Both the position numbers and the translations under genes were made by a program. Source: Candidatus Cloacimonadales bacterium (lineage in GTDB: Bacteria > Cloacimonadota > Cloacimonadia > Cloacimonadales > JAIOQZ01). From it: a DNA stretch of 64,000 nt. Of the stretch, positions 1 to 64,000 are shown in pieces; the stretch's first letter is position 1; every line of letters starts with the position of its first letter. The notes beneath the pieces were generated by a model, which worked only from the letters and a program-made list of their open reading frames with translations, made no database searches and was not told the origin of the DNA. Location: positions 3,614,423-3,678,422 of the forward strand of contig CAXXTU010000002.1 in assembly GCA_963662655.2 (NCBI GenBank), given 5' to 3'.

Positions 1-197
1 TTTTGCGCAACGAGGTGGATTTTCCTTTCTTCCGAATCGAGCAGGAAGATGGTCGCGTACTGGTGGGGCATAACCTGATTGAGCATCTCGAATATTTTCT
101 CATAGATTTCTTCGCGTCGCTCAAACTCGAAATGCTGGACCAGTTCAACCAGATCCAGAAGGATGTCTCGATTCTCTTTCTTTACAACTTCAGTCAT
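1..197 (-). CDS. N-terminal part of a GAF-like domain protein (runs off the window edge; not in the ORF track)
   Basis: Manual minus-strand reading from ATG at 197 gives MTEVVKKENRDILLDLVELVQHFEFERREEIYEKIFEMLNQVMPHQYATIFLLDSEERKIHLVAQ, open to the edge. The helix-helix-strand pattern (..IFLLDSEE..L..VA) fits a GAF start, and the strand matches the upstream genes. Confidence 0.6.
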   Translation of the reverse strand, partial: MTEVVKKENRDILLDLVELVQHFEFERREEIYEKIFEMLNQVMPHQYATIFLLDSEERKIHLVAQ

Positions 198-345
198 GAT
201 ATCTCGTTATCCAATCGATGGATGTATTGCCAAATACGCAATAGTATGGAAAAATCAGCAAGAGGTATTTCTTCTTTTTTTTCTTTCGAAGCGATTTGAT
301 CCGGCTGTACAATATCCTCGGAATGCTGCATGATTTAACCACCGA

Positions 346-1365
346 TTACAGGTAAAAGCTCCCCGAATCCTCAAGATAACCGGGGATGCTGACCGATAGA
401 ATTTCCGTGCGAACGGATGTGATTCCGGGCAGCGATTGTTTGATAGCGCTAAGATGCTTTGTCAATTCTCCGGCAATAATGCTGTTCGTAAATCCCAGCG
501 AAATCGCTTTGGTATCATTAATAGAATACAAGCGAATCCGTATTCTGTCCAACATTTTTGAGCGATAATTCATTTGAAAGACGATGGAATGGTTTTCGCT
601 GTGGAGCGCCTTCTCGATGAGAACTGCCTCAAACACCTTCCCGCTTGGGAAATTCCAGAAATAGAGATGCTTGTCCTTCACTTTGAGTGCGCGGTTCAAG
701 CACACGAGGGCTTCTTGATACCCGGAAGTTTCCGGCGTCGTCTCTTGTTGATCTGGCATGGAGCCGATTTGCTTGAAAAGGTATATAAAATCTTCCGAGA
801 GCGTCTGCGGTTCGTCTGACGAGCGTGGTTTGCTTTCACTCGACCGAGTTTGCTTGAGGAGATTCAGGACGATTTGGATGTCCTGATCAGACATCTCGTT
901 GAATGCTTCGATCCAGTCGTCGAACTCGATCAAGTCATCTCCCTGCCGTAAAGCGGTGAGTTGAAGAAGGAAGGAGAGAAGCTTCGTCGGGTCTTTCTTC
1001 CGCTTGGGATCCTTCCTGTAGAGCCGATCGAGAACGTACTGATTGAAGATGTTGAGCGGTATTCCCCAGCGCGAAGCGGAATGGACCATGAATTCCATCG
1101 ATTCGCCGTCCTGGAGCGAGACGAGGCGGAGATTGATCTTGGGATGAAGGGCTTGCACCTGGATAAAGTGTCGCTTGTTTTCCAGATTCAGGTGAGACTC
1201 GGCAAGAACCTGCTGCCCTTTGATCTGAACGATGTAGCGTCCCTCGCCGAGACCTTCGACAATCTTTGCAGGGAAGATATCGCCCACGCGCATCATCGCC
1301 CGAAGCTTCGAAACGTTTGTCCTGGTGAGAGATGATGCTCGCGACGATGAGATGCGACGAATCAT
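346..1365 (-). CDS. Hypothetical protein, possibly FliK/YlqG-like (flagellar hook-length-control-like)
   Basis: 339-aa ORF. The N-terminus (GDIFPAKIVEGLGEGRYIVQIKGQQVLAES) is beta-rich. The C-terminus (FQMNYRSKMLDRIRIRL...ISLGF...LTKHLSAIKQSL) resembles the FliK C-terminal fold pattern. Pattern recognition only. Confidence 0.45.
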   Translation of the reverse strand: MIRRISSSRASSLTRTNVSKLRAMMRVGDIFPAKIVEGLGEGRYIVQIKGQQVLAESHLNLENKRHFIQVQALHPKINLRLVSLQDGESMEFMVHSASRWGIPLNIFNQYVLDRLYRKDPKRKKDPTKLLSFLLQLTALRQGDDLIEFDDWIEAFNEMSDQDIQIVLNLLKQTRSSESKPRSSDEPQTLSEDFIYLFKQIGSMPDQQETTPETSGYQEALVCLNRALKVKDKHLYFWNFPSGKVFEAVLIEKALHSENHSIVFQMNYRSKMLDRIRIRLYSINDTKAISLGFTNSIIAGELTKHLSAIKQSLPGITSVRTEILSVSIPGYLEDSGSFYL

Positions 1366-1383
1366 GCTACCGGATGCTCGTGA

Positions 1384-3099
1384 TTATTCGGTGCCCATTT
1401 TCTGGACGAATTCAACTTCTCGGACCGATATCTTCAATTCCTTGGCGATTGCCTCGGCGTCCCAACCGTTTTTAGAAAGCTTGCGAATCATTTTCTGCAT
1501 GTATTCTTCATCGCCTATACGGGGTTCGGAGCTATCGGTGTAGAGGGAGGCGTCTGACTGGAATTCGTCGTCGAGGAGCGATTCCTCTTCGTCGGGCGTG
1601 AGGGCCGTTTCTTCTTCCAGAACATTTCGCGGGGATGGCGACACGTAGTCGTGCACCTTCTTGTCGTCACCGAAGTAGAGGCGTGCTTCCGACCCGAAGG
1701 TATCGTCCTCTTCTTCATTCGGTTCCTCATCTTCTTGCTCGAAATCGGGCTCCGGCTCCTGTTCCTGTCCGATATCGTCCATGTCCGCTTCCGAATCATC
1801 GTCTGTGATGGGTTCTGGAGATTCATCGTTCATGGTGAAGTCCGGATCGGAGTTGTCCGCAGCCTCATCCTGCTCCATTTCTTTCTTGATCAGGTCTTCG
1901 TGGTAGGAGAAGTCGGCCTGGGTGAAATCATCTTCCTTTGAGCTCGTACGGTTTCGGTAGTAAATCATGAGAAGGAAGAATACGACAACGCCGAAAAGCA
2001 GCATCAGGAGCAGCGCCATCCAGAGTTTCAGTTCGATCTGCATGAATCCGGCGGTCGAGGTGGAATCGGGTGTGTTGCCCGATTCACTTGCAAGCCCGGC
2101 GAAAAGCTTGGCGTTCTCCTGGTCGCCGGTAGCGGCGTAGAGTTCGGCGAGCGCTTTGTATTTTTCGTAGCTGTTCGGCGATTTGGCCGGAATTTTTGTT
2201 AGCAGTGCGATTGCGGTCTTGTAATCCTCCGGATTTTTAGTCACACGCTCAGCGAGGTATTTGTATGCGAGGCCGGCCATCATGAGGCGATGGGGATCGT
2301 TCTGCGAGCGGTCGACAGCCTGGACGAGAAGAGAATCGATATTGAGATTGATATCGAGCTTGGGCGCTAAAACCGGCGGCTTTTCCTGTCTTGACTGCTT
2401 GCTTTCCTGCGCCGGTTCATTCTTCGGTTTCGCTGCGGTATTTTGATTCGGCTTCTGTGTTTTATTGCCGCCAAGCTCCGCGATTTCCTTTTGTGCGAGG
2501 GAGTATTCGGAAGCGGTGTCTTTAACCATCTGGAAATGCTGGATGGCATCGTTTGTTTTTTTGCGCGATTTTAGGATCATTCCCCAGTAGTAGTGGATGC
2601 CCGTCATTGTGGGGGCTTGTTTTTCGATGACCTCGTATTGTTCGATTGCCTTTTTGTAGAATCCGGTTTTATAGTAGAAACGGGCGAAGCTGAGCCGTTC
2701 ATGGACCTGTCTTGCTTCTTCAACGTTGTAGATGTCCAGGACGATTTTATAGTCGTTTGCCGGAAGGTAGGAGTCCTTGATCAGCGCGTATCCATCCGTA
2801 GCGATATCGATTGTGAGACCATTACCCTTCATGTTGACCTGTATGCGATCGATGACCCGGCTGTCCTGGGTCTGCTGGGTCATTTGCAGGCGTGATCCCG
2901 TGGAGCAATCGGCCAGATGGACGATCACCTGTTTGCCATCGGATTTCCTTTCGATCCGGTAAGTCGGCTTTCGATCGAACTTGAGAACGGTTCGGCAGAT
3001 TTCACCGTAGTCGCCGAAATAAATATCTTCCAGTACTGCCTGTGCCGACAGCGAGATTGCAAGTAGAAACAGTATTGAAATCAAGTAGATCCTCTTCAT
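1384..3099 (-). CDS. Membrane-anchored TPR protein with N-terminal AMIN-like domain, acidic cytoplasmic linker and C-terminal HTH (DUF6115-like)
   Basis: Signal peptide MKRIYLISILFLLAISLSA; AMIN-like RTVLKFD...KIVLDIY; TPR helices; TM segment LWMALLLMLLFGVVVFFLLMIYY; D/E-rich stretch; terminal GWDAEAIAKELKISVREVEFV. Confidence 0.7.
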   Translation of the reverse strand: MKRIYLISILFLLAISLSAQAVLEDIYFGDYGEICRTVLKFDRKPTYRIERKSDGKQVIVHLADCSTGSRLQMTQQTQDSRVIDRIQVNMKGNGLTIDIATDGYALIKDSYLPANDYKIVLDIYNVEEARQVHERLSFARFYYKTGFYKKAIEQYEVIEKQAPTMTGIHYYWGMILKSRKKTNDAIQHFQMVKDTASEYSLAQKEIAELGGNKTQKPNQNTAAKPKNEPAQESKQSRQEKPPVLAPKLDINLNIDSLLVQAVDRSQNDPHRLMMAGLAYKYLAERVTKNPEDYKTAIALLTKIPAKSPNSYEKYKALAELYAATGDQENAKLFAGLASESGNTPDSTSTAGFMQIELKLWMALLLMLLFGVVVFFLLMIYYRNRTSSKEDDFTQADFSYHEDLIKKEMEQDEAADNSDPDFTMNDESPEPITDDDSEADMDDIGQEQEPEPDFEQEDEEPNEEEDDTFGSEARLYFGDDKKVHDYVSPSPRNVLEEETALTPDEEESLLDDEFQSDASLYTDSSEPRIGDEEYMQKMIRKLSKNGWDAEAIAKELKISVREVEFVQKMGTE

Positions 3100-3256
3100 A
3101 TTGGTCCTCACATACGGATGAGTTTTTCATGTAAAACATAGTAACATGGCAATTTCCCATACGGTAGTCAATTACCATTATCGTTACCATTTTTGTACAA
3201 ACTGGAAACTATATTCTTACTTCTTTTCTGTCAAGTATTTATCGCCATGTCATGCA

Positions 3257-3323
3257 AAAAGGGGATTTTGTGCGCGAAGCGCACGCGCCGCCCCGCCGGG
3301 CTGGATTGGCGAGCAATCTCGGG
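3257..3323 (+). repeat. Partial relative of the structured element at 49523-49707
   Basis: AAAAGGGG..GTGCGC-GAA-GCGCAC-GCGCCGCC..GCTGGATTGGCG aligns with AAAGGGGG..GTGTGC-GATA-GCACAC-ACGCCGCC..GCTGGACTGGCG at about 49669-49717. Confidence 0.55.
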
Positions 3324-3441
3324 TCGTGCAGGAGTTTACAACAGGGGAAGTAGAGCATTCTATTAGCATCTGCGAAAAAAAGATTTACAGGATTATCGAG
3401 AATCGGTTAGCTAGCCATAGTAATAAACAACGGAGGTAAAC

Positions 3442-3777
3442 ATGGAATTTACGATGGAGAACATTGGAGGCATCACGGTATTCAAGCTGGAGAAGAAGCT
3501 CGATTCGTTGTCTGCGCCCAAGGTGGAGAAAGAGCTGCTGCCGGCAATCAAAGAAACGGGCAAGTACCTCCTGAACATGTCCGGGATGACCCACATCAGC
3601 AGCGCAGGTTTACGGGTATTGCTGATGGCGGCGAAGAAGGTGAAATCTACCAGCAGTCTGATGATTCTGTGTGAAGTTCCGGAGACGATCCAGGAAGTTT
3701 TCGACATCGCCGGATTCACGGCTCTGTTTGTGATCAAGGACACACAGCAGGAAGCGTTGGCGGAGTTGCAATCGTAA
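3442..3777 (+). CDS. STAS-domain anti-sigma factor antagonist
   Basis: 111 aa; LNMSGMTHISSAGLRVLL phosphorylation motif; IQEVFDIAGF; SD GGAGG. Confidence 0.92.
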   Translation: MEFTMENIGGITVFKLEKKLDSLSAPKVEKELLPAIKETGKYLLNMSGMTHISSAGLRVLLMAAKKVKSTSSLMILCEVPETIQEVFDIAGFTALFVIKDTQQEALAELQS

Positions 3778-3831
3778 AGCGAAGCGCAAGCGGCAATGAT
3801 GCAGATGAATTAAAAAAAAGTGAGGGATGAA

Positions 3832-4623
3832 ATGAAATCCAAAACAATAGATTTCTACGTGTTTAGCGGAACCGGCAACACGCTGTTGGTGGCGAAGGAA
3901 ATGACTCAATATTTCACGGACAATGGTTTTACCGTGAAACTGATACATCTCGAAAAAGCCGATCCTGGGGCGATCAACTTCGGGAACACGATTGGCATCG
4001 CCTTCCCGGTAGCAGTACAGGGAACCTACCCGTTTGTGTGGGATTTCATCGAGAAACTGCCTGAAGCTTCCGGCACGGAGGTTTTCATGGTGGATACGAT
4101 GGGTGGATTCTCCGGTGGCGTGGTTGGTCCTGTGAAGAAGTTGCTGAAATCCAAAGGTTATACGCCATTGGCAGCCAGAGAGATCTTAATGCCGTCCAAT
4201 TTCTTTACCAAACACTCGGAAGCAAAGCAGAAGGAAACGATTCGTAAAGGACTCAAGAGCGCCAGAATCTTCGCGCACGATCTGCACTTCGATATCGCGT
4301 CCTGGCCTATGACAAAGCCATACGAAGCGATACTGAACAAGGTGAATCGCTCCGAAAAGCCGTGGAAATTCATGCGGAAGAAAGTGCCGTTGAAAGTCGA
4401 GACGAGCAAGTGCATCCAGTGCGGAATATGCTATCGTCTTTGTCCCGCGGACAACATTCGCATGTACGAGTTTCCTGAATTCCAGGATCAATGCGTGCTT
4501 TGTATGCGCTGCTACAACTACTGCCCGTCCGACGCGATCCAGACGCCTTCCAACATGCGGAAATACAAGGCGGTAGCCGTTTCCGATCTCCTGAACAACA
4601 ACAAAAAGGAACAAGAAGAGTAA
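3832..4623 (+). CDS. EFR1-family flavodoxin/2x[4Fe-4S] ferredoxin protein
   Basis: FSGTGNT flavodoxin loop; CIQCGICYRLCP and CVLCMRCYNYCP ferredoxin motifs. Confidence 0.9.
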   Translation: MKSKTIDFYVFSGTGNTLLVAKEMTQYFTDNGFTVKLIHLEKADPGAINFGNTIGIAFPVAVQGTYPFVWDFIEKLPEASGTEVFMVDTMGGFSGGVVGPVKKLLKSKGYTPLAAREILMPSNFFTKHSEAKQKETIRKGLKSARIFAHDLHFDIASWPMTKPYEAILNKVNRSEKPWKFMRKKVPLKVETSKCIQCGICYRLCPADNIRMYEFPEFQDQCVLCMRCYNYCPSDAIQTPSNMRKYKAVAVSDLLNNNKKEQEE

Positions 4624-4628
4624 TACAG

Positions 4629-7600
4629 ATGAAATATCCGGGTTTTCACGTCTCGCGCGAGGCGAGACTTCGCTACCATTTCGAATCGGACCTCTTCTCC
4701 CCGCAGGGAAAAGCCGTATTCGGCCAATTGCAGGCGGTTCGCAAAGTTGTTCGACTCATCAACCGGAAGAAAAACGTCGTCGCTTTCCCGGAAGAAGCCG
4801 TTAAAACGGGCCAGCTCAACGGGATGGCCTTGATCGATGAGATCATCGACTACATGCTTCGCCGGTACATCGAGCAGAACGGGATCAAGACGATCGAATA
4901 CGTCGTTGCCGACCTGAGTCGAACGTTCGATGGGGATTTCGTTGATGAAATGCTGGAGCAATACCTTGCCGAGTTCCCGCCGCAGCCGGTTTTTGACGGA
5001 GAAATCAAGACTGACGCCTGGCTGGAACAATTGACGGATGGATTGAGCAACAAGCTCCTTACCATCAAGGAAATCTGCCGTCTCTGGCTTACGGACTCGA
5101 ATCAGGCGTTCGACAAATTCAGGGATATATTCGAGCACCGCAACCTCAAGCGTAAGGTCGCGATCGAGAAAATCTACAGCAAGATGATCGATTCTTTCGA
5201 GATGCTGCCGCCATTCGGTCCCGATCACATGAATCTGATGAAAATGCTCCATGAGCCGGCTGAGAAGTTCCCGCACTCCATCGAGAAACAGCTCGAATAC
5301 ATACGGAATAAATGGGGCGAATTGCTTGGAGAGTATTATTTCCTCCTTCTGCGAGGATTGGACTTCATCAAAGAAGAAGACAAGGTTCGGATGCACGGAC
5401 CGGGCGAGAGCGTGGTTTACCGCTTCGCCAGAGGCGAATACACGGAAGAACCCGAACGTTTCTCTCCCGATAAGGATTGGATGCCGCGACTCGTTCTCCT
5501 CGCTAAAACGGTTTACGTGTGGCTCCACCAGCTATCGCGACAGTACAAGCGCGATATCAAACGACTCGACGAGATTCCCGACGAGGAGCTGAATCGGCTG
5601 GCGAGATGGGGATTCACCGGTCTCTGGCTTATCGGCATTTGGAAGCGCAGTCACGCCTCCCGTAAGCTGAAACACTTGCTGGGCAAGGAAGACGCAATCG
5701 CTTCCGCTTACTCCCTTTACGACTACGTTGTAGCGGACGATCTCGGTGGACAGGAAGCGCTGAACAACCTTCGTGAAAGAGCCATGCAGCGAGGAATTCG
5801 CCTTGGGAGCGACATGGTTCCCAATCACATGGGTATCGATTCCAAGTGGGTGATGGAACGCCCCGACTGGTTTGTCCAGCTCGATTACCCGCCCTTCCCG
5901 TCCTATACCTTCAATAGCGAAAACCTGAGCGAGGTCCCCGGTGTGGTCATCCAGGTGGAAGATCATTATTACAGCCGGACGGATGCCTCCGTGGTTTTCA
6001 AATATTCGGACAGCAACGGATCAAGATTCATCTATCACGGCAACGACGGTACGAACATGCCGTGGAACGACACCGCGCAGCTCAACTACCTTCTTCCGGA
6101 AGTCCGGCAGGCGGTTATCGCCAAGATTATCGATATCGCGAAACAGTTTCCCATAATCCGTTTCGACGCGGCCATGACACTGGCCAAGAAACACTACCAG
6201 CGGCTCTGGTTCCCGCAGCCCGGATCGGGCGGGGATATCCCCTCACGCGCGGAATTCGGGATGACGAAGGAAGCGTTCGACGAAGCGATTCCGGAGGAGT
6301 TCTGGCGAGAGGTTGTCGATCGTGCGGCTGTCGAAGCGCCTGACACCTTGTTGCTTGCGGAAGCGTTCTGGTTGATGGAAGGTTATTTCGTGCGCACGCT
6401 GGGCATGCACCGCGTATACAACAGCGCGTTCATGAACATGCTCAAGAACGAGGAGAACGCCAAGTATCGCGAAACCATCCGCAACGTGCTGGAATACAAT
6501 CCCGAGATCCTCAAGCGATTTGTGAACTTCATGAATAACCCGGACGAGGAAACCGCCATCGCACAGTTCGGTATGGATGACAAATATTTCGGCGTGTGCG
6601 TGGTGATGGTTACCATGCCGGGTCTTCCCATGATTGGCCACGGGCAGGTGGAGGGTTACCACGAACGGTACGGCATGGAGTATTACCGGCCCATGTGGGA
6701 GGAGCAGCCCAACGAGCAATTGATCTACCGCCACGAGCGTGAGATTTTCCCGCTCATGCGGAAAAGGTATCTCTTCTCCGGCGTGGACAACTTTGTTCTC
6801 TACGATTTCCGCGACGGTTACGGCAACACAAACGAGAACGTCTTTGCGTACTCGAACCGTTGCGGCGATGAAAAAGCGCTGGTGGTTTACAACAACAAGT
6901 TTGAAGAAGCTCGCGGCAAGATTCAGCATCCCGCACTCGATACGGATAACCAGCGTGGAGCGCTTGGCGAAAAACTCGGGCTGTCTCGCGAGAGCCGTCG
7001 GTTTTTGATTTTCCGCGATTCCGTAACGGGCTTCCAGTACATTCGTAACAGCCTCGACCTGGTCGAGAACGGTCTATATATCGAACTGGGGGCGTTCAAG
7101 TATAAGGTGTTCGTCGATTTCTACGAGGTGGAAGACGACTTCTCGCACCGCTACGCCAACCTGAATCAGTACCTGGCCGGAAGAGGCGTTCCCGATATCA
7201 ATCAAGCGCTCAAGGAGACTTTCCTGCGACCGCTGCTCGAGCGTTTCGCAGAAGTATTCAACGCGCGGATGCTGATGGACATGGCAGAGAGCGAAGGGAA
7301 GCCGGAAACAGAGATGTCGGAGTATGTGGCGCAAAAAATCAAGCCGCTGCTCGAACGCATGACGGAACTTACGCATGCGGATGGCGACATCGACGACATC
7401 TGTTGTAAGATCGAGCGTGAAGTTAACCTTGTGTTGCATAAGGGACTTCTTGCAGAACGCCTGGTGGACATGGACGACATCGCTCCGGCAGTGATGGGAT
7501 TGTTCAAGACGCAGAAGGGCTTCCTGACCATCGCGGGATGGACTCTCGTTCACCGGATAGGGGAGATCGAGAGGGCTTTCGGTGCGCCGCTTCGTAGCCG

Positions 7601-8084
7601 CGCCTTCCTGGAAGAGTGGCTGCTTGATCGCAAGATGTACGACGTCTACCGCGCGCTGGGATTCTCGCATGAAGACGCCACGCTGACCGTCGAGATCATC
7701 CGCATCCTGACCGAGTTCCAGAACTGGTGGCGCGAAAATGGGCGATCGATCTCGGAGACCTTGAACGACTTGCTGGAAAGCGAGGACATCCGCTCCTGGA
7801 TACAGGTCAACCGCTACCGCGATATCCTGTGGTACAACAAGGAGATGTTCGAGGACCTCATGGGGTGGCTATTCACCGTGGGTATCCTGGGAGCCATGAG
7901 CGAAGCGGAAGAGGAAATCGAGATCACTCGTATCCTCCAGTCGCAGCACACGACCATCGCCAGATTGCTGCGTGCGAGCCGCGCTTCCGAGTACCAGCTT
8001 GAGAAGCTACGCCGGCAATTTTCGGCACAGAAGAAGATCGTGTCCGGGGCAAAATCGCCTCATGACAAGGACATAGAAGAATAA
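4629..8084 (+). CDS. Large alpha-amylase-family (GH13) glycoside hydrolase
   Basis: GH13 regions DMVPNH, IIRFDAAM, LLLAEAFW and FMNNPDE. Start moved to the ATG at 4629, just after the upstream stop. Confidence 0.9.
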   Translation: MKYPGFHVSREARLRYHFESDLFSPQGKAVFGQLQAVRKVVRLINRKKNVVAFPEEAVKTGQLNGMALIDEIIDYMLRRYIEQNGIKTIEYVVADLSRTFDGDFVDEMLEQYLAEFPPQPVFDGEIKTDAWLEQLTDGLSNKLLTIKEICRLWLTDSNQAFDKFRDIFEHRNLKRKVAIEKIYSKMIDSFEMLPPFGPDHMNLMKMLHEPAEKFPHSIEKQLEYIRNKWGELLGEYYFLLLRGLDFIKEEDKVRMHGPGESVVYRFARGEYTEEPERFSPDKDWMPRLVLLAKTVYVWLHQLSRQYKRDIKRLDEIPDEELNRLARWGFTGLWLIGIWKRSHASRKLKHLLGKEDAIASAYSLYDYVVADDLGGQEALNNLRERAMQRGIRLGSDMVPNHMGIDSKWVMERPDWFVQLDYPPFPSYTFNSENLSEVPGVVIQVEDHYYSRTDASVVFKYSDSNGSRFIYHGNDGTNMPWNDTAQLNYLLPEVRQAVIAKIIDIAKQFPIIRFDAAMTLAKKHYQRLWFPQPGSGGDIPSRAEFGMTKEAFDEAIPEEFWREVVDRAAVEAPDTLLLAEAFWLMEGYFVRTLGMHRVYNSAFMNMLKNEENAKYRETIRNVLEYNPEILKRFVNFMNNPDEETAIAQFGMDDKYFGVCVVMVTMPGLPMIGHGQVEGYHERYGMEYYRPMWEEQPNEQLIYRHEREIFPLMRKRYLFSGVDNFVLYDFRDGYGNTNENVFAYSNRCGDEKALVVYNNKFEEARGKIQHPALDTDNQRGALGEKLGLSRESRRFLIFRDSVTGFQYIRNSLDLVENGLYIELGAFKYKVFVDFYEVEDDFSHRYANLNQYLAGRGVPDINQALKETFLRPLLERFAEVFNARMLMDMAESEGKPETEMSEYVAQKIKPLLERMTELTHADGDIDDICCKIEREVNLVLHKGLLAERLVDMDDIAPAVMGLFKTQKGFLTIAGWTLVHRIGEIERAFGAPLRSRAFLEEWLLDRKMYDVYRALGFSHEDATLTVEIIRILTEFQNWWRENGRSISETLNDLLESEDIRSWIQVNRYRDILWYNKEMFEDLMGWLFTVGILGAMSEAEEEIEITRILQSQHTTIARLLRASRASEYQLEKLRRQFSAQKKIVSGAKSPHDKDIEE

Positions 8085-8119
8085 TTGTGGCATAGTGAAA
8101 AAAAAGCGCTAGTTTGTTC

Positions 8120-8149
8120 TTGACAGAAAAATAGCAATGCCGTTTTTAT
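8120..8149 (+). promoter_or_regulatory. Probable sigma70-type promoter of tRNA-Arg
   Basis: TTGACA-N18-TTTTAT, ending 22 nt before the tRNA. Confidence 0.55.
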
Positions 8150-8171
8150 GCGACACTCAAATGTTGATTGT

Positions 8172-8248
8172 GCGCCTGTAGCTCAATTGGATAGAGCATC
8201 TGACTACGGATCAGAAGGTTTGGGATTCGAATTCCTACAGGCGCGCCA
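8172..8248 (+). tRNA. tRNA-Arg(ACG)
   Basis: GCGCCTG acceptor stem paired with CAGGCGC, followed by GCCA; D-arm GCTC-AATTGGATA-GAGC; anticodon arm TCTGA-CTACGGA-TCAGA; T-arm TGGGA-TTCGAAT-TCCTA; 77 nt. Confidence 0.98.
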
Positions 8249-8345
8249 TTTTTTTTGCCCGAAATCAGTCAACTCCAATCCCACTCGATCCCGTTCGTAA
8301 ATCATCTTGGGTCATGAATCATTGCCTTAAGTGGCTTGAAAAGGG

Positions 8346-8373
8346 AAACGCCAGCGAATGATGGCTGGCGTTT
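8346..8373. terminator. Inverted repeat, probably a bidirectional terminator between the tRNA and the FGE operon
   Basis: AAACGCCAGC-N8-GCTGGCGTTT, a perfect 10-bp stem between convergent genes. Confidence 0.7.
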
Positions 8374-8393
8374 ATGTAATGATGAATGTATTG

Positions 8394-9554
8394 CTATTCC
8401 GCGTTCCGGACGATGCGGAAGCCGGTGCTGTTCCCACTGCTTGCTGGTGTGGTTCCGGCGCGAAAGGCAATCTGGCAGTAGAACGAGCTAAAACTGAAGT
8501 AGCCGCCACGGATTTCTCTGCGTGTACCCGTATCCGGTCCATGAGGATTGTCGGGCTCGGTGAGATTATCGAAGCTCGTTGACCAGTCCCAGCACCATTC
8601 AAGCACATTTCCGCTCTGGTCATACGTTCCAATACCGTTCGCCTGTTTCTCACCCACGGGATGCGCATGCCCACTGGAGTTCGAGCTATACCATGCGACA
8701 TCATCACAATCGTTGCTGCCTGCATACGTGTAGTCCGGTGTGTTGGTCGCACCGCGTGCGGAGTATTCCCACTCCGCTTCAGTGGGAAGGCGATAGCCGT
8801 CAGCGCTCCAGTTGCAGGTTACAGTGGCTCCGCTGATAGTGTAGCATGGCGTGTAGCCGTCTATCTGGCTAAGCCAGTTGCAGTACTCCACCGCGCCGAA
8901 CCAGGATACGTAGATCATTGGGCAGTTCGGAGACGTATTGTAGCTTCCACCCTGGAACACGTACTCGCCATTGATCCGATAGATTCCGCTATCGCCGTTG
9001 ATCTGGGTAACGCACTGATTGCCGTTGTATGCACCGGAGATATCCATGCTCACTTCGTTCATAAAAAGAAGGTATTCAGCGATTGTGAGCTCGAATGTGC
9101 CAATGTAGAACGCGTCCAGATTCACCGTGTGAATCGGAGTAGCCACGCCAGTACGCCCCATCTCAAAGCTACCGGCGGGGACATACACGAAGCCATCCGG
9201 TACCGGCGTTTGCCCGTCGTCGGCGGTGATCTTGAAGCGGAAGTCGTCGCCGCTCATATTGGGATGTTCCGCGAGAACGTCCCACACGATGTGCTTGCCG
9301 TTTCCGGAGTAGATTCCCGGACCAATATCACCGGTCACGAGATTACAGCTTAGATTCCAAGTCGCGCCGTTGTCGTCGGAAACGTTCATCACGATCGTCA
9401 TCTCGTCACCGTCGGCGTCGTAGAGGTTATAGTAGATATCCATCTTGCGGGAGCCGTCGTCACGTTGGGAAGCAGTTGTGTTCGACACCACCGGCGCTTC
9501 CGCGCTGAGCGCGATGCCGGTGAGTAAGGCGAGTATGAAGATAATCTTTCGCAT
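8394..9554 (-). CDS. Secreted FGE-sulfatase (SUMF1)/CLec-fold protein, paralogue 1
   Basis: Signal peptide; Ig-like N-terminal domain; motifs GSFEMG, YRLPTEAEWEYSARG, DQSGNVLEWCWDW, RGG...GFRIVR. Confidence 0.9.
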   Translation of the reverse strand: MRKIIFILALLTGIALSAEAPVVSNTTASQRDDGSRKMDIYYNLYDADGDEMTIVMNVSDDNGATWNLSCNLVTGDIGPGIYSGNGKHIVWDVLAEHPNMSGDDFRFKITADDGQTPVPDGFVYVPAGSFEMGRTGVATPIHTVNLDAFYIGTFELTIAEYLLFMNEVSMDISGAYNGNQCVTQINGDSGIYRINGEYVFQGGSYNTSPNCPMIYVSWFGAVEYCNWLSQIDGYTPCYTISGATVTCNWSADGYRLPTEAEWEYSARGATNTPDYTYAGSNDCDDVAWYSSNSSGHAHPVGEKQANGIGTYDQSGNVLEWCWDWSTSFDNLTEPDNPHGPDTGTRREIRGGYFSFSSFYCQIAFRAGTTPASSGNSTGFRIVRNAE

Positions 9555-9563
9555 GTTCTCCTC

Positions 9564-10664
9564 CTATTCCGCGGTCCTGCAAAGGCGGAAGCCGATGAAG
9601 TAGTAGCCATTGGACGGCGTGTAGAGGTGGCGAATGGCAACCTCGCAGCCCCACGCGTAGTCGTACCAGCAGCCGCCACGCATCCTACGGTACGAGCCGG
9701 TAGCAGGGCCATGAGGGTTGGTCTGTGTACCCGATGTATATGAACCATACCAGTCCCAGCACCATTCCCATACATTGCCGCTCTGGTCATACGTCCCAAT
9801 ACCATTCGCCTGCTTCTGCCCCACGGGATGGGGCTGTCTACCAGAGCCAGTATCAGAATTGTCGTAATACCACGCTACATCGTCAATTGTATCGCTCCCT
9901 GAATACAAATAGTCCGGGGTGTTGGTCGCACCACGAGCGCTGTACTCCCATTCCGCCTCCGTGGGAAGGCGGTAGCCGTTGGCGGACCAGTTCACATCGG
10001 GTGTGAAGCTGCCGCCCCAGTTGTCCGGATTCGTGTCACCGGATACGGAGTACACTGGCGTCAACCCTTCTTGAATGCTGCTATAGTTGCAGTATTTCAC
10101 AACCGAATACCAAGAGACACGCTCCACAGGTCGTTGCATGTCGCCGGTGAAGTATGATGGATTGCTCCCCATCACATCCACCCATTCCTGTTGAGTTACC
10201 TCATACGTACCAATGTAAAACGCGTCCAAATTCACCGTGTGAATCGGAGTAGCTACGTCTGTCCGCCCCATCTGGAAGCTGCCGGAGGGGACGTATACAA
10301 AGCCATCCGGTACCGGCGTTTGTCCGTCGTCGGCTACGATCTTGAAGCGGAAGTCGTCGCCGCTCATATTGGGATGCTCCGCAAGAACATCCCACACAAT
10401 GTGCTTGCCATTGCCAGAGTAGATCCCCGGACCAATATCGCCGGTCACGAGATTACAGCTTAGATTCCAAGTCGCGCCATCGTCATCGGATACGTTCATC
10501 ACGATTGTCATCGCGTCGCCGTCGGCGTCGTACACGTTGTAATTGATATCCACTTTGCGGGAACCGTCGTCGCGCTGGGTGGCGGTTACGTTCGTTATTT
10601 CGGGGGCCGTGCACCACAGGGCAATCGGCAGAAGTACAGCAAGGAGCATAAGTATTTTATTCAT
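9564..10664 (-). CDS. Secreted FGE-sulfatase (SUMF1)/CLec-fold protein, paralogue 2
   Basis: Same architecture as 8394-9554 with a near-identical N-terminal domain; YEVTQQEW, PVERVSW, RLPTEAEWEY, GNVWEWCWDW, RGGCW...IGFRLCR. Confidence 0.92.
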   Translation of the reverse strand: MNKILMLLAVLLPIALWCTAPEITNVTATQRDDGSRKVDINYNVYDADGDAMTIVMNVSDDDGATWNLSCNLVTGDIGPGIYSGNGKHIVWDVLAEHPNMSGDDFRFKIVADDGQTPVPDGFVYVPSGSFQMGRTDVATPIHTVNLDAFYIGTYEVTQQEWVDVMGSNPSYFTGDMQRPVERVSWYSVVKYCNYSSIQEGLTPVYSVSGDTNPDNWGGSFTPDVNWSANGYRLPTEAEWEYSARGATNTPDYLYSGSDTIDDVAWYYDNSDTGSGRQPHPVGQKQANGIGTYDQSGNVWEWCWDWYGSYTSGTQTNPHGPATGSYRRMRGGCWYDYAWGCEVAIRHLYTPSNGYYFIGFRLCRTAE

Positions 10665-10685
10665 CTCACAAATCCTTTCTTTATC

Positions 10686-13600
10686 TTAGAAAGCAACGGA
10701 CACGACAACATAGAAATAACTGTCGGCGGCGGGTGCCTCGGCGTCCGTCCAGGTCAGGTTTTGAGTATTCGCCACGAGTTCCATTTCAGCCAGCGGAGCG
10801 TTGGGGGCATCGGAGCGATAGACCCTGTATGATTCCGCTCCGTAGGCCGCTTCCCAGGAGAGCTTCGCGCCGGTATCGGTCATCACGATTTGCAGGTTCG
10901 AGACAGCGTTCAGCATGGGCCGTGCCTGAAGCTCGTTTGCGTATGCGCTTTCCTTGCCGGAGACATCCACGGCCGTGATTGTTACGTAGTAGGTCTCGTC
11001 GTTGTTCAGCCCCGTTATGGTGTAGCTATCGGTGATTCCCACCGTCACCGGTGAATTTTCGCCGTTCGAATTCGCGTTCCCATTGTAAGGGGCGCCGCTC
11101 TGGTCGGTATCGAACCAGATTCGGTATCCCGCAAGATCGGGATCGTCCACGGTCTCCCATGTGAGGCGAAGCGCTCTGTGTTCCGGCTGGATCGTGAGAA
11201 GCGCCGGCGTTTGCGGTGGAGCGATATCGTAAAGCGGAATCTCGATGATTCCCGAGGCGAATCCTTCCGTCGAGGTCATGGACGCGACGATTGGCAATGC
11301 CACCATGTCGGACTGTACCTCGAACGAAGCCGTTCCCGACTGCACAGCCGCCTGGATGCCTTCCACGGTGGGATCGGAATCGTCCGTCAGGATCGTTCCC
11401 CGGTTGGTGAACACGGTGAAAAGGGCCCCTTCGGAAACCGGCGTTCCGTCGTTGTTCAGGATATTGCTTGCGCTGACCGCCACGGTGGATGAACCGTCCG
11501 CAGCCAGGCTATCGGAATCGAGTTGCAGGTTCAGGCTACCCTGCGGAAGTCGCGGTGCGAGCGTGTAGGTGGTGAAATACGGAATGTGCGCCCGAACCAG
11601 GTTGGAATCCGGCACGACCGTTGAGGCGAGCGGCTGCCACGTACCTTCGTTGTCCTCCCAATATATCCCAAGCGTGTTCTCGTCGATACCGGCAACCGCG
11701 CTATCCGGGTACACGATGGTCAGCAGGGGATCGTCGTTCCACTCCTCTTCTCCAGGCTCGAACTTGAAGAAACCGCCAATCCCGTAGTGCATGCCCACGG
11801 CTTGTTCGCGAACGAGGCGCAGGTTGTGCTTGTATCGCGCGATGGCCTTCTTCTGTTGCGAAGTCAATCCGGCCGTCTGCGGCTCTTCCTCGCCCCATTG
11901 CCAGTATCGATAGCTGGCCGAATCTACCGTTGCAGGTATGGAATTCTCTGTGATAACGAGGTTGGAACCGAGTACGTTCAGATCGATCTGCTGGCCCCTT
12001 CCGCCCATCCAGGAGAAGAAACCGCCTGCCAGTTGCGCCGCAATGACATCGACAAGTTCCTGATAGACGTTTCCCGCGAGAACATTGTTCCAGATTTCCG
12101 TCATGACTTCATCGAAGGTGATGCCGGGCTGTGGCGGATTGGGTTGTTCGGTTTGCAGGTACGGGTATCCCTTGACCCAGTAGCCGTTGGCAAGCTGGTA
12201 GGAGCGAGCGTTCGTCGCATTCATTCCGCCTCCCAGCTTGATCACGATGGCCGGGAACACGGGAAGCGGGAATTCGAACCCGAGATTGAGATTGTAGCTT
12301 GATTTATCCTCGGCGTTGAAGCCGTATTTCAGTTGCACGGGGAGGTCGTCGTTCTGCTCCTCGTAAACGACTTCGAGGAAATCCATGATGTCCTGACGAA
12401 ATGTCTCGTTGTTCGCGGATGCATTGACTGCCGCCGTCCCTATATTCCACATCTCCTGTGGTGTTTCCGCCACGTTGAGAAGCATGTTCTTCATGTTCGC
12501 GCTATCGATATCGATCCACGCGGAGTACCCCTGAACTTGCCCGGGCAGGTCGTACAGGTTCAATGACCCGAGGTTTGATTCCAGCGACCCGGAGAGCTTG
12601 ATCGACTGCCATGTATCGTTCGACCATGTGCCCTGTACCTGGAAATCGACCCCCAGATTCACGTTGGGATTCACAGCCGCGAGTCGCTGAGGATAGAAGA
12701 AGCTGAACGCGACCTTGTTTGCCGGAACGATTTTGGGGCCGATCCCCGCGTTGGCTTTGTATTCTCCGCCGAGATAGAAACGGCGTTTCACGGTTCCATT
12801 TGTGTAAACTTTTTTGCTGCCGCCCAGATGCGCGCTTGCGCCCAGACCCGCGCCCATGTTCATACCCAGCGGGAGATTATCGAGGAAATTTACCGAAAGT
12901 CCCATAGATCCTTTGATGTCGAGCCCCGTTTCATCCGATACGCGAGAGATCCCGAGGCCGTTTTCCGCGTTGTTCTCGATCAGAGCCTGCACGATCCACG
13001 AAAGGAAATTGACCGCGATCTGTCCGCCCGGAACGACAGAGCCTCCATAGACGATCGTCGGTTCCGCGAAGAGGTAGAACGCCATGAGGGCTTCGAGGCC
13101 TTCGAGCTGATCGAGATCGAACTCGTATTCGTGCTGGTAGGGGAAGCTCGCCTGGGTTGACACTTTGGCTGTGCCGACATCGAGCAGGAGCGGTGGCCCG
13201 AGCTTCACATCGGCTCCCACGAAGAGGTCATCGCGGCGATAGATTTTGAACGCGCTCCAGTTCGGATTGTTGCTCAGCCCGTCCAGTTGCAGCTCGATTT
13301 TGGACCCGGAGCCGCCACCGGCGAATCCGGTCGCGGTCACGACACCGCCCGTGAGCCCTGCGCCGCCGTGGGCGTACATGCGATATCCCCAGCTCGCGGT
13401 GTATTCGTAGGGGATTATCTCGCAGTCGAAGCATTGCTGATTATCCGGGGAAATGATTTCACCGTTTGCTTTGATCACGGTGATGGTTTCCCCGTTGCCC
13501 GGAGCCCCGCTACCGATTATATCATGCGAAACGGGTACGGCGAAAACGCCGGCGTTCTGCATGTGAACGATGCTCGTGAGGAACTGGTATGGCAGCCGGC

Positions 13601-13967
13601 CTGTCTCGCACTGGATGATGTTTCCCTGCTCGTCTTCCGCCAGAAGATCGATGCCCATTACCGGCAGCCATGCGCCCTCGAGTTGCCCCTCTACCACGAA
13701 CCACGCGTAGCCGTATCCGCCTTCCGGTATTTCCAGGACGGCTGGATTAGGCGCCTGCGAGACCGGCACAATGCGGTAGTCCGAGTAAGCGTTTTGCATT
13801 GTGTTGATGGTGACCGGACCCGAAATATCGTATCCCGTTCCGCCCATGATCGTGTTGATCGACACCGGGCCGGAAACGCCTTCCCCGATCTCGCGATCTT
13901 GCGCGAACAACGGTAGAAAAAGCATCGCAAAGAGAAGAATCACAGCAGTTCGTTTCATCTTTTCCAT
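10686..13967 (-). CDS. Large secreted protein with C-terminal Ig/fibronectin type III domains
   Basis: Signal peptide MKRTAVILLFAMLFLPLFA; invasin-like Ig LAADGSST; FN3 motifs LTW..VDDPDLAGYRIWF and YTITGLNNDETYYVTITAVD; 21 nt from the FGE genes, so probably one operon. Confidence 0.8.
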   Translation of the reverse strand: MEKMKRTAVILLFAMLFLPLFAQDREIGEGVSGPVSINTIMGGTGYDISGPVTINTMQNAYSDYRIVPVSQAPNPAVLEIPEGGYGYAWFVVEGQLEGAWLPVMGIDLLAEDEQGNIIQCETGRLPYQFLTSIVHMQNAGVFAVPVSHDIIGSGAPGNGETITVIKANGEIISPDNQQCFDCEIIPYEYTASWGYRMYAHGGAGLTGGVVTATGFAGGGSGSKIELQLDGLSNNPNWSAFKIYRRDDLFVGADVKLGPPLLLDVGTAKVSTQASFPYQHEYEFDLDQLEGLEALMAFYLFAEPTIVYGGSVVPGGQIAVNFLSWIVQALIENNAENGLGISRVSDETGLDIKGSMGLSVNFLDNLPLGMNMGAGLGASAHLGGSKKVYTNGTVKRRFYLGGEYKANAGIGPKIVPANKVAFSFFYPQRLAAVNPNVNLGVDFQVQGTWSNDTWQSIKLSGSLESNLGSLNLYDLPGQVQGYSAWIDIDSANMKNMLLNVAETPQEMWNIGTAAVNASANNETFRQDIMDFLEVVYEEQNDDLPVQLKYGFNAEDKSSYNLNLGFEFPLPVFPAIVIKLGGGMNATNARSYQLANGYWVKGYPYLQTEQPNPPQPGITFDEVMTEIWNNVLAGNVYQELVDVIAAQLAGGFFSWMGGRGQQIDLNVLGSNLVITENSIPATVDSASYRYWQWGEEEPQTAGLTSQQKKAIARYKHNLRLVREQAVGMHYGIGGFFKFEPGEEEWNDDPLLTIVYPDSAVAGIDENTLGIYWEDNEGTWQPLASTVVPDSNLVRAHIPYFTTYTLAPRLPQGSLNLQLDSDSLAADGSSTVAVSASNILNNDGTPVSEGALFTVFTNRGTILTDDSDPTVEGIQAAVQSGTASFEVQSDMVALPIVASMTSTEGFASGIIEIPLYDIAPPQTPALLTIQPEHRALRLTWETVDDPDLAGYRIWFDTDQSGAPYNGNANSNGENSPVTVGITDSYTITGLNNDETYYVTITAVDVSGKESAYANELQARPMLNAVSNLQIVMTDTGAKLSWEAAYGAESYRVYRSDAPNAPLAEMELVANTQNLTWTDAEAPAADSYFYVVVSVAF

Positions 13968-14396
13968 CCTTATATATCTTATTTTATGTATATTCAATTG
14001 TTTGTGAGCAACATCGCTGTTATCATTAATCCGAAAACCTGATCATGTCTTCCCCTGATTAGTTTGTTCAAACGCACTCGGAAAAAATTATCTCATCCGG
14101 TATGCAACGATTTACGGGCTTCCATCAAGCCTTCGGTTCATGCATTAAATGAGATAAAAATGGAACGGAGATTCGCGCTTTCGGGATTGGGCACACCATG
14201 AATCGCATGATATAACGATCTACAATGTATGAGATTCGAAAATCCGTACAGAATCTCGCTCAATATTCGTCGGTTCCGAATTTTCCATAAGTTGACATCT
14301 TTGAGAATATTTATATATATGTAAAGAAAAATGCAAAGCGTTTGATGAGAATCACTCGGCAGTGCGGTGAACAGATTTGAATGTCGTAAAATCTAA

Positions 14397-14417
14397 CCCG
14401 CGTGGTTCGCACGCGGG
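14397..14417 (-). terminator. Hairpin downstream of the asparagine-synthase-like gene
   Basis: CCCGCGTG-GTTCG-CACGCGGG, followed on the minus strand by TTAGATTTT. Confidence 0.55.
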
Positions 14418-14478
14418 ATTTCCAGGCAGCTATGGCAAGAATGCCTACAGCAATTTACTTCGGGGACATCCGGTAATA

Positions 14479-16251
14479 TTATTTATTCTCAATGAAATAT
14501 TCGTGCCACAGATGGAACGTGTACAGCAATTTCAAAAGAGAGATATTCGACTTCGATTCCTGCCGTAAAAGCTCGTTAACGTCAAAGTTGAAGTACTCGT
14601 ATTTCTTCTTCGCGATGCTTTGAAACACTTTCTGATACCCTGGGTCCGTTTGGAACAGCTTCCAGTATGGCACATTCTTGGCAATTTTCTGACGGTAGAC
14701 AAGATGGTGAGGAAGGTATTTCTCAATAGCCCTTTTCTCATGAACTCGATCCTGATAATCAAGGAACGGATACTTGCCCTTTGTCTGCTTCAGCGTTAGT
14801 TTCAGATGCAATTTCCTGAACGGGTGAATCTGGATGAGGTATTTATACAAAGCTTTGCTTCTGAAAGGGAATCCGCATGCAAATGAATTCAGGTTGTACA
14901 TGTAATTGAAGAAACCGACAACACGTTCCGTGTCCGCACTGAATATCGTGTATCGATGAATTTTGCCGATAGCGTCCGTATCGAATCGATTCATTTCTTG
15001 CACGTCATAGGAGAATGAATCGTAGATATCCGATTCCTTGAATGAGTTTCGTACGGCATTGTGCATGCCCGTAAGCTCAAACATTCCCAACATGATTTTC
15101 TCGTCAAAGTTGCCTTTCAGGGCTTGGCTGCTCAATTTCAGGTTCCTTGAGATACCCATCTTCTTGATATTCATCATCGAGAGAAGCTTGCTGATATAGG
15201 GATATTGATGGGTAAAAAGCATCTCGAAAGAAGCGTGGAACTGCCCGAATATTCCCGTACCGGTGCCGTTGATGAAAATGGGAAATTGCTCCATGCCCAT
15301 TGTCGATTCATGCATTTGCCTCAAGGTTTCAAACGCGATTCCTTCCGAGTCATAAATCCAAGGGAACCCGGTGTTCTTGATTGTGCTCTTGGTCAAGCTG
15401 AGGAAGTCTTTCGGGTCGTATTCGAAATAGCGCACCTTCGAGTGATTATACTCGGCAATGTCCTGAGTGTACTTGGCATCCTGTCCACCGTGCATGAAGC
15501 TGTAATTGACCCCCTCATGATCGATACCTCGTTTTTGTAAAACACAATCGAGATAGCTGGAGTCCTTCCCTCCCGAGAAGGCTATAAAAGGAAATGGATT
15601 GTCCACACTCTTCAGGATGTTTTCAACAGAGTGGGTGAATATCTCGTCAGCCGTGTTGACGATCGTCTCATCATCGATTTCTTTATAATCAACATGCTCG
15701 TAAGCATAAGCCTTCACAGGCCGTTTGGTCAGAGCTTTGTTTTGCGTGTCGTATTGCATTACCTCGAAAGGCAGAGCGAGTTGGATACCTTTGAAGAAGG
15801 TAATCGGGGCCGGCGTACTGATACTGAGGAAATAACGTGTGATCATTTCTTGCCGGGGCTCGAGTGTGATGAACTTCCTGAACGTCAGCAGGTTGTTGGA
15901 AATAATGATTCCCTTGTCCGGGCGATGGTAGTAAAAGAAGTAATTTGTTCTCAGGTTATCGGAGAAGAAAAGGACTCGGCCTTCAGCGATATGCACAAGA
16001 GAGAAACAGCCTTCCAGTTGTTCGGCAAATTCTTCAACATTGGTATTGACTCCCGCCCGAACCAGGTCTTCGACATCAGAAGACTCAACTCCATACTTCT
16101 CCCTCAGGGTGTGGAAGTTGGTTATCAAACCGGAGAATAAGATGCGAGTTGGATTTGCGGAGTCTTCAAGATAATGCACATTCCCTGCATCATTTCTTTT
16201 GGGAAAATCACCATGAACAACACAGAAATTATTGATTTTGCCGTTTTGCAC
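14479..16251 (-). CDS. Asparagine-synthase-like (AsnB family) ATP-dependent amide ligase
   Basis: PP-loop AFSGGKDSS; QLEGCFSLV; EKRAIEKYLPHHLVYRQK; GTG start after AGGAGG; no N-terminal catalytic Cys. Confidence 0.8.
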   Translation of the reverse strand: MQNGKINNFCVVHGDFPKRNDAGNVHYLEDSANPTRILFSGLITNFHTLREKYGVESSDVEDLVRAGVNTNVEEFAEQLEGCFSLVHIAEGRVLFFSDNLRTNYFFYYHRPDKGIIISNNLLTFRKFITLEPRQEMITRYFLSISTPAPITFFKGIQLALPFEVMQYDTQNKALTKRPVKAYAYEHVDYKEIDDETIVNTADEIFTHSVENILKSVDNPFPFIAFSGGKDSSYLDCVLQKRGIDHEGVNYSFMHGGQDAKYTQDIAEYNHSKVRYFEYDPKDFLSLTKSTIKNTGFPWIYDSEGIAFETLRQMHESTMGMEQFPIFINGTGTGIFGQFHASFEMLFTHQYPYISKLLSMMNIKKMGISRNLKLSSQALKGNFDEKIMLGMFELTGMHNAVRNSFKESDIYDSFSYDVQEMNRFDTDAIGKIHRYTIFSADTERVVGFFNYMYNLNSFACGFPFRSKALYKYLIQIHPFRKLHLKLTLKQTKGKYPFLDYQDRVHEKRAIEKYLPHHLVYRQKIAKNVPYWKLFQTDPGYQKVFQSIAKKKYEYFNFDVNELLRQESKSNISLLKLLYTFHLWHEYFIENK

Positions 16252-16573
16252 ATATCCTCCTAATACGATCTATTCAGAAGTCCTTTATCTTAAACGGATT
16301 CAGTAACATCATTGTTTACTGTATATTTGTTTTTTCTTTTACCGATATTTTTCCGTGCCGATATCCCATGTCAAGGAATTTAAGGGCAGCAAGTGTTCGC
16401 ATTCACTACCGTGCTGACATGTAAATTTCTCCCTCATGACAGAGTTTATCGTCAAGTCATCGCACTTCCCTGCGTTGAATGGTTGAGAAGGAGCGATATA
16501 TAGAGTAAAGGTCGCAAGAAGGAATAGCCGGGAAGAAATTTCACAGCAACCGAGTTTTCAATACACATTCCTT

Positions 16574-19500
16574 CTATTTGATATACATAATCTTCTTCAT
16601 TTCAACAGATTCGCGGCTCCGCATGTGCACAAGATAGATACCGGTGGCGACCGGCTGATCATGCTGGTCGCGGCAATTCCACATCAAGCGGTGCATGCCT
16701 TTGCCGAAACGTTCCGAAGCCAGGACCGTAACACGCTGTCCCTTGACATTGTAAATCGCTACATCTACATTCGACGGCTCGTTCAATGAGAACGAGATGC
16801 ATGTCTCGCCGTTGACCGGATTTGGGTACACCGGGTAGAGCCGGGTTGGCCATGACGGTATCTCCCCCGAGTCGATCGAAACTTCGTCCAGCGCCACCAG
16901 GAAAGTATCGCGGCACGTCGCACGGGTAATTGGATCGCAACGGTTCATCATTCCGGTTTTTCGCGATACAGGCTCCTGATCGTTCGCTGTAACGATGATC
17001 TGCGTTGTCCCGAACCAGCCCTCCACCGACGTGAGAATCAGCGAACTTCCGTTTACCTGGGCGTTGATCTCATTCGGCTGGTACTCGACCGAAAATAGCA
17101 GGACATCGTTGTCGACATCGGCAAAGAATTCGGTCAGCACGTATTCGATCGGGTTTCCGAAATCCTGCACCCCGGTCGTGTCGGGCAGTTGCGCAAACAG
17201 ATAAGGCGCATCGTTTACGGCATCGACCGTGATCTGGAAATCATCCGAGACCTGATCGCGCAAAGAGGTTTGCCTGCGTGCGTTTTGCTTGCGGGTTCGG
17301 CCCGTAACCCTTCCGTCGTCGGCTGTGATGGTAACCAGCGTCTGTCCCGACCAATCCGGAATGCACTGGATCCAAAGCGTGTCGCCGGTTATCTCCAGCG
17401 AGATATCCTCGTCGTTGAAATCGGCGCTGTAGGAAAGGGCGTCGCCGTTATCGTCTGCAATGTATGCACTCAAGAGAAGATAGAACGATGTAAAATCTTC
17501 TTCCAGCGTAAGGTCGGCAAATGGCTGCACGATGTGTGGCGCTGCGTTGCAAACCTCGATCAGATTTTCCATGGTCAGCGTCGTATCGCGCTCTCCGTCC
17601 GAGACCGCCAGCGAGACATCGTAAACTCCGGCAATCTCGTAGGTCCATTGAGGGCTGGGCTCCGTTGCGTCGATTTCTCCATCTCCATCGAAGTCCCATT
17701 GCCAATCGATGGCGTTGAAGGTGGCGTGATCGGTGAACTGAACCGTCAGGGGCGCCAGGCCGCTATCCACATCCCAGTAGAAGTCCACGTAAAGTGGCAT
17801 GCTGTCCTGATTGAACCACACTGCTCCCATATCGGGAATGCTGCCGTCCGGGTCGGGCTGATTTTCAGGATGCCCCGCGTCGATGCAGGGCGAATAGACG
17901 TCGAGATAGAAGTCGGTGGAATCCTGCGTGACGAATAGCGGATCGGCGTTGATATTGCCTTCGCCTGGCCAGACGCCATCCTCCCAGTCGATGTCGCAGT
18001 AGGTGATATCCGGACCTGATCCCGACACGATTTCCACCGGATTCGTCATCGGCTGATCGCCCCAGAAGATGCACTGATAAACATTCGTCATGTTGACCGT
18101 TGTGCGAATAGCGCAGTCGTAATTGAAGAGAGTCCAGTTGGCGAACACATTCTCCGAACCGCTGATTACGTCCATCGCGGGTGTTTCAGTGTCTCCTGCG
18201 AACTGGTCGTCCCTGGTTGCGATGCAGGTTTCGCTTACACAGATATCCGTGTTGTTGTCGAGCGTCATGCATGTTCCACAGTTATAGAAGTCTGTGTTGG
18301 AGACAACGAACTGGTTGTTGCCGGTAATGAACACGGCGTTCCGATAATTTTTGAAGTCCCCGTCGGTTATGTGCCCTTCGGACGGTCCTGTAAGATAAAA
18401 CCCGTATTCTGCCTGCGCGTACCGCTCGTGAGCAATGGCCAGGCTTCGGATTGAAATCTGCCCAGGGCTTGGAAGCCCGTTGTTATCGATGACAATGCCT
18501 TTCTGGAAATTGCCCAGCGAATCGGATTCAAGCTCGATTTCGGCGATGTTGATAAAGGCAAGTCCTGTATGCGGTTCCCGTGCGCTGCTTTCGGTGTGGC
18601 GCACGCGGGTGTTGGTCAGTCTGATGCGCGGGAGTCCGGTCGCAGCAGGGTCATCGAATGTACCTCCGTTGGGATACCCTTCGATGAGCAGACTGTCGAT
18701 CTCGATGTCGAATTTCCCTTCGAACTGCAATCCCGTATCCTCCAGCGCGGGAGACTCGTGCAGTCGATTCAGATGAATGTTGCTGAACTGCATAGCGGCG
18801 AAGATATCCCCATTGTTGACGCCTCTGATTCCGACCTCGTAGCCGGAGATATGGATATTCCGCAAATCGGGCGAGGCGTTGCCGTTGATGAGGATCGCTG
18901 AGGTTGCGGGGCGTCCGTCGGGATGTGGACTTCCGGCAACGGCGATGTTGTGCAGGCTGGGAGACGACTCGTTGATGGTGATAGCGATGGACGCGCCCTC
19001 GACGCTCAAGCCGTCGATCACGTTGCCGTCCGAGGCGGGGTTGAACACCAGTCCACCCCATCCATCAGGCCCGTACGCGGTGAAATCTGCGTTGGTGGCA
19101 ACCAGCGATCCGTTTACGGTCAGCGCTGAGTCCATCAGGAGGTTGACCTGCGTGTTTTCCTCGATGGTGAGCGTCACATCCTCACGCAGAAGCAACTCGC
19201 CGGTGATGTTGTAGGGGCCCCCGGCCTCGGTCCAGACGATATCCGTTTCCACATCGCCGCCGGGAACCGTCTGGCCCGGGTGCACCAGTACAAAATCTTC
19301 TTTCGTGAGCCAGTTGACGTGCACACCATCGCTAACCGTCACGGAAACCGTCTGATGACCCTCGTCCATGTACGTCCAGACAGGGTTTTCTTCCTCCGAA
19401 TCGACGTTGCCGTCGTTATCGAAATCCCACGCCCAACTCGTGATCGGATTGGCATACGAAACCGCGGAAAAGGTCAGCGCGAGTTCCTCGTCCCCGGCGA

Positions 19501-22500
19501 CCACATTGTTGTTGAGCTCGCTATCGGTATAGAAGTCAAATTCCAGCGGTGTGAAGACGTTGATCCAGCAGTCGTCCGAGGCAGTGGTGCGATCGTGGGT
19601 GTCGGGCTGCCGCTCGCTACGCGATCTTGTGGAAGCTTGAAACCGGCGCTCGATAACACCGTCGTCCACGATGAAGGTCAGCTCTTCCTGACCGATCCAG
19701 TCGTACGAGCAGATGAAACTCACCTGTAAGCCGTTCACCTCGACGCCGATGTTGACGTTTCCTACGACCGTAAGCGCGAGTTCGTCACCGTCTTCATCCG
19801 AGACATACGGCGAAAAATCGATAACGGTGGTCTCGTTCTGGAGCATGTGCAGCGAATCCGGTAACGCGATTTCGGGCGGGTTATTGGGCCGGATTTCCAG
19901 CGTGATGGGTCTGCGGTAGAGCGTCAGTTCGGTTGCCAGGGTGTTGGTAACCTCGCAGGTATAGACGCCGCTGTCGCTATCGACGAGGTTGTCGAGCGCA
20001 ATGACGCTATCCGCTGCGAAGGGGCTGTCGTCTTTGTACCACTGGTAGACGTTGTGTTCGCCGCCCACGGTCGCGCGTAGGGTGCAGGATTCGCCGTGGC
20101 GAAGCGTAAGATGTTGAGCTGTCAGCACACTGTCTTGGGGAGCGTAGAGGAAGAAGTTGGATGGGACATCCAGATTGGGTTCGATATCTTCGAAGGTGAG
20201 TTGGTTGTCATGCACCCAGAGGTATCTCAGGGAAGGCATGTTTGTGAGGGCCGGAATGTCGGAGATATCGTTTCCATCCAGGTACAGGCCATCCATTTCT
20301 TCCATGCTGGCGAACGAAGCTGGCAGAGCGCCGGTAAGCTGGTTGTTGGAGAGGCTCAGATAAGATAATTCAGGCAGGTCTCCGAGTTCCTCCGGTATGG
20401 TTCCGGTAAGCTGGTTTCCTCCGATCCACAGTTCGCTGAGGTTTGTTAGCTGCCCCAACTCGGCGGGAATTGTACCCGTGAGGTTATTGTCAGCTAACCA
20501 CAGTTGCGTAAGATTCGTCAGCAAGGCAAAATCGGTTGGGATAGCGCCGCTGAGTTGATTATTGGTCAGATCGAGCCCGGTAACCCGATGATTCCAAATC
20601 GTGACACCGTACCAATCCCTGAGCGGGGCCTCAGTGAGCCAGCTGTCGTTGTACGTCCAGTTGTCGCCATCCAGGTTTTCGTAGATCGAGATGAGCGCGA
20701 GGGAGTCTTGTTCGAAGAAGGAATTCGATTGCTGATTTTCATAAGCACCGATATCGATTCGGGAATCAAATATTCTCGGATTTCCAGCCAGATCAATTGA
20801 TAACACAGGCAGATTGCTGGTGTCTGGGGTTCCCTGATTAATACAAGGAGACGAGCTGTCGAGAGACCAGTCAGCCTCTACACCATCATACGCGGGACCA
20901 CTCCCGCCAGCTGGATTAACAAACACTGGATTAACATCAAGGTTTTCATCACATTCTCCTGGATAGCCATCTCCGCTGAAGCTACTCGTTCCCCCTTCGA
21001 TGTTGCAATAATAGAATTTAGGGTGGGAGTTATCGTTTATTCTTATATGGCATTGATTGCTTCCCGATGGATTTTCATTAAGAGTAATCAGGCAATTGGT
21101 GAAATTCGGGGATGAATTGGCATAGCACTCAAAGCCACCGCCATTCCCTGAGACATAATTTGCCACAATATCACAATTGACGATTTTAGGAGAGAATGCA
21201 TAGAATTCGATGCCGCCACCCTCGTAGGCGGTATTGTTGCAGAAAATAGAATTGATGATTTCTCCGGAGTAACCATTCTCATAGCAGTCTCCCTGCATAC
21301 CGCCTCCGGAGCTACCTGCATTATTGCTGATGATACAATTCTCGATTCGATGATATGCATCGTGGAAACGAATTCCACCACCCCATCCATCACAGCGATT
21401 GTGATGAATCAGACAGTTCGTGAGATTCAGGGAAGCGCCAAATAAAACACTGATGGCTCCGCCGCTACGATGAGCATAGTTGTATTGGAAGGTACAGTTT
21501 GAGAAAGTTACTTCTGAGCTTCCCAGCAAGTACACAGCTCCACCGCGGTCGTCACTGACGTTGTTGTCGTTGTTGTAGTCCGTTGCTTTCCCATACTCGA
21601 AGATGCAATGAGCGAATTTTGATGAATCGTTTGTTGTTGGATTGTATTCGAAACGGATTCCCTTCCAACCTGTGTGGTTGTTATCAGAGAAGCCGGTGGT
21701 ATCTGAAACGGTAAATCGTATTGAGTCAGAAGCTGTTCCTAATGCTAACAAGGTGCCTTGAACAACAAACTTATAATGTCCATCGAAAACAACCTCGACC
21801 CCTGGTTCGATAATTAGCGTTTCGCTATTTTGAATCGTGATATCGTCAATTACATGGACGGGAGAATCGGAGAGATACCAAGTACCTGAAACATCACCTT
21901 CGGCAAGAAGGTTCATCGCAGGTTCCTGCCAGCTAAGGAAGGGATAGCCGCCGTTGGTAGCGCCGTCGATATGCCAGATATCTTCGTTGCCGGTGTCATC
22001 GTTGGGATCGCCCAGAAAGTCCCAGGGAGCGTCCAACCCGACAGTGCTCAGGTCGGTGTAGGTTGCGATGTCCATCATCTCGGCGGTGGTTTTGCCCGTG
22101 CCGCCGGCGCTGGTGGTCTGGCCGGAGGTTTCGGTGTCCCAGAAACAATTTACTGATGCACCGCCAGTGTAGATGCGCCCCACCAATCCACCCGTAGAAC
22201 TGTTCCCCGTTACAGTGCCCGTGGAGAAGCTGGTTGCGGAACTCACAGAATGCGTTCGACCGATGAATCCGCCAACCTGATCGTCCCCACTAATCGCACC
22301 AGTGCTGTAGCAATCGTCAACACTCGCCGAATTTCCCGAACCAACTATGCCACCAACGCGACTCCCACCTTGTACGGAGCCAGTGTTCAAACACTCGGAC
22401 ATCGTGGATCCAGAGAAATACCCGCATATCCCACCAATATCGATGTAGGATCCTGAGATGGAAGAAGAATTCACGCATTGGGACACGTTGTTGCCTGCCC

Positions 22501-23017
22501 ATCCTTCCCCCACGATCCCTCCAACACCCCATGATCCGGTTGCATATCCACTAGTTGAGCAGTACTCAATCACCGTGCTAAATGCGTTGCCAACAAGGCA
22601 AGAAACACCTCGGTTTCCTGTGATATCCGCATTTACCAGAATACACCCGAGGATATGGGCTTCATTGACGCTTCCAAACAACCCTTGGTCATAGTCCGTG
22701 GGTCTATTCGCGAATAGGCCGGAAATCATGTATTCCTGCCCATTATATTCACCGGTAAATTGATTCGTCTCGTTTCCTATCGGGCTCCAGCCCTCGCCGC
22801 CGTTCCAGTTCTGGGTATCGCTGGCGTCGATGTCGACGGTCTGGATGAAGTGGTCGCCCCAACTCGTGTCGTTGGTGCTAACCCAAAGCAGGTTGTCGAG
22901 CGTGGCAATGTGCCATGGGTCGGCTTCGGTGCCGGAACCGGCAGGCTGGACGCCATCTGCGCATAGAAGAATGGGAATCATCAAAAAAGCGAGGATGATG
23001 CTAATAGACTTATTCAT
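16574..23017 (-). CDS. 2147-aa multidomain surface protein (GLUG, parallel beta-helix, LRR, Ig, PKD and cadherin-like domains, FlgD-Ig/T9SS-like CTD)
   Basis: Signal peptide; GSGTEADPWHI and VGGIVG GLUG repeats; GGAI/GGGI beta-helix repeats; LTGTIPAELGQLTNLSEL LRRs; WDFDNDG/WDFDGDG PKD motifs; terminal YPNPVN...IYNVKGQ...KKIMYIK. Confidence 0.9.
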   Translation of the reverse strand: MNKSISIILAFLMIPILLCADGVQPAGSGTEADPWHIATLDNLLWVSTNDTSWGDHFIQTVDIDASDTQNWNGGEGWSPIGNETNQFTGEYNGQEYMISGLFANRPTDYDQGLFGSVNEAHILGCILVNADITGNRGVSCLVGNAFSTVIEYCSTSGYATGSWGVGGIVGEGWAGNNVSQCVNSSSISGSYIDIGGICGYFSGSTMSECLNTGSVQGGSRVGGIVGSGNSASVDDCYSTGAISGDDQVGGFIGRTHSVSSATSFSTGTVTGNSSTGGLVGRIYTGGASVNCFWDTETSGQTTSAGGTGKTTAEMMDIATYTDLSTVGLDAPWDFLGDPNDDTGNEDIWHIDGATNGGYPFLSWQEPAMNLLAEGDVSGTWYLSDSPVHVIDDITIQNSETLIIEPGVEVVFDGHYKFVVQGTLLALGTASDSIRFTVSDTTGFSDNNHTGWKGIRFEYNPTTNDSSKFAHCIFEYGKATDYNNDNNVSDDRGGAVYLLGSSEVTFSNCTFQYNYAHRSGGAISVLFGASLNLTNCLIHHNRCDGWGGGIRFHDAYHRIENCIISNNAGSSGGGMQGDCYENGYSGEIINSIFCNNTAYEGGGIEFYAFSPKIVNCDIVANYVSGNGGGFECYANSSPNFTNCLITLNENPSGSNQCHIRINDNSHPKFYYCNIEGGTSSFSGDGYPGECDENLDVNPVFVNPAGGSGPAYDGVEADWSLDSSSPCINQGTPDTSNLPVLSIDLAGNPRIFDSRIDIGAYENQQSNSFFEQDSLALISIYENLDGDNWTYNDSWLTEAPLRDWYGVTIWNHRVTGLDLTNNQLSGAIPTDFALLTNLTQLWLADNNLTGTIPAELGQLTNLSELWIGGNQLTGTIPEELGDLPELSYLSLSNNQLTGALPASFASMEEMDGLYLDGNDISDIPALTNMPSLRYLWVHDNQLTFEDIEPNLDVPSNFFLYAPQDSVLTAQHLTLRHGESCTLRATVGGEHNVYQWYKDDSPFAADSVIALDNLVDSDSGVYTCEVTNTLATELTLYRRPITLEIRPNNPPEIALPDSLHMLQNETTVIDFSPYVSDEDGDELALTVVGNVNIGVEVNGLQVSFICSYDWIGQEELTFIVDDGVIERRFQASTRSRSERQPDTHDRTTASDDCWINVFTPLEFDFYTDSELNNNVVAGDEELALTFSAVSYANPITSWAWDFDNDGNVDSEEENPVWTYMDEGHQTVSVTVSDGVHVNWLTKEDFVLVHPGQTVPGGDVETDIVWTEAGGPYNITGELLLREDVTLTIEENTQVNLLMDSALTVNGSLVATNADFTAYGPDGWGGLVFNPASDGNVIDGLSVEGASIAITINESSPSLHNIAVAGSPHPDGRPATSAILINGNASPDLRNIHISGYEVGIRGVNNGDIFAAMQFSNIHLNRLHESPALEDTGLQFEGKFDIEIDSLLIEGYPNGGTFDDPAATGLPRIRLTNTRVRHTESSAREPHTGLAFINIAEIELESDSLGNFQKGIVIDNNGLPSPGQISIRSLAIAHERYAQAEYGFYLTGPSEGHITDGDFKNYRNAVFITGNNQFVVSNTDFYNCGTCMTLDNNTDICVSETCIATRDDQFAGDTETPAMDVISGSENVFANWTLFNYDCAIRTTVNMTNVYQCIFWGDQPMTNPVEIVSGSGPDITYCDIDWEDGVWPGEGNINADPLFVTQDSTDFYLDVYSPCIDAGHPENQPDPDGSIPDMGAVWFNQDSMPLYVDFYWDVDSGLAPLTVQFTDHATFNAIDWQWDFDGDGEIDATEPSPQWTYEIAGVYDVSLAVSDGERDTTLTMENLIEVCNAAPHIVQPFADLTLEEDFTSFYLLLSAYIADDNGDALSYSADFNDEDISLEITGDTLWIQCIPDWSGQTLVTITADDGRVTGRTRKQNARRQTSLRDQVSDDFQITVDAVNDAPYLFAQLPDTTGVQDFGNPIEYVLTEFFADVDNDVLLFSVEYQPNEINAQVNGSSLILTSVEGWFGTTQIIVTANDQEPVSRKTGMMNRCDPITRATCRDTFLVALDEVSIDSGEIPSWPTRLYPVYPNPVNGETCISFSLNEPSNVDVAIYNVKGQRVTVLASERFGKGMHRLMWNCRDQHDQPVATGIYLVHMRSRESVEMKKIMYIK

Positions 23018-23244
23018 ATATCACTCCAAGGTCGGAATTGATCTTTCTAACAACTATGCCCTACCTCCTCGGGCTTGTAAATCTTTTTTTAACATGTTGC
23101 GCATTTTGATTTGAGCGTGTACGTGAGTTTAGGCAAGGTTGGGGATTGTCGATAGAAGTTAGCTGCCGATTCTTGTCGATTCACTTGACAGGCGCAGTTG
23201 AAATTGCTTTCCTAACCTGCGATAACAATGCCAAGGAGCTCCGG

Positions 23245-26200
23245 ATGCTTGAATCCCTGAACGACGCCCTGTCCAACGACTCGATGCTCGAGAAGCTCGA
23301 TAAACCGGTTGCCCGACCATTGCTCAAGGATGGCGAGAATCGCCATGTCGCGGTGCTCTTTGCCGACGTGAGGGGATTCACCGCGATGTCGGAACGATTG
23401 CACCACGAAGTTGTGCAGGACTTGATGGACAAGATTTTGTATCATTTCTCGCTGCGTGTCCAGAAGTACGGCGGGTACGTGGACAAATACGAAGGCGACA
23501 AGATCATGGCGCACTTCGGATCGAAAAAGTTTCTGGAACAGACATCAAGACGCGCGATTTATGCAGGACTGGAGCTGATCGACGTCATCGAGCGATTCAA
23601 TGATATTCGATCCACGATCCCCGAATTGAGCGAAATGCAAAACGATCTCGCAATCCGGGTTGGAATCAACAGCGGCATCGTGACAACCGGCAAGATGGGG
23701 CTGAAAAGAGAGGGCGATTTCACGACCATGGGCGATGTGGTGAACGTCGGCGCGAGGATGGAAGAAAACGGTGATCTGAACCGTGTGATGGTGCCTCAAA
23801 CCGTTCGGGACGAGGTCAAAGACTACTTCCTCTTCCAGTTCAAGGGCGATGTTCATGCGAAGGGGAAATCTCTGCCTATCCCGTGCTGGCTGGTGCAACG
23901 AATTCGTCATCGCCAGGTTGGCCGTGTCGTTTCGGACAATATCTTCGTAGGAAGATTCGAGCAATTGGCGAAACTCAACGATATCTATCGAGAGCACTGC
24001 GAGAAGTTGCAAACTGAAGGCTACGATCAGAAAGTAAGCGTGATCGGCGTTAAAGGTAATGCCGGAATCGGCAAGACACGGTTGATCGAGGAATTCCTGG
24101 GTCGCCTGGACCGTGACAGTGTCGTGAGATCGCAGATGTCGCCGCTGGTCCAGCCGCCTTTCGCAGCAATTGCGTCACTTCTGCGAAGCCTCTTTCATAT
24201 CCATCCGGATAGCAGCCGTGAATTCGCGACCAAGAGGATATCGTTCCGCTTGCGGGAGTTCATGGAATGCCTTCCCGGAATCTTCCAGGACACCTGTCAA
24301 TCCATCGAGGCAGCGATCCTGTTTATCCTCGGTTTCCAGGTGGATGAAGACTATCGCAATATGGATCGGGAAGAGTTTATCGCCCAGATCAATTACGCCA
24401 CCCTGATTCTTGTGCAAGCTGTGATCAAACGGAGCAACCGCCTTGGATTACCGCTGATCATATATTTCGACGACATTCACTGGATCGACGAGGCGTCGCT
24501 GAATACTGTGAATTACCTGATAAAAAACATCAATCGAATGAGCGATGCCGAGTCTCCGAAGCATACGGTGATCATGATGCTGGCATACCGGGAAGGTTTC
24601 ATACCAACCTCCGTGATGTTTCATCAGGCCCATTTCACCGAAATCCATCTGAAAGAGCTGGAGAGCTTTCACATTCATCATCTGATAAACGAACTTCTCG
24701 CAGGTGTCCAGATACCGTACGAACTCAAGCAGCAGCTCGTTCGAAGCTCAGCCGGGAATCCTTTCTATCTGGAACAATGGATCCGGCAGGTGCGAGAACG
24801 CGTTCGTCTGAATCCGGGATACCCCTTCAAAAGCGAAGAAATCCCCAACGATATCAATTCACTGATTCTTTCGCTGATCAACGACTTCAGCAAGGATGCC
24901 GTGAAACTGTTGCAAAAGGCTTCCGCAATCGGGAACTCATTCTATCGTAATGTTTTGGACAAGCTTGGCAAGCTCCTTGAAGACGATACGGATATCGATC
25001 GAGAGTTCAAGACATTCATAGAGGCGGATTTACTGATGAAGCAGCAATCGGAGCATGACGAGCATTACATCTTCCAGCACCAGCTCGTGCGAGACGCCGT
25101 ATACAGTACGATTCTCGACAACAACAAGAAAATACTCAGCAAACTGATCGCTCAGATTATCGAGCAAGAGTTCGCCGGTGAATTGCACCAGTACACATTC
25201 CAACTTGCCGATCACTTCCATACGGCCGACATGAAAGAAAAATGCCGTGAATATGCCGAGAAGGCTCAAAATCTTGCGCTCTCCCTCAGCATGAATTTGA
25301 AAGCATTGTCATACAATACCCAGCTTCTCATTATTTGCCAGGAAAGCATTACGCCGAACTTTTACCTGCAACGGGCCCAACTTCTTATGGACATGGGGAA
25401 ATACTCCGAAGCTATGGAAATTCTGAGGAATATCCAGAAAGCAGCCAGCAATCATTCCGGAATCAGATCGAGATATTTTCTCACCGTCACAAGGCTCTAC
25501 CTCGCCTCCGGAGAAAGGATCAAAGCCAGGAAATTCCTTACAAGCCATCTCGATAAAATCAGCGAAGAAAGCAATCGGCTCGATGCGGAAATCATGCTGA
25601 TGGACATTCGCCGGAATGAGGTAAGCGACGACAGTTTCATGGCCGATTCCAATGCTCTGCTGATGCGGCTCGATCATTTTCCGAACCTGAAAGCGAAGCT
25701 CCTGAATATTATGGGACTATACCAGTCAAGGCATGGGGAATACCGGAAAGCGCTGGAGAACTACCAGCTTGCACTACGACAGAGCATATCCCATAAGTCG
25801 CTGTTGCGCTTTATCTTCCACAACATTGGCAATACGTACGCGAAACTCGGCGACAAAGACAAGGCGATCGAATACCTGCATAAAACGCTCACCCTCGCGA
25901 GGCTGATCGACGATGTGGGGGGCTGCGGCAAAGTATTGTCCGATCTGGCGACGGTCTATATGACGATGAACAAGACGACGAAAGCGCTCAGCATGCTGGA
26001 GGAAAGCCTGGATGTGGCGAGAGTCACCGGAAATCTAAAGCATCAGGGTGTCGCGAGCTACAACATTGCAGTCAACTATTTCCATCTGGGAGAATTCGCC
26101 AAAGCGCGCGAGTACCTTCGCCAGAGCGTCGACATCTGCAGAGAACTCTCCGACGATGCCGGACTTTGCCACGCGAACGACCTGCTGGGGGACATCCTGT

Positions 26201-26571
26201 ACGAAGAAGGCATGTTTGCGCAGGCTAGGAAAACCTACCTGAGCAACCTCGAATGTCAGATGAAGTTGCAGGATCAGGAAGGGATCGCCCACACGTACGG
26301 CAATCTGGGAAACATCGCAGCCGAGGAGAACGATCTCGATACGGCTGAGGATTTCTACCGTAAGCAGCAGGAAATTCTACACCGGATCGGCGATATCGAG
26401 GGCGAAGCCAAGGCCTGGTTCAACTGGGGTGCGCTCGATGGCGATCGCGAACGGTACCCGGAAGCGAAGGAAAAGATCACGCATGCCAGAAACCTTTTCA
26501 CGCAGATCCAGGCACATATTTACCTCGATCAGGTTAATGAGTACCTGACGGAGCTTGAAAAACTGTTATAA
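23245..26571 (+). CDS. Class III adenylate/guanylate cyclase fused to a STAND AAA ATPase and TPR repeats
   Basis: VLFADVRGFT, DKYEGD and GDVVNVGARME cyclase motifs; Walker A GNAGIGKT; Walker B IIYFDDIHW; AGNPFY; C-terminal TPRs; SD AAGGAG before the ATG at 23245. Confidence 0.92.
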   Translation: MLESLNDALSNDSMLEKLDKPVARPLLKDGENRHVAVLFADVRGFTAMSERLHHEVVQDLMDKILYHFSLRVQKYGGYVDKYEGDKIMAHFGSKKFLEQTSRRAIYAGLELIDVIERFNDIRSTIPELSEMQNDLAIRVGINSGIVTTGKMGLKREGDFTTMGDVVNVGARMEENGDLNRVMVPQTVRDEVKDYFLFQFKGDVHAKGKSLPIPCWLVQRIRHRQVGRVVSDNIFVGRFEQLAKLNDIYREHCEKLQTEGYDQKVSVIGVKGNAGIGKTRLIEEFLGRLDRDSVVRSQMSPLVQPPFAAIASLLRSLFHIHPDSSREFATKRISFRLREFMECLPGIFQDTCQSIEAAILFILGFQVDEDYRNMDREEFIAQINYATLILVQAVIKRSNRLGLPLIIYFDDIHWIDEASLNTVNYLIKNINRMSDAESPKHTVIMMLAYREGFIPTSVMFHQAHFTEIHLKELESFHIHHLINELLAGVQIPYELKQQLVRSSAGNPFYLEQWIRQVRERVRLNPGYPFKSEEIPNDINSLILSLINDFSKDAVKLLQKASAIGNSFYRNVLDKLGKLLEDDTDIDREFKTFIEADLLMKQQSEHDEHYIFQHQLVRDAVYSTILDNNKKILSKLIAQIIEQEFAGELHQYTFQLADHFHTADMKEKCREYAEKAQNLALSLSMNLKALSYNTQLLIICQESITPNFYLQRAQLLMDMGKYSEAMEILRNIQKAASNHSGIRSRYFLTVTRLYLASGERIKARKFLTSHLDKISEESNRLDAEIMLMDIRRNEVSDDSFMADSNALLMRLDHFPNLKAKLLNIMGLYQSRHGEYRKALENYQLALRQSISHKSLLRFIFHNIGNTYAKLGDKDKAIEYLHKTLTLARLIDDVGGCGKVLSDLATVYMTMNKTTKALSMLEESLDVARVTGNLKHQGVASYNIAVNYFHLGEFAKAREYLRQSVDICRELSDDAGLCHANDLLGDILYEEGMFAQARKTYLSNLECQMKLQDQEGIAHTYGNLGNIAAEENDLDTAEDFYRKQQEILHRIGDIEGEAKAWFNWGALDGDRERYPEAKEKITHARNLFTQIQAHIYLDQVNEYLTELEKLL

Positions 26572-26985
26572 TACCATTTCCGCATTGACGAGTCATGAAT
26601 CAGAGATAGAGAATGCGGAAATGCTCCTCTGGGGACGATTTCCCAGTTAGCCATTTCAAGTTTGGCGGTTGTTCAATCGGGAAATCGGATTATATTCTCC
26701 AGGCTTTTTCTCGCTCCTAATTGAATGGGTTGGGGAAAACCTTGGACAGCATGTTCGAGTATCGGGTTGGTTGCTTCCCCAGGTTGCCATTCGCCTCCTG
26801 GCTCTTATCAGCGATTTCCTCCCGGATATAACGCCTTTCGTCTGGATATACTTCATGGGACATACATCACGTCCGTATATGCGTAAGATCGCTCAGAGCC
26901 ATTCTCGATCCATACGAACAAGCGATATAGACCGATAAAAACGGGATGATTATCGCAAGTTTCATTCTACCTCTGTTTTGCAAGG

Positions 26986-27834
26986 TTATTCGATCCCGGG
27001 TGTGAATTCGACAAGCTCCCATTGCTCCCAGCAATGAACGGTATCGATGATATTGCCGAGCTCATCCGTAAGTTGTTTCATCCCACCGTCTGCGTAATAT
27101 TTGACCATACCCGGTGTGGAATAGTAAACAGTAAATACAGTTTCACACGGATCCCCACCAAAGGATAGAATGTACCGCTTCTCTACGCATGTATATGTAT
27201 CTTCTGGCGTTGTGACATTCTGGTAGCCTGCAATCTCGTTCTCAATCGTAGATGTGGACTCCAAATCGGGTTGATAAGTCCATGTTGTGCCGACGGTTTG
27301 TGGATAGGGCAGTAGCATATTGGAATCGTAGTTGGGTATATTCGAATACCAGAAAATTTCGCGGTTCGCTACAGTTGCTCTTTCTGAAGAGAAGGATTGA
27401 ATGAATCCAAAGGGACCTGCATGATGAGAGATTACATATCCGCCCCTGAAGTTTCCATAATTGCTGTAGCCCAGTTCAAATAAACCGTCGCTGCGATTCA
27501 CGATATAATCAAAATGGTAGCCTGGATAGGACGTATCCTGACACGTTGATATCAGACGGATTGTTTGGATACTGTCCGGTGATAGCACGAGCGAATCGGC
27601 ATCGATGTTGAAATAGTAATCAATTTCGCCACCGTTTTCTTCTGTTTCTCCTCCGATCTGGAACCCCGTAACGTGATATTCCCAGTGAAATCCGAGCTGG
27701 AGAGGGTAAACAATTGAGATTACTTCCGGTTCTTCAGAGGATGAGGTGCTATCGTTGCATCCAGCGATAACAACCAATATACATGAACTGAAAACAACGA
27801 ATACTGAACGACAGAAACTTTGTTGAAAAGACAT
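26986..27834 (-). CDS. Hypothetical lipoprotein
   Basis: Lipobox ILVVIAG-C followed by a Ser-rich linker; beta-rich body (VGTTWTY, NVTTPEDTYTC, YYSTPGMVK); SD AGGAGA. Confidence 0.75.
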   Translation of the reverse strand: MSFQQSFCRSVFVVFSSCILVVIAGCNDSTSSSEEPEVISIVYPLQLGFHWEYHVTGFQIGGETEENGGEIDYYFNIDADSLVLSPDSIQTIRLISTCQDTSYPGYHFDYIVNRSDGLFELGYSNYGNFRGGYVISHHAGPFGFIQSFSSERATVANREIFWYSNIPNYDSNMLLPYPQTVGTTWTYQPDLESTSTIENEIAGYQNVTTPEDTYTCVEKRYILSFGGDPCETVFTVYYSTPGMVKYYADGGMKQLTDELGNIIDTVHCWEQWELVEFTPGIE

Positions 27835-27867
27835 GGTTTCTCCTTTCCTCTGCCTCTGCCTCTACGG

Positions 27868-29217
27868 TTATCGCAGATAGAGGATTTTCTGTGTTTTCAC
27901 GTATTTACCCGTCTTCATGCGAATGAGATATAAGCCGGAAGAAACCGGTCTCTTCGCCTGATCTCGGCAATCCCACATCAAACGATGAACGCCTGCTTCG
28001 AACTTCGTGCCTGCAAGCGTTTCGATGCGCTGTCCTCGGATGTTGTAGATGTCGATCGCTACGACGGAAGGTTCCGAAAGGGCAAAGGATATACACGTTT
28101 CACCGTTAACCGGGTTTGGGTAGGCGGGGAATAGTTGCGTGATCCGTGGCGCTATCTCATCCGGATCGATCGAGACCTCGTCCAGCACCACCATGAACGT
28201 ATCTCGGCAGGTAGCTCTGTCGATAGAGAGTTGGTTAACCGAGCGGTTATTGGTCGGCCTCGTTCTGGCGATATCGCACACGGCGTTCACCTGATCGTCC
28301 GCCGTGACGATGATTTGCGTGGTTCCGAACCAGTTATCGGAAGCGGAAAACGTGACAGCGAGGTTGTCGACTTCCACGCCGATTTGCTCGTTGCCGCTTA
28401 CGCTCAGTGTGACGGGATCTTCGTCGGGATCTGCGATATACGGCGAGAGGTCGATGGTCGTGACTTCGTTTTGCGGGATGCTGAAGCTTGCAGGCAGGTT
28501 AATGATCGGAGGGAAATTCTCCGGCAGGTTGATGGTAATATTGTCAATGTACCATCCGCTGCTGGAGCTCGCGTTTGCATCGATCAGGAAACCGAGCTGG
28601 ATTCGTTGTCCGACATAATCGTTCAATGGGAAAAACGTGTAGGTCCAGGTATTGGATGAACCGGTGTAGGTTCCGTCGGCAAGTGTTGTCCAGTCCTCTT
28701 CACCTTCTGGTCTCACCTGGACATACAGCGCGTCGCTGCCACTCATGGAATACCAGTTGCGGAACCGCAAAGTCGGCGCAACAGCAGCCGGTGAAATTCG
28801 TATCATGGGACTGATTGCGCGGGAATATGCGTTGGAGTAATAGTTACCGTCCAGCACAGTAGCCAGGCAGTTCTGGCCCTCGTAGGCTGCGCCCGGTCCA
28901 CTGGTGGGAGAGCCAACCTCCCAGGTGCCGTTGGAAATATACCAGTCGCCGAGACCGTCTTCCCAGCCCTCGGGATTATTAAATACGGGCGCGCCAGTTA
29001 GTATCTCGATATTATCGATATACCAGCCTGGACCTTCGTCACTACCGGTATAGTTAGTATTTATTACATCAATCTCGAATGCAATCTGAATCGTCTGACC
29101 GCCATACTCCCGAAGGTCAAAGGATGCGTGCGACCATATTCCGCTCGAATTCCGGTTTATATTACCGCTGATGTCAATCCAATCATCGTTGTTTGATATA
29201 TACGCGACCGCTGTCAG
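27868..29217 (-). pseudogene. 5'-truncated surface protein (MAM/cleaved-adhesin-like domains, cadherin-like domain, FlgD-Ig CTD)
   Basis: No signal peptide; the frame begins exactly at the left end of the IS3; GWYIDNI repeats; terminal YPNPVN...IYNIRGQ...KILYLR. Confidence 0.8.
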
Positions 29218-29307
29218 AGAAGTGGTCACGGAAATTAGGACTTGCGTATTAGTGGAAATCTTGCTCCGATTGATCAGAGAGAGTGTGTGTGTTTAAGGAG
29301 TAAGCGA

Positions 29308-29610
29308 ATGAGAAGACCACGACGTAATCACTCGGCGACATTCAAGGCGAAAGTGGCTCTGGCCGCGCTCAAGGGCGACCGGACGCTTGCCGAACTTGCA
29401 GCACAATTCGACGTACATCCCAACCAGATATCGGACTGGAAGCAGCAGATGCTGGACAACGCTTCTCAGGTTTTTGGCGGTCCGCGTAAGGACAAGGACA
29501 ACGAACCCGACGTGAAGGCAATGCACGCCAAGATCGGCGAGCTGACCCTCGAGAATGATTTTTTAGAAAAGGCGCTCATCAAGGCGGGAAAACTGAGCGC
29601 AAAGCGATGA
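29308..29610 (+). CDS. IS3 transposase OrfA (HTH)
   Basis: MRRPRRNHSATFKAKVAL...LAELAAQFDVHPNQISDWK; TTTTTTA slippery-like run near the 3' end; ATGA overlap with orfB. Confidence 0.9.
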   Translation: MRRPRRNHSATFKAKVALAALKGDRTLAELAAQFDVHPNQISDWKQQMLDNASQVFGGPRKDKDNEPDVKAMHAKIGELTLENDFLEKALIKAGKLSAKR

Positions 29611-30437
29611 TCGACCGCGACCACAAGCTGCCGGTAAGCCAGCAGTGCCGTGTTCTGAAGCTGTCTCGATCCAGCTTCTACTACCAACCCCGACCGCTCC
29701 AGGAGAACATCCTGAGGCTCATGCGGCGAATCGACGATCTGCATCTGGAATACCCGTTCGCAGGCGCAAGGATGCTGAGAGAAATGTTGTTTAGGGACGG
29801 GTGGAAAGTCGGGCGACGCCGTGTCGGCACGCTGATGAAGAAGATGGGCATCACCGCACTGTATCGCAAGCCCAACACCAGCAAGCCGCATCCCGGGCAC
29901 ACGATTTACCCCTATCTGTTGCGCGATATGGAGATCACCCGACCGAACCAGGTCTGGACCGCCGACATCACGTATATCCCGATGAAACGGGGATCTGTCT
30001 ATCTGTTCGCGGTGATGGACTGGTACTCGCGCCGCGTACTCGCCTGGCAGCTATCCAACACACTGAGCGCCGATTTCTGTGTCGAGACCGTCGAGGAAGC
30101 GATGCAAATACATGGTCGCCCCGAGATATTCAACACGGATCAGGGAAGCCAGTTTACGAGCGCAAAGTTCACCGGATTGCTCAAGGAAAATGGCGTTTCG
30201 ATCAGTATGGACGGCAAGGGTTGCTGGCGGGACAACGTCTTTGTGGAGCGGCTTTGGAAGACATTCAAGTACGAGGAGGTTTATCTGAAGGCGTACGACA
30301 GCGTCAGCGACGCGCGAGGATCATAGCAGAAATATCTGGACTTCTATAACCGGATGCGGCCACACTCGGCTCACGGTGGTTGCACGCCTGATGAAATGTA
30401 TCGAAAAGACTCGGAGCATCTACCTGATGCAGCATGA
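29607..30437 (+). pseudogene. IS3 transposase OrfB (DDE/rve) with an in-frame amber stop at 30324-30326
   Basis: WTADITY, NTDQGSQF and DNVFVERLW motifs. After the TAG the same frame continues QKYLDFYNRMRPHSAH...TPDEMY to a TGA at 30437. Confidence 0.88.
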
Positions 30438-30503
30438 CATCAAACCCGGCAAGATTCCACTTATACATGACGGATTTCTGTCCATACTACCGGAGCCACT
30501 TCT

Positions 30504-31186
30504 CCCTATATCGCAATCCCGTGTCACTTGTCGTGGAGGCCGTAAATGATCCTCCGTACCTCATTGCTCCACTTCCCGACACGACAGCCGTTCAGGATTT
30601 CGTTGTTCCAATCGAATATGTGCTGACCGATTATTTCGCGGATGAGGAAAGTGAATCACTTCAATTCACAGTGGATTTCAATTCAGAGGAGATAAACGCG
30701 CAAATCGACGGAGAGACGTTGTTACTGAACTCGGTGCCCGGATGGTTTGGAACGACGCAGATTGTAGTTACTGCTGACGATGCGGAGGAGTATTTCCGCA
30801 ACGCTGACAATATCGTGGAAGTGAAACGCCTTTATCGATCCACATGCAGTGACACGTTTCTCGTAGTTCTGGACGAAGTCTCAATCGATGATGATACGGA
30901 CATGGTTTGGGATACGATGCTCTATCCTGCCTTCCCGAATCCGGTGAAGGGAGAGGCTCGCATTTCTTTCTCGATGAGAGAAGAAGGCAATGCAGAAGTC
31001 GCCGTTTACAACATCCGAGGTCAGAGAGTAACAACGCTTGCTTCAAGAAGATACGGCGTCGGTTCGCATGTGTTGATGTGGGATTGCCATGACCAAAAAG
31101 GATGCCCTGTGGCTTCGGGAGTATACTTCGTCCAAATGAAGGCTCACGGTCACTCGGACATACAGAAGATCATGTTATTGAAGTAG
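30504..31186 (+). pseudogene. 5'-truncated fragment of a surface protein (last cadherin-like domain plus FlgD-Ig CTD)
   Basis: Starts at the right end of the IS. VEAVNDPPYLIAPLPDTTAVQDF aligns with VDAVNDAPYLFAQLPDTTGVQDF of the 2147-aa protein; ends KIMLLK. Confidence 0.82.
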
Positions 31187-31441
31187 TATTTTTACCGCCA
31201 ATGAGTAATGATTAGCATGTAAGGTTCTGGACAGATTCCTATCCATAGGCTATCGTGGTGTTCATGCGGAGTAAAAAAAGCGTTTCCCCAACGGAGTCGA
31301 AGGCTCGATGCTCGCGTTTTCGCATGCGAAATCACTCAGCATGGCAGGCAACGTCCCGGATTTGCCTTATCCAGCAATGGTGAATATGCTTGACCAATAA
31401 ATCGCCATTCAGAAAATTTATTCATTTTTCCAAGGAGAATC

Positions 31442-32521
31442 ATGGACATGCGCACAACACTACCTGTCGAAAGAATTGCCCGTGGGTTGATCAATATGAC
31501 GAACAAACGTCCGTCGATGACGCTGGCGAACTTGCTGCTTACGTATCGCTGTACCCAGCGATGCAAGCAATGTACCGCCCCGGACATCAAGACACGGAAC
31601 TCCTTTATGCGACTGGAGGACATGGAGATCATTCTCGACAGACTCTCGCGGCAGGGTACCCAGTGGATTTCACTTTCGGGCGGTGATCCGATGCTTCATC
31701 CTCAGCTCGACGAATGCGTCAGACTGGTGAAGAGCTATCGTTTTCTCCGGGTGCATCTACTCACAACGCTCTACGGGACGGACGAGATGGTGGAGCGCGT
31801 TATCGATATCGTGCTGAGAAATCGGCTTTCAATCTCCTGCTCCTTCGATGGATACGGAGCGTTGGTGGACGATCTTCGCGGTGCGCCGAACGTGGCCGAG
31901 ACCGTAGAGAGGAACATGAGGTGGCTCGATCGCGAGAACCGCAAGCTGCGCAAGCCGGTTCAAGCAGGCGTCAGCATCACGCTCAATGCGCGAAATCTGA
32001 GCGAATTGCCGCGAATCCTCGGCTTGATCAAGGAACTCGGCTGGAGAGCGAACATCGATATCTATCGCTGGTCGTCCGTGCGCCAGAACGAGGTCGACGA
32101 GCTGAAGCTGAAGCCCAACGACGAATTGCGGGAGGCAATCGAGCTTGCAAAGAGCCACCCGAACGTGTTCACGCCATCCTGGTTGTTTGATGGTTTCATG
32201 GACTATCTGCGTGGAGATTACCCGAAATATTGCCCCTACCTCGATATGCCGACACTCGGAAGCAAATTCTTTATCAATCCTGATGGCGACGTGGAAGTGT
32301 GCATCGGGGGAAGCGTCGGGAATATCCTGGAAAGCACGCCGGAAGAAATCTTCACCTCCGCAGCGTGGTGGAAGATGCTGCGTGAGTTCAAGAAGTGCGA
32401 AGGTTGCTGGAACACCTGTTATACGCTCTCGACAAGCATTCTCAAGGTCAAAGATCCGAAGGAAATCCTCAAAATGGCTCGCCTTGCCTTTCAAGTGAAG
32501 AAGGGTGTGAAGGCGAGATAA
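31442..32521 (+). CDS. Radical SAM/SPASM-domain protein
   Basis: CTQRCKQC (CxxxCxxC); SGGDPML; C-terminal CP...INPDGDVEVC...CEGCWNTC; SD AAGGAG. Confidence 0.9.
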   Translation: MDMRTTLPVERIARGLINMTNKRPSMTLANLLLTYRCTQRCKQCTAPDIKTRNSFMRLEDMEIILDRLSRQGTQWISLSGGDPMLHPQLDECVRLVKSYRFLRVHLLTTLYGTDEMVERVIDIVLRNRLSISCSFDGYGALVDDLRGAPNVAETVERNMRWLDRENRKLRKPVQAGVSITLNARNLSELPRILGLIKELGWRANIDIYRWSSVRQNEVDELKLKPNDELREAIELAKSHPNVFTPSWLFDGFMDYLRGDYPKYCPYLDMPTLGSKFFINPDGDVEVCIGGSVGNILESTPEEIFTSAAWWKMLREFKKCEGCWNTCYTLSTSILKVKDPKEILKMARLAFQVKKGVKAR

Positions 32522-32602
32522 TACAATTTCTTGATTGAGACGCCATAAAGTAATTCGATACCACAAAAAGAGGGGAAGTGAGCTTCAAGTAGATTGTAGT
32601 TT

Positions 32603-32618
32603 TGGAACACTCATTGCA
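32603..32618 (+). promoter_or_regulatory. Sigma54 (-24/-12) promoter candidate for the C25 peptidase
   Basis: TGGAAC-ACTCA-TTGCA with exact GG-N10-GC spacing, about 40 nt before the ATG. Confidence 0.6.
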
Positions 32619-32657
32619 ACAACATTGAGGAAACATAATCTACTACAGGAGTTCACG

Positions 32658-34757
32658 ATGAAACCTCTAATCCTCACCTTGTTGCTGTTCCTGTTTAGCA
32701 TAGCGCTCTCCGCTGAGACGCTTCACTTCGATTACCATTTCGAACAACCCCGGATCGAGCATGTCTCAGGCAGAAGTCTCGTGCAGATTTCAGGCCTGAC
32801 CGGCACCGGCGAGCCCGGCTTCCCTTCGCTACCTGCATTCGCGGTGAAAATCCTTCTCGATCCTTCACATACGATAGCCGATATCAATGTCGTGGGAGAC
32901 GTGGAGCTCATTCCCCTGAGCGCCCCCATCTTCCCTGCTCAGCAGCAGTATCCTGCAAGCATGCTCGAAGAAATCACGCCGGCGTTTACAGCGATGTCGC
33001 ATGATGTGAACGACATGCCCGTCTATCCGCTCGAGCGATTCGACAGCATTACATACGGTACGTTTCGCGGCTTCAGGATCGCGACGTTTCTCATCTACCC
33101 CGCGCGATATCTTCCGGCACAGGACGTGCTGGAGTTTGCTCCAATTCTTCATATAACCGTCGAGACGGCGGTGGATAACAATGTTTGCGATGTCTTTGTG
33201 CGTAAGGATGATCGAACGTTGCAGGCGCTTTCCAGGATGGTGGAGAATCCCGAAGCAAGTTCTTGCTATCAAGCATCCTCTCGCAGGAGCGATCGGGACG
33301 AATACGACTACCTGATTATCACGCCGGATTCTCTGGCGGAGGCTTTCTCACTTCTGGCCGAGTACAAGAGCAACCACGGCTTCGCAACGGAAATCGCGAC
33401 CGTGGAAGACATCCTGGAGAGCACGGAAGGGATTGACGCCCAGGATAAAATCCGTAATTACATCATCAACGAATACGAAGAATGCGGGATCAGCTACCTC
33501 TTGCTGGGAGCCGACGACGAGTTTCTTCCGCATCGTGGATTCTGGTTGCGGGTTGGTGGAATCATCGAGCCGGACCTTGCCTGCGACCTTTACTACTTCA
33601 ATCTGGATGGAACCTGGGACGATGACGGCAACGGCGTTTACGGCGAGCGGCACGAGATAGATTACTTCAGCGAAGTTTATGGCGCCAGGGCGAGTGTTGA
33701 TACCGTGGAAGAGGCGGAGAACTTCGTCAACAAGCAGATCGTCTATCAAAGCGCTCCGGTTGTGGACGATATCAAGCGCACGTTGCTGGCAGCGGGATAT
33801 CTCGGCATGGCGGTCACAGGAGCCGATCACATGGAAGAAATTCGCTTGGGATGCGACCTGTATGATTACTCAACTGCTGGAATCCCGGATCATATCGAAG
33901 TATCCACGCTTTACGACACAGACGGTAACTGGGGATCGGAGGAAATCCTCCAGTACATGAACGGCGGCATCAATATGGTGGGGCACATTGGGCACAGCTT
34001 TACGCATCAAGTGATGCACATCGAAGTTGCCGATGTTAATGCGGAGAATATCACCAACGATGGCGTGAACCATATCTTCAATATCATCTACACGCAAGGA
34101 TGTTATGCAAACGCTTTCGATAACGCGACTTCCGTTGGCAACTACTCCGAATGCGACGCGATTTCGGAGTACCTGACGGGATTTGAGAACGGATGTGTCT
34201 GCTTCATCGGGAATACGCGGTACGGTCTGCTGAGTTCTTCCAACACGAACGGAGCTTCGCAGCACCTTCAGCGGGAGTTCTTCGATGCGCTCTATGGTGA
34301 GGGTATCACCTGTATCTCCGAGGCGCAGACGGACAGTCGCGACGATTCGGTTCCATTTATTGCCAACGGCAATTACGTCCTGTGGGTCTATTACGAGATC
34401 ACCCTTCTGGGGGATCCCACGCTGGAGATATGGACGGACGAACCGTCGGGGATCGATACGAACGATGATGCTATCTGTAATACCGGTAATCATTTGCAGA
34501 TTCACCCCAATCCGTTCAACCCCGAGACGACCATCTCCTTCACGATTCCGGCGGACGAGCATGTCGCGCTGGATATCTTCAACATTCGTGGGCAGAAAGT
34601 ATGTTCGCTTCTCGATGAAAAGCTAGTACAAGGGCAGCATTCCGTGAGGTGGTCGGGAGTGAACGACGCGGGACGGCAGGTCTCGTCGGGGATTTACTTC
34701 AGCAGGCTGAAGACAGGTGATGCGACGACCCTGAGGAAGATGTTGATGTTGAAGTAA
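32658..34757 (+). CDS. Gingipain-like C25 cysteine peptidase with propeptide and FlgD-Ig/T9SS-like CTD
   Basis: Signal peptide MKPLILTLLLFLFSIALSA; propeptide GEPGFPSLP; YLIIT, YLLLGADD; catalytic HIGHS and TQGCYA; LLGDP; PNPFNP...KMLMLK. Confidence 0.9.
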   Translation: MKPLILTLLLFLFSIALSAETLHFDYHFEQPRIEHVSGRSLVQISGLTGTGEPGFPSLPAFAVKILLDPSHTIADINVVGDVELIPLSAPIFPAQQQYPASMLEEITPAFTAMSHDVNDMPVYPLERFDSITYGTFRGFRIATFLIYPARYLPAQDVLEFAPILHITVETAVDNNVCDVFVRKDDRTLQALSRMVENPEASSCYQASSRRSDRDEYDYLIITPDSLAEAFSLLAEYKSNHGFATEIATVEDILESTEGIDAQDKIRNYIINEYEECGISYLLLGADDEFLPHRGFWLRVGGIIEPDLACDLYYFNLDGTWDDDGNGVYGERHEIDYFSEVYGARASVDTVEEAENFVNKQIVYQSAPVVDDIKRTLLAAGYLGMAVTGADHMEEIRLGCDLYDYSTAGIPDHIEVSTLYDTDGNWGSEEILQYMNGGINMVGHIGHSFTHQVMHIEVADVNAENITNDGVNHIFNIIYTQGCYANAFDNATSVGNYSECDAISEYLTGFENGCVCFIGNTRYGLLSSSNTNGASQHLQREFFDALYGEGITCISEAQTDSRDDSVPFIANGNYVLWVYYEITLLGDPTLEIWTDEPSGIDTNDDAICNTGNHLQIHPNPFNPETTISFTIPADEHVALDIFNIRGQKVCSLLDEKLVQGQHSVRWSGVNDAGRQVSSGIYFSRLKTGDATTLRKMLMLK

Positions 34758-35000
34758 TTTTCGCTACGCGAAGGCCGAAATCACTCAAGCATGACATACG
34801 GGGGGAGCCGCAACCCGTTCGATTGGCAACAGAGCCATAGAAGGGGCCGTCTCGATTATTTCCATGAAATTATTGACACCGTTCCCCGTTATATATTATA
34901 CACTATCCCCAAATAAAATGAAATCTGGGAAAAATCTACGTTCCGAGGATTGTCGGAGGGATAATTCTCTGGTAGAGAAAATGGAGCGAGGAACGAGACA

Positions 35001-38000
35001 ATGAGACAAGCGATCGTATACATGCTGCTGTTTGTGGCGGCGTTTGCCTGGTGTGATTATAAAGAAAACTACGATTTCGGCGTTCGAATGTACGGCGACA
35101 AGCTGTACGACGAAGCAATCGGCATCTTCGAGGATGTGATCGACGAGGCCCCCATGAGCGAAGAAGCGGAAGAATCGCTGTTCATGATTGGCGATTGCTA
35201 TGAGAAACAGGATAAGTATCAGGAGGCCGAGATCAAATTCAAACAGCTCTATGACCGCTATCCTCAGAGCGGCAAGCGGGATCGGGCGCTCTTTCATTAT
35301 GCACGGGCACAGCACTTGCAAAAGCGTTATGCGGAAGCAGCAAAGTCCTTCGATCAATTGATCGCGCAGTATCCTGTTTCCGGCTATACCATGCAGTCTC
35401 TCGTCATATATATACAGGGCCTGTACGAAAGCGGCGAATACAATCGCGCGATCACACTTGCGGACGACTCCAACGACTGGTTTCCCGAAAATGCCGACCG
35501 TCCTCAGATTCTTCTGCTGGCGGCGAAATCGCTTCTGAAGCTGCAAGCGCCCCAGGAGGCAAAGTCACGCTTGAATCAGATCGTCAGCCAGTTCCCCGCC
35601 CACGACGCACGCTGGACCGCATACGGAATGGAGCTTGACCTGATTGCCAAAGAAGAGGGTATTCAATCCGCGATTCGCTCGCTGGACAGCACGTTGCAGG
35701 GGGAAGTACCACGTTTGCACGAGGAAATGCTGCGTTTCAGGCTGGTAAAGTATTACTTCGAGCTCGGGATGTATCGTGAGGCCTATCGTCAATTGGACAC
35801 GCTGGTGAGCAGGTTCGATCAATCGGAGAACCTGGATCGCTATATCAGTTGGCTTACGCGTGCTCGGCTCGCCTTGGGTAAATACAGCGAGATCATCGAA
35901 TCCGCCGAGCGAAACGCGAAGGTTTTCAAGAACAGCTCTCTCGATCAATTGCAGGAGTATTATTCGATCCGAGCAAAGTACCTCGACGGTAGTTACGATC
36001 AGGCGCAGCAGGAAGCGCTGGGGCTTCTGGATACGGTCCGCGAGGACAGCCTGCGATACGAGACAAATTATCTGATCGCGGATATCCATCGCGACATGGG
36101 GCGCTATAAGGACGCGATCAAGGATTACCTGGTTATCATCAATAAGTACGCCCAGTACGGAAGCAATGCGGAAATCTACATGCAGATCGGTGATATCTAT
36201 CATGCGCGATTCCAGGAGTATGGTACCGCGATCCGATATTATCAGCTTGTCGCCTCCATGTCGGACGATGTCGGATTGCAAAACCGGTCGCTGCGCCAGA
36301 TGGCGGAATGCTATGAGCAATTGGGTCGATACCGGGACGCAGTCGATGCGTTGATGCAGATCAACGCCCAAGCGCTGGAGGCCAAGGAAAGAGTGGAGGT
36401 GGAGGATCGTATCGATTATCTCAAGAAATACCGCATCGCCGATTACGAAAAGGCGTTCATCGATCTCACAAAGGCCCTCAACGAGTACGTCGAGGATGGC
36501 AATAAAGACGATTTGCGCAACAACTTCATGGAGATCATGGCCGGTGATGTGAAACAAATCGACGTTGCGCTGGATATGAAGAAAGATCCGCGAACGGTTA
36601 CGGACGCGTTCTTGAGAAGCAAGTTACTGCTCCGTTTGCTGGATCGGAAGATGCGTGAGGGGGACCAGGAAGGCATCGCAAAGGCCAGACAGGAGCTCCA
36701 GAGCGCCAAGATGCTTCTGATGGCTTCCTCGCAACTTTATATCCTTAAATCGATCGAGCTGGAAGAGGCATACCTTGGAGCAGACCGGAATCCCGGGGCG
36801 GAGCTCATTGAAGAGATGGGCACGCTTACGCAGGAAGCCGAGGAAGACTTTGTCCCGCAGTGGATGCGTCTGGTTGTGGGACGGTATTACATCGGGCAGG
36901 GCGATACGCTGAAGGCTGCCGGATATCTTGAGTCGCTCAGAATGGATTCCTCGATTTCTGATATGCAATACCGGGATGCGAAGCTTTCCCTGGGGGATTT
37001 CTACTACCACAAGCAAGAATTCCAGAAAGCGATCGACAACTACGAGCTTGCGGGGGAACGCATCAATCTGAACGTCCCCGAAACGCTGTATCGATACGCG
37101 AAGGCGTTGGGCAAGGTGGGGAAGACCGGCCAGGCGCTGGAGAAAATGGCCTTTTTGGTGAACAACAACAGCAATTTTACTCAGTATGACGAGGCGATCG
37201 AGTATGTCGCGCAATCGTGGCGCGCTCAGGGGGATCAACAGACTGCCCTGAAGTACCTTCTCATGACACCCGAGATCAAGAGGAACGACGAGTTCTACGG
37301 GAAGCTGGGCGACATTTACGTTTCACTGGGCGACAAGGTGCGTGCGAAAGAAGCGTTGATGCACATCAAGGAAAAGGATGTGGAGACCTTGCGTGAACTG
37401 GCTTCGTTGCAGTACGAGACCGACGATTTCTCCATCGCTGCGTATACGCTGCAACAGCTTGTCGAAAAGGACAAACCGAATGCCTGGAAGTACTTCTCGC
37501 GGCTTGGCGATATTGCCTATCGCTCCGGGGACTACCGGGAGGCGTCAGGCGCGTTCGACAAACTATTCGCGAAGAGCGACGACGAGGTCTTGAACCTTGC
37601 GAACATCGATGAATCGGATTACGTTCTCGAGGCGATTGTCTCCGCGTATCGCATCGAAAACCGACCCAAAGCGGAGAAGCTTTACGACCGTTTTGAAAAA
37701 AGCATCGAGGTCGACAACCGGCGCGAGGCGGAAGTCAAGCTCAATGAAGGTATCTACTACGTGAAGATGGATGCCGGCAAGGCGGAGAGTATCTTCGGGA
37801 AGCTGATCAAGCGGGACGAGACGCCTGCGGACATCAAAGCGGAGGCCTACCTCTGGCGTGGAACCGTGTATATCATGCGCAAGAAGAACGAGGAAGCCGC
37901 CGCCGATTTGAATATGGCGATATCCAGCGGCTCGCGCGAGGTGCGTAAACAGGCGCATTTCAAGATGGGAACGCTGCTTTTCACCACCGAGGATTACGAC

Positions 38001-38540
38001 AACGCGTTGACGCATTACTACTACGTGATCGAGAACGATTCCACCGGCACGCTGGCGAAGGACGCGGCGAGGAACTTCGCGCTCGTGTGCAAGACCATTG
38101 GCGAGTGGAACAAGGCCGTCAGCGCATACGAGATTATCCTGGATCGCTGGGGCGATCAGGACATGCACGCCGAGACATTGTTCGACATTGGGTACTGCTA
38201 CTATCGCGACCGGAAGTATCGCCAGGCAGTGGAAACCTTCCAGAAGTCGATTCCCCTGCTGGAGAATCCGGAAATGAAGGCCGAGGCGCAATACTGGATC
38301 GGTCAGGCGCACTTCGACGACGAAGCTTACGACTCCGCGATCACCGCCTGGCTGCGGGTAAGCTACAATTACCCCGATATCACGCGTTGGGCGGCCGTGG
38401 CAGAACTGAAATCGGGCGAGGCGTACCTGATGATGAACCGGAACGATAAAGCCCGGATTATCTTCGAGAAGGTCGTGCAGAAGTATGGCAAGGGCAGTGA
38501 CTGGGGCAAAGAGGCATTCCAGAAGCTGAAAGAGCTTTGA
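35001..38540 (+). CDS. Large secreted/periplasmic TPR protein
   Basis: Signal peptide; TPRs throughout (e.g. SLFMIGDCY, AQYWIGQAHF); 1179 aa. Confidence 0.88.
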   Translation: MRQAIVYMLLFVAAFAWCDYKENYDFGVRMYGDKLYDEAIGIFEDVIDEAPMSEEAEESLFMIGDCYEKQDKYQEAEIKFKQLYDRYPQSGKRDRALFHYARAQHLQKRYAEAAKSFDQLIAQYPVSGYTMQSLVIYIQGLYESGEYNRAITLADDSNDWFPENADRPQILLLAAKSLLKLQAPQEAKSRLNQIVSQFPAHDARWTAYGMELDLIAKEEGIQSAIRSLDSTLQGEVPRLHEEMLRFRLVKYYFELGMYREAYRQLDTLVSRFDQSENLDRYISWLTRARLALGKYSEIIESAERNAKVFKNSSLDQLQEYYSIRAKYLDGSYDQAQQEALGLLDTVREDSLRYETNYLIADIHRDMGRYKDAIKDYLVIINKYAQYGSNAEIYMQIGDIYHARFQEYGTAIRYYQLVASMSDDVGLQNRSLRQMAECYEQLGRYRDAVDALMQINAQALEAKERVEVEDRIDYLKKYRIADYEKAFIDLTKALNEYVEDGNKDDLRNNFMEIMAGDVKQIDVALDMKKDPRTVTDAFLRSKLLLRLLDRKMREGDQEGIAKARQELQSAKMLLMASSQLYILKSIELEEAYLGADRNPGAELIEEMGTLTQEAEEDFVPQWMRLVVGRYYIGQGDTLKAAGYLESLRMDSSISDMQYRDAKLSLGDFYYHKQEFQKAIDNYELAGERINLNVPETLYRYAKALGKVGKTGQALEKMAFLVNNNSNFTQYDEAIEYVAQSWRAQGDQQTALKYLLMTPEIKRNDEFYGKLGDIYVSLGDKVRAKEALMHIKEKDVETLRELASLQYETDDFSIAAYTLQQLVEKDKPNAWKYFSRLGDIAYRSGDYREASGAFDKLFAKSDDEVLNLANIDESDYVLEAIVSAYRIENRPKAEKLYDRFEKSIEVDNRREAEVKLNEGIYYVKMDAGKAESIFGKLIKRDETPADIKAEAYLWRGTVYIMRKKNEEAAADLNMAISSGSREVRKQAHFKMGTLLFTTEDYDNALTHYYYVIENDSTGTLAKDAARNFALVCKTIGEWNKAVSAYEIILDRWGDQDMHAETLFDIGYCYYRDRKYRQAVETFQKSIPLLENPEMKAEAQYWIGQAHFDDEAYDSAITAWLRVSYNYPDITRWAAVAELKSGEAYLMMNRNDKARIIFEKVVQKYGKGSDWGKEAFQKLKEL

Positions 38541-38712
38541 TCGGCATGGGTGGCTCGGGCCATCTTGTCCCGATCCAGCCACTTCGCCGTATAAGAACAC
38601 GCTTCCAGTGCACTTCAAGTTGTCGCCATCGGAGGGGATTTCAATAACGTGCACTTCCAGCGTGTAACCAATACGGCTTCGGGCGTGGCTCGAACCAATC
38701 TGTCGCCGAGTG
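38541..38712. other. Structured intergenic element: long interrupted hairpin flanked by two REP-like direct repeats
   Basis: Nested pairs AGCCAC/GTGGCT, GCCGTAT/ATACGGC, ACACGCT/AGCGTGT and GTGCAC/GTGCAC; repeats GTGGCTCGGGCCATCTTGTCCCGA and GTGGCTCGAACCAATCTGTCGCCGA. Confidence 0.5.
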
Positions 38713-38771
38713 AAACGTTGTAATCAGGTGATTGAGCTTGTAACATCATATTGTATAGCATCGAGCGGATA

Positions 38772-40508
38772 ATGAGCAGGATTTCTGGTATCTACAGCAA
38801 TAGAGTTATAACGAGCGCGGAGATCGAGAAGCTTCGGGGAACGCGCGCGGGACACGAGACGCACGAGATTGTGCGCGAGGGGTTCTACGCGATCCTTTCC
38901 GGCCTCCCGCCTCTTTGTACGTATTCCATACCGGATGAATCGGACGCACCCTGCTGCCTTGTCAGCGGTATCGCGATGGCCCGTTACGAGCCTGTGACGA
39001 TTTCCGACTGGCTTGCCAGGCTGTCAACTTCATCCGATCACCCCGACTTCGATGGGCAGTATTGCGGGATTCACTACGCAGACGGTACGTTGCGGATTTT
39101 CACTGACCACTTCAACAATCGACCCTTCTACGTGCTGAAGCGCAGCGACGCGATTTTCTTCTCCACGGAGTGGATGACGCTAAAGCCTTTCATGCAAAAC
39201 CCGAAGCTGGACATGAAGGCCGTGGGAAGCTACTGGCTGATGAACGGTCAATACGGCTACGATTCGTTCATTCAGGGGTTGCAACGCTCCGAACCGGCAT
39301 CGTTTTTTTCTATATCGAAGGATATGGATGTTCGCCACGAAGGAAAACGCTGGATCGGGATGGACCAGCCTGCCAGTGGGATCGATCTGAAAGCGGCCAT
39401 CGACACGACGGTCACGTCGTTCCTGAAAAGGGGTAAGGTCTCGCTCGGGATGAGCGGCGGAACCGATTCGCGCATGATGCTCGCCTTCTTCATGCAGCAT
39501 CCGGAGTTCCCCTGGCGCGTTCACACGTTCGGGGAACTGGACAACCCCGAGGTGGAGGTCGTGAGGGAACTATCCCGCGATATCGGATTCGAGCATCAGA
39601 TCGTCGATACCTGGAGCGATGTTCACCCGAGCGATCCACAGGAAATCTTCGCGCGATCGAAGTTCCTGGCTGCGCACACGGAGATGACGTACTCGATTCG
39701 CGCATTTCGGATGGTCTCGAACTTCAGCGAGGTGGCAAGAGACGGATCGATGGTCGTGGATGGCGACTACGGTTGCTTTATCCGTGACTATTTTCTCAAT
39801 GGGATCGATCTGCGACTGAAATTCGTTCCCCGGTCACAGCGCTACGACAAGCTTTTCCAGTTGCTGACCCTCCATCGTCCAAACTTCTTCGAGGATTCGC
39901 TTTACCGGGAAATGAAGCGGCAGGCAAAGGACGATTTCTACTCGCTTCCCGAAACGCTTCCCGAGTGGGACGGCAGGAACTATACCGATCTGATCGCGCT
40001 GCTCCACGCCTACTACCGCTACCCGAACCTGGTGAGAAACTGGAACATCGCTTTATCGATCGTGCCGCTCGTCAGTCCGCTGGGACAAGCGTCGCTCGTG
40101 CGGGAAATCCTTCGGATGCCAAAGAGGGAGCGCGCGAATTGCAGGCTGAGCTATCCCATGCTGCGAGAGCTGGCTCCGCAACTTGTCCGCTATCCGCTCG
40201 TGCGCAACGCGACGACGATCCCCTTCCAGGCGCACCGGAACTTCATCGTATCCGCCATGATCGCGGGTTACAAGATGAAAAAGGGATTCGGCTATCGCTC
40301 GAGGCGCACGGAATGGCAGTTGGGCAAGCTGCGTGAGATTGTGTTGAGTCTGGTTGATAGCGCTGCAGTGCGGGAATGCCCCTACTATGATTATCCCAAG
40401 GTGCGTAAAACGGTGACCGACTACTATCAAGCGCCCGGCGAAGCGCGCGGTTCGGTTTTAATGCAGTGGCTCGGATTCGAGCTTTTCCGCTCGCAGGTGG
40501 AGGATTGA
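38772..40508 (+). CDS. Asparagine-synthase-like (AsnB family) protein
   Basis: MSRISGI N-terminus (Ser in place of the Ntn Cys); FDGQYC..IFTDHFNNRPFY; PP-loop GMSGGTDSR; VVDGDYG. Confidence 0.8.
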   Translation: MSRISGIYSNRVITSAEIEKLRGTRAGHETHEIVREGFYAILSGLPPLCTYSIPDESDAPCCLVSGIAMARYEPVTISDWLARLSTSSDHPDFDGQYCGIHYADGTLRIFTDHFNNRPFYVLKRSDAIFFSTEWMTLKPFMQNPKLDMKAVGSYWLMNGQYGYDSFIQGLQRSEPASFFSISKDMDVRHEGKRWIGMDQPASGIDLKAAIDTTVTSFLKRGKVSLGMSGGTDSRMMLAFFMQHPEFPWRVHTFGELDNPEVEVVRELSRDIGFEHQIVDTWSDVHPSDPQEIFARSKFLAAHTEMTYSIRAFRMVSNFSEVARDGSMVVDGDYGCFIRDYFLNGIDLRLKFVPRSQRYDKLFQLLTLHRPNFFEDSLYREMKRQAKDDFYSLPETLPEWDGRNYTDLIALLHAYYRYPNLVRNWNIALSIVPLVSPLGQASLVREILRMPKRERANCRLSYPMLRELAPQLVRYPLVRNATTIPFQAHRNFIVSAMIAGYKMKKGFGYRSRRTEWQLGKLREIVLSLVDSAAVRECPYYDYPKVRKTVTDYYQAPGEARGSVLMQWLGFELFRSQVED

Positions 40509-40509
40509 T

Positions 40510-41364
40510 TTAACCGAGCTCGAAGCTTGTAACGCCGTAGATTCCCCTGTATTCAAGCTTGGGCGATTCTTTCGTGTACATCCTCGCGGTTTCGAAGACC
40601 ACCCTCATATCATTCTCTTCCACAAGTTGCAGTGCATCGGGATTTGTTTCGGGGATATCGAGGTAGAAGGTCTCACCGATGCCGAGACTACCAACCAGCG
40701 TATGGAAGAGCTCTCGAGCGATCATGCCGTTATTGGCGAACAACGGGCCGATCTTGTGGCCTGCTCGGCAGCTTCGGATCACGCCGTAACCGGTAAGCTT
40801 GCCTCCGTCCACGATTCCCAGCGCGGTGCCGTTGGGCTGCGTGATCCATGCCCGAAGGAATGCATCGCGCTCCTCGAAGAAGAAGCGGCGGTCGTAATCT
40901 CTTACGCTCTCGAAGGGAACAGTGGCGAGCTGAGCGATTCCGCTTTCACTTAGGGGTGTTGTCGATTTACGCACGCCTTCGTAGCGGATGTTGCGGTACG
41001 CCAGTTTGAATCCGAGCTTCCGGTAATTCGCCTGTTGCTCCACAACGCCATCCAGGCCGATGTTGCGTCCGGCAAGACGATCCAGTCCAGCTCTGAGAAT
41101 CGGGAATCCATAACCTTTGCCCCGGAACTCCGGCTTGACGATGAAGAATCCGACAAATCCGTAGGTGGATCCGTATTTCACGACGGAGATGGTCGCGACG
41201 GGATTTCCATCGACCGATCCCATCAGGAAACCTTCGGGATCGGCGGCGTAGAAGCTCACGGCATCGGTAATCCCGGGGTTCCAGCCCTCGCTCGCCGCCC
41301 AATCGATGGCAAGATCGATTTCGCTCCGGCTCATGGTTCGGATGCGGTACTCGTCTGATTGCAT
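40510..41364 (-). CDS. Tandem GNAT N-acetyltransferase (YitH-like)
   Basis: WAASEGWNPG; FIVKPEFRGKGYG; KIGPLFA; VFETARMY; GVTSFELG. Confidence 0.88.
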   Translation of the reverse strand: MQSDEYRIRTMSRSEIDLAIDWAASEGWNPGITDAVSFYAADPEGFLMGSVDGNPVATISVVKYGSTYGFVGFFIVKPEFRGKGYGFPILRAGLDRLAGRNIGLDGVVEQQANYRKLGFKLAYRNIRYEGVRKSTTPLSESGIAQLATVPFESVRDYDRRFFFEERDAFLRAWITQPNGTALGIVDGGKLTGYGVIRSCRAGHKIGPLFANNGMIARELFHTLVGSLGIGETFYLDIPETNPDALQLVEENDMRVVFETARMYTKESPKLEYRGIYGVTSFELG

Positions 41365-41521
41365 AATCTCTCCTTGCTGATTCGGTAGCGGATAATTGCT
41401 GTAGCGATCGCAGTTGTAAAGGAAATTATCGTCCCGATCAACTCACCAGTGTAGCGTGCGATGTTCTCGGGGGATACGTTTTGAAAATGTATTAACGAAC
41501 AGGATTGACAGGAAAAATGAT

Positions 41522-41551
41522 TTGACAACCACTTTTTACTTAACCTTTTAT
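41522..41551 (+). promoter_or_regulatory. Probable sigma70-type promoter of sat-cysC
   Basis: TTGACA-N18-TTTTAT(GCGA), the same geometry as the tRNA promoter. Confidence 0.5.
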
Positions 41552-41617
41552 GCGAAACAACGATAACACGATGTTCGCTTATATGTTTATCACAAAGAAA
41601 ATATAAAGGAGACAACC

Positions 41618-43501
41618 TTGAAAACATCAGTATTACCCCCGCACGGAGGCAAGGGTTTAATCGACCGTATGATGCCTGAATTCGAAAGGGATTCGATTCT
41701 GGCGCAAGCTTCGAAATTGAAATCGTATACCATCAGCGACGCGGATCTATCCATGTTTTACCGCATAGCCGACGGCGCGCTCTCGCCGCTCGAGGGACCC
41801 ATGAAGCAGGACGAGTTCAACCGCGTTCTGGAAGAGGAAGTCATCGAGCGCGACGGGAAGAAGTACGCCTGGACGATCCCGGTGGCTTTCCCCGTTAGCA
41901 AGTCGGACGCGGACCAATACACCGTCGGTAACAAGATCGTCGTCAAGACCGAGCAAGGCGTTGTTGCCGGACTGCTCCAGGTCGAGGACATCTATAAATT
42001 CGATAAGGAATATTACAATCTGAAGGTCTACGGAACCGACCGCGAGGACCACCCGGGTCCGCGGATCGTGAACGAAGACCCGCGCGACTATCTGCTCGGT
42101 GGAAAAATCTGGGCGCTCCCGCAATTGCAGAAGAAAACATACGATAAATACATGCTTTCACCCATCCAGACACGCTCGCTGTTCAAGGAGCGGGGATGGG
42201 ATCGAACCGTTGCCTTCCAGACGCGTAACGCTTTGCATCGCGCGCATGAATACGCCATCGTTTGGGGCGTGGAGAAGCTCACCCGTGAAGGTTACTTCAC
42301 CGGAGCGGTGCTCAATCCGCTCGTCGGCGCGACCAAGCAGGACGACGTTCCCGCCGATGTCCGCATGGAAACCTACGAAGCGCTTTTAAAGAACCGCGCG
42401 CTGGGCGAAGGCGACTTCGATGAAGCACTCTGGAAGGATATGGGCTATACGCTCGCGGATCAGCTCGTGCTGATCGGCCTGGATGTGAAGATGTTCTACG
42501 CCGGCCCCAAAGAGGCGATCATGCACGCCATTTATCGCCAGAACTACGGTTTCAGCGATATCATTATCGGGCGCAAGCACGCGGATGCTCCGTTCGACGA
42601 CGGCGCGCCGGCATGGGGCGATTTCGACGCGCACGAGAAGTTCGACACACTCCCGGGCGAGCTCAAGATTCAGCCGGTGAAAGTTGGATTTGCCGCCTAC
42701 TTCGAGGAGCTTGGCAAGGTTGCGCTCATTGAGGAGAACAAGGACAAGGGATACCACACGATCTCCATCGCCGGGAAAGTTCTGCGCCAGAAATTGCAGA
42801 ATCAGGAGCCGGTCGACGGGCGGGTGATGCGTAAACCGGTTGCCGATATCCTCACCGATTTCTATCAGGAACAGGCACGCCAGGAGAAGAAGGAGATCAA
42901 GAGCACCAACATCACCTGGCACCAGAGCGGAATCTCCAAAACCGATCGCGAAAAACGCAACCATCACCGCGGCGTCGTTATCTGGCTGACTGGACTATCC
43001 GGCAGCGGGAAATCGACCATCGCGATGCATCTGCAATCGGTGCTTTTCGAGATGGGATGCCATACCTACGTGCTGGACGGCGACAACATACGCCACGGCT
43101 TGAACAGGAACCTCGGATTCTCGCCGGAAGATCGCGACGAGAACATCCGCCGCATCGGCGAGGTTGCAAAGCTCTTCGCCGACGCCGGAACCATCGTCAT
43201 CACCGCGTTCATCTCGCCGTATCGCCAGGGGCGCGATGAGGCACGTTACCTTCTGGAACGAAACGATTTCTTTGAAGTCTACGTAAATGCGCCGGTTCCC
43301 GTGTGTGAACACCGCGATCCCAAGGGGCTCTACAAAAAAGCACGCCAGGGGATCATCAAGGAATTCACTGGCATTTCGGCGCCTTACGAGGAGCCGGAGA
43401 ATCCGGAGATTGTACTCGATACCGAGCGCTTCACCGTAGAAGAATGCACGCAGCAGATTCTGCAAAAGCTCGCCGAGAAAAAGGTGATCAAGAAGAACTA
43501 A
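41618..43501 (+). CDS. sat-cysC: Bifunctional sulfate adenylyltransferase / adenylyl-sulfate kinase (PAPS synthetase)
   Basis: [48 protein letters not shown]; then [35 protein letters not shown] start after AAGGAG. Confidence 0.95.
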
Positions 43502-43519
43502 ACGATATACGACATAAAG

Positions 43520-43549
43520 AAAACCGCCTGAGATTCCTCGGGCGGTTTT
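43520..43549. terminator. Bidirectional intrinsic terminator (copy 1)
   Basis: AAAACCGCCTGAG-ATTC-CTCGGGCGGTTTT between convergent genes. Confidence 0.8.
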
Positions 43550-43606
43550 GCTTTCAGATTCAAATTCCTTTCGATAACTTTCCGTTGAAGCTGAAGCGGT
43601 AAGCTA

Positions 43607-44950
43607 TCAATATTCAACGGAGATGCGATAAAAGCGCTTCGATTGATGCGACTCGGCATGATCGAAGAACAGCTCATCCGTTGTGCCAACCAACTGATAC
43701 CCGCCATTTGGCCGATCGGACACATAAACTTTGTAGGACAATGCCGATTCAACCTCATCCCATGCAAGATGCACTCCCGTAGAAGTCAAATTCATTGCTG
43801 GAGTCATATTAATTGCAAGTGGGGTTACAGACGCATGTTTCATTTGCACGCCTGAACTTGTTCCTTTGAGCATGATCAGGCTTCCGTTTTCAAGGCGATT
43901 GATATAATCCGGTTTCCAGCCGATGTCGCCCCAATCGAGAATCGATCCGTCGAGACGATCCCTGATTTCGTATGCCGTGTTGTTGCCATACCCGTCAAAA
44001 TAAACCGTATAGTGGCTGAAGCAGCAGGAAGGTTTTGCGGGACGCCGAAGGTGGGTCTCAGCGGACGACCAGATTAATTCCCAATTAAGTGAGTATTCTC
44101 TGATTCCAGATTGTCCCCATGACAGTGTCACACTCTCCGGCTCAGCAGGATAATGATCCGATACAGGGAAGCTTCCAGTATAATTAGGGAAATCCCCTGA
44201 GACTCCCACTGCATGAAGAAAGGACTCATAATACTCAGGCCCAGACCAATCTGTTAAATAATACCACCCATACGTGACGGCTGGGCAGGTAGGCACATCA
44301 CCGGTTATAATACAGGCGGACCGGTCATTATAGCTACTGAGAGATGGAGTGTTATCCTCTATATGTATCATTGTCAGATGCTGCCCATCGTCTGTAAACC
44401 ATGGATAATCAGGCGGTTCCAAGCTTTCATAACGATAAAAACAACCTGTTGGTATGCACAGAACAACATCATCGACTCCCTCGCTGTATGTTGCAACTGG
44501 TTGCTGCAGGGTAACGGTGTATTTGCATGATTCATTGTTATTCCATGTTTTGCATATAATTGATTGATCAAACGAACAGGTATTCATAGAATAAATATCA
44601 GCGTAGTAAGATGTCGAATTCTCATTCGGGCCTCCTACAGTACGACTTACCACCAGATATCCGGCACCGTCATACTCGTAGTAGGTCATCTTCTGATCTG
44701 AACCGGTTGCATGCTTGGTTAGTGAATACGTTTCGATGAAACTGCCTTCTGTGTCATATACACTTACGTATACACTGGAGTATGTCTGAGAATAGACGAG
44801 GATACGTTCATCGCCCTGGTAGTTTTTCAGCTCCGAGAAAGAATAAGTTCCGCTGGTAATGGGTATCGTGCTATAATCATCAAAATGCATCGATTGTGCC
44901 GACAACTGCATGATTACAAGAAGAAGGGAAAATACCGTAAGAGTTCTCAT
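43607..44950 (-). CDS. Secreted hypothetical protein with a short FN3-like C-terminal domain
   Basis: Signal peptide; paralogue of 45119-46633; ends LAWDEVESALSYKVYVSD...RFYRISVEY. Confidence 0.8.
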   Translation of the reverse strand: MRTLTVFSLLLVIMQLSAQSMHFDDYSTIPITSGTYSFSELKNYQGDERILVYSQTYSSVYVSVYDTEGSFIETYSLTKHATGSDQKMTYYEYDGAGYLVVSRTVGGPNENSTSYYADIYSMNTCSFDQSIICKTWNNNESCKYTVTLQQPVATYSEGVDDVVLCIPTGCFYRYESLEPPDYPWFTDDGQHLTMIHIEDNTPSLSSYNDRSACIITGDVPTCPAVTYGWYYLTDWSGPEYYESFLHAVGVSGDFPNYTGSFPVSDHYPAEPESVTLSWGQSGIREYSLNWELIWSSAETHLRRPAKPSCCFSHYTVYFDGYGNNTAYEIRDRLDGSILDWGDIGWKPDYINRLENGSLIMLKGTSSGVQMKHASVTPLAINMTPAMNLTSTGVHLAWDEVESALSYKVYVSDRPNGGYQLVGTTDELFFDHAESHQSKRFYRISVEY

Positions 44951-45071
44951 GAATCCTCCTCATTTAATGAATAGGTTATCACATACAAGTATAGCATGTC
45001 AAGTATTTTAATAAAAGTATGTAAAGCATTGGGTGTCCACAGACAAGTTGGTGGTCATTCGTAATATAAAG

Positions 45072-45101
45072 AAAACCGCCCGAGATTTCCCGGGCGGTTT
45101 T
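45072..45101. terminator. Intrinsic terminator (copy 2, near-identical to copy 1)
   Basis: AAAACCGCCCGAGATTTCCCGGGCGGTTTT. Confidence 0.8.
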
Positions 45102-45118
45102 GCGTATGCACAAACGGA

Positions 45119-46633
45119 CTATTTCAATAGCAACATCTTGTTTATCACGGAACTGCTTGCGTTTTCAAGGCGATAGAAGTAGATTCCCGAGGAAACGGGA
45201 TTTCCGTTCCGGTCTTCTCCGTTCCAGATCGCTTCATGATTTCCGGCCGAGGCGTACTCGTTCTTCAGGGTTTTCACAAGCTGACCTTTTGTGTTGTATA
45301 TTTTTAGCGACATCTCGCCGTCTTCCGGTATGCTGTAGGTTATGGTTGTCGTTGGGTTGAACGGATTTGGGAAGTTGCTGGCAGCCATCTCAAACACAGG
45401 GCTTTCGGCGGGGGCATCCCCGGATTGAGTTCTCGGGGCTGCATGCCATACCTCGATTCCGTTATCCGTATTTCGAAGCATCACCATCGACTGGTCTTCC
45501 AGCCTGTTGATGTAATCCGGAGTCCAGCCGTGATTGTATCCCCAAGAAAGGATCGAGCCGTCGAGGCGATTTCTAATCTCGTAGCCGGAGTCATCCTCTC
45601 CATAGTAAAGGGTATAAGGAGTATTTTCCTCATCGAAGAAGCAGCATGACAGGCCAAGTGCTTGCCCGATATTGGTTTCCGCGCTTTCCCAGATTACTTC
45701 TCCCGCGAGGTTTCGTTCGCTGATGGTGTAATTACCGTGTATGTCACAGCACCCCATCGTAAAGCTCTCCGGCTCGGATGGGTAGTGGTCGGATATTAGC
45801 GTAAACGGACTGATGAATTCATAACTTTGAAACATTGTCTGGTCAATAATGAGATCATTAGCCCACAGCTTCCTATTAGAGAAGAAAACCTCTCCCTGTG
45901 AATAAAAGTGGGTAAAGCCGGATGTGATGCGTGGATATCCTGCAATTGCGCCGGATGTGATGATTGATGAAGTTTGGGAAGAGAATGAGGATGTGAAAGC
46001 ATCATCTTCTACGATGATATTGTACATGATAGTAGAGTTCGTGTAACTCCATTCATCTTCGCTATGGTATTTATACTTACTCTCTGTATGAAAAGGTATT
46101 GTTAGCATGACTTCGTTGAAGCCGTATCCATAGCTTGTCACCGGTTGTTGAACATGGGCTGAATCGATAACCGTTCCAGACCAGACTGGATTGTCTTCAT
46201 GGGAGAATAAAGTGCCAATGTTTCGAGCAAAAATGTTTTCTCCAGTCGAAACTTCGTACGTAAAAGCAATCAAATATGTGTATTGGGTCCATCCGTCACC
46301 TTCGAAATTCATTTGACCCTGATGAACATGGTTTGTGAGCAGATATCCTTCGCCATCATACTCGTAGTAGCTCATCATCCGGTCGGTTGTACTGTCCTCG
46401 GCAGCGATGGTAATCACGTCGATGCTATTGCCGTAGATGTCGTACACATTAATGAACAGGTTTTCCGGAGTATGCGAATACACCAGAATTCTGTCCTCGC
46501 CCTGAAAGTTTTTCATTTCGGCATAAGAATAAGCGCTGTTATCGATGGTGATGGTTTCGTGTTGCGTGAACTGCATCTGTGCTGATAGCGTGACTGCGAG
46601 ATAAAGAATTACAAGAGTAATGGCTGCGCGCAT
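45119..46633 (-). CDS. Secreted hypothetical protein with FlgD-Ig/T9SS-like CTD
   Basis: Signal peptide MRAAITLVILYLAVTLSA; NFPNPFNPTTTI...IYNTKGQLVK...KMLLLK. Confidence 0.85.
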   Translation of the reverse strand: MRAAITLVILYLAVTLSAQMQFTQHETITIDNSAYSYAEMKNFQGEDRILVYSHTPENLFINVYDIYGNSIDVITIAAEDSTTDRMMSYYEYDGEGYLLTNHVHQGQMNFEGDGWTQYTYLIAFTYEVSTGENIFARNIGTLFSHEDNPVWSGTVIDSAHVQQPVTSYGYGFNEVMLTIPFHTESKYKYHSEDEWSYTNSTIMYNIIVEDDAFTSSFSSQTSSIITSGAIAGYPRITSGFTHFYSQGEVFFSNRKLWANDLIIDQTMFQSYEFISPFTLISDHYPSEPESFTMGCCDIHGNYTISERNLAGEVIWESAETNIGQALGLSCCFFDEENTPYTLYYGEDDSGYEIRNRLDGSILSWGYNHGWTPDYINRLEDQSMVMLRNTDNGIEVWHAAPRTQSGDAPAESPVFEMAASNFPNPFNPTTTITYSIPEDGEMSLKIYNTKGQLVKTLKNEYASAGNHEAIWNGEDRNGNPVSSGIYFYRLENASSSVINKMLLLK

Positions 46634-46769
46634 AATTCCTCCCATGTTCTAGCAAGATTTAAAGATGAACCCTAGGAAAAGTCAAGATTATTTTTGGAAA
46701 GGAATGAATTTTAAATTAACCGGTAATGATATATATATGTCGATTGATGCCCAGTATAGCTTCTACACC

Positions 46770-47531
46770 CTAAACAAGGATATTTTGCAGGACGTGCTCC
46801 AGCTTATCCACGGCCACACGGGTGTTAATGCAGGGACCTTCGGGGCGATCGTTGAGGAGTCCGTAAACCGGAATCGGGAAGGCATCGTGGATACCGTCGA
46901 CCAGATCTCTCTGGCAAGCCACGGCGATGATGAACTTGGGTCGCTTCTTGATGATGATTCTTCTGGCCAGTGTACCGCCGGTGGCGATCTCCACCGCAAC
47001 GCCGTACTCGTTCGCGATTCGCTTTAACTCGGCGATGTCGCACTTGCCGCACTCGGCGCAAAGCTTGATATCGTTGGTAATGCGTATGTTACAGTTGGTA
47101 AACTGCAAGCAATGGGGCAGAAGAACCAATACTTCAGAAGGTTTGTATTTCGGCTTCTGTGCCTTGGTGAGGGCGTTGTTGACGTGGACATACGAGTCGC
47201 GCACACGATCCTTTGAAATCCCAGCCATTCTCCCGAGAAGCACGGTGAAGGGAAACAGGAACAGGGTGGCGAGTCGCACGGCAAAGCGCGCGATGTTGAT
47301 GTTTCTTTCCAGGTAGCTGGTGAGAAGCATCAGCAAGATGCCCAATATTACCACCAAATAGAAAACGCGTAGCGCCGTGAGGGTGGTGAAGGCCAGCCAG
47401 TGGCTGATTTCATGCAGCCTGGGCGATATGAACCACCACAGAAGTGTCGTGAGTGCCATTGCCAGAATCAGGCTGAACACAGCCAGAATCAGGAACAGGT
47501 GTTTATCTCTCGTACCGATTTCAATCGGCAT
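46770..47531 (-). CDS. DUF116-family membrane protein
   Basis: LLPHCLQ, CAECGKC, IATGGTLAR, AVACQRDL, NDRPEGPCINT; directly after fmt. Confidence 0.88.
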   Translation of the reverse strand: MPIEIGTRDKHLFLILAVFSLILAMALTTLLWWFISPRLHEISHWLAFTTLTALRVFYLVVILGILLMLLTSYLERNINIARFAVRLATLFLFPFTVLLGRMAGISKDRVRDSYVHVNNALTKAQKPKYKPSEVLVLLPHCLQFTNCNIRITNDIKLCAECGKCDIAELKRIANEYGVAVEIATGGTLARRIIIKKRPKFIIAVACQRDLVDGIHDAFPIPVYGLLNDRPEGPCINTRVAVDKLEHVLQNILV

Positions 47532-48489
47532 GGCCGAACCTTTCTCCTGCCTTGATATGTGCGCCCAAGTGATACGCCCAGGCGGACATGATTTTTTTTC
47601 CAGCCGGCTGTACCTCCGCGACAAACAACTGCCGGTCGCCGGTATTGATTTTGATGCCCCGGTTTTTCACAAGTTCCGTGATCGTTCCGGGAAGTCCGCT
47701 CGATGGCTCTTCGAGGACCTCGGTGCGGATGATTTTGATCGGACTCTCGCGGAAGCCTGTCATCGCGCCGGGCAGCAAAGCAAGCGAGCGTACCTTGTTG
47801 TGTATGCTCTGAGCGGGATGCGCCCAGTCGATAACCGTATCCTCTTTCTCGATCTTTCCGCAGAAGACGGCTTGTGAATGGTCTTGTCTGATTTCCGTGA
47901 TCGTCCCTTCCTGAAGCATTTCGAGGGTGCAGATGATATCCGCTCCGCCCATTTCCGCCAGACGATCCTGAAGCTCTGTGTAGCATTCTTGGGGATCGAT
48001 CCCAACTTTGCGCTGGTAGAGGATCGGGCCGGCGTCCATCTTGCGCGTCAAGCGGAAGATGGTGTTTCCGGTCACGGTATCGCCATGAAGAAGCGCCGCG
48101 CTCACCGGGCTCGATCCACGGTAGAGCGGCAACAGTGACGGATGCAGGTTGAGGCAGCCGAAAGTGGGAAGTTCGCGTAATGTTTTCCCGAGGAATTCGC
48201 CATACGCAGCCGTCACGATCACATGCGGATTGACTGCCGCGATCGCTTCAACTGCGTCGGGGCTATTGATATTCTCCGGTTGGACGACCGGTATTCCGAT
48301 TTCCATCGCTCTGACCTTCACCGGCGGAGGCGATAGCTTCCGGTTTCGTCCTTTGGGACGATCAGGTTGCGTCACGACCAGCGTTGGTTTGAACGTGCTT
48401 TCGATAAGCTGTTGGAGCGCCGGAACCGCAAACTCCGGCGTCCCCATAAAAACGATATTACGAATCGAACTTTCTGATGTTAACGCCAT
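47521..48489 (-). CDS. fmt: Methionyl-tRNA formyltransferase
   Basis: IVFMGTPEFA, VVTQPDRP, NLHPSLLPLYRG, MDAGPI. Confidence 0.97.
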   Translation of the reverse strand: MALTSESSIRNIVFMGTPEFAVPALQQLIESTFKPTLVVTQPDRPKGRNRKLSPPPVKVRAMEIGIPVVQPENINSPDAVEAIAAVNPHVIVTAAYGEFLGKTLRELPTFGCLNLHPSLLPLYRGSSPVSAALLHGDTVTGNTIFRLTRKMDAGPILYQRKVGIDPQECYTELQDRLAEMGGADIICTLEMLQEGTITEIRQDHSQAVFCGKIEKEDTVIDWAHPAQSIHNKVRSLALLPGAMTGFRESPIKIIRTEVLEEPSSGLPGTITELVKNRGIKINTGDRQLFVAEVQPAGKKIMSAWAYHLGAHIKAGERFGHAD

Positions 48490-49015
48490 TTTCGTCGGTA
48501 CTTTGCTCCAGCTCGCGGATTCTCTTTTTCCAGGGGAGAATCTTCAGCTTGTTGACGCGATCCACGAAAAGGACGCCGTCAAGATGGTCGTATTCGTGCT
48601 GAAGAACCGTGGAAAAGTAGTCTTCCGCTTCGTAAACCTGCATCTCACCTTTTTCGTTCATGGATTCGATGGCGACTTTCCCCGGGCGCTTGACTTTTTC
48701 GAAGATTCCCGGGAGACTCAGGCACCCCTCTTCGTACACGAACGATCCCTCGCTTTCGGTGATGCGTGGATTGATCATGACGATGGGCTTCCTCACCTTC
48801 GTTTCGTAGAAGAACGGATCGACCACGAAGATGCGGACGGATCTGCCCACTTGGGGCGCTGCGAGTCCAACGCCGTCGTAGGTGTACATCGTTTCGGTGA
48901 GATCCTGGATGAAATCTCTGAGTTCCTCCGTGATCTCTTCGACGGGCTCTGCCTTCTGCCGCAGAATTTTGTCTCCGATTAACCGGATATCAAGCAATTG
49001 CGGTTTCCGTTTCAT
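48458..49015 (-). CDS. def: Peptide deformylase
   Basis: GVGLAAPQVG, EGCLS, QHEYDHLDG. Confidence 0.98.
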   Translation of the reverse strand: MKRKPQLLDIRLIGDKILRQKAEPVEEITEELRDFIQDLTETMYTYDGVGLAAPQVGRSVRIFVVDPFFYETKVRKPIVMINPRITESEGSFVYEEGCLSLPGIFEKVKRPGKVAIESMNEKGEMQVYEAEDYFSTVLQHEYDHLDGVLFVDRVNKLKILPWKKRIRELEQSTDENGVNIRKFDS

Positions 49016-49017
49016 GG

Positions 49018-49368
49018 TTACTTCGCTTCGGAGGGTTTGTCGCTCGGTTTGTTAACAACGCCTGCGATTGCGTGGCGCTGGAACTCGATTTTGGTGTTGG
49101 TGGCTTCATCTACGCGGAGGACGACGCTGTCCTTGTCTTTCTTGATTGTCACGATCTTGCCGATGATACCGGAGGAGGTCGCGACGATGTCGTTTTCCTT
49201 GAGGGAATCGAGCATCTTCTGGTGATCTTTCTGCTTCTTCTGCTGTGGACGGATCAAAAGAAAATAGAAGATCGCGAACATGAGCGCGAAGGGGAGAAGC
49301 ATTCCGAGAATTCCGCCGCCTGCTGCCTGCGCGGGAGCCGCCGTTTCCTGAAGTAATAGCTGATACAT
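49018..49368 (-). CDS. yajC: Preprotein translocase subunit YajC
   Basis: IFYFLLIRPQQKKQKDHQKMLDSL...TSSGIIG; SD AAGGAG before the ATG at 49368. Confidence 0.95.
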   Translation of the reverse strand: MYQLLLQETAAPAQAAGGGILGMLLPFALMFAIFYFLLIRPQQKKQKDHQKMLDSLKENDIVATSSGIIGKIVTIKKDKDSVVLRVDEATNTKIEFQRHAIAGVVNKPSDKPSEAK

Positions 49369-49522
49369 ATTTATCTCCTTATTCGTCGTTTCAGAACCTG
49401 AAAACTTGCCTGAGGAATCCACGTAGGATTCCACATTCCATATTTTGTTAACGCGTTATGCTGTCAATGTTTCTCCCTAGAAGCGTTGTGTGTTCTGTAT
49501 TCTTCAGGTACGTTCACCGACC

Positions 49523-49707
49523 GCGGCGGCGGCGTGGGAAGCCCAATCACCCGCTCACAAAAAGCAAGCGTTCGAACGGATTACGCTCGACCGAATGCTC
49601 CTTGAGCGCGGGTTTCATTTGGGCTTCCCGGCCCCCTTTCCGATTGCTTTGAGCAACAAAACAATCGGAAAGGGGGCTGTGTGCGATAGCACACACGCCG
49701 CCGCCGC
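49523..49707 (+). ncRNA. Candidate structured ncRNA or non-autonomous element (perfect four-way junction)
   Basis: Four contiguous helices read directly from the sequence (see findings); G-T wobbles favour the + strand; no family recognised. Confidence 0.55.
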
Positions 49708-49822
49708 TGGACTGGCGCGAGACCCGAGGCGGAAGAATCTTTGCGGAAGACTCGAATTACATTGACGCCATTATGCCGGGGATTAAATTGTTAATTGAAC
49801 ACGACAAACGAAAGGAGTACCT

Positions 49823-50194
49823 ATGAAATCGACCAGCACACACAGAGCCCCCGCAGCGTTAGGACCGTATTCTCAAGCAGTGAGTAAGAATGGATTGGTT
49901 TTCGTATCCGGCCAGATTGGCATCGAGCCGACCTCCGGCAAGCTTCTGGATTCCTTTGACGAGCAGGTTGCGCAAGCCATGCGCAACGTGAAGAACATCC
50001 TGGAAGAAAACAATCTGGGTTTTGGAAACGTGCTCAAAGCGACCATTTACCTGGTCGATCTGGAGAACTACTCCCAGTTCAACGATATCTATGCGACCTT
50101 CTTCGAATCACCGTATCCGGCCCGTGAAGTTGTGGAAGTCGGAGCCCTGCCGAAAGATGCCCAGATAGAAATCTCAATGATTGCCATGGCGTGA
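49823..50194 (+). CDS. ridA: RidA/YjgF-family enamine deaminase
   Basis: APAALGPYSQAV, FVSGQIG, YPARE..EV..LPK...IEI. Confidence 0.93.
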   Translation: MKSTSTHRAPAALGPYSQAVSKNGLVFVSGQIGIEPTSGKLLDSFDEQVAQAMRNVKNILEENNLGFGNVLKATIYLVDLENYSQFNDIYATFFESPYPAREVVEVGALPKDAQIEISMIAMA

Positions 50195-50302
50195 CCCGAA
50201 AAGGAAAAAGTTTCCCTCTTCTGACGGAAAAAAACGAGCATTTATTCGGGTACGGGAAACCGTAGATAATCGTAAGTCATTGAAATATAGGGCAAACGGC
50301 TT

Positions 50303-50318
50303 TGGCATAAAGGTTGCA
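50303..50318 (+). promoter_or_regulatory. Sigma54 (-24/-12) promoter of the flagellar operon
   Basis: TGGCAT-AAAGG-TTGCA with exact GG-N10-GC spacing, 22 nt before flgB. Confidence 0.8.
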
Positions 50319-50340
50319 CCTTCTCCGCTCGGAGGTTACT

Positions 50341-50766
50341 ATGATCTCAAGATTTTTGTTCGAGCGGATATCAGTGCCAGACCTGGAGAAAAGTCTGGAT
50401 GCTTACTCGTTGCGTCAGAAGGCGATATCGAATAATATCGCGAATGTGAACACGCCTTGCTATCGAGCGCGCAAGGTGTCGTTCGAAGAAGAGTATCAAA
50501 AACATCTCGAAAAGCACACTGTGCCCAGTGGGCAGACCAATCCCCGCCATATCCCGATCGGAACCCGTGATCTCGATCAGGTTCAGCCGCGCGTGGAGTT
50601 CAGCGAAAGCACCATGAACGACAGCGCGATCAACAACGTGGATATCGACAAGGAGATGGCCGAACTCGCAGAAAACAACATCCGCTATGAAATGAGCATC
50701 AACCTCATCAAGAAGAAATTCGCCAACTTGAATTCGAGCATCAAGGGTCAGCCGGTAACCGGCTAA
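50341..50766 (+). CDS. flgB: Flagellar basal-body rod protein FlgB
   Basis: RQKAISNNIANVNTP.Y, NNVDIDKEM; SD GGAGG. Confidence 0.96.
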   Translation: MISRFLFERISVPDLEKSLDAYSLRQKAISNNIANVNTPCYRARKVSFEEEYQKHLEKHTVPSGQTNPRHIPIGTRDLDQVQPRVEFSESTMNDSAINNVDIDKEMAELAENNIRYEMSINLIKKKFANLNSSIKGQPVTG

Positions 50767-50776
50767 GGAGGATTGA

Positions 50777-51274
50777 ATGCTGAAATCGTTGTTTAACGCG
50801 ATGGAAATCAGTTCCGCAGGTGTTTCGGTGCAACGAACGAGAATGAACGTCATCTCGGAAAATATTGCCAACGCCGAAACGACGCGGACTCCAGAAGGCG
50901 AAGCCTATCGCCGCAAAATTCCCGTGGTTCAGTCCGGCTCCGATAACGAGCGTTTTCAGACCGTTCTGCACGAGACCGTTCTGAAAATGGACCGCACCCA
51001 GCACGAGCACATGCGTGAAGTGCCTTTTGAGCGAAAGGACAAATGCTGCTCCGCAGGCGTGCACGTCTCCGAGATTGTTCGCGATCCATCCGAATTGCGC
51101 ATGGAATACGATCCGTCCCACCCCGATGCCGATGAAAATGGCTATGTGGCCATGCCAAACGTAAACATCATCCAGGAAATGACCGATCTGATCTCGGCCA
51201 CGAGATCGTTCGAAGCAAACGTAACCGCGATCAACAGCACCAAAGAGATGCTGCGTAAAGCGATCAAGATTTAA
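50777..51274 (+). CDS. flgC: Flagellar basal-body rod protein FlgC
   Basis: RMNVISENIANAETT, YDPSHPDA..GYV.MPNVN, ATRSFEAN. Confidence 0.97.
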   Translation: MLKSLFNAMEISSAGVSVQRTRMNVISENIANAETTRTPEGEAYRRKIPVVQSGSDNERFQTVLHETVLKMDRTQHEHMREVPFERKDKCCSAGVHVSEIVRDPSELRMEYDPSHPDADENGYVAMPNVNIIQEMTDLISATRSFEANVTAINSTKEMLRKAIKI

Positions 51275-51288
51275 GACAGGAGCAACTT

Positions 51289-51591
51289 ATGTCGTTGACA
51301 GTCAATAATCAAACAACGAGCGCAATTTCCGCCAGCATTCAGAACGTGGTTCGCAGTTACGAGAGCAACAACAGGTTGCCGGAGGCCAGGAAAGTTCGTG
51401 CCGAGAACACGCCGCAACAGCAGAAGCAGGCGATCTCTTCCAGCGAACTGAGGAACTTTCTGAGCGATGATGAAAAAAAGGTCTTGCACGAAGTGTTCGG
51501 AGATGATAGATTAGTAGTGCAAGGGAAATCTTTCGTCGCGAAGAACGATCCGGCGATGATGATCGGCTCGAAGCTGGATATTCGTTTGTAA
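51289..51591 (+). CDS. Hypothetical flagellar-operon protein
   Basis: 100 aa between flgC and fliE with its own SD (AGGAG); ends IGSKLDIRL. Confidence 0.75.
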   Translation: MSLTVNNQTTSAISASIQNVVRSYESNNRLPEARKVRAENTPQQQKQAISSSELRNFLSDDEKKVLHEVFGDDRLVVQGKSFVAKNDPAMMIGSKLDIRL

Positions 51592-51603
51592 GGGAGTAGC
51601 AAG

Positions 51604-51915
51604 ATGACGGATCCAAGGATTCAGGCAATTCAGCAGATGCGCGAACTGGGAAACCAGGCGGCTTCGGGGAAGGCGCAGGAACAGCAGATTCCCGAGGTGT
51701 CCTTCAAGGAAATGATGAAGAGCTATCTCAATGAAGCGAACGATATGCAGGTGGAGGCCGACGACAGCATCCGCAGCATTATCGCGGGTGAGGACATCGA
51801 TCCCCATCAGGTCATGCTCGCAGTCGAGAAGGCGAACATGAGCTTCAATCTCGTCATGCAGATTCGCAACAAAATGCTGGAGGCCTATAAGGAAGTTATC
51901 AAGACCTCGGTCTAA
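51604..51915 (+). CDS. fliE: Flagellar hook-basal body protein FliE
   Basis: HQVMLAVEKA..SF.L..QIRNK.LEAY.E. Confidence 0.96.
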   Translation: MTDPRIQAIQQMRELGNQAASGKAQEQQIPEVSFKEMMKSYLNEANDMQVEADDSIRSIIAGEDIDPHQVMLAVEKANMSFNLVMQIRNKMLEAYKEVIKTSV

Positions 51916-51958
51916 CTCTCCCATCGTTCCTTAATACAAAAAACGTGAGTCGGGTATT

Positions 51959-53560
51959 ATGAAAGAATTTCTTGCAGATTTCAGGAAGAAACTGGCAGAG
52001 ATATATTCTCGCCTCGAGCTGAGACAGAAGATTGTTCTCGGTTCCCTATTTATTTTGACGGTCGCCGCATTTGTGTGGCTGATCTCGTGGAGTTCCAGAG
52101 TCGAATACGGATTGCTTTTCGGCAGCATGGACCCCAAAGAAGCGGCCAAGACGATCGAGAAGCTGGAAGAGCTCAAGATCGAATACAAGCTTACCGATGG
52201 CGGCGGAACCATTCTCATCCCGCGTGAACAAGTCTATGAAACCCGTATCAAACTTGCCTCCGAAGGTATCCTGACCCAGGGCGGAACCGGATTCGAGATT
52301 TTCGATAAAACCAATCTTGGTGTTACCGAAAAAGTGCAGAATATCAATTTCCAGCGAGCGATGGAAGGAGAGCTCCAGCGGACGATCCGCGCCATCAACG
52401 GCATCGAGTTCGTGCGTGTTCACCTGGTATTCCCGGAAGAACGCCTCTTCAAGGAAGACCAGAAGGAGCCGACGGCTTCCGTTTTCTTGCGCGTGAAGCA
52501 GAAGCTCAATCAGGCGCAGGTGACCGGCATCGCCAACCTGATCGCATCCGCGGTGGAAGGACTCGAAGTCTCGCACGTTAGTATTACCGATCAGGATGGA
52601 AACGAACTCACCGAGCATTTCGACGACACGGTGGCGGGACTTTCCAACTACCAGATGACCTTGCAGCGCAAGGTCGAAGACTATTTGAAACGTAAAATAC
52701 AGGCGCAATTGAACAGTATTCTCGAACCCGGAAACTCGGACGTACGGGTCAGCGCCGACTTGAATTTCGACACCATCGAAACCACCACGGAGAGATACGA
52801 TCCCGAAAGCCGCGTTGCGCGATCCGAGGAGATCGAGACAACCCAACAGGCGGATCGGGCGGACAGTACCTCCGCCGCAACGGAGCACCTCATCAGCAAC
52901 TACGAGATCAACCGCACGGTGCAGCATATCACCAACCAGGTTGGGAACATTAAACGCTTGTCCGTGTCGGTCGTCGTGAACCACGCTGTCTCGGTGGATG
53001 AAGTCGATGGAGCCATTACAAAGAATTATACGGCTCGCACCAAGGAAGAGATGGAAACGATCGAAGCGCTGGTGCGCAGCTCGGTAGGTTTCGATAAAGA
53101 CCGCGGTGACCAGATCGTTGTCAGCAATATGCGTTTCGACGACGCGCAGCAGGAATTCGAACGCATGAAACGCGAAGCGGATATCAAGCGCCAGGAACTG
53201 CTCGACATGGTCGAGAAGGGCGTTGTCCTCTTCATCCTGATTATTCTTCTGATGACACTGTTCTCCCAGTTCCGCAAGATATTCGCACGTCCTGCCGAGG
53301 AAGAGGAAGAGCGGCTTGCTCTTCATCCTGCCATGATCGAGGGCGAGGCTGAGCGCGAAGGATTCTATCCGGAGGGTGAGGAAGGTCTGCCGATGGGTGA
53401 GGGCCGCATTGCCTACAGCTTCAAGCCGATGAAAGACATCGAGATCGAGCAAACCGAAGACCAGCTACTGCAGGATGCCGTGAAGAAGTTCATCATCGAC
53501 AATCCTGAAGTTGCGGTGAAACTGATCAAGAGCTGGCTTATCGAGAAGGAGACGAGATAA
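51959..53560 (+). CDS. fliF: Flagellar MS-ring protein FliF
   Basis: Two TM segments; GFEIFD, RAMEGELQRTI, PTASV, IKRLSVSVVVN, RGDQIVV. Confidence 0.96.
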   Translation: MKEFLADFRKKLAEIYSRLELRQKIVLGSLFILTVAAFVWLISWSSRVEYGLLFGSMDPKEAAKTIEKLEELKIEYKLTDGGGTILIPREQVYETRIKLASEGILTQGGTGFEIFDKTNLGVTEKVQNINFQRAMEGELQRTIRAINGIEFVRVHLVFPEERLFKEDQKEPTASVFLRVKQKLNQAQVTGIANLIASAVEGLEVSHVSITDQDGNELTEHFDDTVAGLSNYQMTLQRKVEDYLKRKIQAQLNSILEPGNSDVRVSADLNFDTIETTTERYDPESRVARSEEIETTQQADRADSTSAATEHLISNYEINRTVQHITNQVGNIKRLSVSVVVNHAVSVDEVDGAITKNYTARTKEEMETIEALVRSSVGFDKDRGDQIVVSNMRFDDAQQEFERMKREADIKRQELLDMVEKGVVLFILIILLMTLFSQFRKIFARPAEEEEERLALHPAMIEGEAEREGFYPEGEEGLPMGEGRIAYSFKPMKDIEIEQTEDQLLQDAVKKFIIDNPEVAVKLIKSWLIEKETR

Positions 53561-54633
53561 TGGAAGACAATGTACAAAACGCAAACCTGCCTCTCGAATT
53601 CGGGATAACGCAAGATCGAATCGAAGAATACCGTAAGCTTCTCAAGAAGTTCCCCGGATCGCATAAAACGGCCATCCTCATGATTGGCCTGGGGAAGGAA
53701 GCCACCGCGTCGCTGCTCCAGCACATGAGCTCTGAAGACGTTGAAGAGGTCACGGCTCGCATCGCTACGACATCCGCCGTGGAGCCGAAGATAACCGAAG
53801 CGGTTTTCGAGGAGTTCTACGAGATGATCAAGGCGCAGCAGTACATCTCTCTCGGCGGTATCGATTACGCCCGTGAAGTGCTGGAAGACGCGCTGGGCGA
53901 TATCCGCGCGATGGAGATCATCAAGAAGATTCAGCGACTCATGCAGGTGCGCGGTTTCAACGTCCTCAAGCAAGTGGATTCCACGCAGCTTCTTACCTTT
54001 ATCCAGAAAGAGCATCCGCAGACGATCGCGCTGGTGCTCACGCAGCTTGAACCAACGCAGGCTGCGAATGTTATCGCCGAGTTGCCGGAAGAGCTCCGCA
54101 ACGACGTGATCATGCGTTTCGCAACCATGGAACGCGTGTCGCAGGATATGATCGAGACTGTCGAACGCGTGCTGGAAGATCGCATCGACTTCAGCCAGCA
54201 GGGAACCAAATTCGGTGGCGTCTCGGCTGCCGCGGAGATCATCAACATGGTGGGCTCCACCACGGAACGCTCCATCCTGGAAGCCGTTGCCGCGAAGGAT
54301 CCCAAGCTCGCGACCGAGATCAAGAATCTCATGTTCGTATTCGAAGACATTATCTACCTGGACGACAGAACCATACAGAAGATTCTCCGCGACATCGATC
54401 AGAAAGACCTGGCGCTGGCTCTCAAGGGCGCCAACGACGATGTGCAGGACAAGATTTTCAACAACATCTCCGAACGTGCCGCAAGCATTATTCAGGAGGA
54501 AATGGAATACGCGGGTCCCGTACGGCTGCGTGACGTTGAGAACGCGCGTCAGAATATCCTCGATGTGATTCGCAAGCTTGAAGAGCTCGGTGAAATCCAG
54601 CTTACCAAGGGTGGGGAGGACTTCATTGAGTAA
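53560..54633 (+). CDS. fliG: Flagellar motor switch protein FliG
   Basis: GGIDYAREVL, EHPQTIAL, MFVFEDI, LALALKG, GPVRLRDVE. Confidence 0.98.
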   Translation: MEDNVQNANLPLEFGITQDRIEEYRKLLKKFPGSHKTAILMIGLGKEATASLLQHMSSEDVEEVTARIATTSAVEPKITEAVFEEFYEMIKAQQYISLGGIDYAREVLEDALGDIRAMEIIKKIQRLMQVRGFNVLKQVDSTQLLTFIQKEHPQTIALVLTQLEPTQAANVIAELPEELRNDVIMRFATMERVSQDMIETVERVLEDRIDFSQQGTKFGGVSAAAEIINMVGSTTERSILEAVAAKDPKLATEIKNLMFVFEDIIYLDDRTIQKILRDIDQKDLALALKGANDDVQDKIFNNISERAASIIQEEMEYAGPVRLRDVENARQNILDVIRKLEELGEIQLTKGGEDFIE

Positions 54634-55515
54634 CCGGAAACCTGGAATGGCGAGCAGTGTACAGGGTTTTAGCGATTTCCACAGCTCGCTTCCGTTGTTC
54701 AGCTCGCTGATGGCGCGGAATCCAGTCTTACAAGCTGTGCCGAATTCCGATATCGCAATGGCGGGAAACGAGATACATCGAGTGAACGAACACGTTGTCA
54801 GGAAGAACATAAGACGGAGTATATACGGGTGTCTGGCATGCATGAGCTGAGGGTGAAATCCGATTTCTTTGCCAGGAACGCGCGATTGATCACAGGCGAG
54901 AAAGAACCGGTCTCGGTCGTCGTGAAGAATCTGGATTCGGATATCGTGAAGACCGTAATGCGCAAGGAATTGAACAAGGCGCAGCAGCAGTTCGCTTCGC
55001 AGCTCGATCAGGAGCGCCAGAAAGCCTATCAGCAGGGATTCCAGGACGGGCTCAAGCAATCCGAACAAAAGTACTTCGACCAATTCAACAAGTCGTTCAT
55101 GATCCTGAAGAAAATCGTCGATCGCTTCCATGCGGAAATGACCAATATCTACGAGACCGAGGAGCACGAGATGCTCTCGCTGATCCTTACCATCGCCAGG
55201 AAGGTCACGGATATGGAGATCGAGATGAATCCGGAGATCGTCCTGACCATGCTGAAGAAGGGTCTGAATCAGATCAACGACAACCGCTCGATCAAGATTC
55301 AGGTGAATCGCCAGGATTGGGAGCTTGTAAAGGCCAACATGGAGACGATTCGCATGCAGGTGGATTTGCCGGACGACGTGGAGATCGTTCCCACGCCGAA
55401 GGTGGAGCAGGGCGGCTGCGTTATCGAGACGGAGAACGGCTCTGTGGACGCGACCATCGAAACGCAGTTTCAGGAAATACGTCGCAAGTTGCTCAAAGAC
55501 GATATGACGCATTAG
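54626..55515 (+). CDS. fliH: Flagellar export protein FliH (probable TTG start at 54626 with a one-base frameshift near 54828; otherwise starts at 54829)
   Basis: AYQQGFQDG and GGCVIETENGSVDATIE motifs. A TTG after GGAGG overlaps the fliG end and is open for 67 codons to a GGG run, where one extra G would join it to the 54829 frame. Confidence 0.85.
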
Positions 55516-55533
55516 GCATACACGGATAATCCC

Positions 55534-56853
55534 ATGTCGATACATTTCAACAAATACCACGCAGTGCTGGATCGGGTGAATCCCATCCGCAGGAACGGAA
55601 CCGTTTCTCAGATCATCGGCCTGATTGTGGAAGCCAACGGTCCCGCCGCGTCCATCGGCGATATTTGCTATATCGAGAGCACCGATGGTACGAAGCACGT
55701 GGCCGAGGTGGTAGGGTTCAAGAAGAACAAGACGCTTCTCATGCCCCTCAAGGAGCTTTACGGAATCGCTCCGGGAAACCATGTTTCAACCTTCCGCGAA
55801 CCGTTTGCCGTGGGCGTGGGCGACGAGCTGAAAGGGCGCATCCTGGACGGGTTGGGCAATCCCATCGATGGCAAGGGCAAGCTCAAGCTTCGCGAGAAAC
55901 GCTCCGTATACAGCACGCCACCCAACCCCTTGACGCGTAAGGTTATCGAGGAACCGCTCGAGCTGGGTGTTCGCAGCATCGACAGTCTCCTGACCTGCGG
56001 AAAGGGACAGCGCACCGGTATCTTTGCCGGTAGCGGCGTGGGGAAGAGCGTTCTCCTGGGCATGATCGCTCGAAACACCTCCGCCGACGTCAATGTCATC
56101 GCGTTGATCGGTGAGCGTGGACGCGAGGTGCGGGACTTCATCGAGAAGGATCTTGGCGAGGACGGTCTCAAGAGGTCCGTCGTCGTTGTGGCGACATCGG
56201 ATCAGGCCGCGCTGACGCGTATCAAGGGCGCGCTTGTCGCGACGACCATCGCCGAGTATTTCCGCGATCAGGGCTTGAACGTGATGTTCATGATGGACTC
56301 GGTAACGCGATTCGCCATGGCCAAGCGAGAAATCGGTCTCGCGATCGGCGAACCGCCTACCACAAAAGGGTATACGCCTTCGGTTTTCTCCAGCCTGCCG
56401 AAGCTGCTGGAGCGTGCCGGGACGTCGGATCGCGGTTCGATCACCGCACTTTACGCGGTTCTGGTGGAGGGTGGCGATATGGACGAACCGATCGCCGACG
56501 CGGCTCGTTCAATTCTGGACGGGCACATCGTGCTCTCGCGTAAAATCGCGTCGCGAGGTCATTACCCGGCCGTGGACGTTCTGCAAAGCATCAGCCGTGT
56601 CATGAATAGCGTCATCGGTGACCAGCACAAACTTTCCGCTCGCAAGGCGATCGACATCTTAGCGACGTACCGTGATGCGGAAGATTTGATCAATATCGGC
56701 GCGTATTCTCCCGGGAGCAATCCCAAGATCGATCACGCCATCTCCAAGATCGATGCCCTCAATTCCCTGCTCAAGCAGGATATGAAGGAGAAATCGACCA
56801 TGGATCAGACCCTCGGACAACTCTCAAAAATCGTGGGGAACACCTCCGGTTAA
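55534..56853 (+). CDS. fliI: Flagellar export ATPase FliI
   Basis: GIFAGSGVGKS, IGERGREV, DSVTRFA, GEPPTTKGY, ILDGHIVL. Confidence 0.97.
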   Translation: MSIHFNKYHAVLDRVNPIRRNGTVSQIIGLIVEANGPAASIGDICYIESTDGTKHVAEVVGFKKNKTLLMPLKELYGIAPGNHVSTFREPFAVGVGDELKGRILDGLGNPIDGKGKLKLREKRSVYSTPPNPLTRKVIEEPLELGVRSIDSLLTCGKGQRTGIFAGSGVGKSVLLGMIARNTSADVNVIALIGERGREVRDFIEKDLGEDGLKRSVVVVATSDQAALTRIKGALVATTIAEYFRDQGLNVMFMMDSVTRFAMAKREIGLAIGEPPTTKGYTPSVFSSLPKLLERAGTSDRGSITALYAVLVEGGDMDEPIADAARSILDGHIVLSRKIASRGHYPAVDVLQSISRVMNSVIGDQHKLSARKAIDILATYRDAEDLINIGAYSPGSNPKIDHAISKIDALNSLLKQDMKEKSTMDQTLGQLSKIVGNTSG

Positions 56854-57344
56854 GCCAACTCCTTTTTCGAAGCATCGTATATAACAAGCTCCGGCTCGTG
56901 CGGTTCGCCAAAGCCTGCTCTCCGATAGATTTTATCTCCCATCGGCCCGGCGTGCAGGTGCAACGTGTCGATCTCATGTCCTCTTGCGTACTCGATGAAT
57001 TCGTCGATGATACTTCCGCAAATCCCCCTTCTCCTGAATTCGGGAATCGTATAGATGCTCAGGATGTACCCCTTTCTGCCGCGCATCATGCGATAGCTCG
57101 AAGGAGCCTCCCACACAACCATTCCCCCAGCCGCAGCGAGTTTGCCGTCAGCAAACGCGAGAATCCCGATGTACTCGCCGGTAGCGACTTTCTTCATGTA
57201 TTCTCGGAGGTTCTTGCGGAGCTCCGTTTCGGCTTCTTTATCATCTGGAGGCATATACTCGTTCAGGAAGCGGACGCGCATCTCGAGCAGCGTATCGATG
57301 TCTTGTTCCGTTGCGTAATGCAGGGTGATTTTCTGTGAATCCAT
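56850..57344 (-). CDS. GNAT N-acetyltransferase
   Basis: YILSIYTIPEFRRRGI, IYRRAGF; convergent with fliI, sharing TTAA stops. Confidence 0.88.
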   Translation of the reverse strand: MDSQKITLHYATEQDIDTLLEMRVRFLNEYMPPDDKEAETELRKNLREYMKKVATGEYIGILAFADGKLAAAGGMVVWEAPSSYRMMRGRKGYILSIYTIPEFRRRGICGSIIDEFIEYARGHEIDTLHLHAGPMGDKIYRRAGFGEPHEPELVIYDASKKELA

Positions 57345-57353
57345 TTTTCCTCC

Positions 57354-58083
57354 TTATACAATCGATTTGACAATCAGCGTTGCTCCCATGAGTAGCAACA
57401 GGATGTGCAGCGCTTTGTGGAAGCGTTCGCCATGCAGAATCCGGTGAAGAAGATTTCCGACGATGAACGCCGCGATTAGAATCGGCAGCGCGATGAAGTA
57501 CATCTGCACGACCTGCCTTGTCCACAATCCAGCGCTGTAATGCCCGGCGAGGATCATCAGCCCCCACCGGGAAAAGATAGCCCTGGAGCGTGGCGCGGAA
57601 GGCGTTTGCTTCCCATCTGCGCATGGAGCCGTAAACCACGACGGGCGGCCCGTTCGTGTTGTACGCTCCCCCCAGGATTCCGGCAACAAGCCCGAAGAGA
57701 AACGCCCAGCGATTCGAGCGAAGGTGCAGGCGATCCGGGTGGATCATTCGACTCACCGCGGTTCCGATGAGTACCAGACCGAGCAGGATCAGCATGATCC
57801 GCTCATCGACATCCGCGAGCATCCAGAGCCCGATGGGGATTCCCACGACGGAAGCGAGGATCAAACGCCATGCGCTGCGAATATCGATGTGCCGCCAGCT
57901 TGTAATAAGAATTGCCAGCGTAATGGTGCTGGAAAGCATCGCAGTAACGGGTGTTGCAACCTTCAGTCCGAACAGCATGGCCAGGAGCGGCATGTTGAAC
58001 AGGGCGTCCCCGAACCCGAAGGTTGCGCGAACGGTTAGCGAGAAAAGGATGACACCGACGAAAAGAAGTGTGATATCAAGCAT
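57354..58083 (-). CDS. TauE/SafE (TSUP) sulfite-exporter-family membrane protein, frameshifted near 57562
   Basis: ATFGFGDAL, GILGGAYNTNGPP, FRATLQ. Removing one G from the G5 run joins GYLFPVG to LMILAGH...KSIV. Confidence 0.82.
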
Positions 58084-58489
58084 CGGCAGGTTTCCACTCC
58101 ATGCCCGGCGCGTTTCCGGGACGTTCGCGGAATCCGAGTTTGTGATAAAATCCGGCTTTGTCACGGGCGGAGAAAAGCTGGATATCGAGGATATCGTTCT
58201 TGTTACAATGCTCCACGATTCGATCCATGATTCCTTTGCCGATCCCCAACCCCTGATAATCGGGATGGACGATTACATCGAGAATCAAGGCGTGAACGAC
58301 GCCGTCGCAAATCGCGCGCCCCGATCCTACCAGTCGGTCATCCGCGTATGCGAACATAGAATACCAGCTATTGCGAAACGCGCGATGCAACTGCACGGAC
58401 GCAAGGCGATATTTTTCATTCCAGCCGGTTGTTTCGAACAGGGAGAACAAGGCATCCGTATCCGGTAAATCAATCGAGTATCGGATCAT
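58076..58489 (-). CDS. GNAT N-acetyltransferase
   Basis: LVGSGRAICDG, DVIVHPDYQGLGIG, FYHKLGF. Confidence 0.9.
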   Translation of the reverse strand: MIRYSIDLPDTDALFSLFETTGWNEKYRLASVQLHRAFRNSWYSMFAYADDRLVGSGRAICDGVVHALILDVIVHPDYQGLGIGKGIMDRIVEHCNKNDILDIQLFSARDKAGFYHKLGFRERPGNAPGMEWKPADA

Positions 58490-58637
58490 TTCTACCTCCG
58501 TGGGACCACGCTGAGTTGAGGCTGGCGCTGAAAATTGTCAAAGGAAATCCGCCGGGCGGGAAATCGCTTTTTTCTTTACAAAGCTGATGTCGCGATATCC
58601 TTGGACTTCGTAACGAAGATTCAGGAATGTTTTTATT

Positions 58638-60048
58638 ATGGCCAGAAAGCAAGTACGTCCGGGCGGTTTGCGCTCGATTTTCAGGATTTCGACGATCGAA
58701 GGATCGTTTGCGCAGGTGCATACAGCGCTGGCGTACGTCGGAAGCGTGTTCATCTCCAAGCTGGCCATATTCCTCGGCGCGACCCCCATGCAGTTCGGAT
58801 TGCTGACAGCGGCCGGGCAGTTTTCGCAATTCTTCCAGCTTTTCGGCGTGGTTGTTTCCCGCAGACTGCATCATTACCGGAAACCGGCGATCTATCTCGC
58901 GCTGGTGGCGCGCGCGTTGCCGATTCTCCTGGTGCTTGTCGTGTTTTTCCGGGATCGGACCTGGCTGATCTGGTTTTTCCTTACTACCATGTTCCTCTCG
59001 TGCTCGTTCGCGTCCACGAGTGGAAACATATGGGTCGCGTGGGTATCCGAGCAAGTTCCGCAGCGCATCCGCGGACGCTTCTTCTCCAACCGGTCGCAGG
59101 TTCACCTGCTCGTCGGGCTCATCGTGGGATTCATCGCCAGCCTGTTTGTGGACGCCTTCACCGCAAAGCCCGAGAACTGGCAGTACTTCGTGGTGGATAT
59201 CACGGGACTCCAGTCGTTCTTCCGGCCGGGCATGGAGGGGATTGGCCTTGTGGTTGTCATCGCCGCGGGAGCTGTCATCTCCATTATCGGGCTGATTTTC
59301 CTCGCGAAGCAGCCGGATTGCACCAAGGAGCCGGATCACCGCAAGCTTGCCAGCATCCTGATCGAGCCGCTGAAGAACAGCAATTTTCGCAAGCTGCTGC
59401 TCTTCACGACCTGGTGGATGCTTGCTCTGGGAATCGGCTCGGCGTTCTGGCAGCCGTTCATGCTGGACAAGCTACGAATGAGCACCTTCGAAGTGATGCT
59501 CTACGGAATGGTCTCCTCCATATCCATGATGGTTTTTGTGCGGGGATGGGGACGCTTCATCGACAGGTACGGCAATAAAACCGCCATGAAAATCGCGATC
59601 GTGCTCGGATCGATCAACCCCGCCCTGTGGTGCTTCGTAACGAGGGACAGCTACTGGCTTCTGTGGGTGGAGGCGGCTTCCTCGGGATTCATGTGGTCCG
59701 GCGTGGGAATCATCAACACCAACTTCGTGCTCTCGATCGCGCCTCGGGAGAAACGGCAGGTCTACTCGGCGATCTTCTGGGCCTTTGCCGGATTGTGGAT
59801 GATGGTCTCGACGATTCTCTCCGGTAAATTCTTCCCACCGGCATTCGAGTGGGGGATGATTTCTCTCGAGCCCGAGCAGGTACTCTTCGCGCTGACTGCG
59901 ATCCTGCGCCTCACTGCCGAAATTCCGCTTCATTGGGTGCAAGAGCCTGGAAGCACACCGCTTAGTACGAACCATCAATATTTTGTTCTCCGAGCGATTC
60001 CTACAAATGCGCGGCATGATGAATAAATTCTTCCGTATCCGTATCTGA
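58638..60048 (+). CDS. MFS transporter (C-terminus probably frameshifted near 59970)
   Basis: About 12 hydrophobic segments; VPQRIRGRFFS, WGRFIDRYGNK. The track stops at 60026, but removing one A gives ...TINILFSERFLQMRGMMNKFFRIRI* ending at 60048. Confidence 0.85.
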
Positions 60049-60193
60049 TTTCTATACAAACATATCCAAGCCAACCTTACAAACGTGTTATCCGAGTAAC
60101 ATTCCTTTAACTCCTTCAAGTCGGCTTTGCATAGCGATTGCGTTATTCCTGTCCTGAAGAAAGTTTGAAAGGAAAAAATTACCGGGTGACAGT

Positions 60194-60649
60194 ATGAAAA
60201 AGTTCGAGTTCTCGCTTCAGAAGGTGATGGAAGTCAAGGAGACGGAGGAGAAAATCCTGCAAAGGGATCTCTACCTGATCCAGACGGACCTCATGCATGC
60301 CGAAGAAGAGCAAAAGCAGGCTGAGAAGCGCTTGCAGTCTGAACTCGATGAGCAGAAGAAGATGAACCGCAAACGCACGACTTCGGCGCAATACATGTTG
60401 CATCGCGACTATGTAGCTTGCCTTAAAAGCGAGTGCGACGGCTCGCGCCAGAAAGTGACGACCCTGCAGGGCAAAGAGTGCAAGGCGCGCGACAAGCTGC
60501 TCAAGAAAACCCAGGAAAAAAAGACGATCGAAAAACTGCGCGAATCGCGTCTGGAAGAATACTTCAAGGAAGTGAAAAAAGAAGAACAGGACTTTCTGGA
60601 CGAGATCGCAGCGCAGAGCGCTAACCATATTAATCGGGAGAACGAATGA
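60194..60649 (+). CDS. fliJ: Flagellar export chaperone FliJ
   Basis: MKKFEFSLQKVMEVK, coiled coil, KTIEKLRE, EQDFLDEIA. Confidence 0.93.
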   Translation: MKKFEFSLQKVMEVKETEEKILQRDLYLIQTDLMHAEEEQKQAEKRLQSELDEQKKMNRKRTTSAQYMLHRDYVACLKSECDGSRQKVTTLQGKECKARDKLLKKTQEKKTIEKLRESRLEEYFKEVKKEEQDFLDEIAAQSANHINRENE

Positions 60650-61358
60650 AGGACGCCCTGGTCTATGTCGGTGTATTTCTTGTGTCATTTATCCTCATCA
60701 ACGGATGTTGTTTTTGCTGCTCAAGGATAGGATTATCGGAGGTGGAGACGCCGACCTTGTTCCAACGGATTCAACGGCTGCGGGCATCGTCGCCGATTCG
60801 ACACTGGTAGATTCAACCATCGCCACGATAGGCGGTTCTCCAGAGCCGCTCGCCGAATACAACAATCTCATGAAGCTGCGCAAGCGCTTGATCCAGATAT
60901 ATACGGACGGCAAGATACACGATTACTCCCCGGCGGAGATCGATTCGATATTGCAAGACCTTATCGCGCAGGTTGATACGCTTGCCGTGAGTCAACAGAG
61001 ATACATACGGAAAATCAACGACCAGACGAACGAAATCCGGATGCGCGACAATACGATTACAGGCTTGAATACTCGCGTTACGGAGCTCGAGGAAAATATT
61101 TCCACACTACAGAGCAGTCACCAGCAGGAGCTTGCCCAGAAGGACGATCAGACGAGCCAGAGGCAACTCAAACTCCTGGCGGACACCTTCGAGGCGATGG
61201 ATCCGGAAAGCGCGGTGGAGAAGATGCTCGCGCTGCCGGATGAGAAGATCATCAGCATTCTCAAGCTGATGAGTGAACGGAAGAGGGCAAAACTGATGCA
61301 GGTTCTGCCCAATCCGCGTGCAAACATGATTGTGAAGAAAATGACGGAGACACAATGA
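60646..61358 (+). CDS. MotE/YlxF(FlbB)-like flagellar protein with MgtE-N-like C-terminus (frameshift near 60704)
   Basis: ATGA overlap with the fliJ stop gives a TM segment MKDALVYVGVFLVSFILING; one extra G joins it to MLFLLLKD...; LADTFEAMDPESAVEKM...ILKLMSERKRAKLM; lies after fliJ. Confidence 0.8.
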
Positions 61359-64000
61359 AGCAGATCGGAGTGACCTCACTGCAACCTTTCTTGCAGAAGT
61401 CCGGTAAGGGAATCAAGACCCTAGCTTCCGGAAAAAACTCCCTTTTCTTCAAGATCATCAGCTCGATCACGAACCTCGCCTCGAGTCAGCAGGCAAAGGG
61501 TACCGTTTCGAAGCACACTTCTTCGTCGAATCAAAGTCGTTTACGCATGCAGACAGCAAGGCTGAGCCATCTATATCGTCCGGTCCTCGATCAGACCAAG
61601 CGAATACAGGTATTGTGGAAGTCGATGCGAAGACGTTTTCGCTTGTGCTTGGGAAGGGCGAGCAGACGGTTGCGGAAAAGAAGACGCTACTGCATAGCGC
61701 TGCGAATCAAACCAAGCTCAAGAATCCTGAGGTGAAACGAAGCGCAGGGAAGCCTCAGGATGTAATTATTGCACAGGAAGTGACAGCTCAGCCCACAATA
61801 ACGGAAATACCTGTCAAAGAAGTTATCTCTGATGTGCATGTGGCCACGGATCAGAAGGTAAAAAGTCCGAGAATCAGGATACTGCTACGAAAAACACTTT
61901 CTTCCAATAACTCGATCTCAGTGAGAGGCACTGTGGCAGATAGCAAAACCAAGCCGGTTGTCGCTGAGAAAACCGTGCTACATATCGATCGATCCTGGAT
62001 CGGGAAATCACAGATTGCGGAAGCGGCAGTTAAAAATAAGATGGCGGAGAACAAGCAGACAGCCGCTGCAACGCCGGATGTTCATGAAAAGAAAGGTTCT
62101 TCGAAAGCTGCTGTTACCGACGTAAAGATGGCTGCACCGAAAACGCACGCGCATAAGACCGCTCCTGAAGCGAATGTGCCGAATGTGAAGGGTGAATCGG
62201 TTAATACGGAAAAAGCAAGTTTCAAAGAATCGAAGTCTGCGACCAGTCAACCTCAGACGAGCGTGTCGGATAAGCCTGTTGCGGATGAAAAGCCCGAACA
62301 GGCACAATCCAGCGCACGTAAAGTGGCCACTTCCGAAGTGAAGCCCGAACCGGCCCCGAAGAGTGAGATCATTCGGGATCGCTCATCAAACAATGTTGCA
62401 TCACAGCCAGCGCGCTCTGATTTTATCGCTTCGTCCCGTAAGGATAACGTGAAGCAGTCCCCGGCCAGCGCGCAAGATGCGGTTCAGGGAAAGCCCGGCG
62501 AAGAGCTGAATATTCCCTTGAAGCAAAATGCGAACATTCGCCCCGCGCCCGGATCGTCGATTCCTGTATCCAACCGGGTCGTTGATCACGATGCGGTCAA
62601 GCATGCCGCGCAGAAGGCCCCGTCACTTCACCGGAAGAAATTTCCACGAAAATGTGAAGCACACGACAAGCAAGCAGCAGATCGCAGATTTCGCCGGGAA
62701 GTTGCACGCGAACGTGAGGAGCGCGACTCCCGTTCCAGCGGATATGGGCTTCAGGAATGGAGAAGTCGAGATGAACGCTCGACAGTGGAACTCCATCCAG
62801 GCGGAAGTCAGGGCCGCGACTCCTGAGACGCCGCGTGTTGCGACTCCAAAGCAAGCTCCGTCGAAGATGGCGGAAGCACCGAAGGAAGCGACCATCCCGG
62901 TGGGCAAAGCGCCGCAATCCGAGACGGTTGTTACCAAAGAAGAATTTTCTACCGCCGCAAAGCCTGAGCAGACGGTTAATCCGGATGCGAAGGTTGCTTC
63001 AACCACACAGCACGCTGAAATAAAGCAAGGTGCAATGCCGAACCATGCTCCGACGAAGATGTCGGAAGCTCCGAAGAAAGCGACCATCCCGGTAGGCAAA
63101 GCGCCGCAGTCTGAGACGGTTGTTGCCAAAGAAGAATTTTCTACCGCCGCGAAGCCTGAGCAGACGATAAATTCGGATGCGAAGGTTGCTTCAACCACGC
63201 AGCACGCTGAAATAAAGCAAGGTGCAATGCCGAACCATGCTCCGACGAAGATGGCGGAAGCACCGAAGGAAGCGACCATCCAGGTGGGCAAAGCGCCGCA
63301 ATCCGAGACGGTTGTTGCCAAAGAAGAATTTTCTACCGCCGCGAAGCCTGAGCAGACGATGAATTCGGATGCGAAGGTTGCTTCAACCACGCAGCACGCT
63401 GAAATAAAGCAAGGTGCAATGCCGAACCATGCTCCGACGAAGATGTCGGAAGCTCCGAAGGAAGCGACCATCCCGGTAGGCAAAGCGCCGCAGTCTGAGA
63501 CGGTTGTTGCCAAAGAAGAATTTTCTACCGCCGCGAAGCCTGAGCAGACGATGAATTCGGATGCGAAGGTTGCTTCAACCACGCAGCACGCTGAAATAAA
63601 GCAAGGTGCAATGCCGAACCATGCTCCGACGAAGATGGCGGAAGCACCGAAGGAAGCGACCATCCAGGTGGGCAAAGCGCCGCAGTCTGAGACGGTTGTT
63701 ACCAAAGAAGAATTTTCTACCGCCCCGAAGCCTGAGCAGACGATGAATTCGGATGCGAAGGTTGCTTCAACCACGCAGCACGCTGAAATAAAGCAAGGTG
63801 CAATACCGAACCATGCTCCGACGAAGATGTCGGAAGCTCCGAAGGAAGCGACCATCCCGGTAGGCAAAGCGCCGCAATCCGAGACGGTTGTTACCAAAGA
63901 AGAATTTTCTACCGCCGCAAAGCCTGAGCAGACGATGAATTCGGATGCGAAGGTTGCTTCAACCACGCAGCACGCTGAAATAAAGCAAGGTGCAATGCCG
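61355..64000 (+). CDS. fliK: Probable flagellar hook-length control protein, very long, broken by frameshifts near 61524 and 62620-62645, runs off the window
   Basis: Position fliJ-ylxF-fliK; ATGA overlap; disordered A/S/T/K/P-rich sequence. The diagnostic C-terminal domain lies outside the window, so the call is positional. Confidence 0.6.
62855..64000 (+). repeat. Coding tandem repeat, 192-bp (64-aa) unit, at least 6 copies
   Basis: Units start at 62855, 63047, 63239, 63431, 63623 and 63815; consensus APTKM(A/S)EAPKEATI(P/Q)VGKAPQSETVV(T/A)KEEFSTAAKPEQTMNSDAKVASTTQHAEIKQGAMPNH. Confidence 0.97.

Follow-up and report, generated by a model that had tools for sequence, protein, structure and literature searches.

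The window analysed in this work was a stretch of 64,000 nucleotides from the genome of a Candidatus Cloacimonadales bacterium (G000; 3.81 Mb, 2 contigs, 51% G+C). An earlier note on the window had described a GC-rich four-way junction lying between yajC and ridA, and both flanking genes were supported by Pfam. The junction was confirmed at 49523-49707, with the helices where they had been placed and all of the junction bases paired (Table 1). The G+C content was 0.59-0.60 over 49500-49724, compared with 0.39 on the immediate left and 0.48-0.53 on the right. When the 246-nt stretch around the junction was folded as RNA, the minimum free energy of the + strand was -140 kcal/mol against -86 +/- 4.7 kcal/mol in 200 shuffles (z -11.5), and that of the - strand was -155.4 kcal/mol against -91 kcal/mol (z -11.9); no shuffle was as good as the native sequence on either strand. 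With DNA parameters, the 185-nt core took up the identical four-way fold, with energies of -77.2 kcal/mol (+ strand) and -82.3 kcal/mol (- strand). The suggestion that the G-T pairs favour the + strand was thus contradicted, the - strand being the more stable under both parameter sets. The proposed extension of the fold by an outer ATTCTTC/GAAGAAT pairing was found at chance level, since an exact inverted match of at least 7 nt occurred that far out in 15 of 69 copies of the element (described below) and in 56 of 342 mismatched-flank controls. In the window copy these two segments lie beyond the outer stem of the family, in which the shared outer pairing comprises about 6 to 25 nt immediately adjoining P1.

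Table 1. Positions of the junction element, its parts and its neighbours in the window, and of the truncated copies in the genome (prefix C2)
Feature	Coordinates	Strand	Description
yajC	49018..49434	-	Pfam YajC, E 1.7e-30; longest ORF, true start may be further in
yajC upstream block, 36 nt	49439..49474		92-94% identical in G001 and G002; TTGACA on yajC strand; between yajC and element
5' outer flank (P0)	49512..49522	+	GTTCACCGACC; semi-conserved '..CACCGACC(GCGC)' type of the family; assigned from flank table and alignments of related copies
P1 5' arm	49523..49535	+	GCGGCGGCGGCGT, 13 nt; (GCG)4 minority variant of consensus GGCGGGGCGGCGY
P2, long form	49536..49629	+	94 nt; base GGGAAGCCCAA/TTGGGCTTCCC; copy-specific stem and T-rich 3' internal loop inside
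P3, hypervariable arm	49630..49678	+	49 nt, perfectly paired, closed by G-T pair
P4	49679..49694	+	GTGTGC-GATA-GCACAC; core GCGATAGC (49683-49690) fits GCGNNAGC mini-hairpin DNA motif as given in the available text of PMC13037366
P1 3' arm	49695..49707	+	ACGCCGCCGCCGC
3' outer flank (P0)	49708..49729	+	TGGACTGGCGCGAGACCCGAGG; family type 'GC(GC)TGGACTG..GAGCAA..CGAG'
Promoter-like site for ridA	49762..49789	+	TTGACG, 16 nt, TAAATT; consensus match only; between element and ridA
ridA-type gene	49823..50194	+	Pfam Ribonuc_L-PSP, E 2.7e-37
Truncated second copy	3270..3324	+	P4 (GTGCGCGAAGCGCAC), P1 3' arm (GCGCCGCCCCGCC), 3' outer flank; without P1 5' arm, P2 and P3
Truncated copies in genome	C2:675137, 1165277, 1370246, 3617692		

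The genes on the two sides were considered in relation to the element. The block upstream of yajC was assigned from its sequence as a putative yajC promoter region. At this block the same-genus genomes G001 and G002 have a short spacer to the next gene, the element is absent, and the next gene is not ridA. Taken with the promoter-like site in front of ridA, the window copy would lie between two outward-facing putative promoter regions, and the transcript of neither gene would be expected to cover it. A metagenome scan with a 26-mer from the yajC upstream region, seeking other strains with or without the element, returned 0 matches, and contigs from three read runs (probably the source sample) matched the window exactly and showed neither joints nor variants.

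A covarying partial copy had been reported at 3.3 kb, and this observation was borne out: window positions 3270-3297 corresponded to P4 plus the 3' arm of P1, and the change in P4 was compensated (GTGCGC/GCGCAC against GTGTGC/GCACAC). The genome contained at least 74 complete copies, of which the fold between yajC and ridA was one, and 4 truncated copies, among them that at 3270-3297. BLAST of the stretch against its own genome returned paired partial matches to both P1 arms in many places, and a regular expression for P4 plus the P1 3' arm matched 51 places. Profiles of the two end modules, searched with nhmmer, gave 86 and 89 matches, which yielded 69 complete units of 102-197 nt. Unaided folding produced P1 and exactly three branches in 62 of the 69 units, and the remaining 7 failed fold parsing solely through a P1 mismatch that broke the parser. 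A covariance model (R1), built from 31 short copies aligned with MAFFT and given a hand-written structure, recovered all 69 units at E <= 1e-6, together with 5 additional complete copies and those of the three sister species. As the unit comes close to being a palindrome, each copy also scored on the opposite strand with about half of the bits; the alignment from the model search (A2, 431 columns) mixes both strands of each copy and was left out of the counts.

The copies were built from helices of very different conservation. P1 was a 13-bp closing helix, mostly GGCGGGGCGGCGY/RCGCCGCCCCGCC, of which the inner 7-8 bp (GGCGGCG) were invariant in 31 of 31 aligned copies. P2 always opened with GGAAGCC or a near variant and fell into two length classes among the 69 copies, 38 long forms (74-95 nt) and 31 short hairpins (16-32 nt); the long form contained a copy-specific stem, a T-rich 3' internal loop and, in some copies, the loosely conserved apical motif CCGAATTTCATCCG. 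P3 ranged from 17 to 60 nt (7-24 bp) and had a distinct sequence in almost every copy, yet it was still paired, and its base was more alike between copies than its tip. When the P3 and P2 inserts were searched as possible copies ("spacers") of other genomic DNA, no genome matches were obtained except to related copies. P4 was a 6-bp stem round a 3-nt loop, which was GAA in 24 copies, GGA in 18, GCA in 5, GTA in 3 and others in 19. The three arms P2, P3 and P4 abutted without a spacer. Outside P1, the sequence was semi-conserved for about 6 nt without gaps and for about 25 nt with gaps, and the imperfect outer stem (P0) had a TGAG(T)C bulge, which was asymmetric and lay on the 3' side.

The pairing of the copies was examined for signs of action at the level of RNA or of DNA. 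Over the 69 copies, 96-97% of the pairs were Watson-Crick (3802 pairs), and G-T pairs were equally common on the two strands (116 and 131), so that the strand bias proposed for the window copy did not appear in the family either. In a structure-blind MAFFT alignment of 31 copies, P1, P2 and P4 were 95.8% paired, and the value fell to 36-55% when the partners were slid. Changes on both sides were found at 16 of 27 pairs, giving 88 double-change cells compared with 24.7 in shuffles; none of 500 shuffles reached 88, a figure that is not a probability because the 31 aligned copies are paralogues, and the telling point is the rarity of wobble intermediates, with one-sided changes in only 7 of 829 cells. 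No conserved promoter was found in or beside the unit, in which conservation ended about 20 nt outside P1. The motif GCGNAGC/GCGNNAGC, that is GCGN(N)AGC, was present in P4 on one strand in 56 of the 74 copies and on the other strand in 5, and the elements held 59 of the 240 GNA mini-hairpins with a 4-bp stem in the genome. According to the available text of a 2026 review (PMC13037366), this "mini-hairpin DNA" remains folded in 7 M urea, is nuclease-resistant and is more stable than its RNA counterpart; it is found at sites of single-strand initiation and is a poor substrate for SSB binding. The presence of the motif on one strand of most copies was therefore counted in favour of DNA.

The earlier note had left two readings side by side, an undescribed structured RNA and a non-autonomous element folding as single-stranded DNA. 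The first would make the family a multi-copy structured RNA, in which a transcribed constant scaffold presents the variable perfect duplex P3, for example to a double-strand-specific RNase. The fold is indeed very stable as RNA, the covariation is strong, and P3, with stems of 16-24 bp set in a constant frame, is reminiscent of hairpin precursors. This reading was nevertheless considered very unlikely. It is opposed by the equal numbers of G-T pairs on the two strands and by the 7 one-sided, wobble-type cells against 88 double changes. The lack of an Rfam match also stands against it: at gathering scores, the sole Rfam match in the whole window was a tRNA at 8172-8245, and a permissive Rfam scan gave only miRNA-type noise below threshold (best local match 31 bits, gathering score 64). 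The conserved part carries no promoter-like sequence, 17 of the 69 copies lie between divergent genes where read-through from a neighbour is not expected, a family of about 75 copies contrasts with 1 copy in each sister species, and the special stability of the P4 loop motif is described for DNA in the available text of PMC13037366. The structured RNA was thus disfavoured by strand symmetry, few wobble intermediates, the lack of a gene direction and the position of the window copy outside both putative flanking promoters. The second reading fitted in kind, the family being dispersed in about 75 copies with DNA-type features. A DNA element resembling REPs, BIMEs and MITEs was favoured over RNA because of the Watson-Crick pairing, the rare wobble intermediates, the equal G-T counts and the absence of a preferred direction. 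On balance, and by a small measure, it is probable that the four-way junction is a copy of a genus-restricted intergenic family of palindromic DNA repeats with about 75 members, and that the family spreads and works in the form of folded DNA, single-stranded or extruded, instead of being an RNA gene.

The distribution of the family was narrow. Three genomes of the same genus (G001-G003), whose conserved genes were 68-81% identical to those of G000, had one copy each when up to 150 candidates per genome were scored, so that about 75 copies in G000 stood against 1 in each sister species. No copy was detected in 37 other genomes of the order. Beyond the genus, 150 genomes of the phylum, drawn from 53 genera, yielded none when 22 candidates per genome were scored, a depth at which a weak copy might escape. 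Matches were also absent from the plasmid and phage collections. Among the 80 loci listed by a pattern scan of public genomes, most were chance matches in high-GC genomes and a single one was a true copy (L136), which came from a "Candidatus Cloacimonadales" MAG and had the same sequence as the G003 copy. Two Polyangiales loci from the same list (L124 and L160) were rejected as a different repeat, which had its own GGTGTCTGG ends and an unpaired middle. A scan of JGI metagenomes for P4 plus the P1 arm found no true copy, since its 7 loci were GC-rich chance matches that scored weakly (<=27 bits). In G001 and G003 the single copy occupied one and the same locus, between a PTPS-type gene and a zinc-ribbon gene. 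These two copies retained P1, the P2 base and P4 amid diverged surrounding DNA, but the length of P3 was 25 nt against 61 nt and that of P2 was 44 nt against about 96 nt. This retention hints at selection on each copy. At the same locus G000 had no copy, and the spacer was too diverged for boundaries to be placed. The G002 copy was 91% identical over 120 nt to the G000 copy at C1:115437, and the flanks of the two were unrelated.

In the chromosome of G000, the copies were spread along the whole length at about 50 kb apart on average and did not form arrays. With a crude ORF caller, 58 of the 69 copies lay wholly between ORF calls; the overlap of the other 11 was confined to the start of a longest-ORF call or to an ORF of at most 63 aa, as expected from over-long start calls. 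The gene context was convergent for 21 copies, divergent for 17 and tandem for 31, and the copies were faced by 73 gene 3' ends and 65 gene 5' ends. A role as terminator was rejected, as no T-run followed P1 and 26 of the 73 gene 3' ends facing a copy had a terminator-like hairpin of their own before it. As to the neighbouring genes themselves, 21 of 138 carried a shared C-terminal domain, which resembles a T9SS sorting domain, compared with 196 of 2820 genes genome-wide; 7 neighbours were judged by eye to be TPR plus sigma-54-activator-like proteins.

Replication direction was also considered. The cumulative GC skew was clean, with its minimum at 2.77 Mb and its maximum at 0.81 Mb. No replication-strand bias was found for the core (35 leading and 31 lagging, p 0.71) or for the outer flanks (24:23). 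As a positive control, a second and unrelated repeat family of G000 gave 81:27 (p 2e-7) with the same origin and terminus. Elements that insert at replication forks as single strands usually show a replication-strand bias, and its absence here was therefore counted against the reading as mobile single-stranded DNA.

A different explanation of these patterns is a structural DNA site selected by the host: each copy would be retained because its junction-shaped fold is bound by a host protein, which might serve chromosome architecture, supercoil buffering, priming or SSB exclusion, and spread would be secondary. In its favour, P1, the P2 base and P4 are near-invariant in the 74 copies while P3 and the P2 interior are free, the same-locus copies of G001 and G003 retain just these conserved parts amid diverged intergenic DNA, copies occur throughout the chromosome, and mini-hairpins are placed by the available text of PMC13037366 at single-strand initiation sites and described as resisting SSB binding. 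The sister species, however, manage on one copy against about 75, and so no general housekeeping role is needed; G000 lacks a copy at the locus shared by G001 and G003, truncated copies exist, and no rule of position or direction relative to genes or replication was found. A host-selected site was accordingly regarded as unlikely.

The enzyme that could have moved the copies was sought in the genome. The HUH/RAYT-type mover suggested earlier received no support: Pfam Y1_Tnp (PF01797, IS200/RAYT family) had no match at E <= 0.01 in this genome, which is 98.95% complete, and the same search had matches in 6 of 14 control genomes. PF01548 (IS110) had no match in the genome, PF07282 (TnpB) had two sub-threshold matches of 20.6 and 19 bits against a cut-off of 26.3, and PF04986 (Y2/IS91) had no match here and none in the controls either. 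The mover is thus not a detectable Y1/RAYT or IS110 enzyme, and TnpB stays below cut-off. The resident multi-copy insertion sequences were rejected as parents, since the ends of ISL3 (9 copies, GGCACTGTTGCAAAC...) and of IS3 (8 copies, TGTCCCGTCCTGAAA...) were unrelated to those of the element. Two of the ISL3 copies had landed in A/T runs 17-26 nt from an element copy. No target-site duplication was visible where related copies stop being alike, and no clean empty site was obtained at the three loci tried, because the flanks were not adjacent in the sister genomes and the sister intergenic DNA was too diverged. At these three G000 loci the left and right flanks of the copy were 0.5-0.75 Mb apart or on different contigs in the sister genomes (3/3), which is suggestive of rearrangement at the copies, the comparison carrying no control for the overall rearrangement rate.

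Comparison of related copies revealed how the palindromes change. The P3 differences between them were multi-base changes mirrored on both arms. P4 loops were also found as their reverse complements (TTC 2, TCC 2, TAC 1), and in 6 of the 49 classifiable copies the whole core was turned round with respect to its outer flanks. The P2 and P3 types reassorted, as copy 22648 had its P2 in common with 2629194 and 2981029 and its P3 in common with 2402098. The flank type was associated with P2 length, with 13 exceptions among 50 copies. In the pairs 126267/1122908 and 1808070/3139661 the cores were in common, and nothing was shared beyond about 15-25 nt outside P1. In the one case of a recent duplication (557 bp), the element was about 2% diverged, which was about the same as the flank and gave no sign of ongoing hypermutation.

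A recombination cassette was also weighed, in which the inverted pair GGCGGCGY ... RCGCCGCC of the inner P1 is the crossover of a site-specific recombinase and brings about core inversion, core swapping and chromosome rearrangement. The inverted cores in 6 of 49 classified copies, the same core with different P1 outer halves and flanks (the G002 copy and C1:115437 of G000), the reassortment of P2 and P3 types and the flanks separated in sister genomes at 3 of 3 loci all speak for such a cassette, which was still held to be quite unlikely. No recombinase gene adjoined the copies examined, and the neighbours of the single copies encoded a PTPS-type enzyme, a GTPase, FadL and a metallo-beta-lactamase-fold protein. 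The flank separation has no control for the overall rearrangement rate, and homologous recombination or template switching between the 13-bp inverted repeats would give the same products. Since P1 and P4 are nearly invariant, G001 and G003 share a locus and no mover was found, both the host-selected site and the cassette stay as rivals to the preferred reading.

For the preferred reading, a palindromic repeat acting or spreading as folded DNA, a mechanism can be proposed from the pattern of conservation. The conserved P1, P2 base and P4 would be what a trans-acting protein recognises, and the P4 mini-hairpin, exceptionally stable as DNA, could nucleate the fold on one strand. The variable arms would need only to pair, and they may stay complementary through the copying of one arm from the other by template switching during replication. 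In the available text of PMC8794818, template switching in replication creates perfect stems and repairs or restores existing ones in a single event. Judged from the pattern of changes, template switching is the likely process that keeps the arms perfect, and it would account for the flipped loops and cores as well. The near-invariance of P1 and P4 while P3 is saturated is not predicted by plain decay of selfish copies.

The family was compared with systems already described. No description of it was found in the literature searched for junction-shaped or cloverleaf-like bacterial repeats and for Cloacimonadota repeats. It is an intergenic palindromic DNA repeat, unusually elaborate and with no known mover, which is closest in working to REP/BIME/REPIN sequences and MITEs and departs from both in their defining features. 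Like REP/BIME/REPIN sequences, it consists of GC-rich extragenic palindromes in tens to hundreds of copies that form modular composites, and its copy number differs sharply between close relatives. In the available text of PMC2817692, several REPs carry a GCG-N-AGC loop, for example GTAGGGcGGGTAAGCGgAGCGCACCCgCC (Table 1 of that source), and a REP is a single hairpin (about 20-40 nt) that directly follows a 5' GT(A/G)G head, the RAYT gene being flanked by two inverted REPs. The unit described here is instead a four-helix junction of 102-197 nt, had no GT(A/G)G head beside P1 in the 69 copies, is accompanied by no detectable Y1 transposase, and has one arm that differs in almost every copy. With bacterial MITEs and small mobile repeats, as far as the available text of PMC3184786, PMC2229807 and PMC10969869 describes them, it has in common that it is non-coding, 100-250 bp, intergenic, strongly folding and expanded in a single species. 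Its ends, however, are unlike the ISL3 and IS3 inverted repeats, and the conservation between copies lies in the inner helices and not at the termini. The likeness to mini-hairpin DNA is that the exact motif occurs in P4 on one strand of 56 of the 74 copies, in the window copy as GCGATAGC; the natural cases described in the available text of PMC13037366 are single phage or plasmid origin sites, whereas here the motif forms an arm of a repeat that is dispersed over the chromosome and shows no relation to the direction of replication. Template-switch stems, in the available text of PMC8794818, resemble the arms in their perfect pairing, multi-base compensated changes without intermediates and inverted loops, but that work concerns RNA genes and the process is here read from the pattern of changes.

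Viral and integron structures were included in the comparison. Parvovirus termini are T-shaped three-way structures of linear viral genomes, which occur in flip and flop forms and are copied by hairpin transfer. They resemble the family in having a closing stem with small internal palindromes whose order occurs in both orientations, and differ from it in that the copies here are internal chromosomal repeats, only 6 of 49 of them flipped. Integron attC sites have R''/R' core boxes (RYYYAAC / GTTRRRY) and stand in cassette arrays beside intI. An attC site was rejected for the element, as by inspection no such boxes were present at its ends and the copies were not in arrays.

Beyond the preferred reading, a more specific and tentative proposal can be made, which was considered unlikely as it stands: the family may represent a structure-defined class of mobile DNA that is Holliday-junction-shaped and nucleated by a GNA mini-hairpin, that is moved, or whose three-arm core is exchanged or flipped at GGCGGCG/CGCCGCC, by an enzyme other than Y1/HUH, and whose arms diversify and stay perfect through template switching. 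If this were true, the chromosome would be reshaped at the insertion sites. The expansion of about 75-fold in one species without the known hairpin-repeat transposases points to a machinery or host process not yet described. The family combines strong covariation with no evidence for RNA, and covariation tests alone would call it a structured RNA; it is thus both a warning and a data set on DNA-level copying that keeps palindromes perfect. The near-invariance of P1 and P4 against the saturation of P3, which is also seen at the single-copy locus shared by G001 and G003, is a testable tension in an elaborate, modular four-helix repeat of a poorly studied and mostly uncultured phylum.

The source genome (G000) carried another intergenic repeat family on contig C2, which was unrelated to the four-way-junction family, an intergenic DNA repeat of about 75 copies with helices P1 to P4. 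The layout of this second family was GGCATCTTCGCCCGATC ... AACGTGGATATA ... AACACCACGT ... GATCGAACGAATC, and its stems were copy-specific yet kept their pairing, as in the four-way-junction family. Its 17-mer gave 108 matches on C2 with at most two mismatches, and their orientation was 81:27 with the leading strand. GNA mini-hairpins whose stem was 4 bp long numbered 240 across the whole genome, of which 59 were within four-way-junction copies and 181 outside them. One C-terminal domain, which we take to resemble a T9SS sorting signal, was common to 196 of the 2820 predicted genes.

The repeat at L124 and L160, two loci from the pattern scan of public genomes, was distinct from the four-way-junction family and had the ends GGTGTCTGG...CCAGACACC. 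Its GGCGGCG stem, GGGATGC hairpin and GTGCGCG(T/C)AGCGCAC mini-hairpin followed the order of P1, P2 and P4, but its middle was unpaired, unlike that of the four-way-junction family.

Three other repeats were observed in the window. The two segments lying side by side next to a tRNA (8172-8245) look like a tandem gene duplication. The two copies of a GC-stem hairpin, flanked by an A-run and a T-run (AAAACCGCC...GGCGGTTTT), have the appearance of bidirectional terminators, and the third was a tandem array.

Coordinates of the repeats and of the neighbours of four-way-junction copies
Feature	Location	Observation
Tandem array	window 62839-63906	at least 5 units, period 192 nt, 91-95% alike
Segment pair	window 8582-10494	about 1.1 kb each, 77-88% alike
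GC-stem hairpins	window 43513-43551; 45066-45108	92% alike, 1.55 kb apart
Second family, example copies	C2:234904-235117; 277322-277482; 985121-985264; 1816745-1816881	
L124 (Polyangiales MAG)	JBILLI010000835.1	
L160 (Polyangiales MAG)	JBILLI010000490.1	
ISL3 copy in A/T run	locus C2:2159227-2159352	26 nt from 5' edge of four-way-junction copy
ISL3 copy in A/T run	locus C2:2629372-2629400	17 nt from 5' edge of four-way-junction copy
Duplicated segment including a four-way-junction copy	C2:2159053 vs C2:2239183	557 bp, 97.8% identity

Two insertion sequences of the ISL3 family lay close to four-way-junction copies, and one duplicated segment contained such a copy (table). Gene order was compared with sister genomes at three copy-bearing loci, C2:3663945 (window 49523), C2:2588478 and C2:2942972. 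At all three, the genes flanking the copy on the left and right were 0.5-0.75 Mb apart or on separate contigs in the sister genomes. Because the flanking genes were thus separated at these three loci, the four-way-junction copies may mark rearrangement breakpoints.
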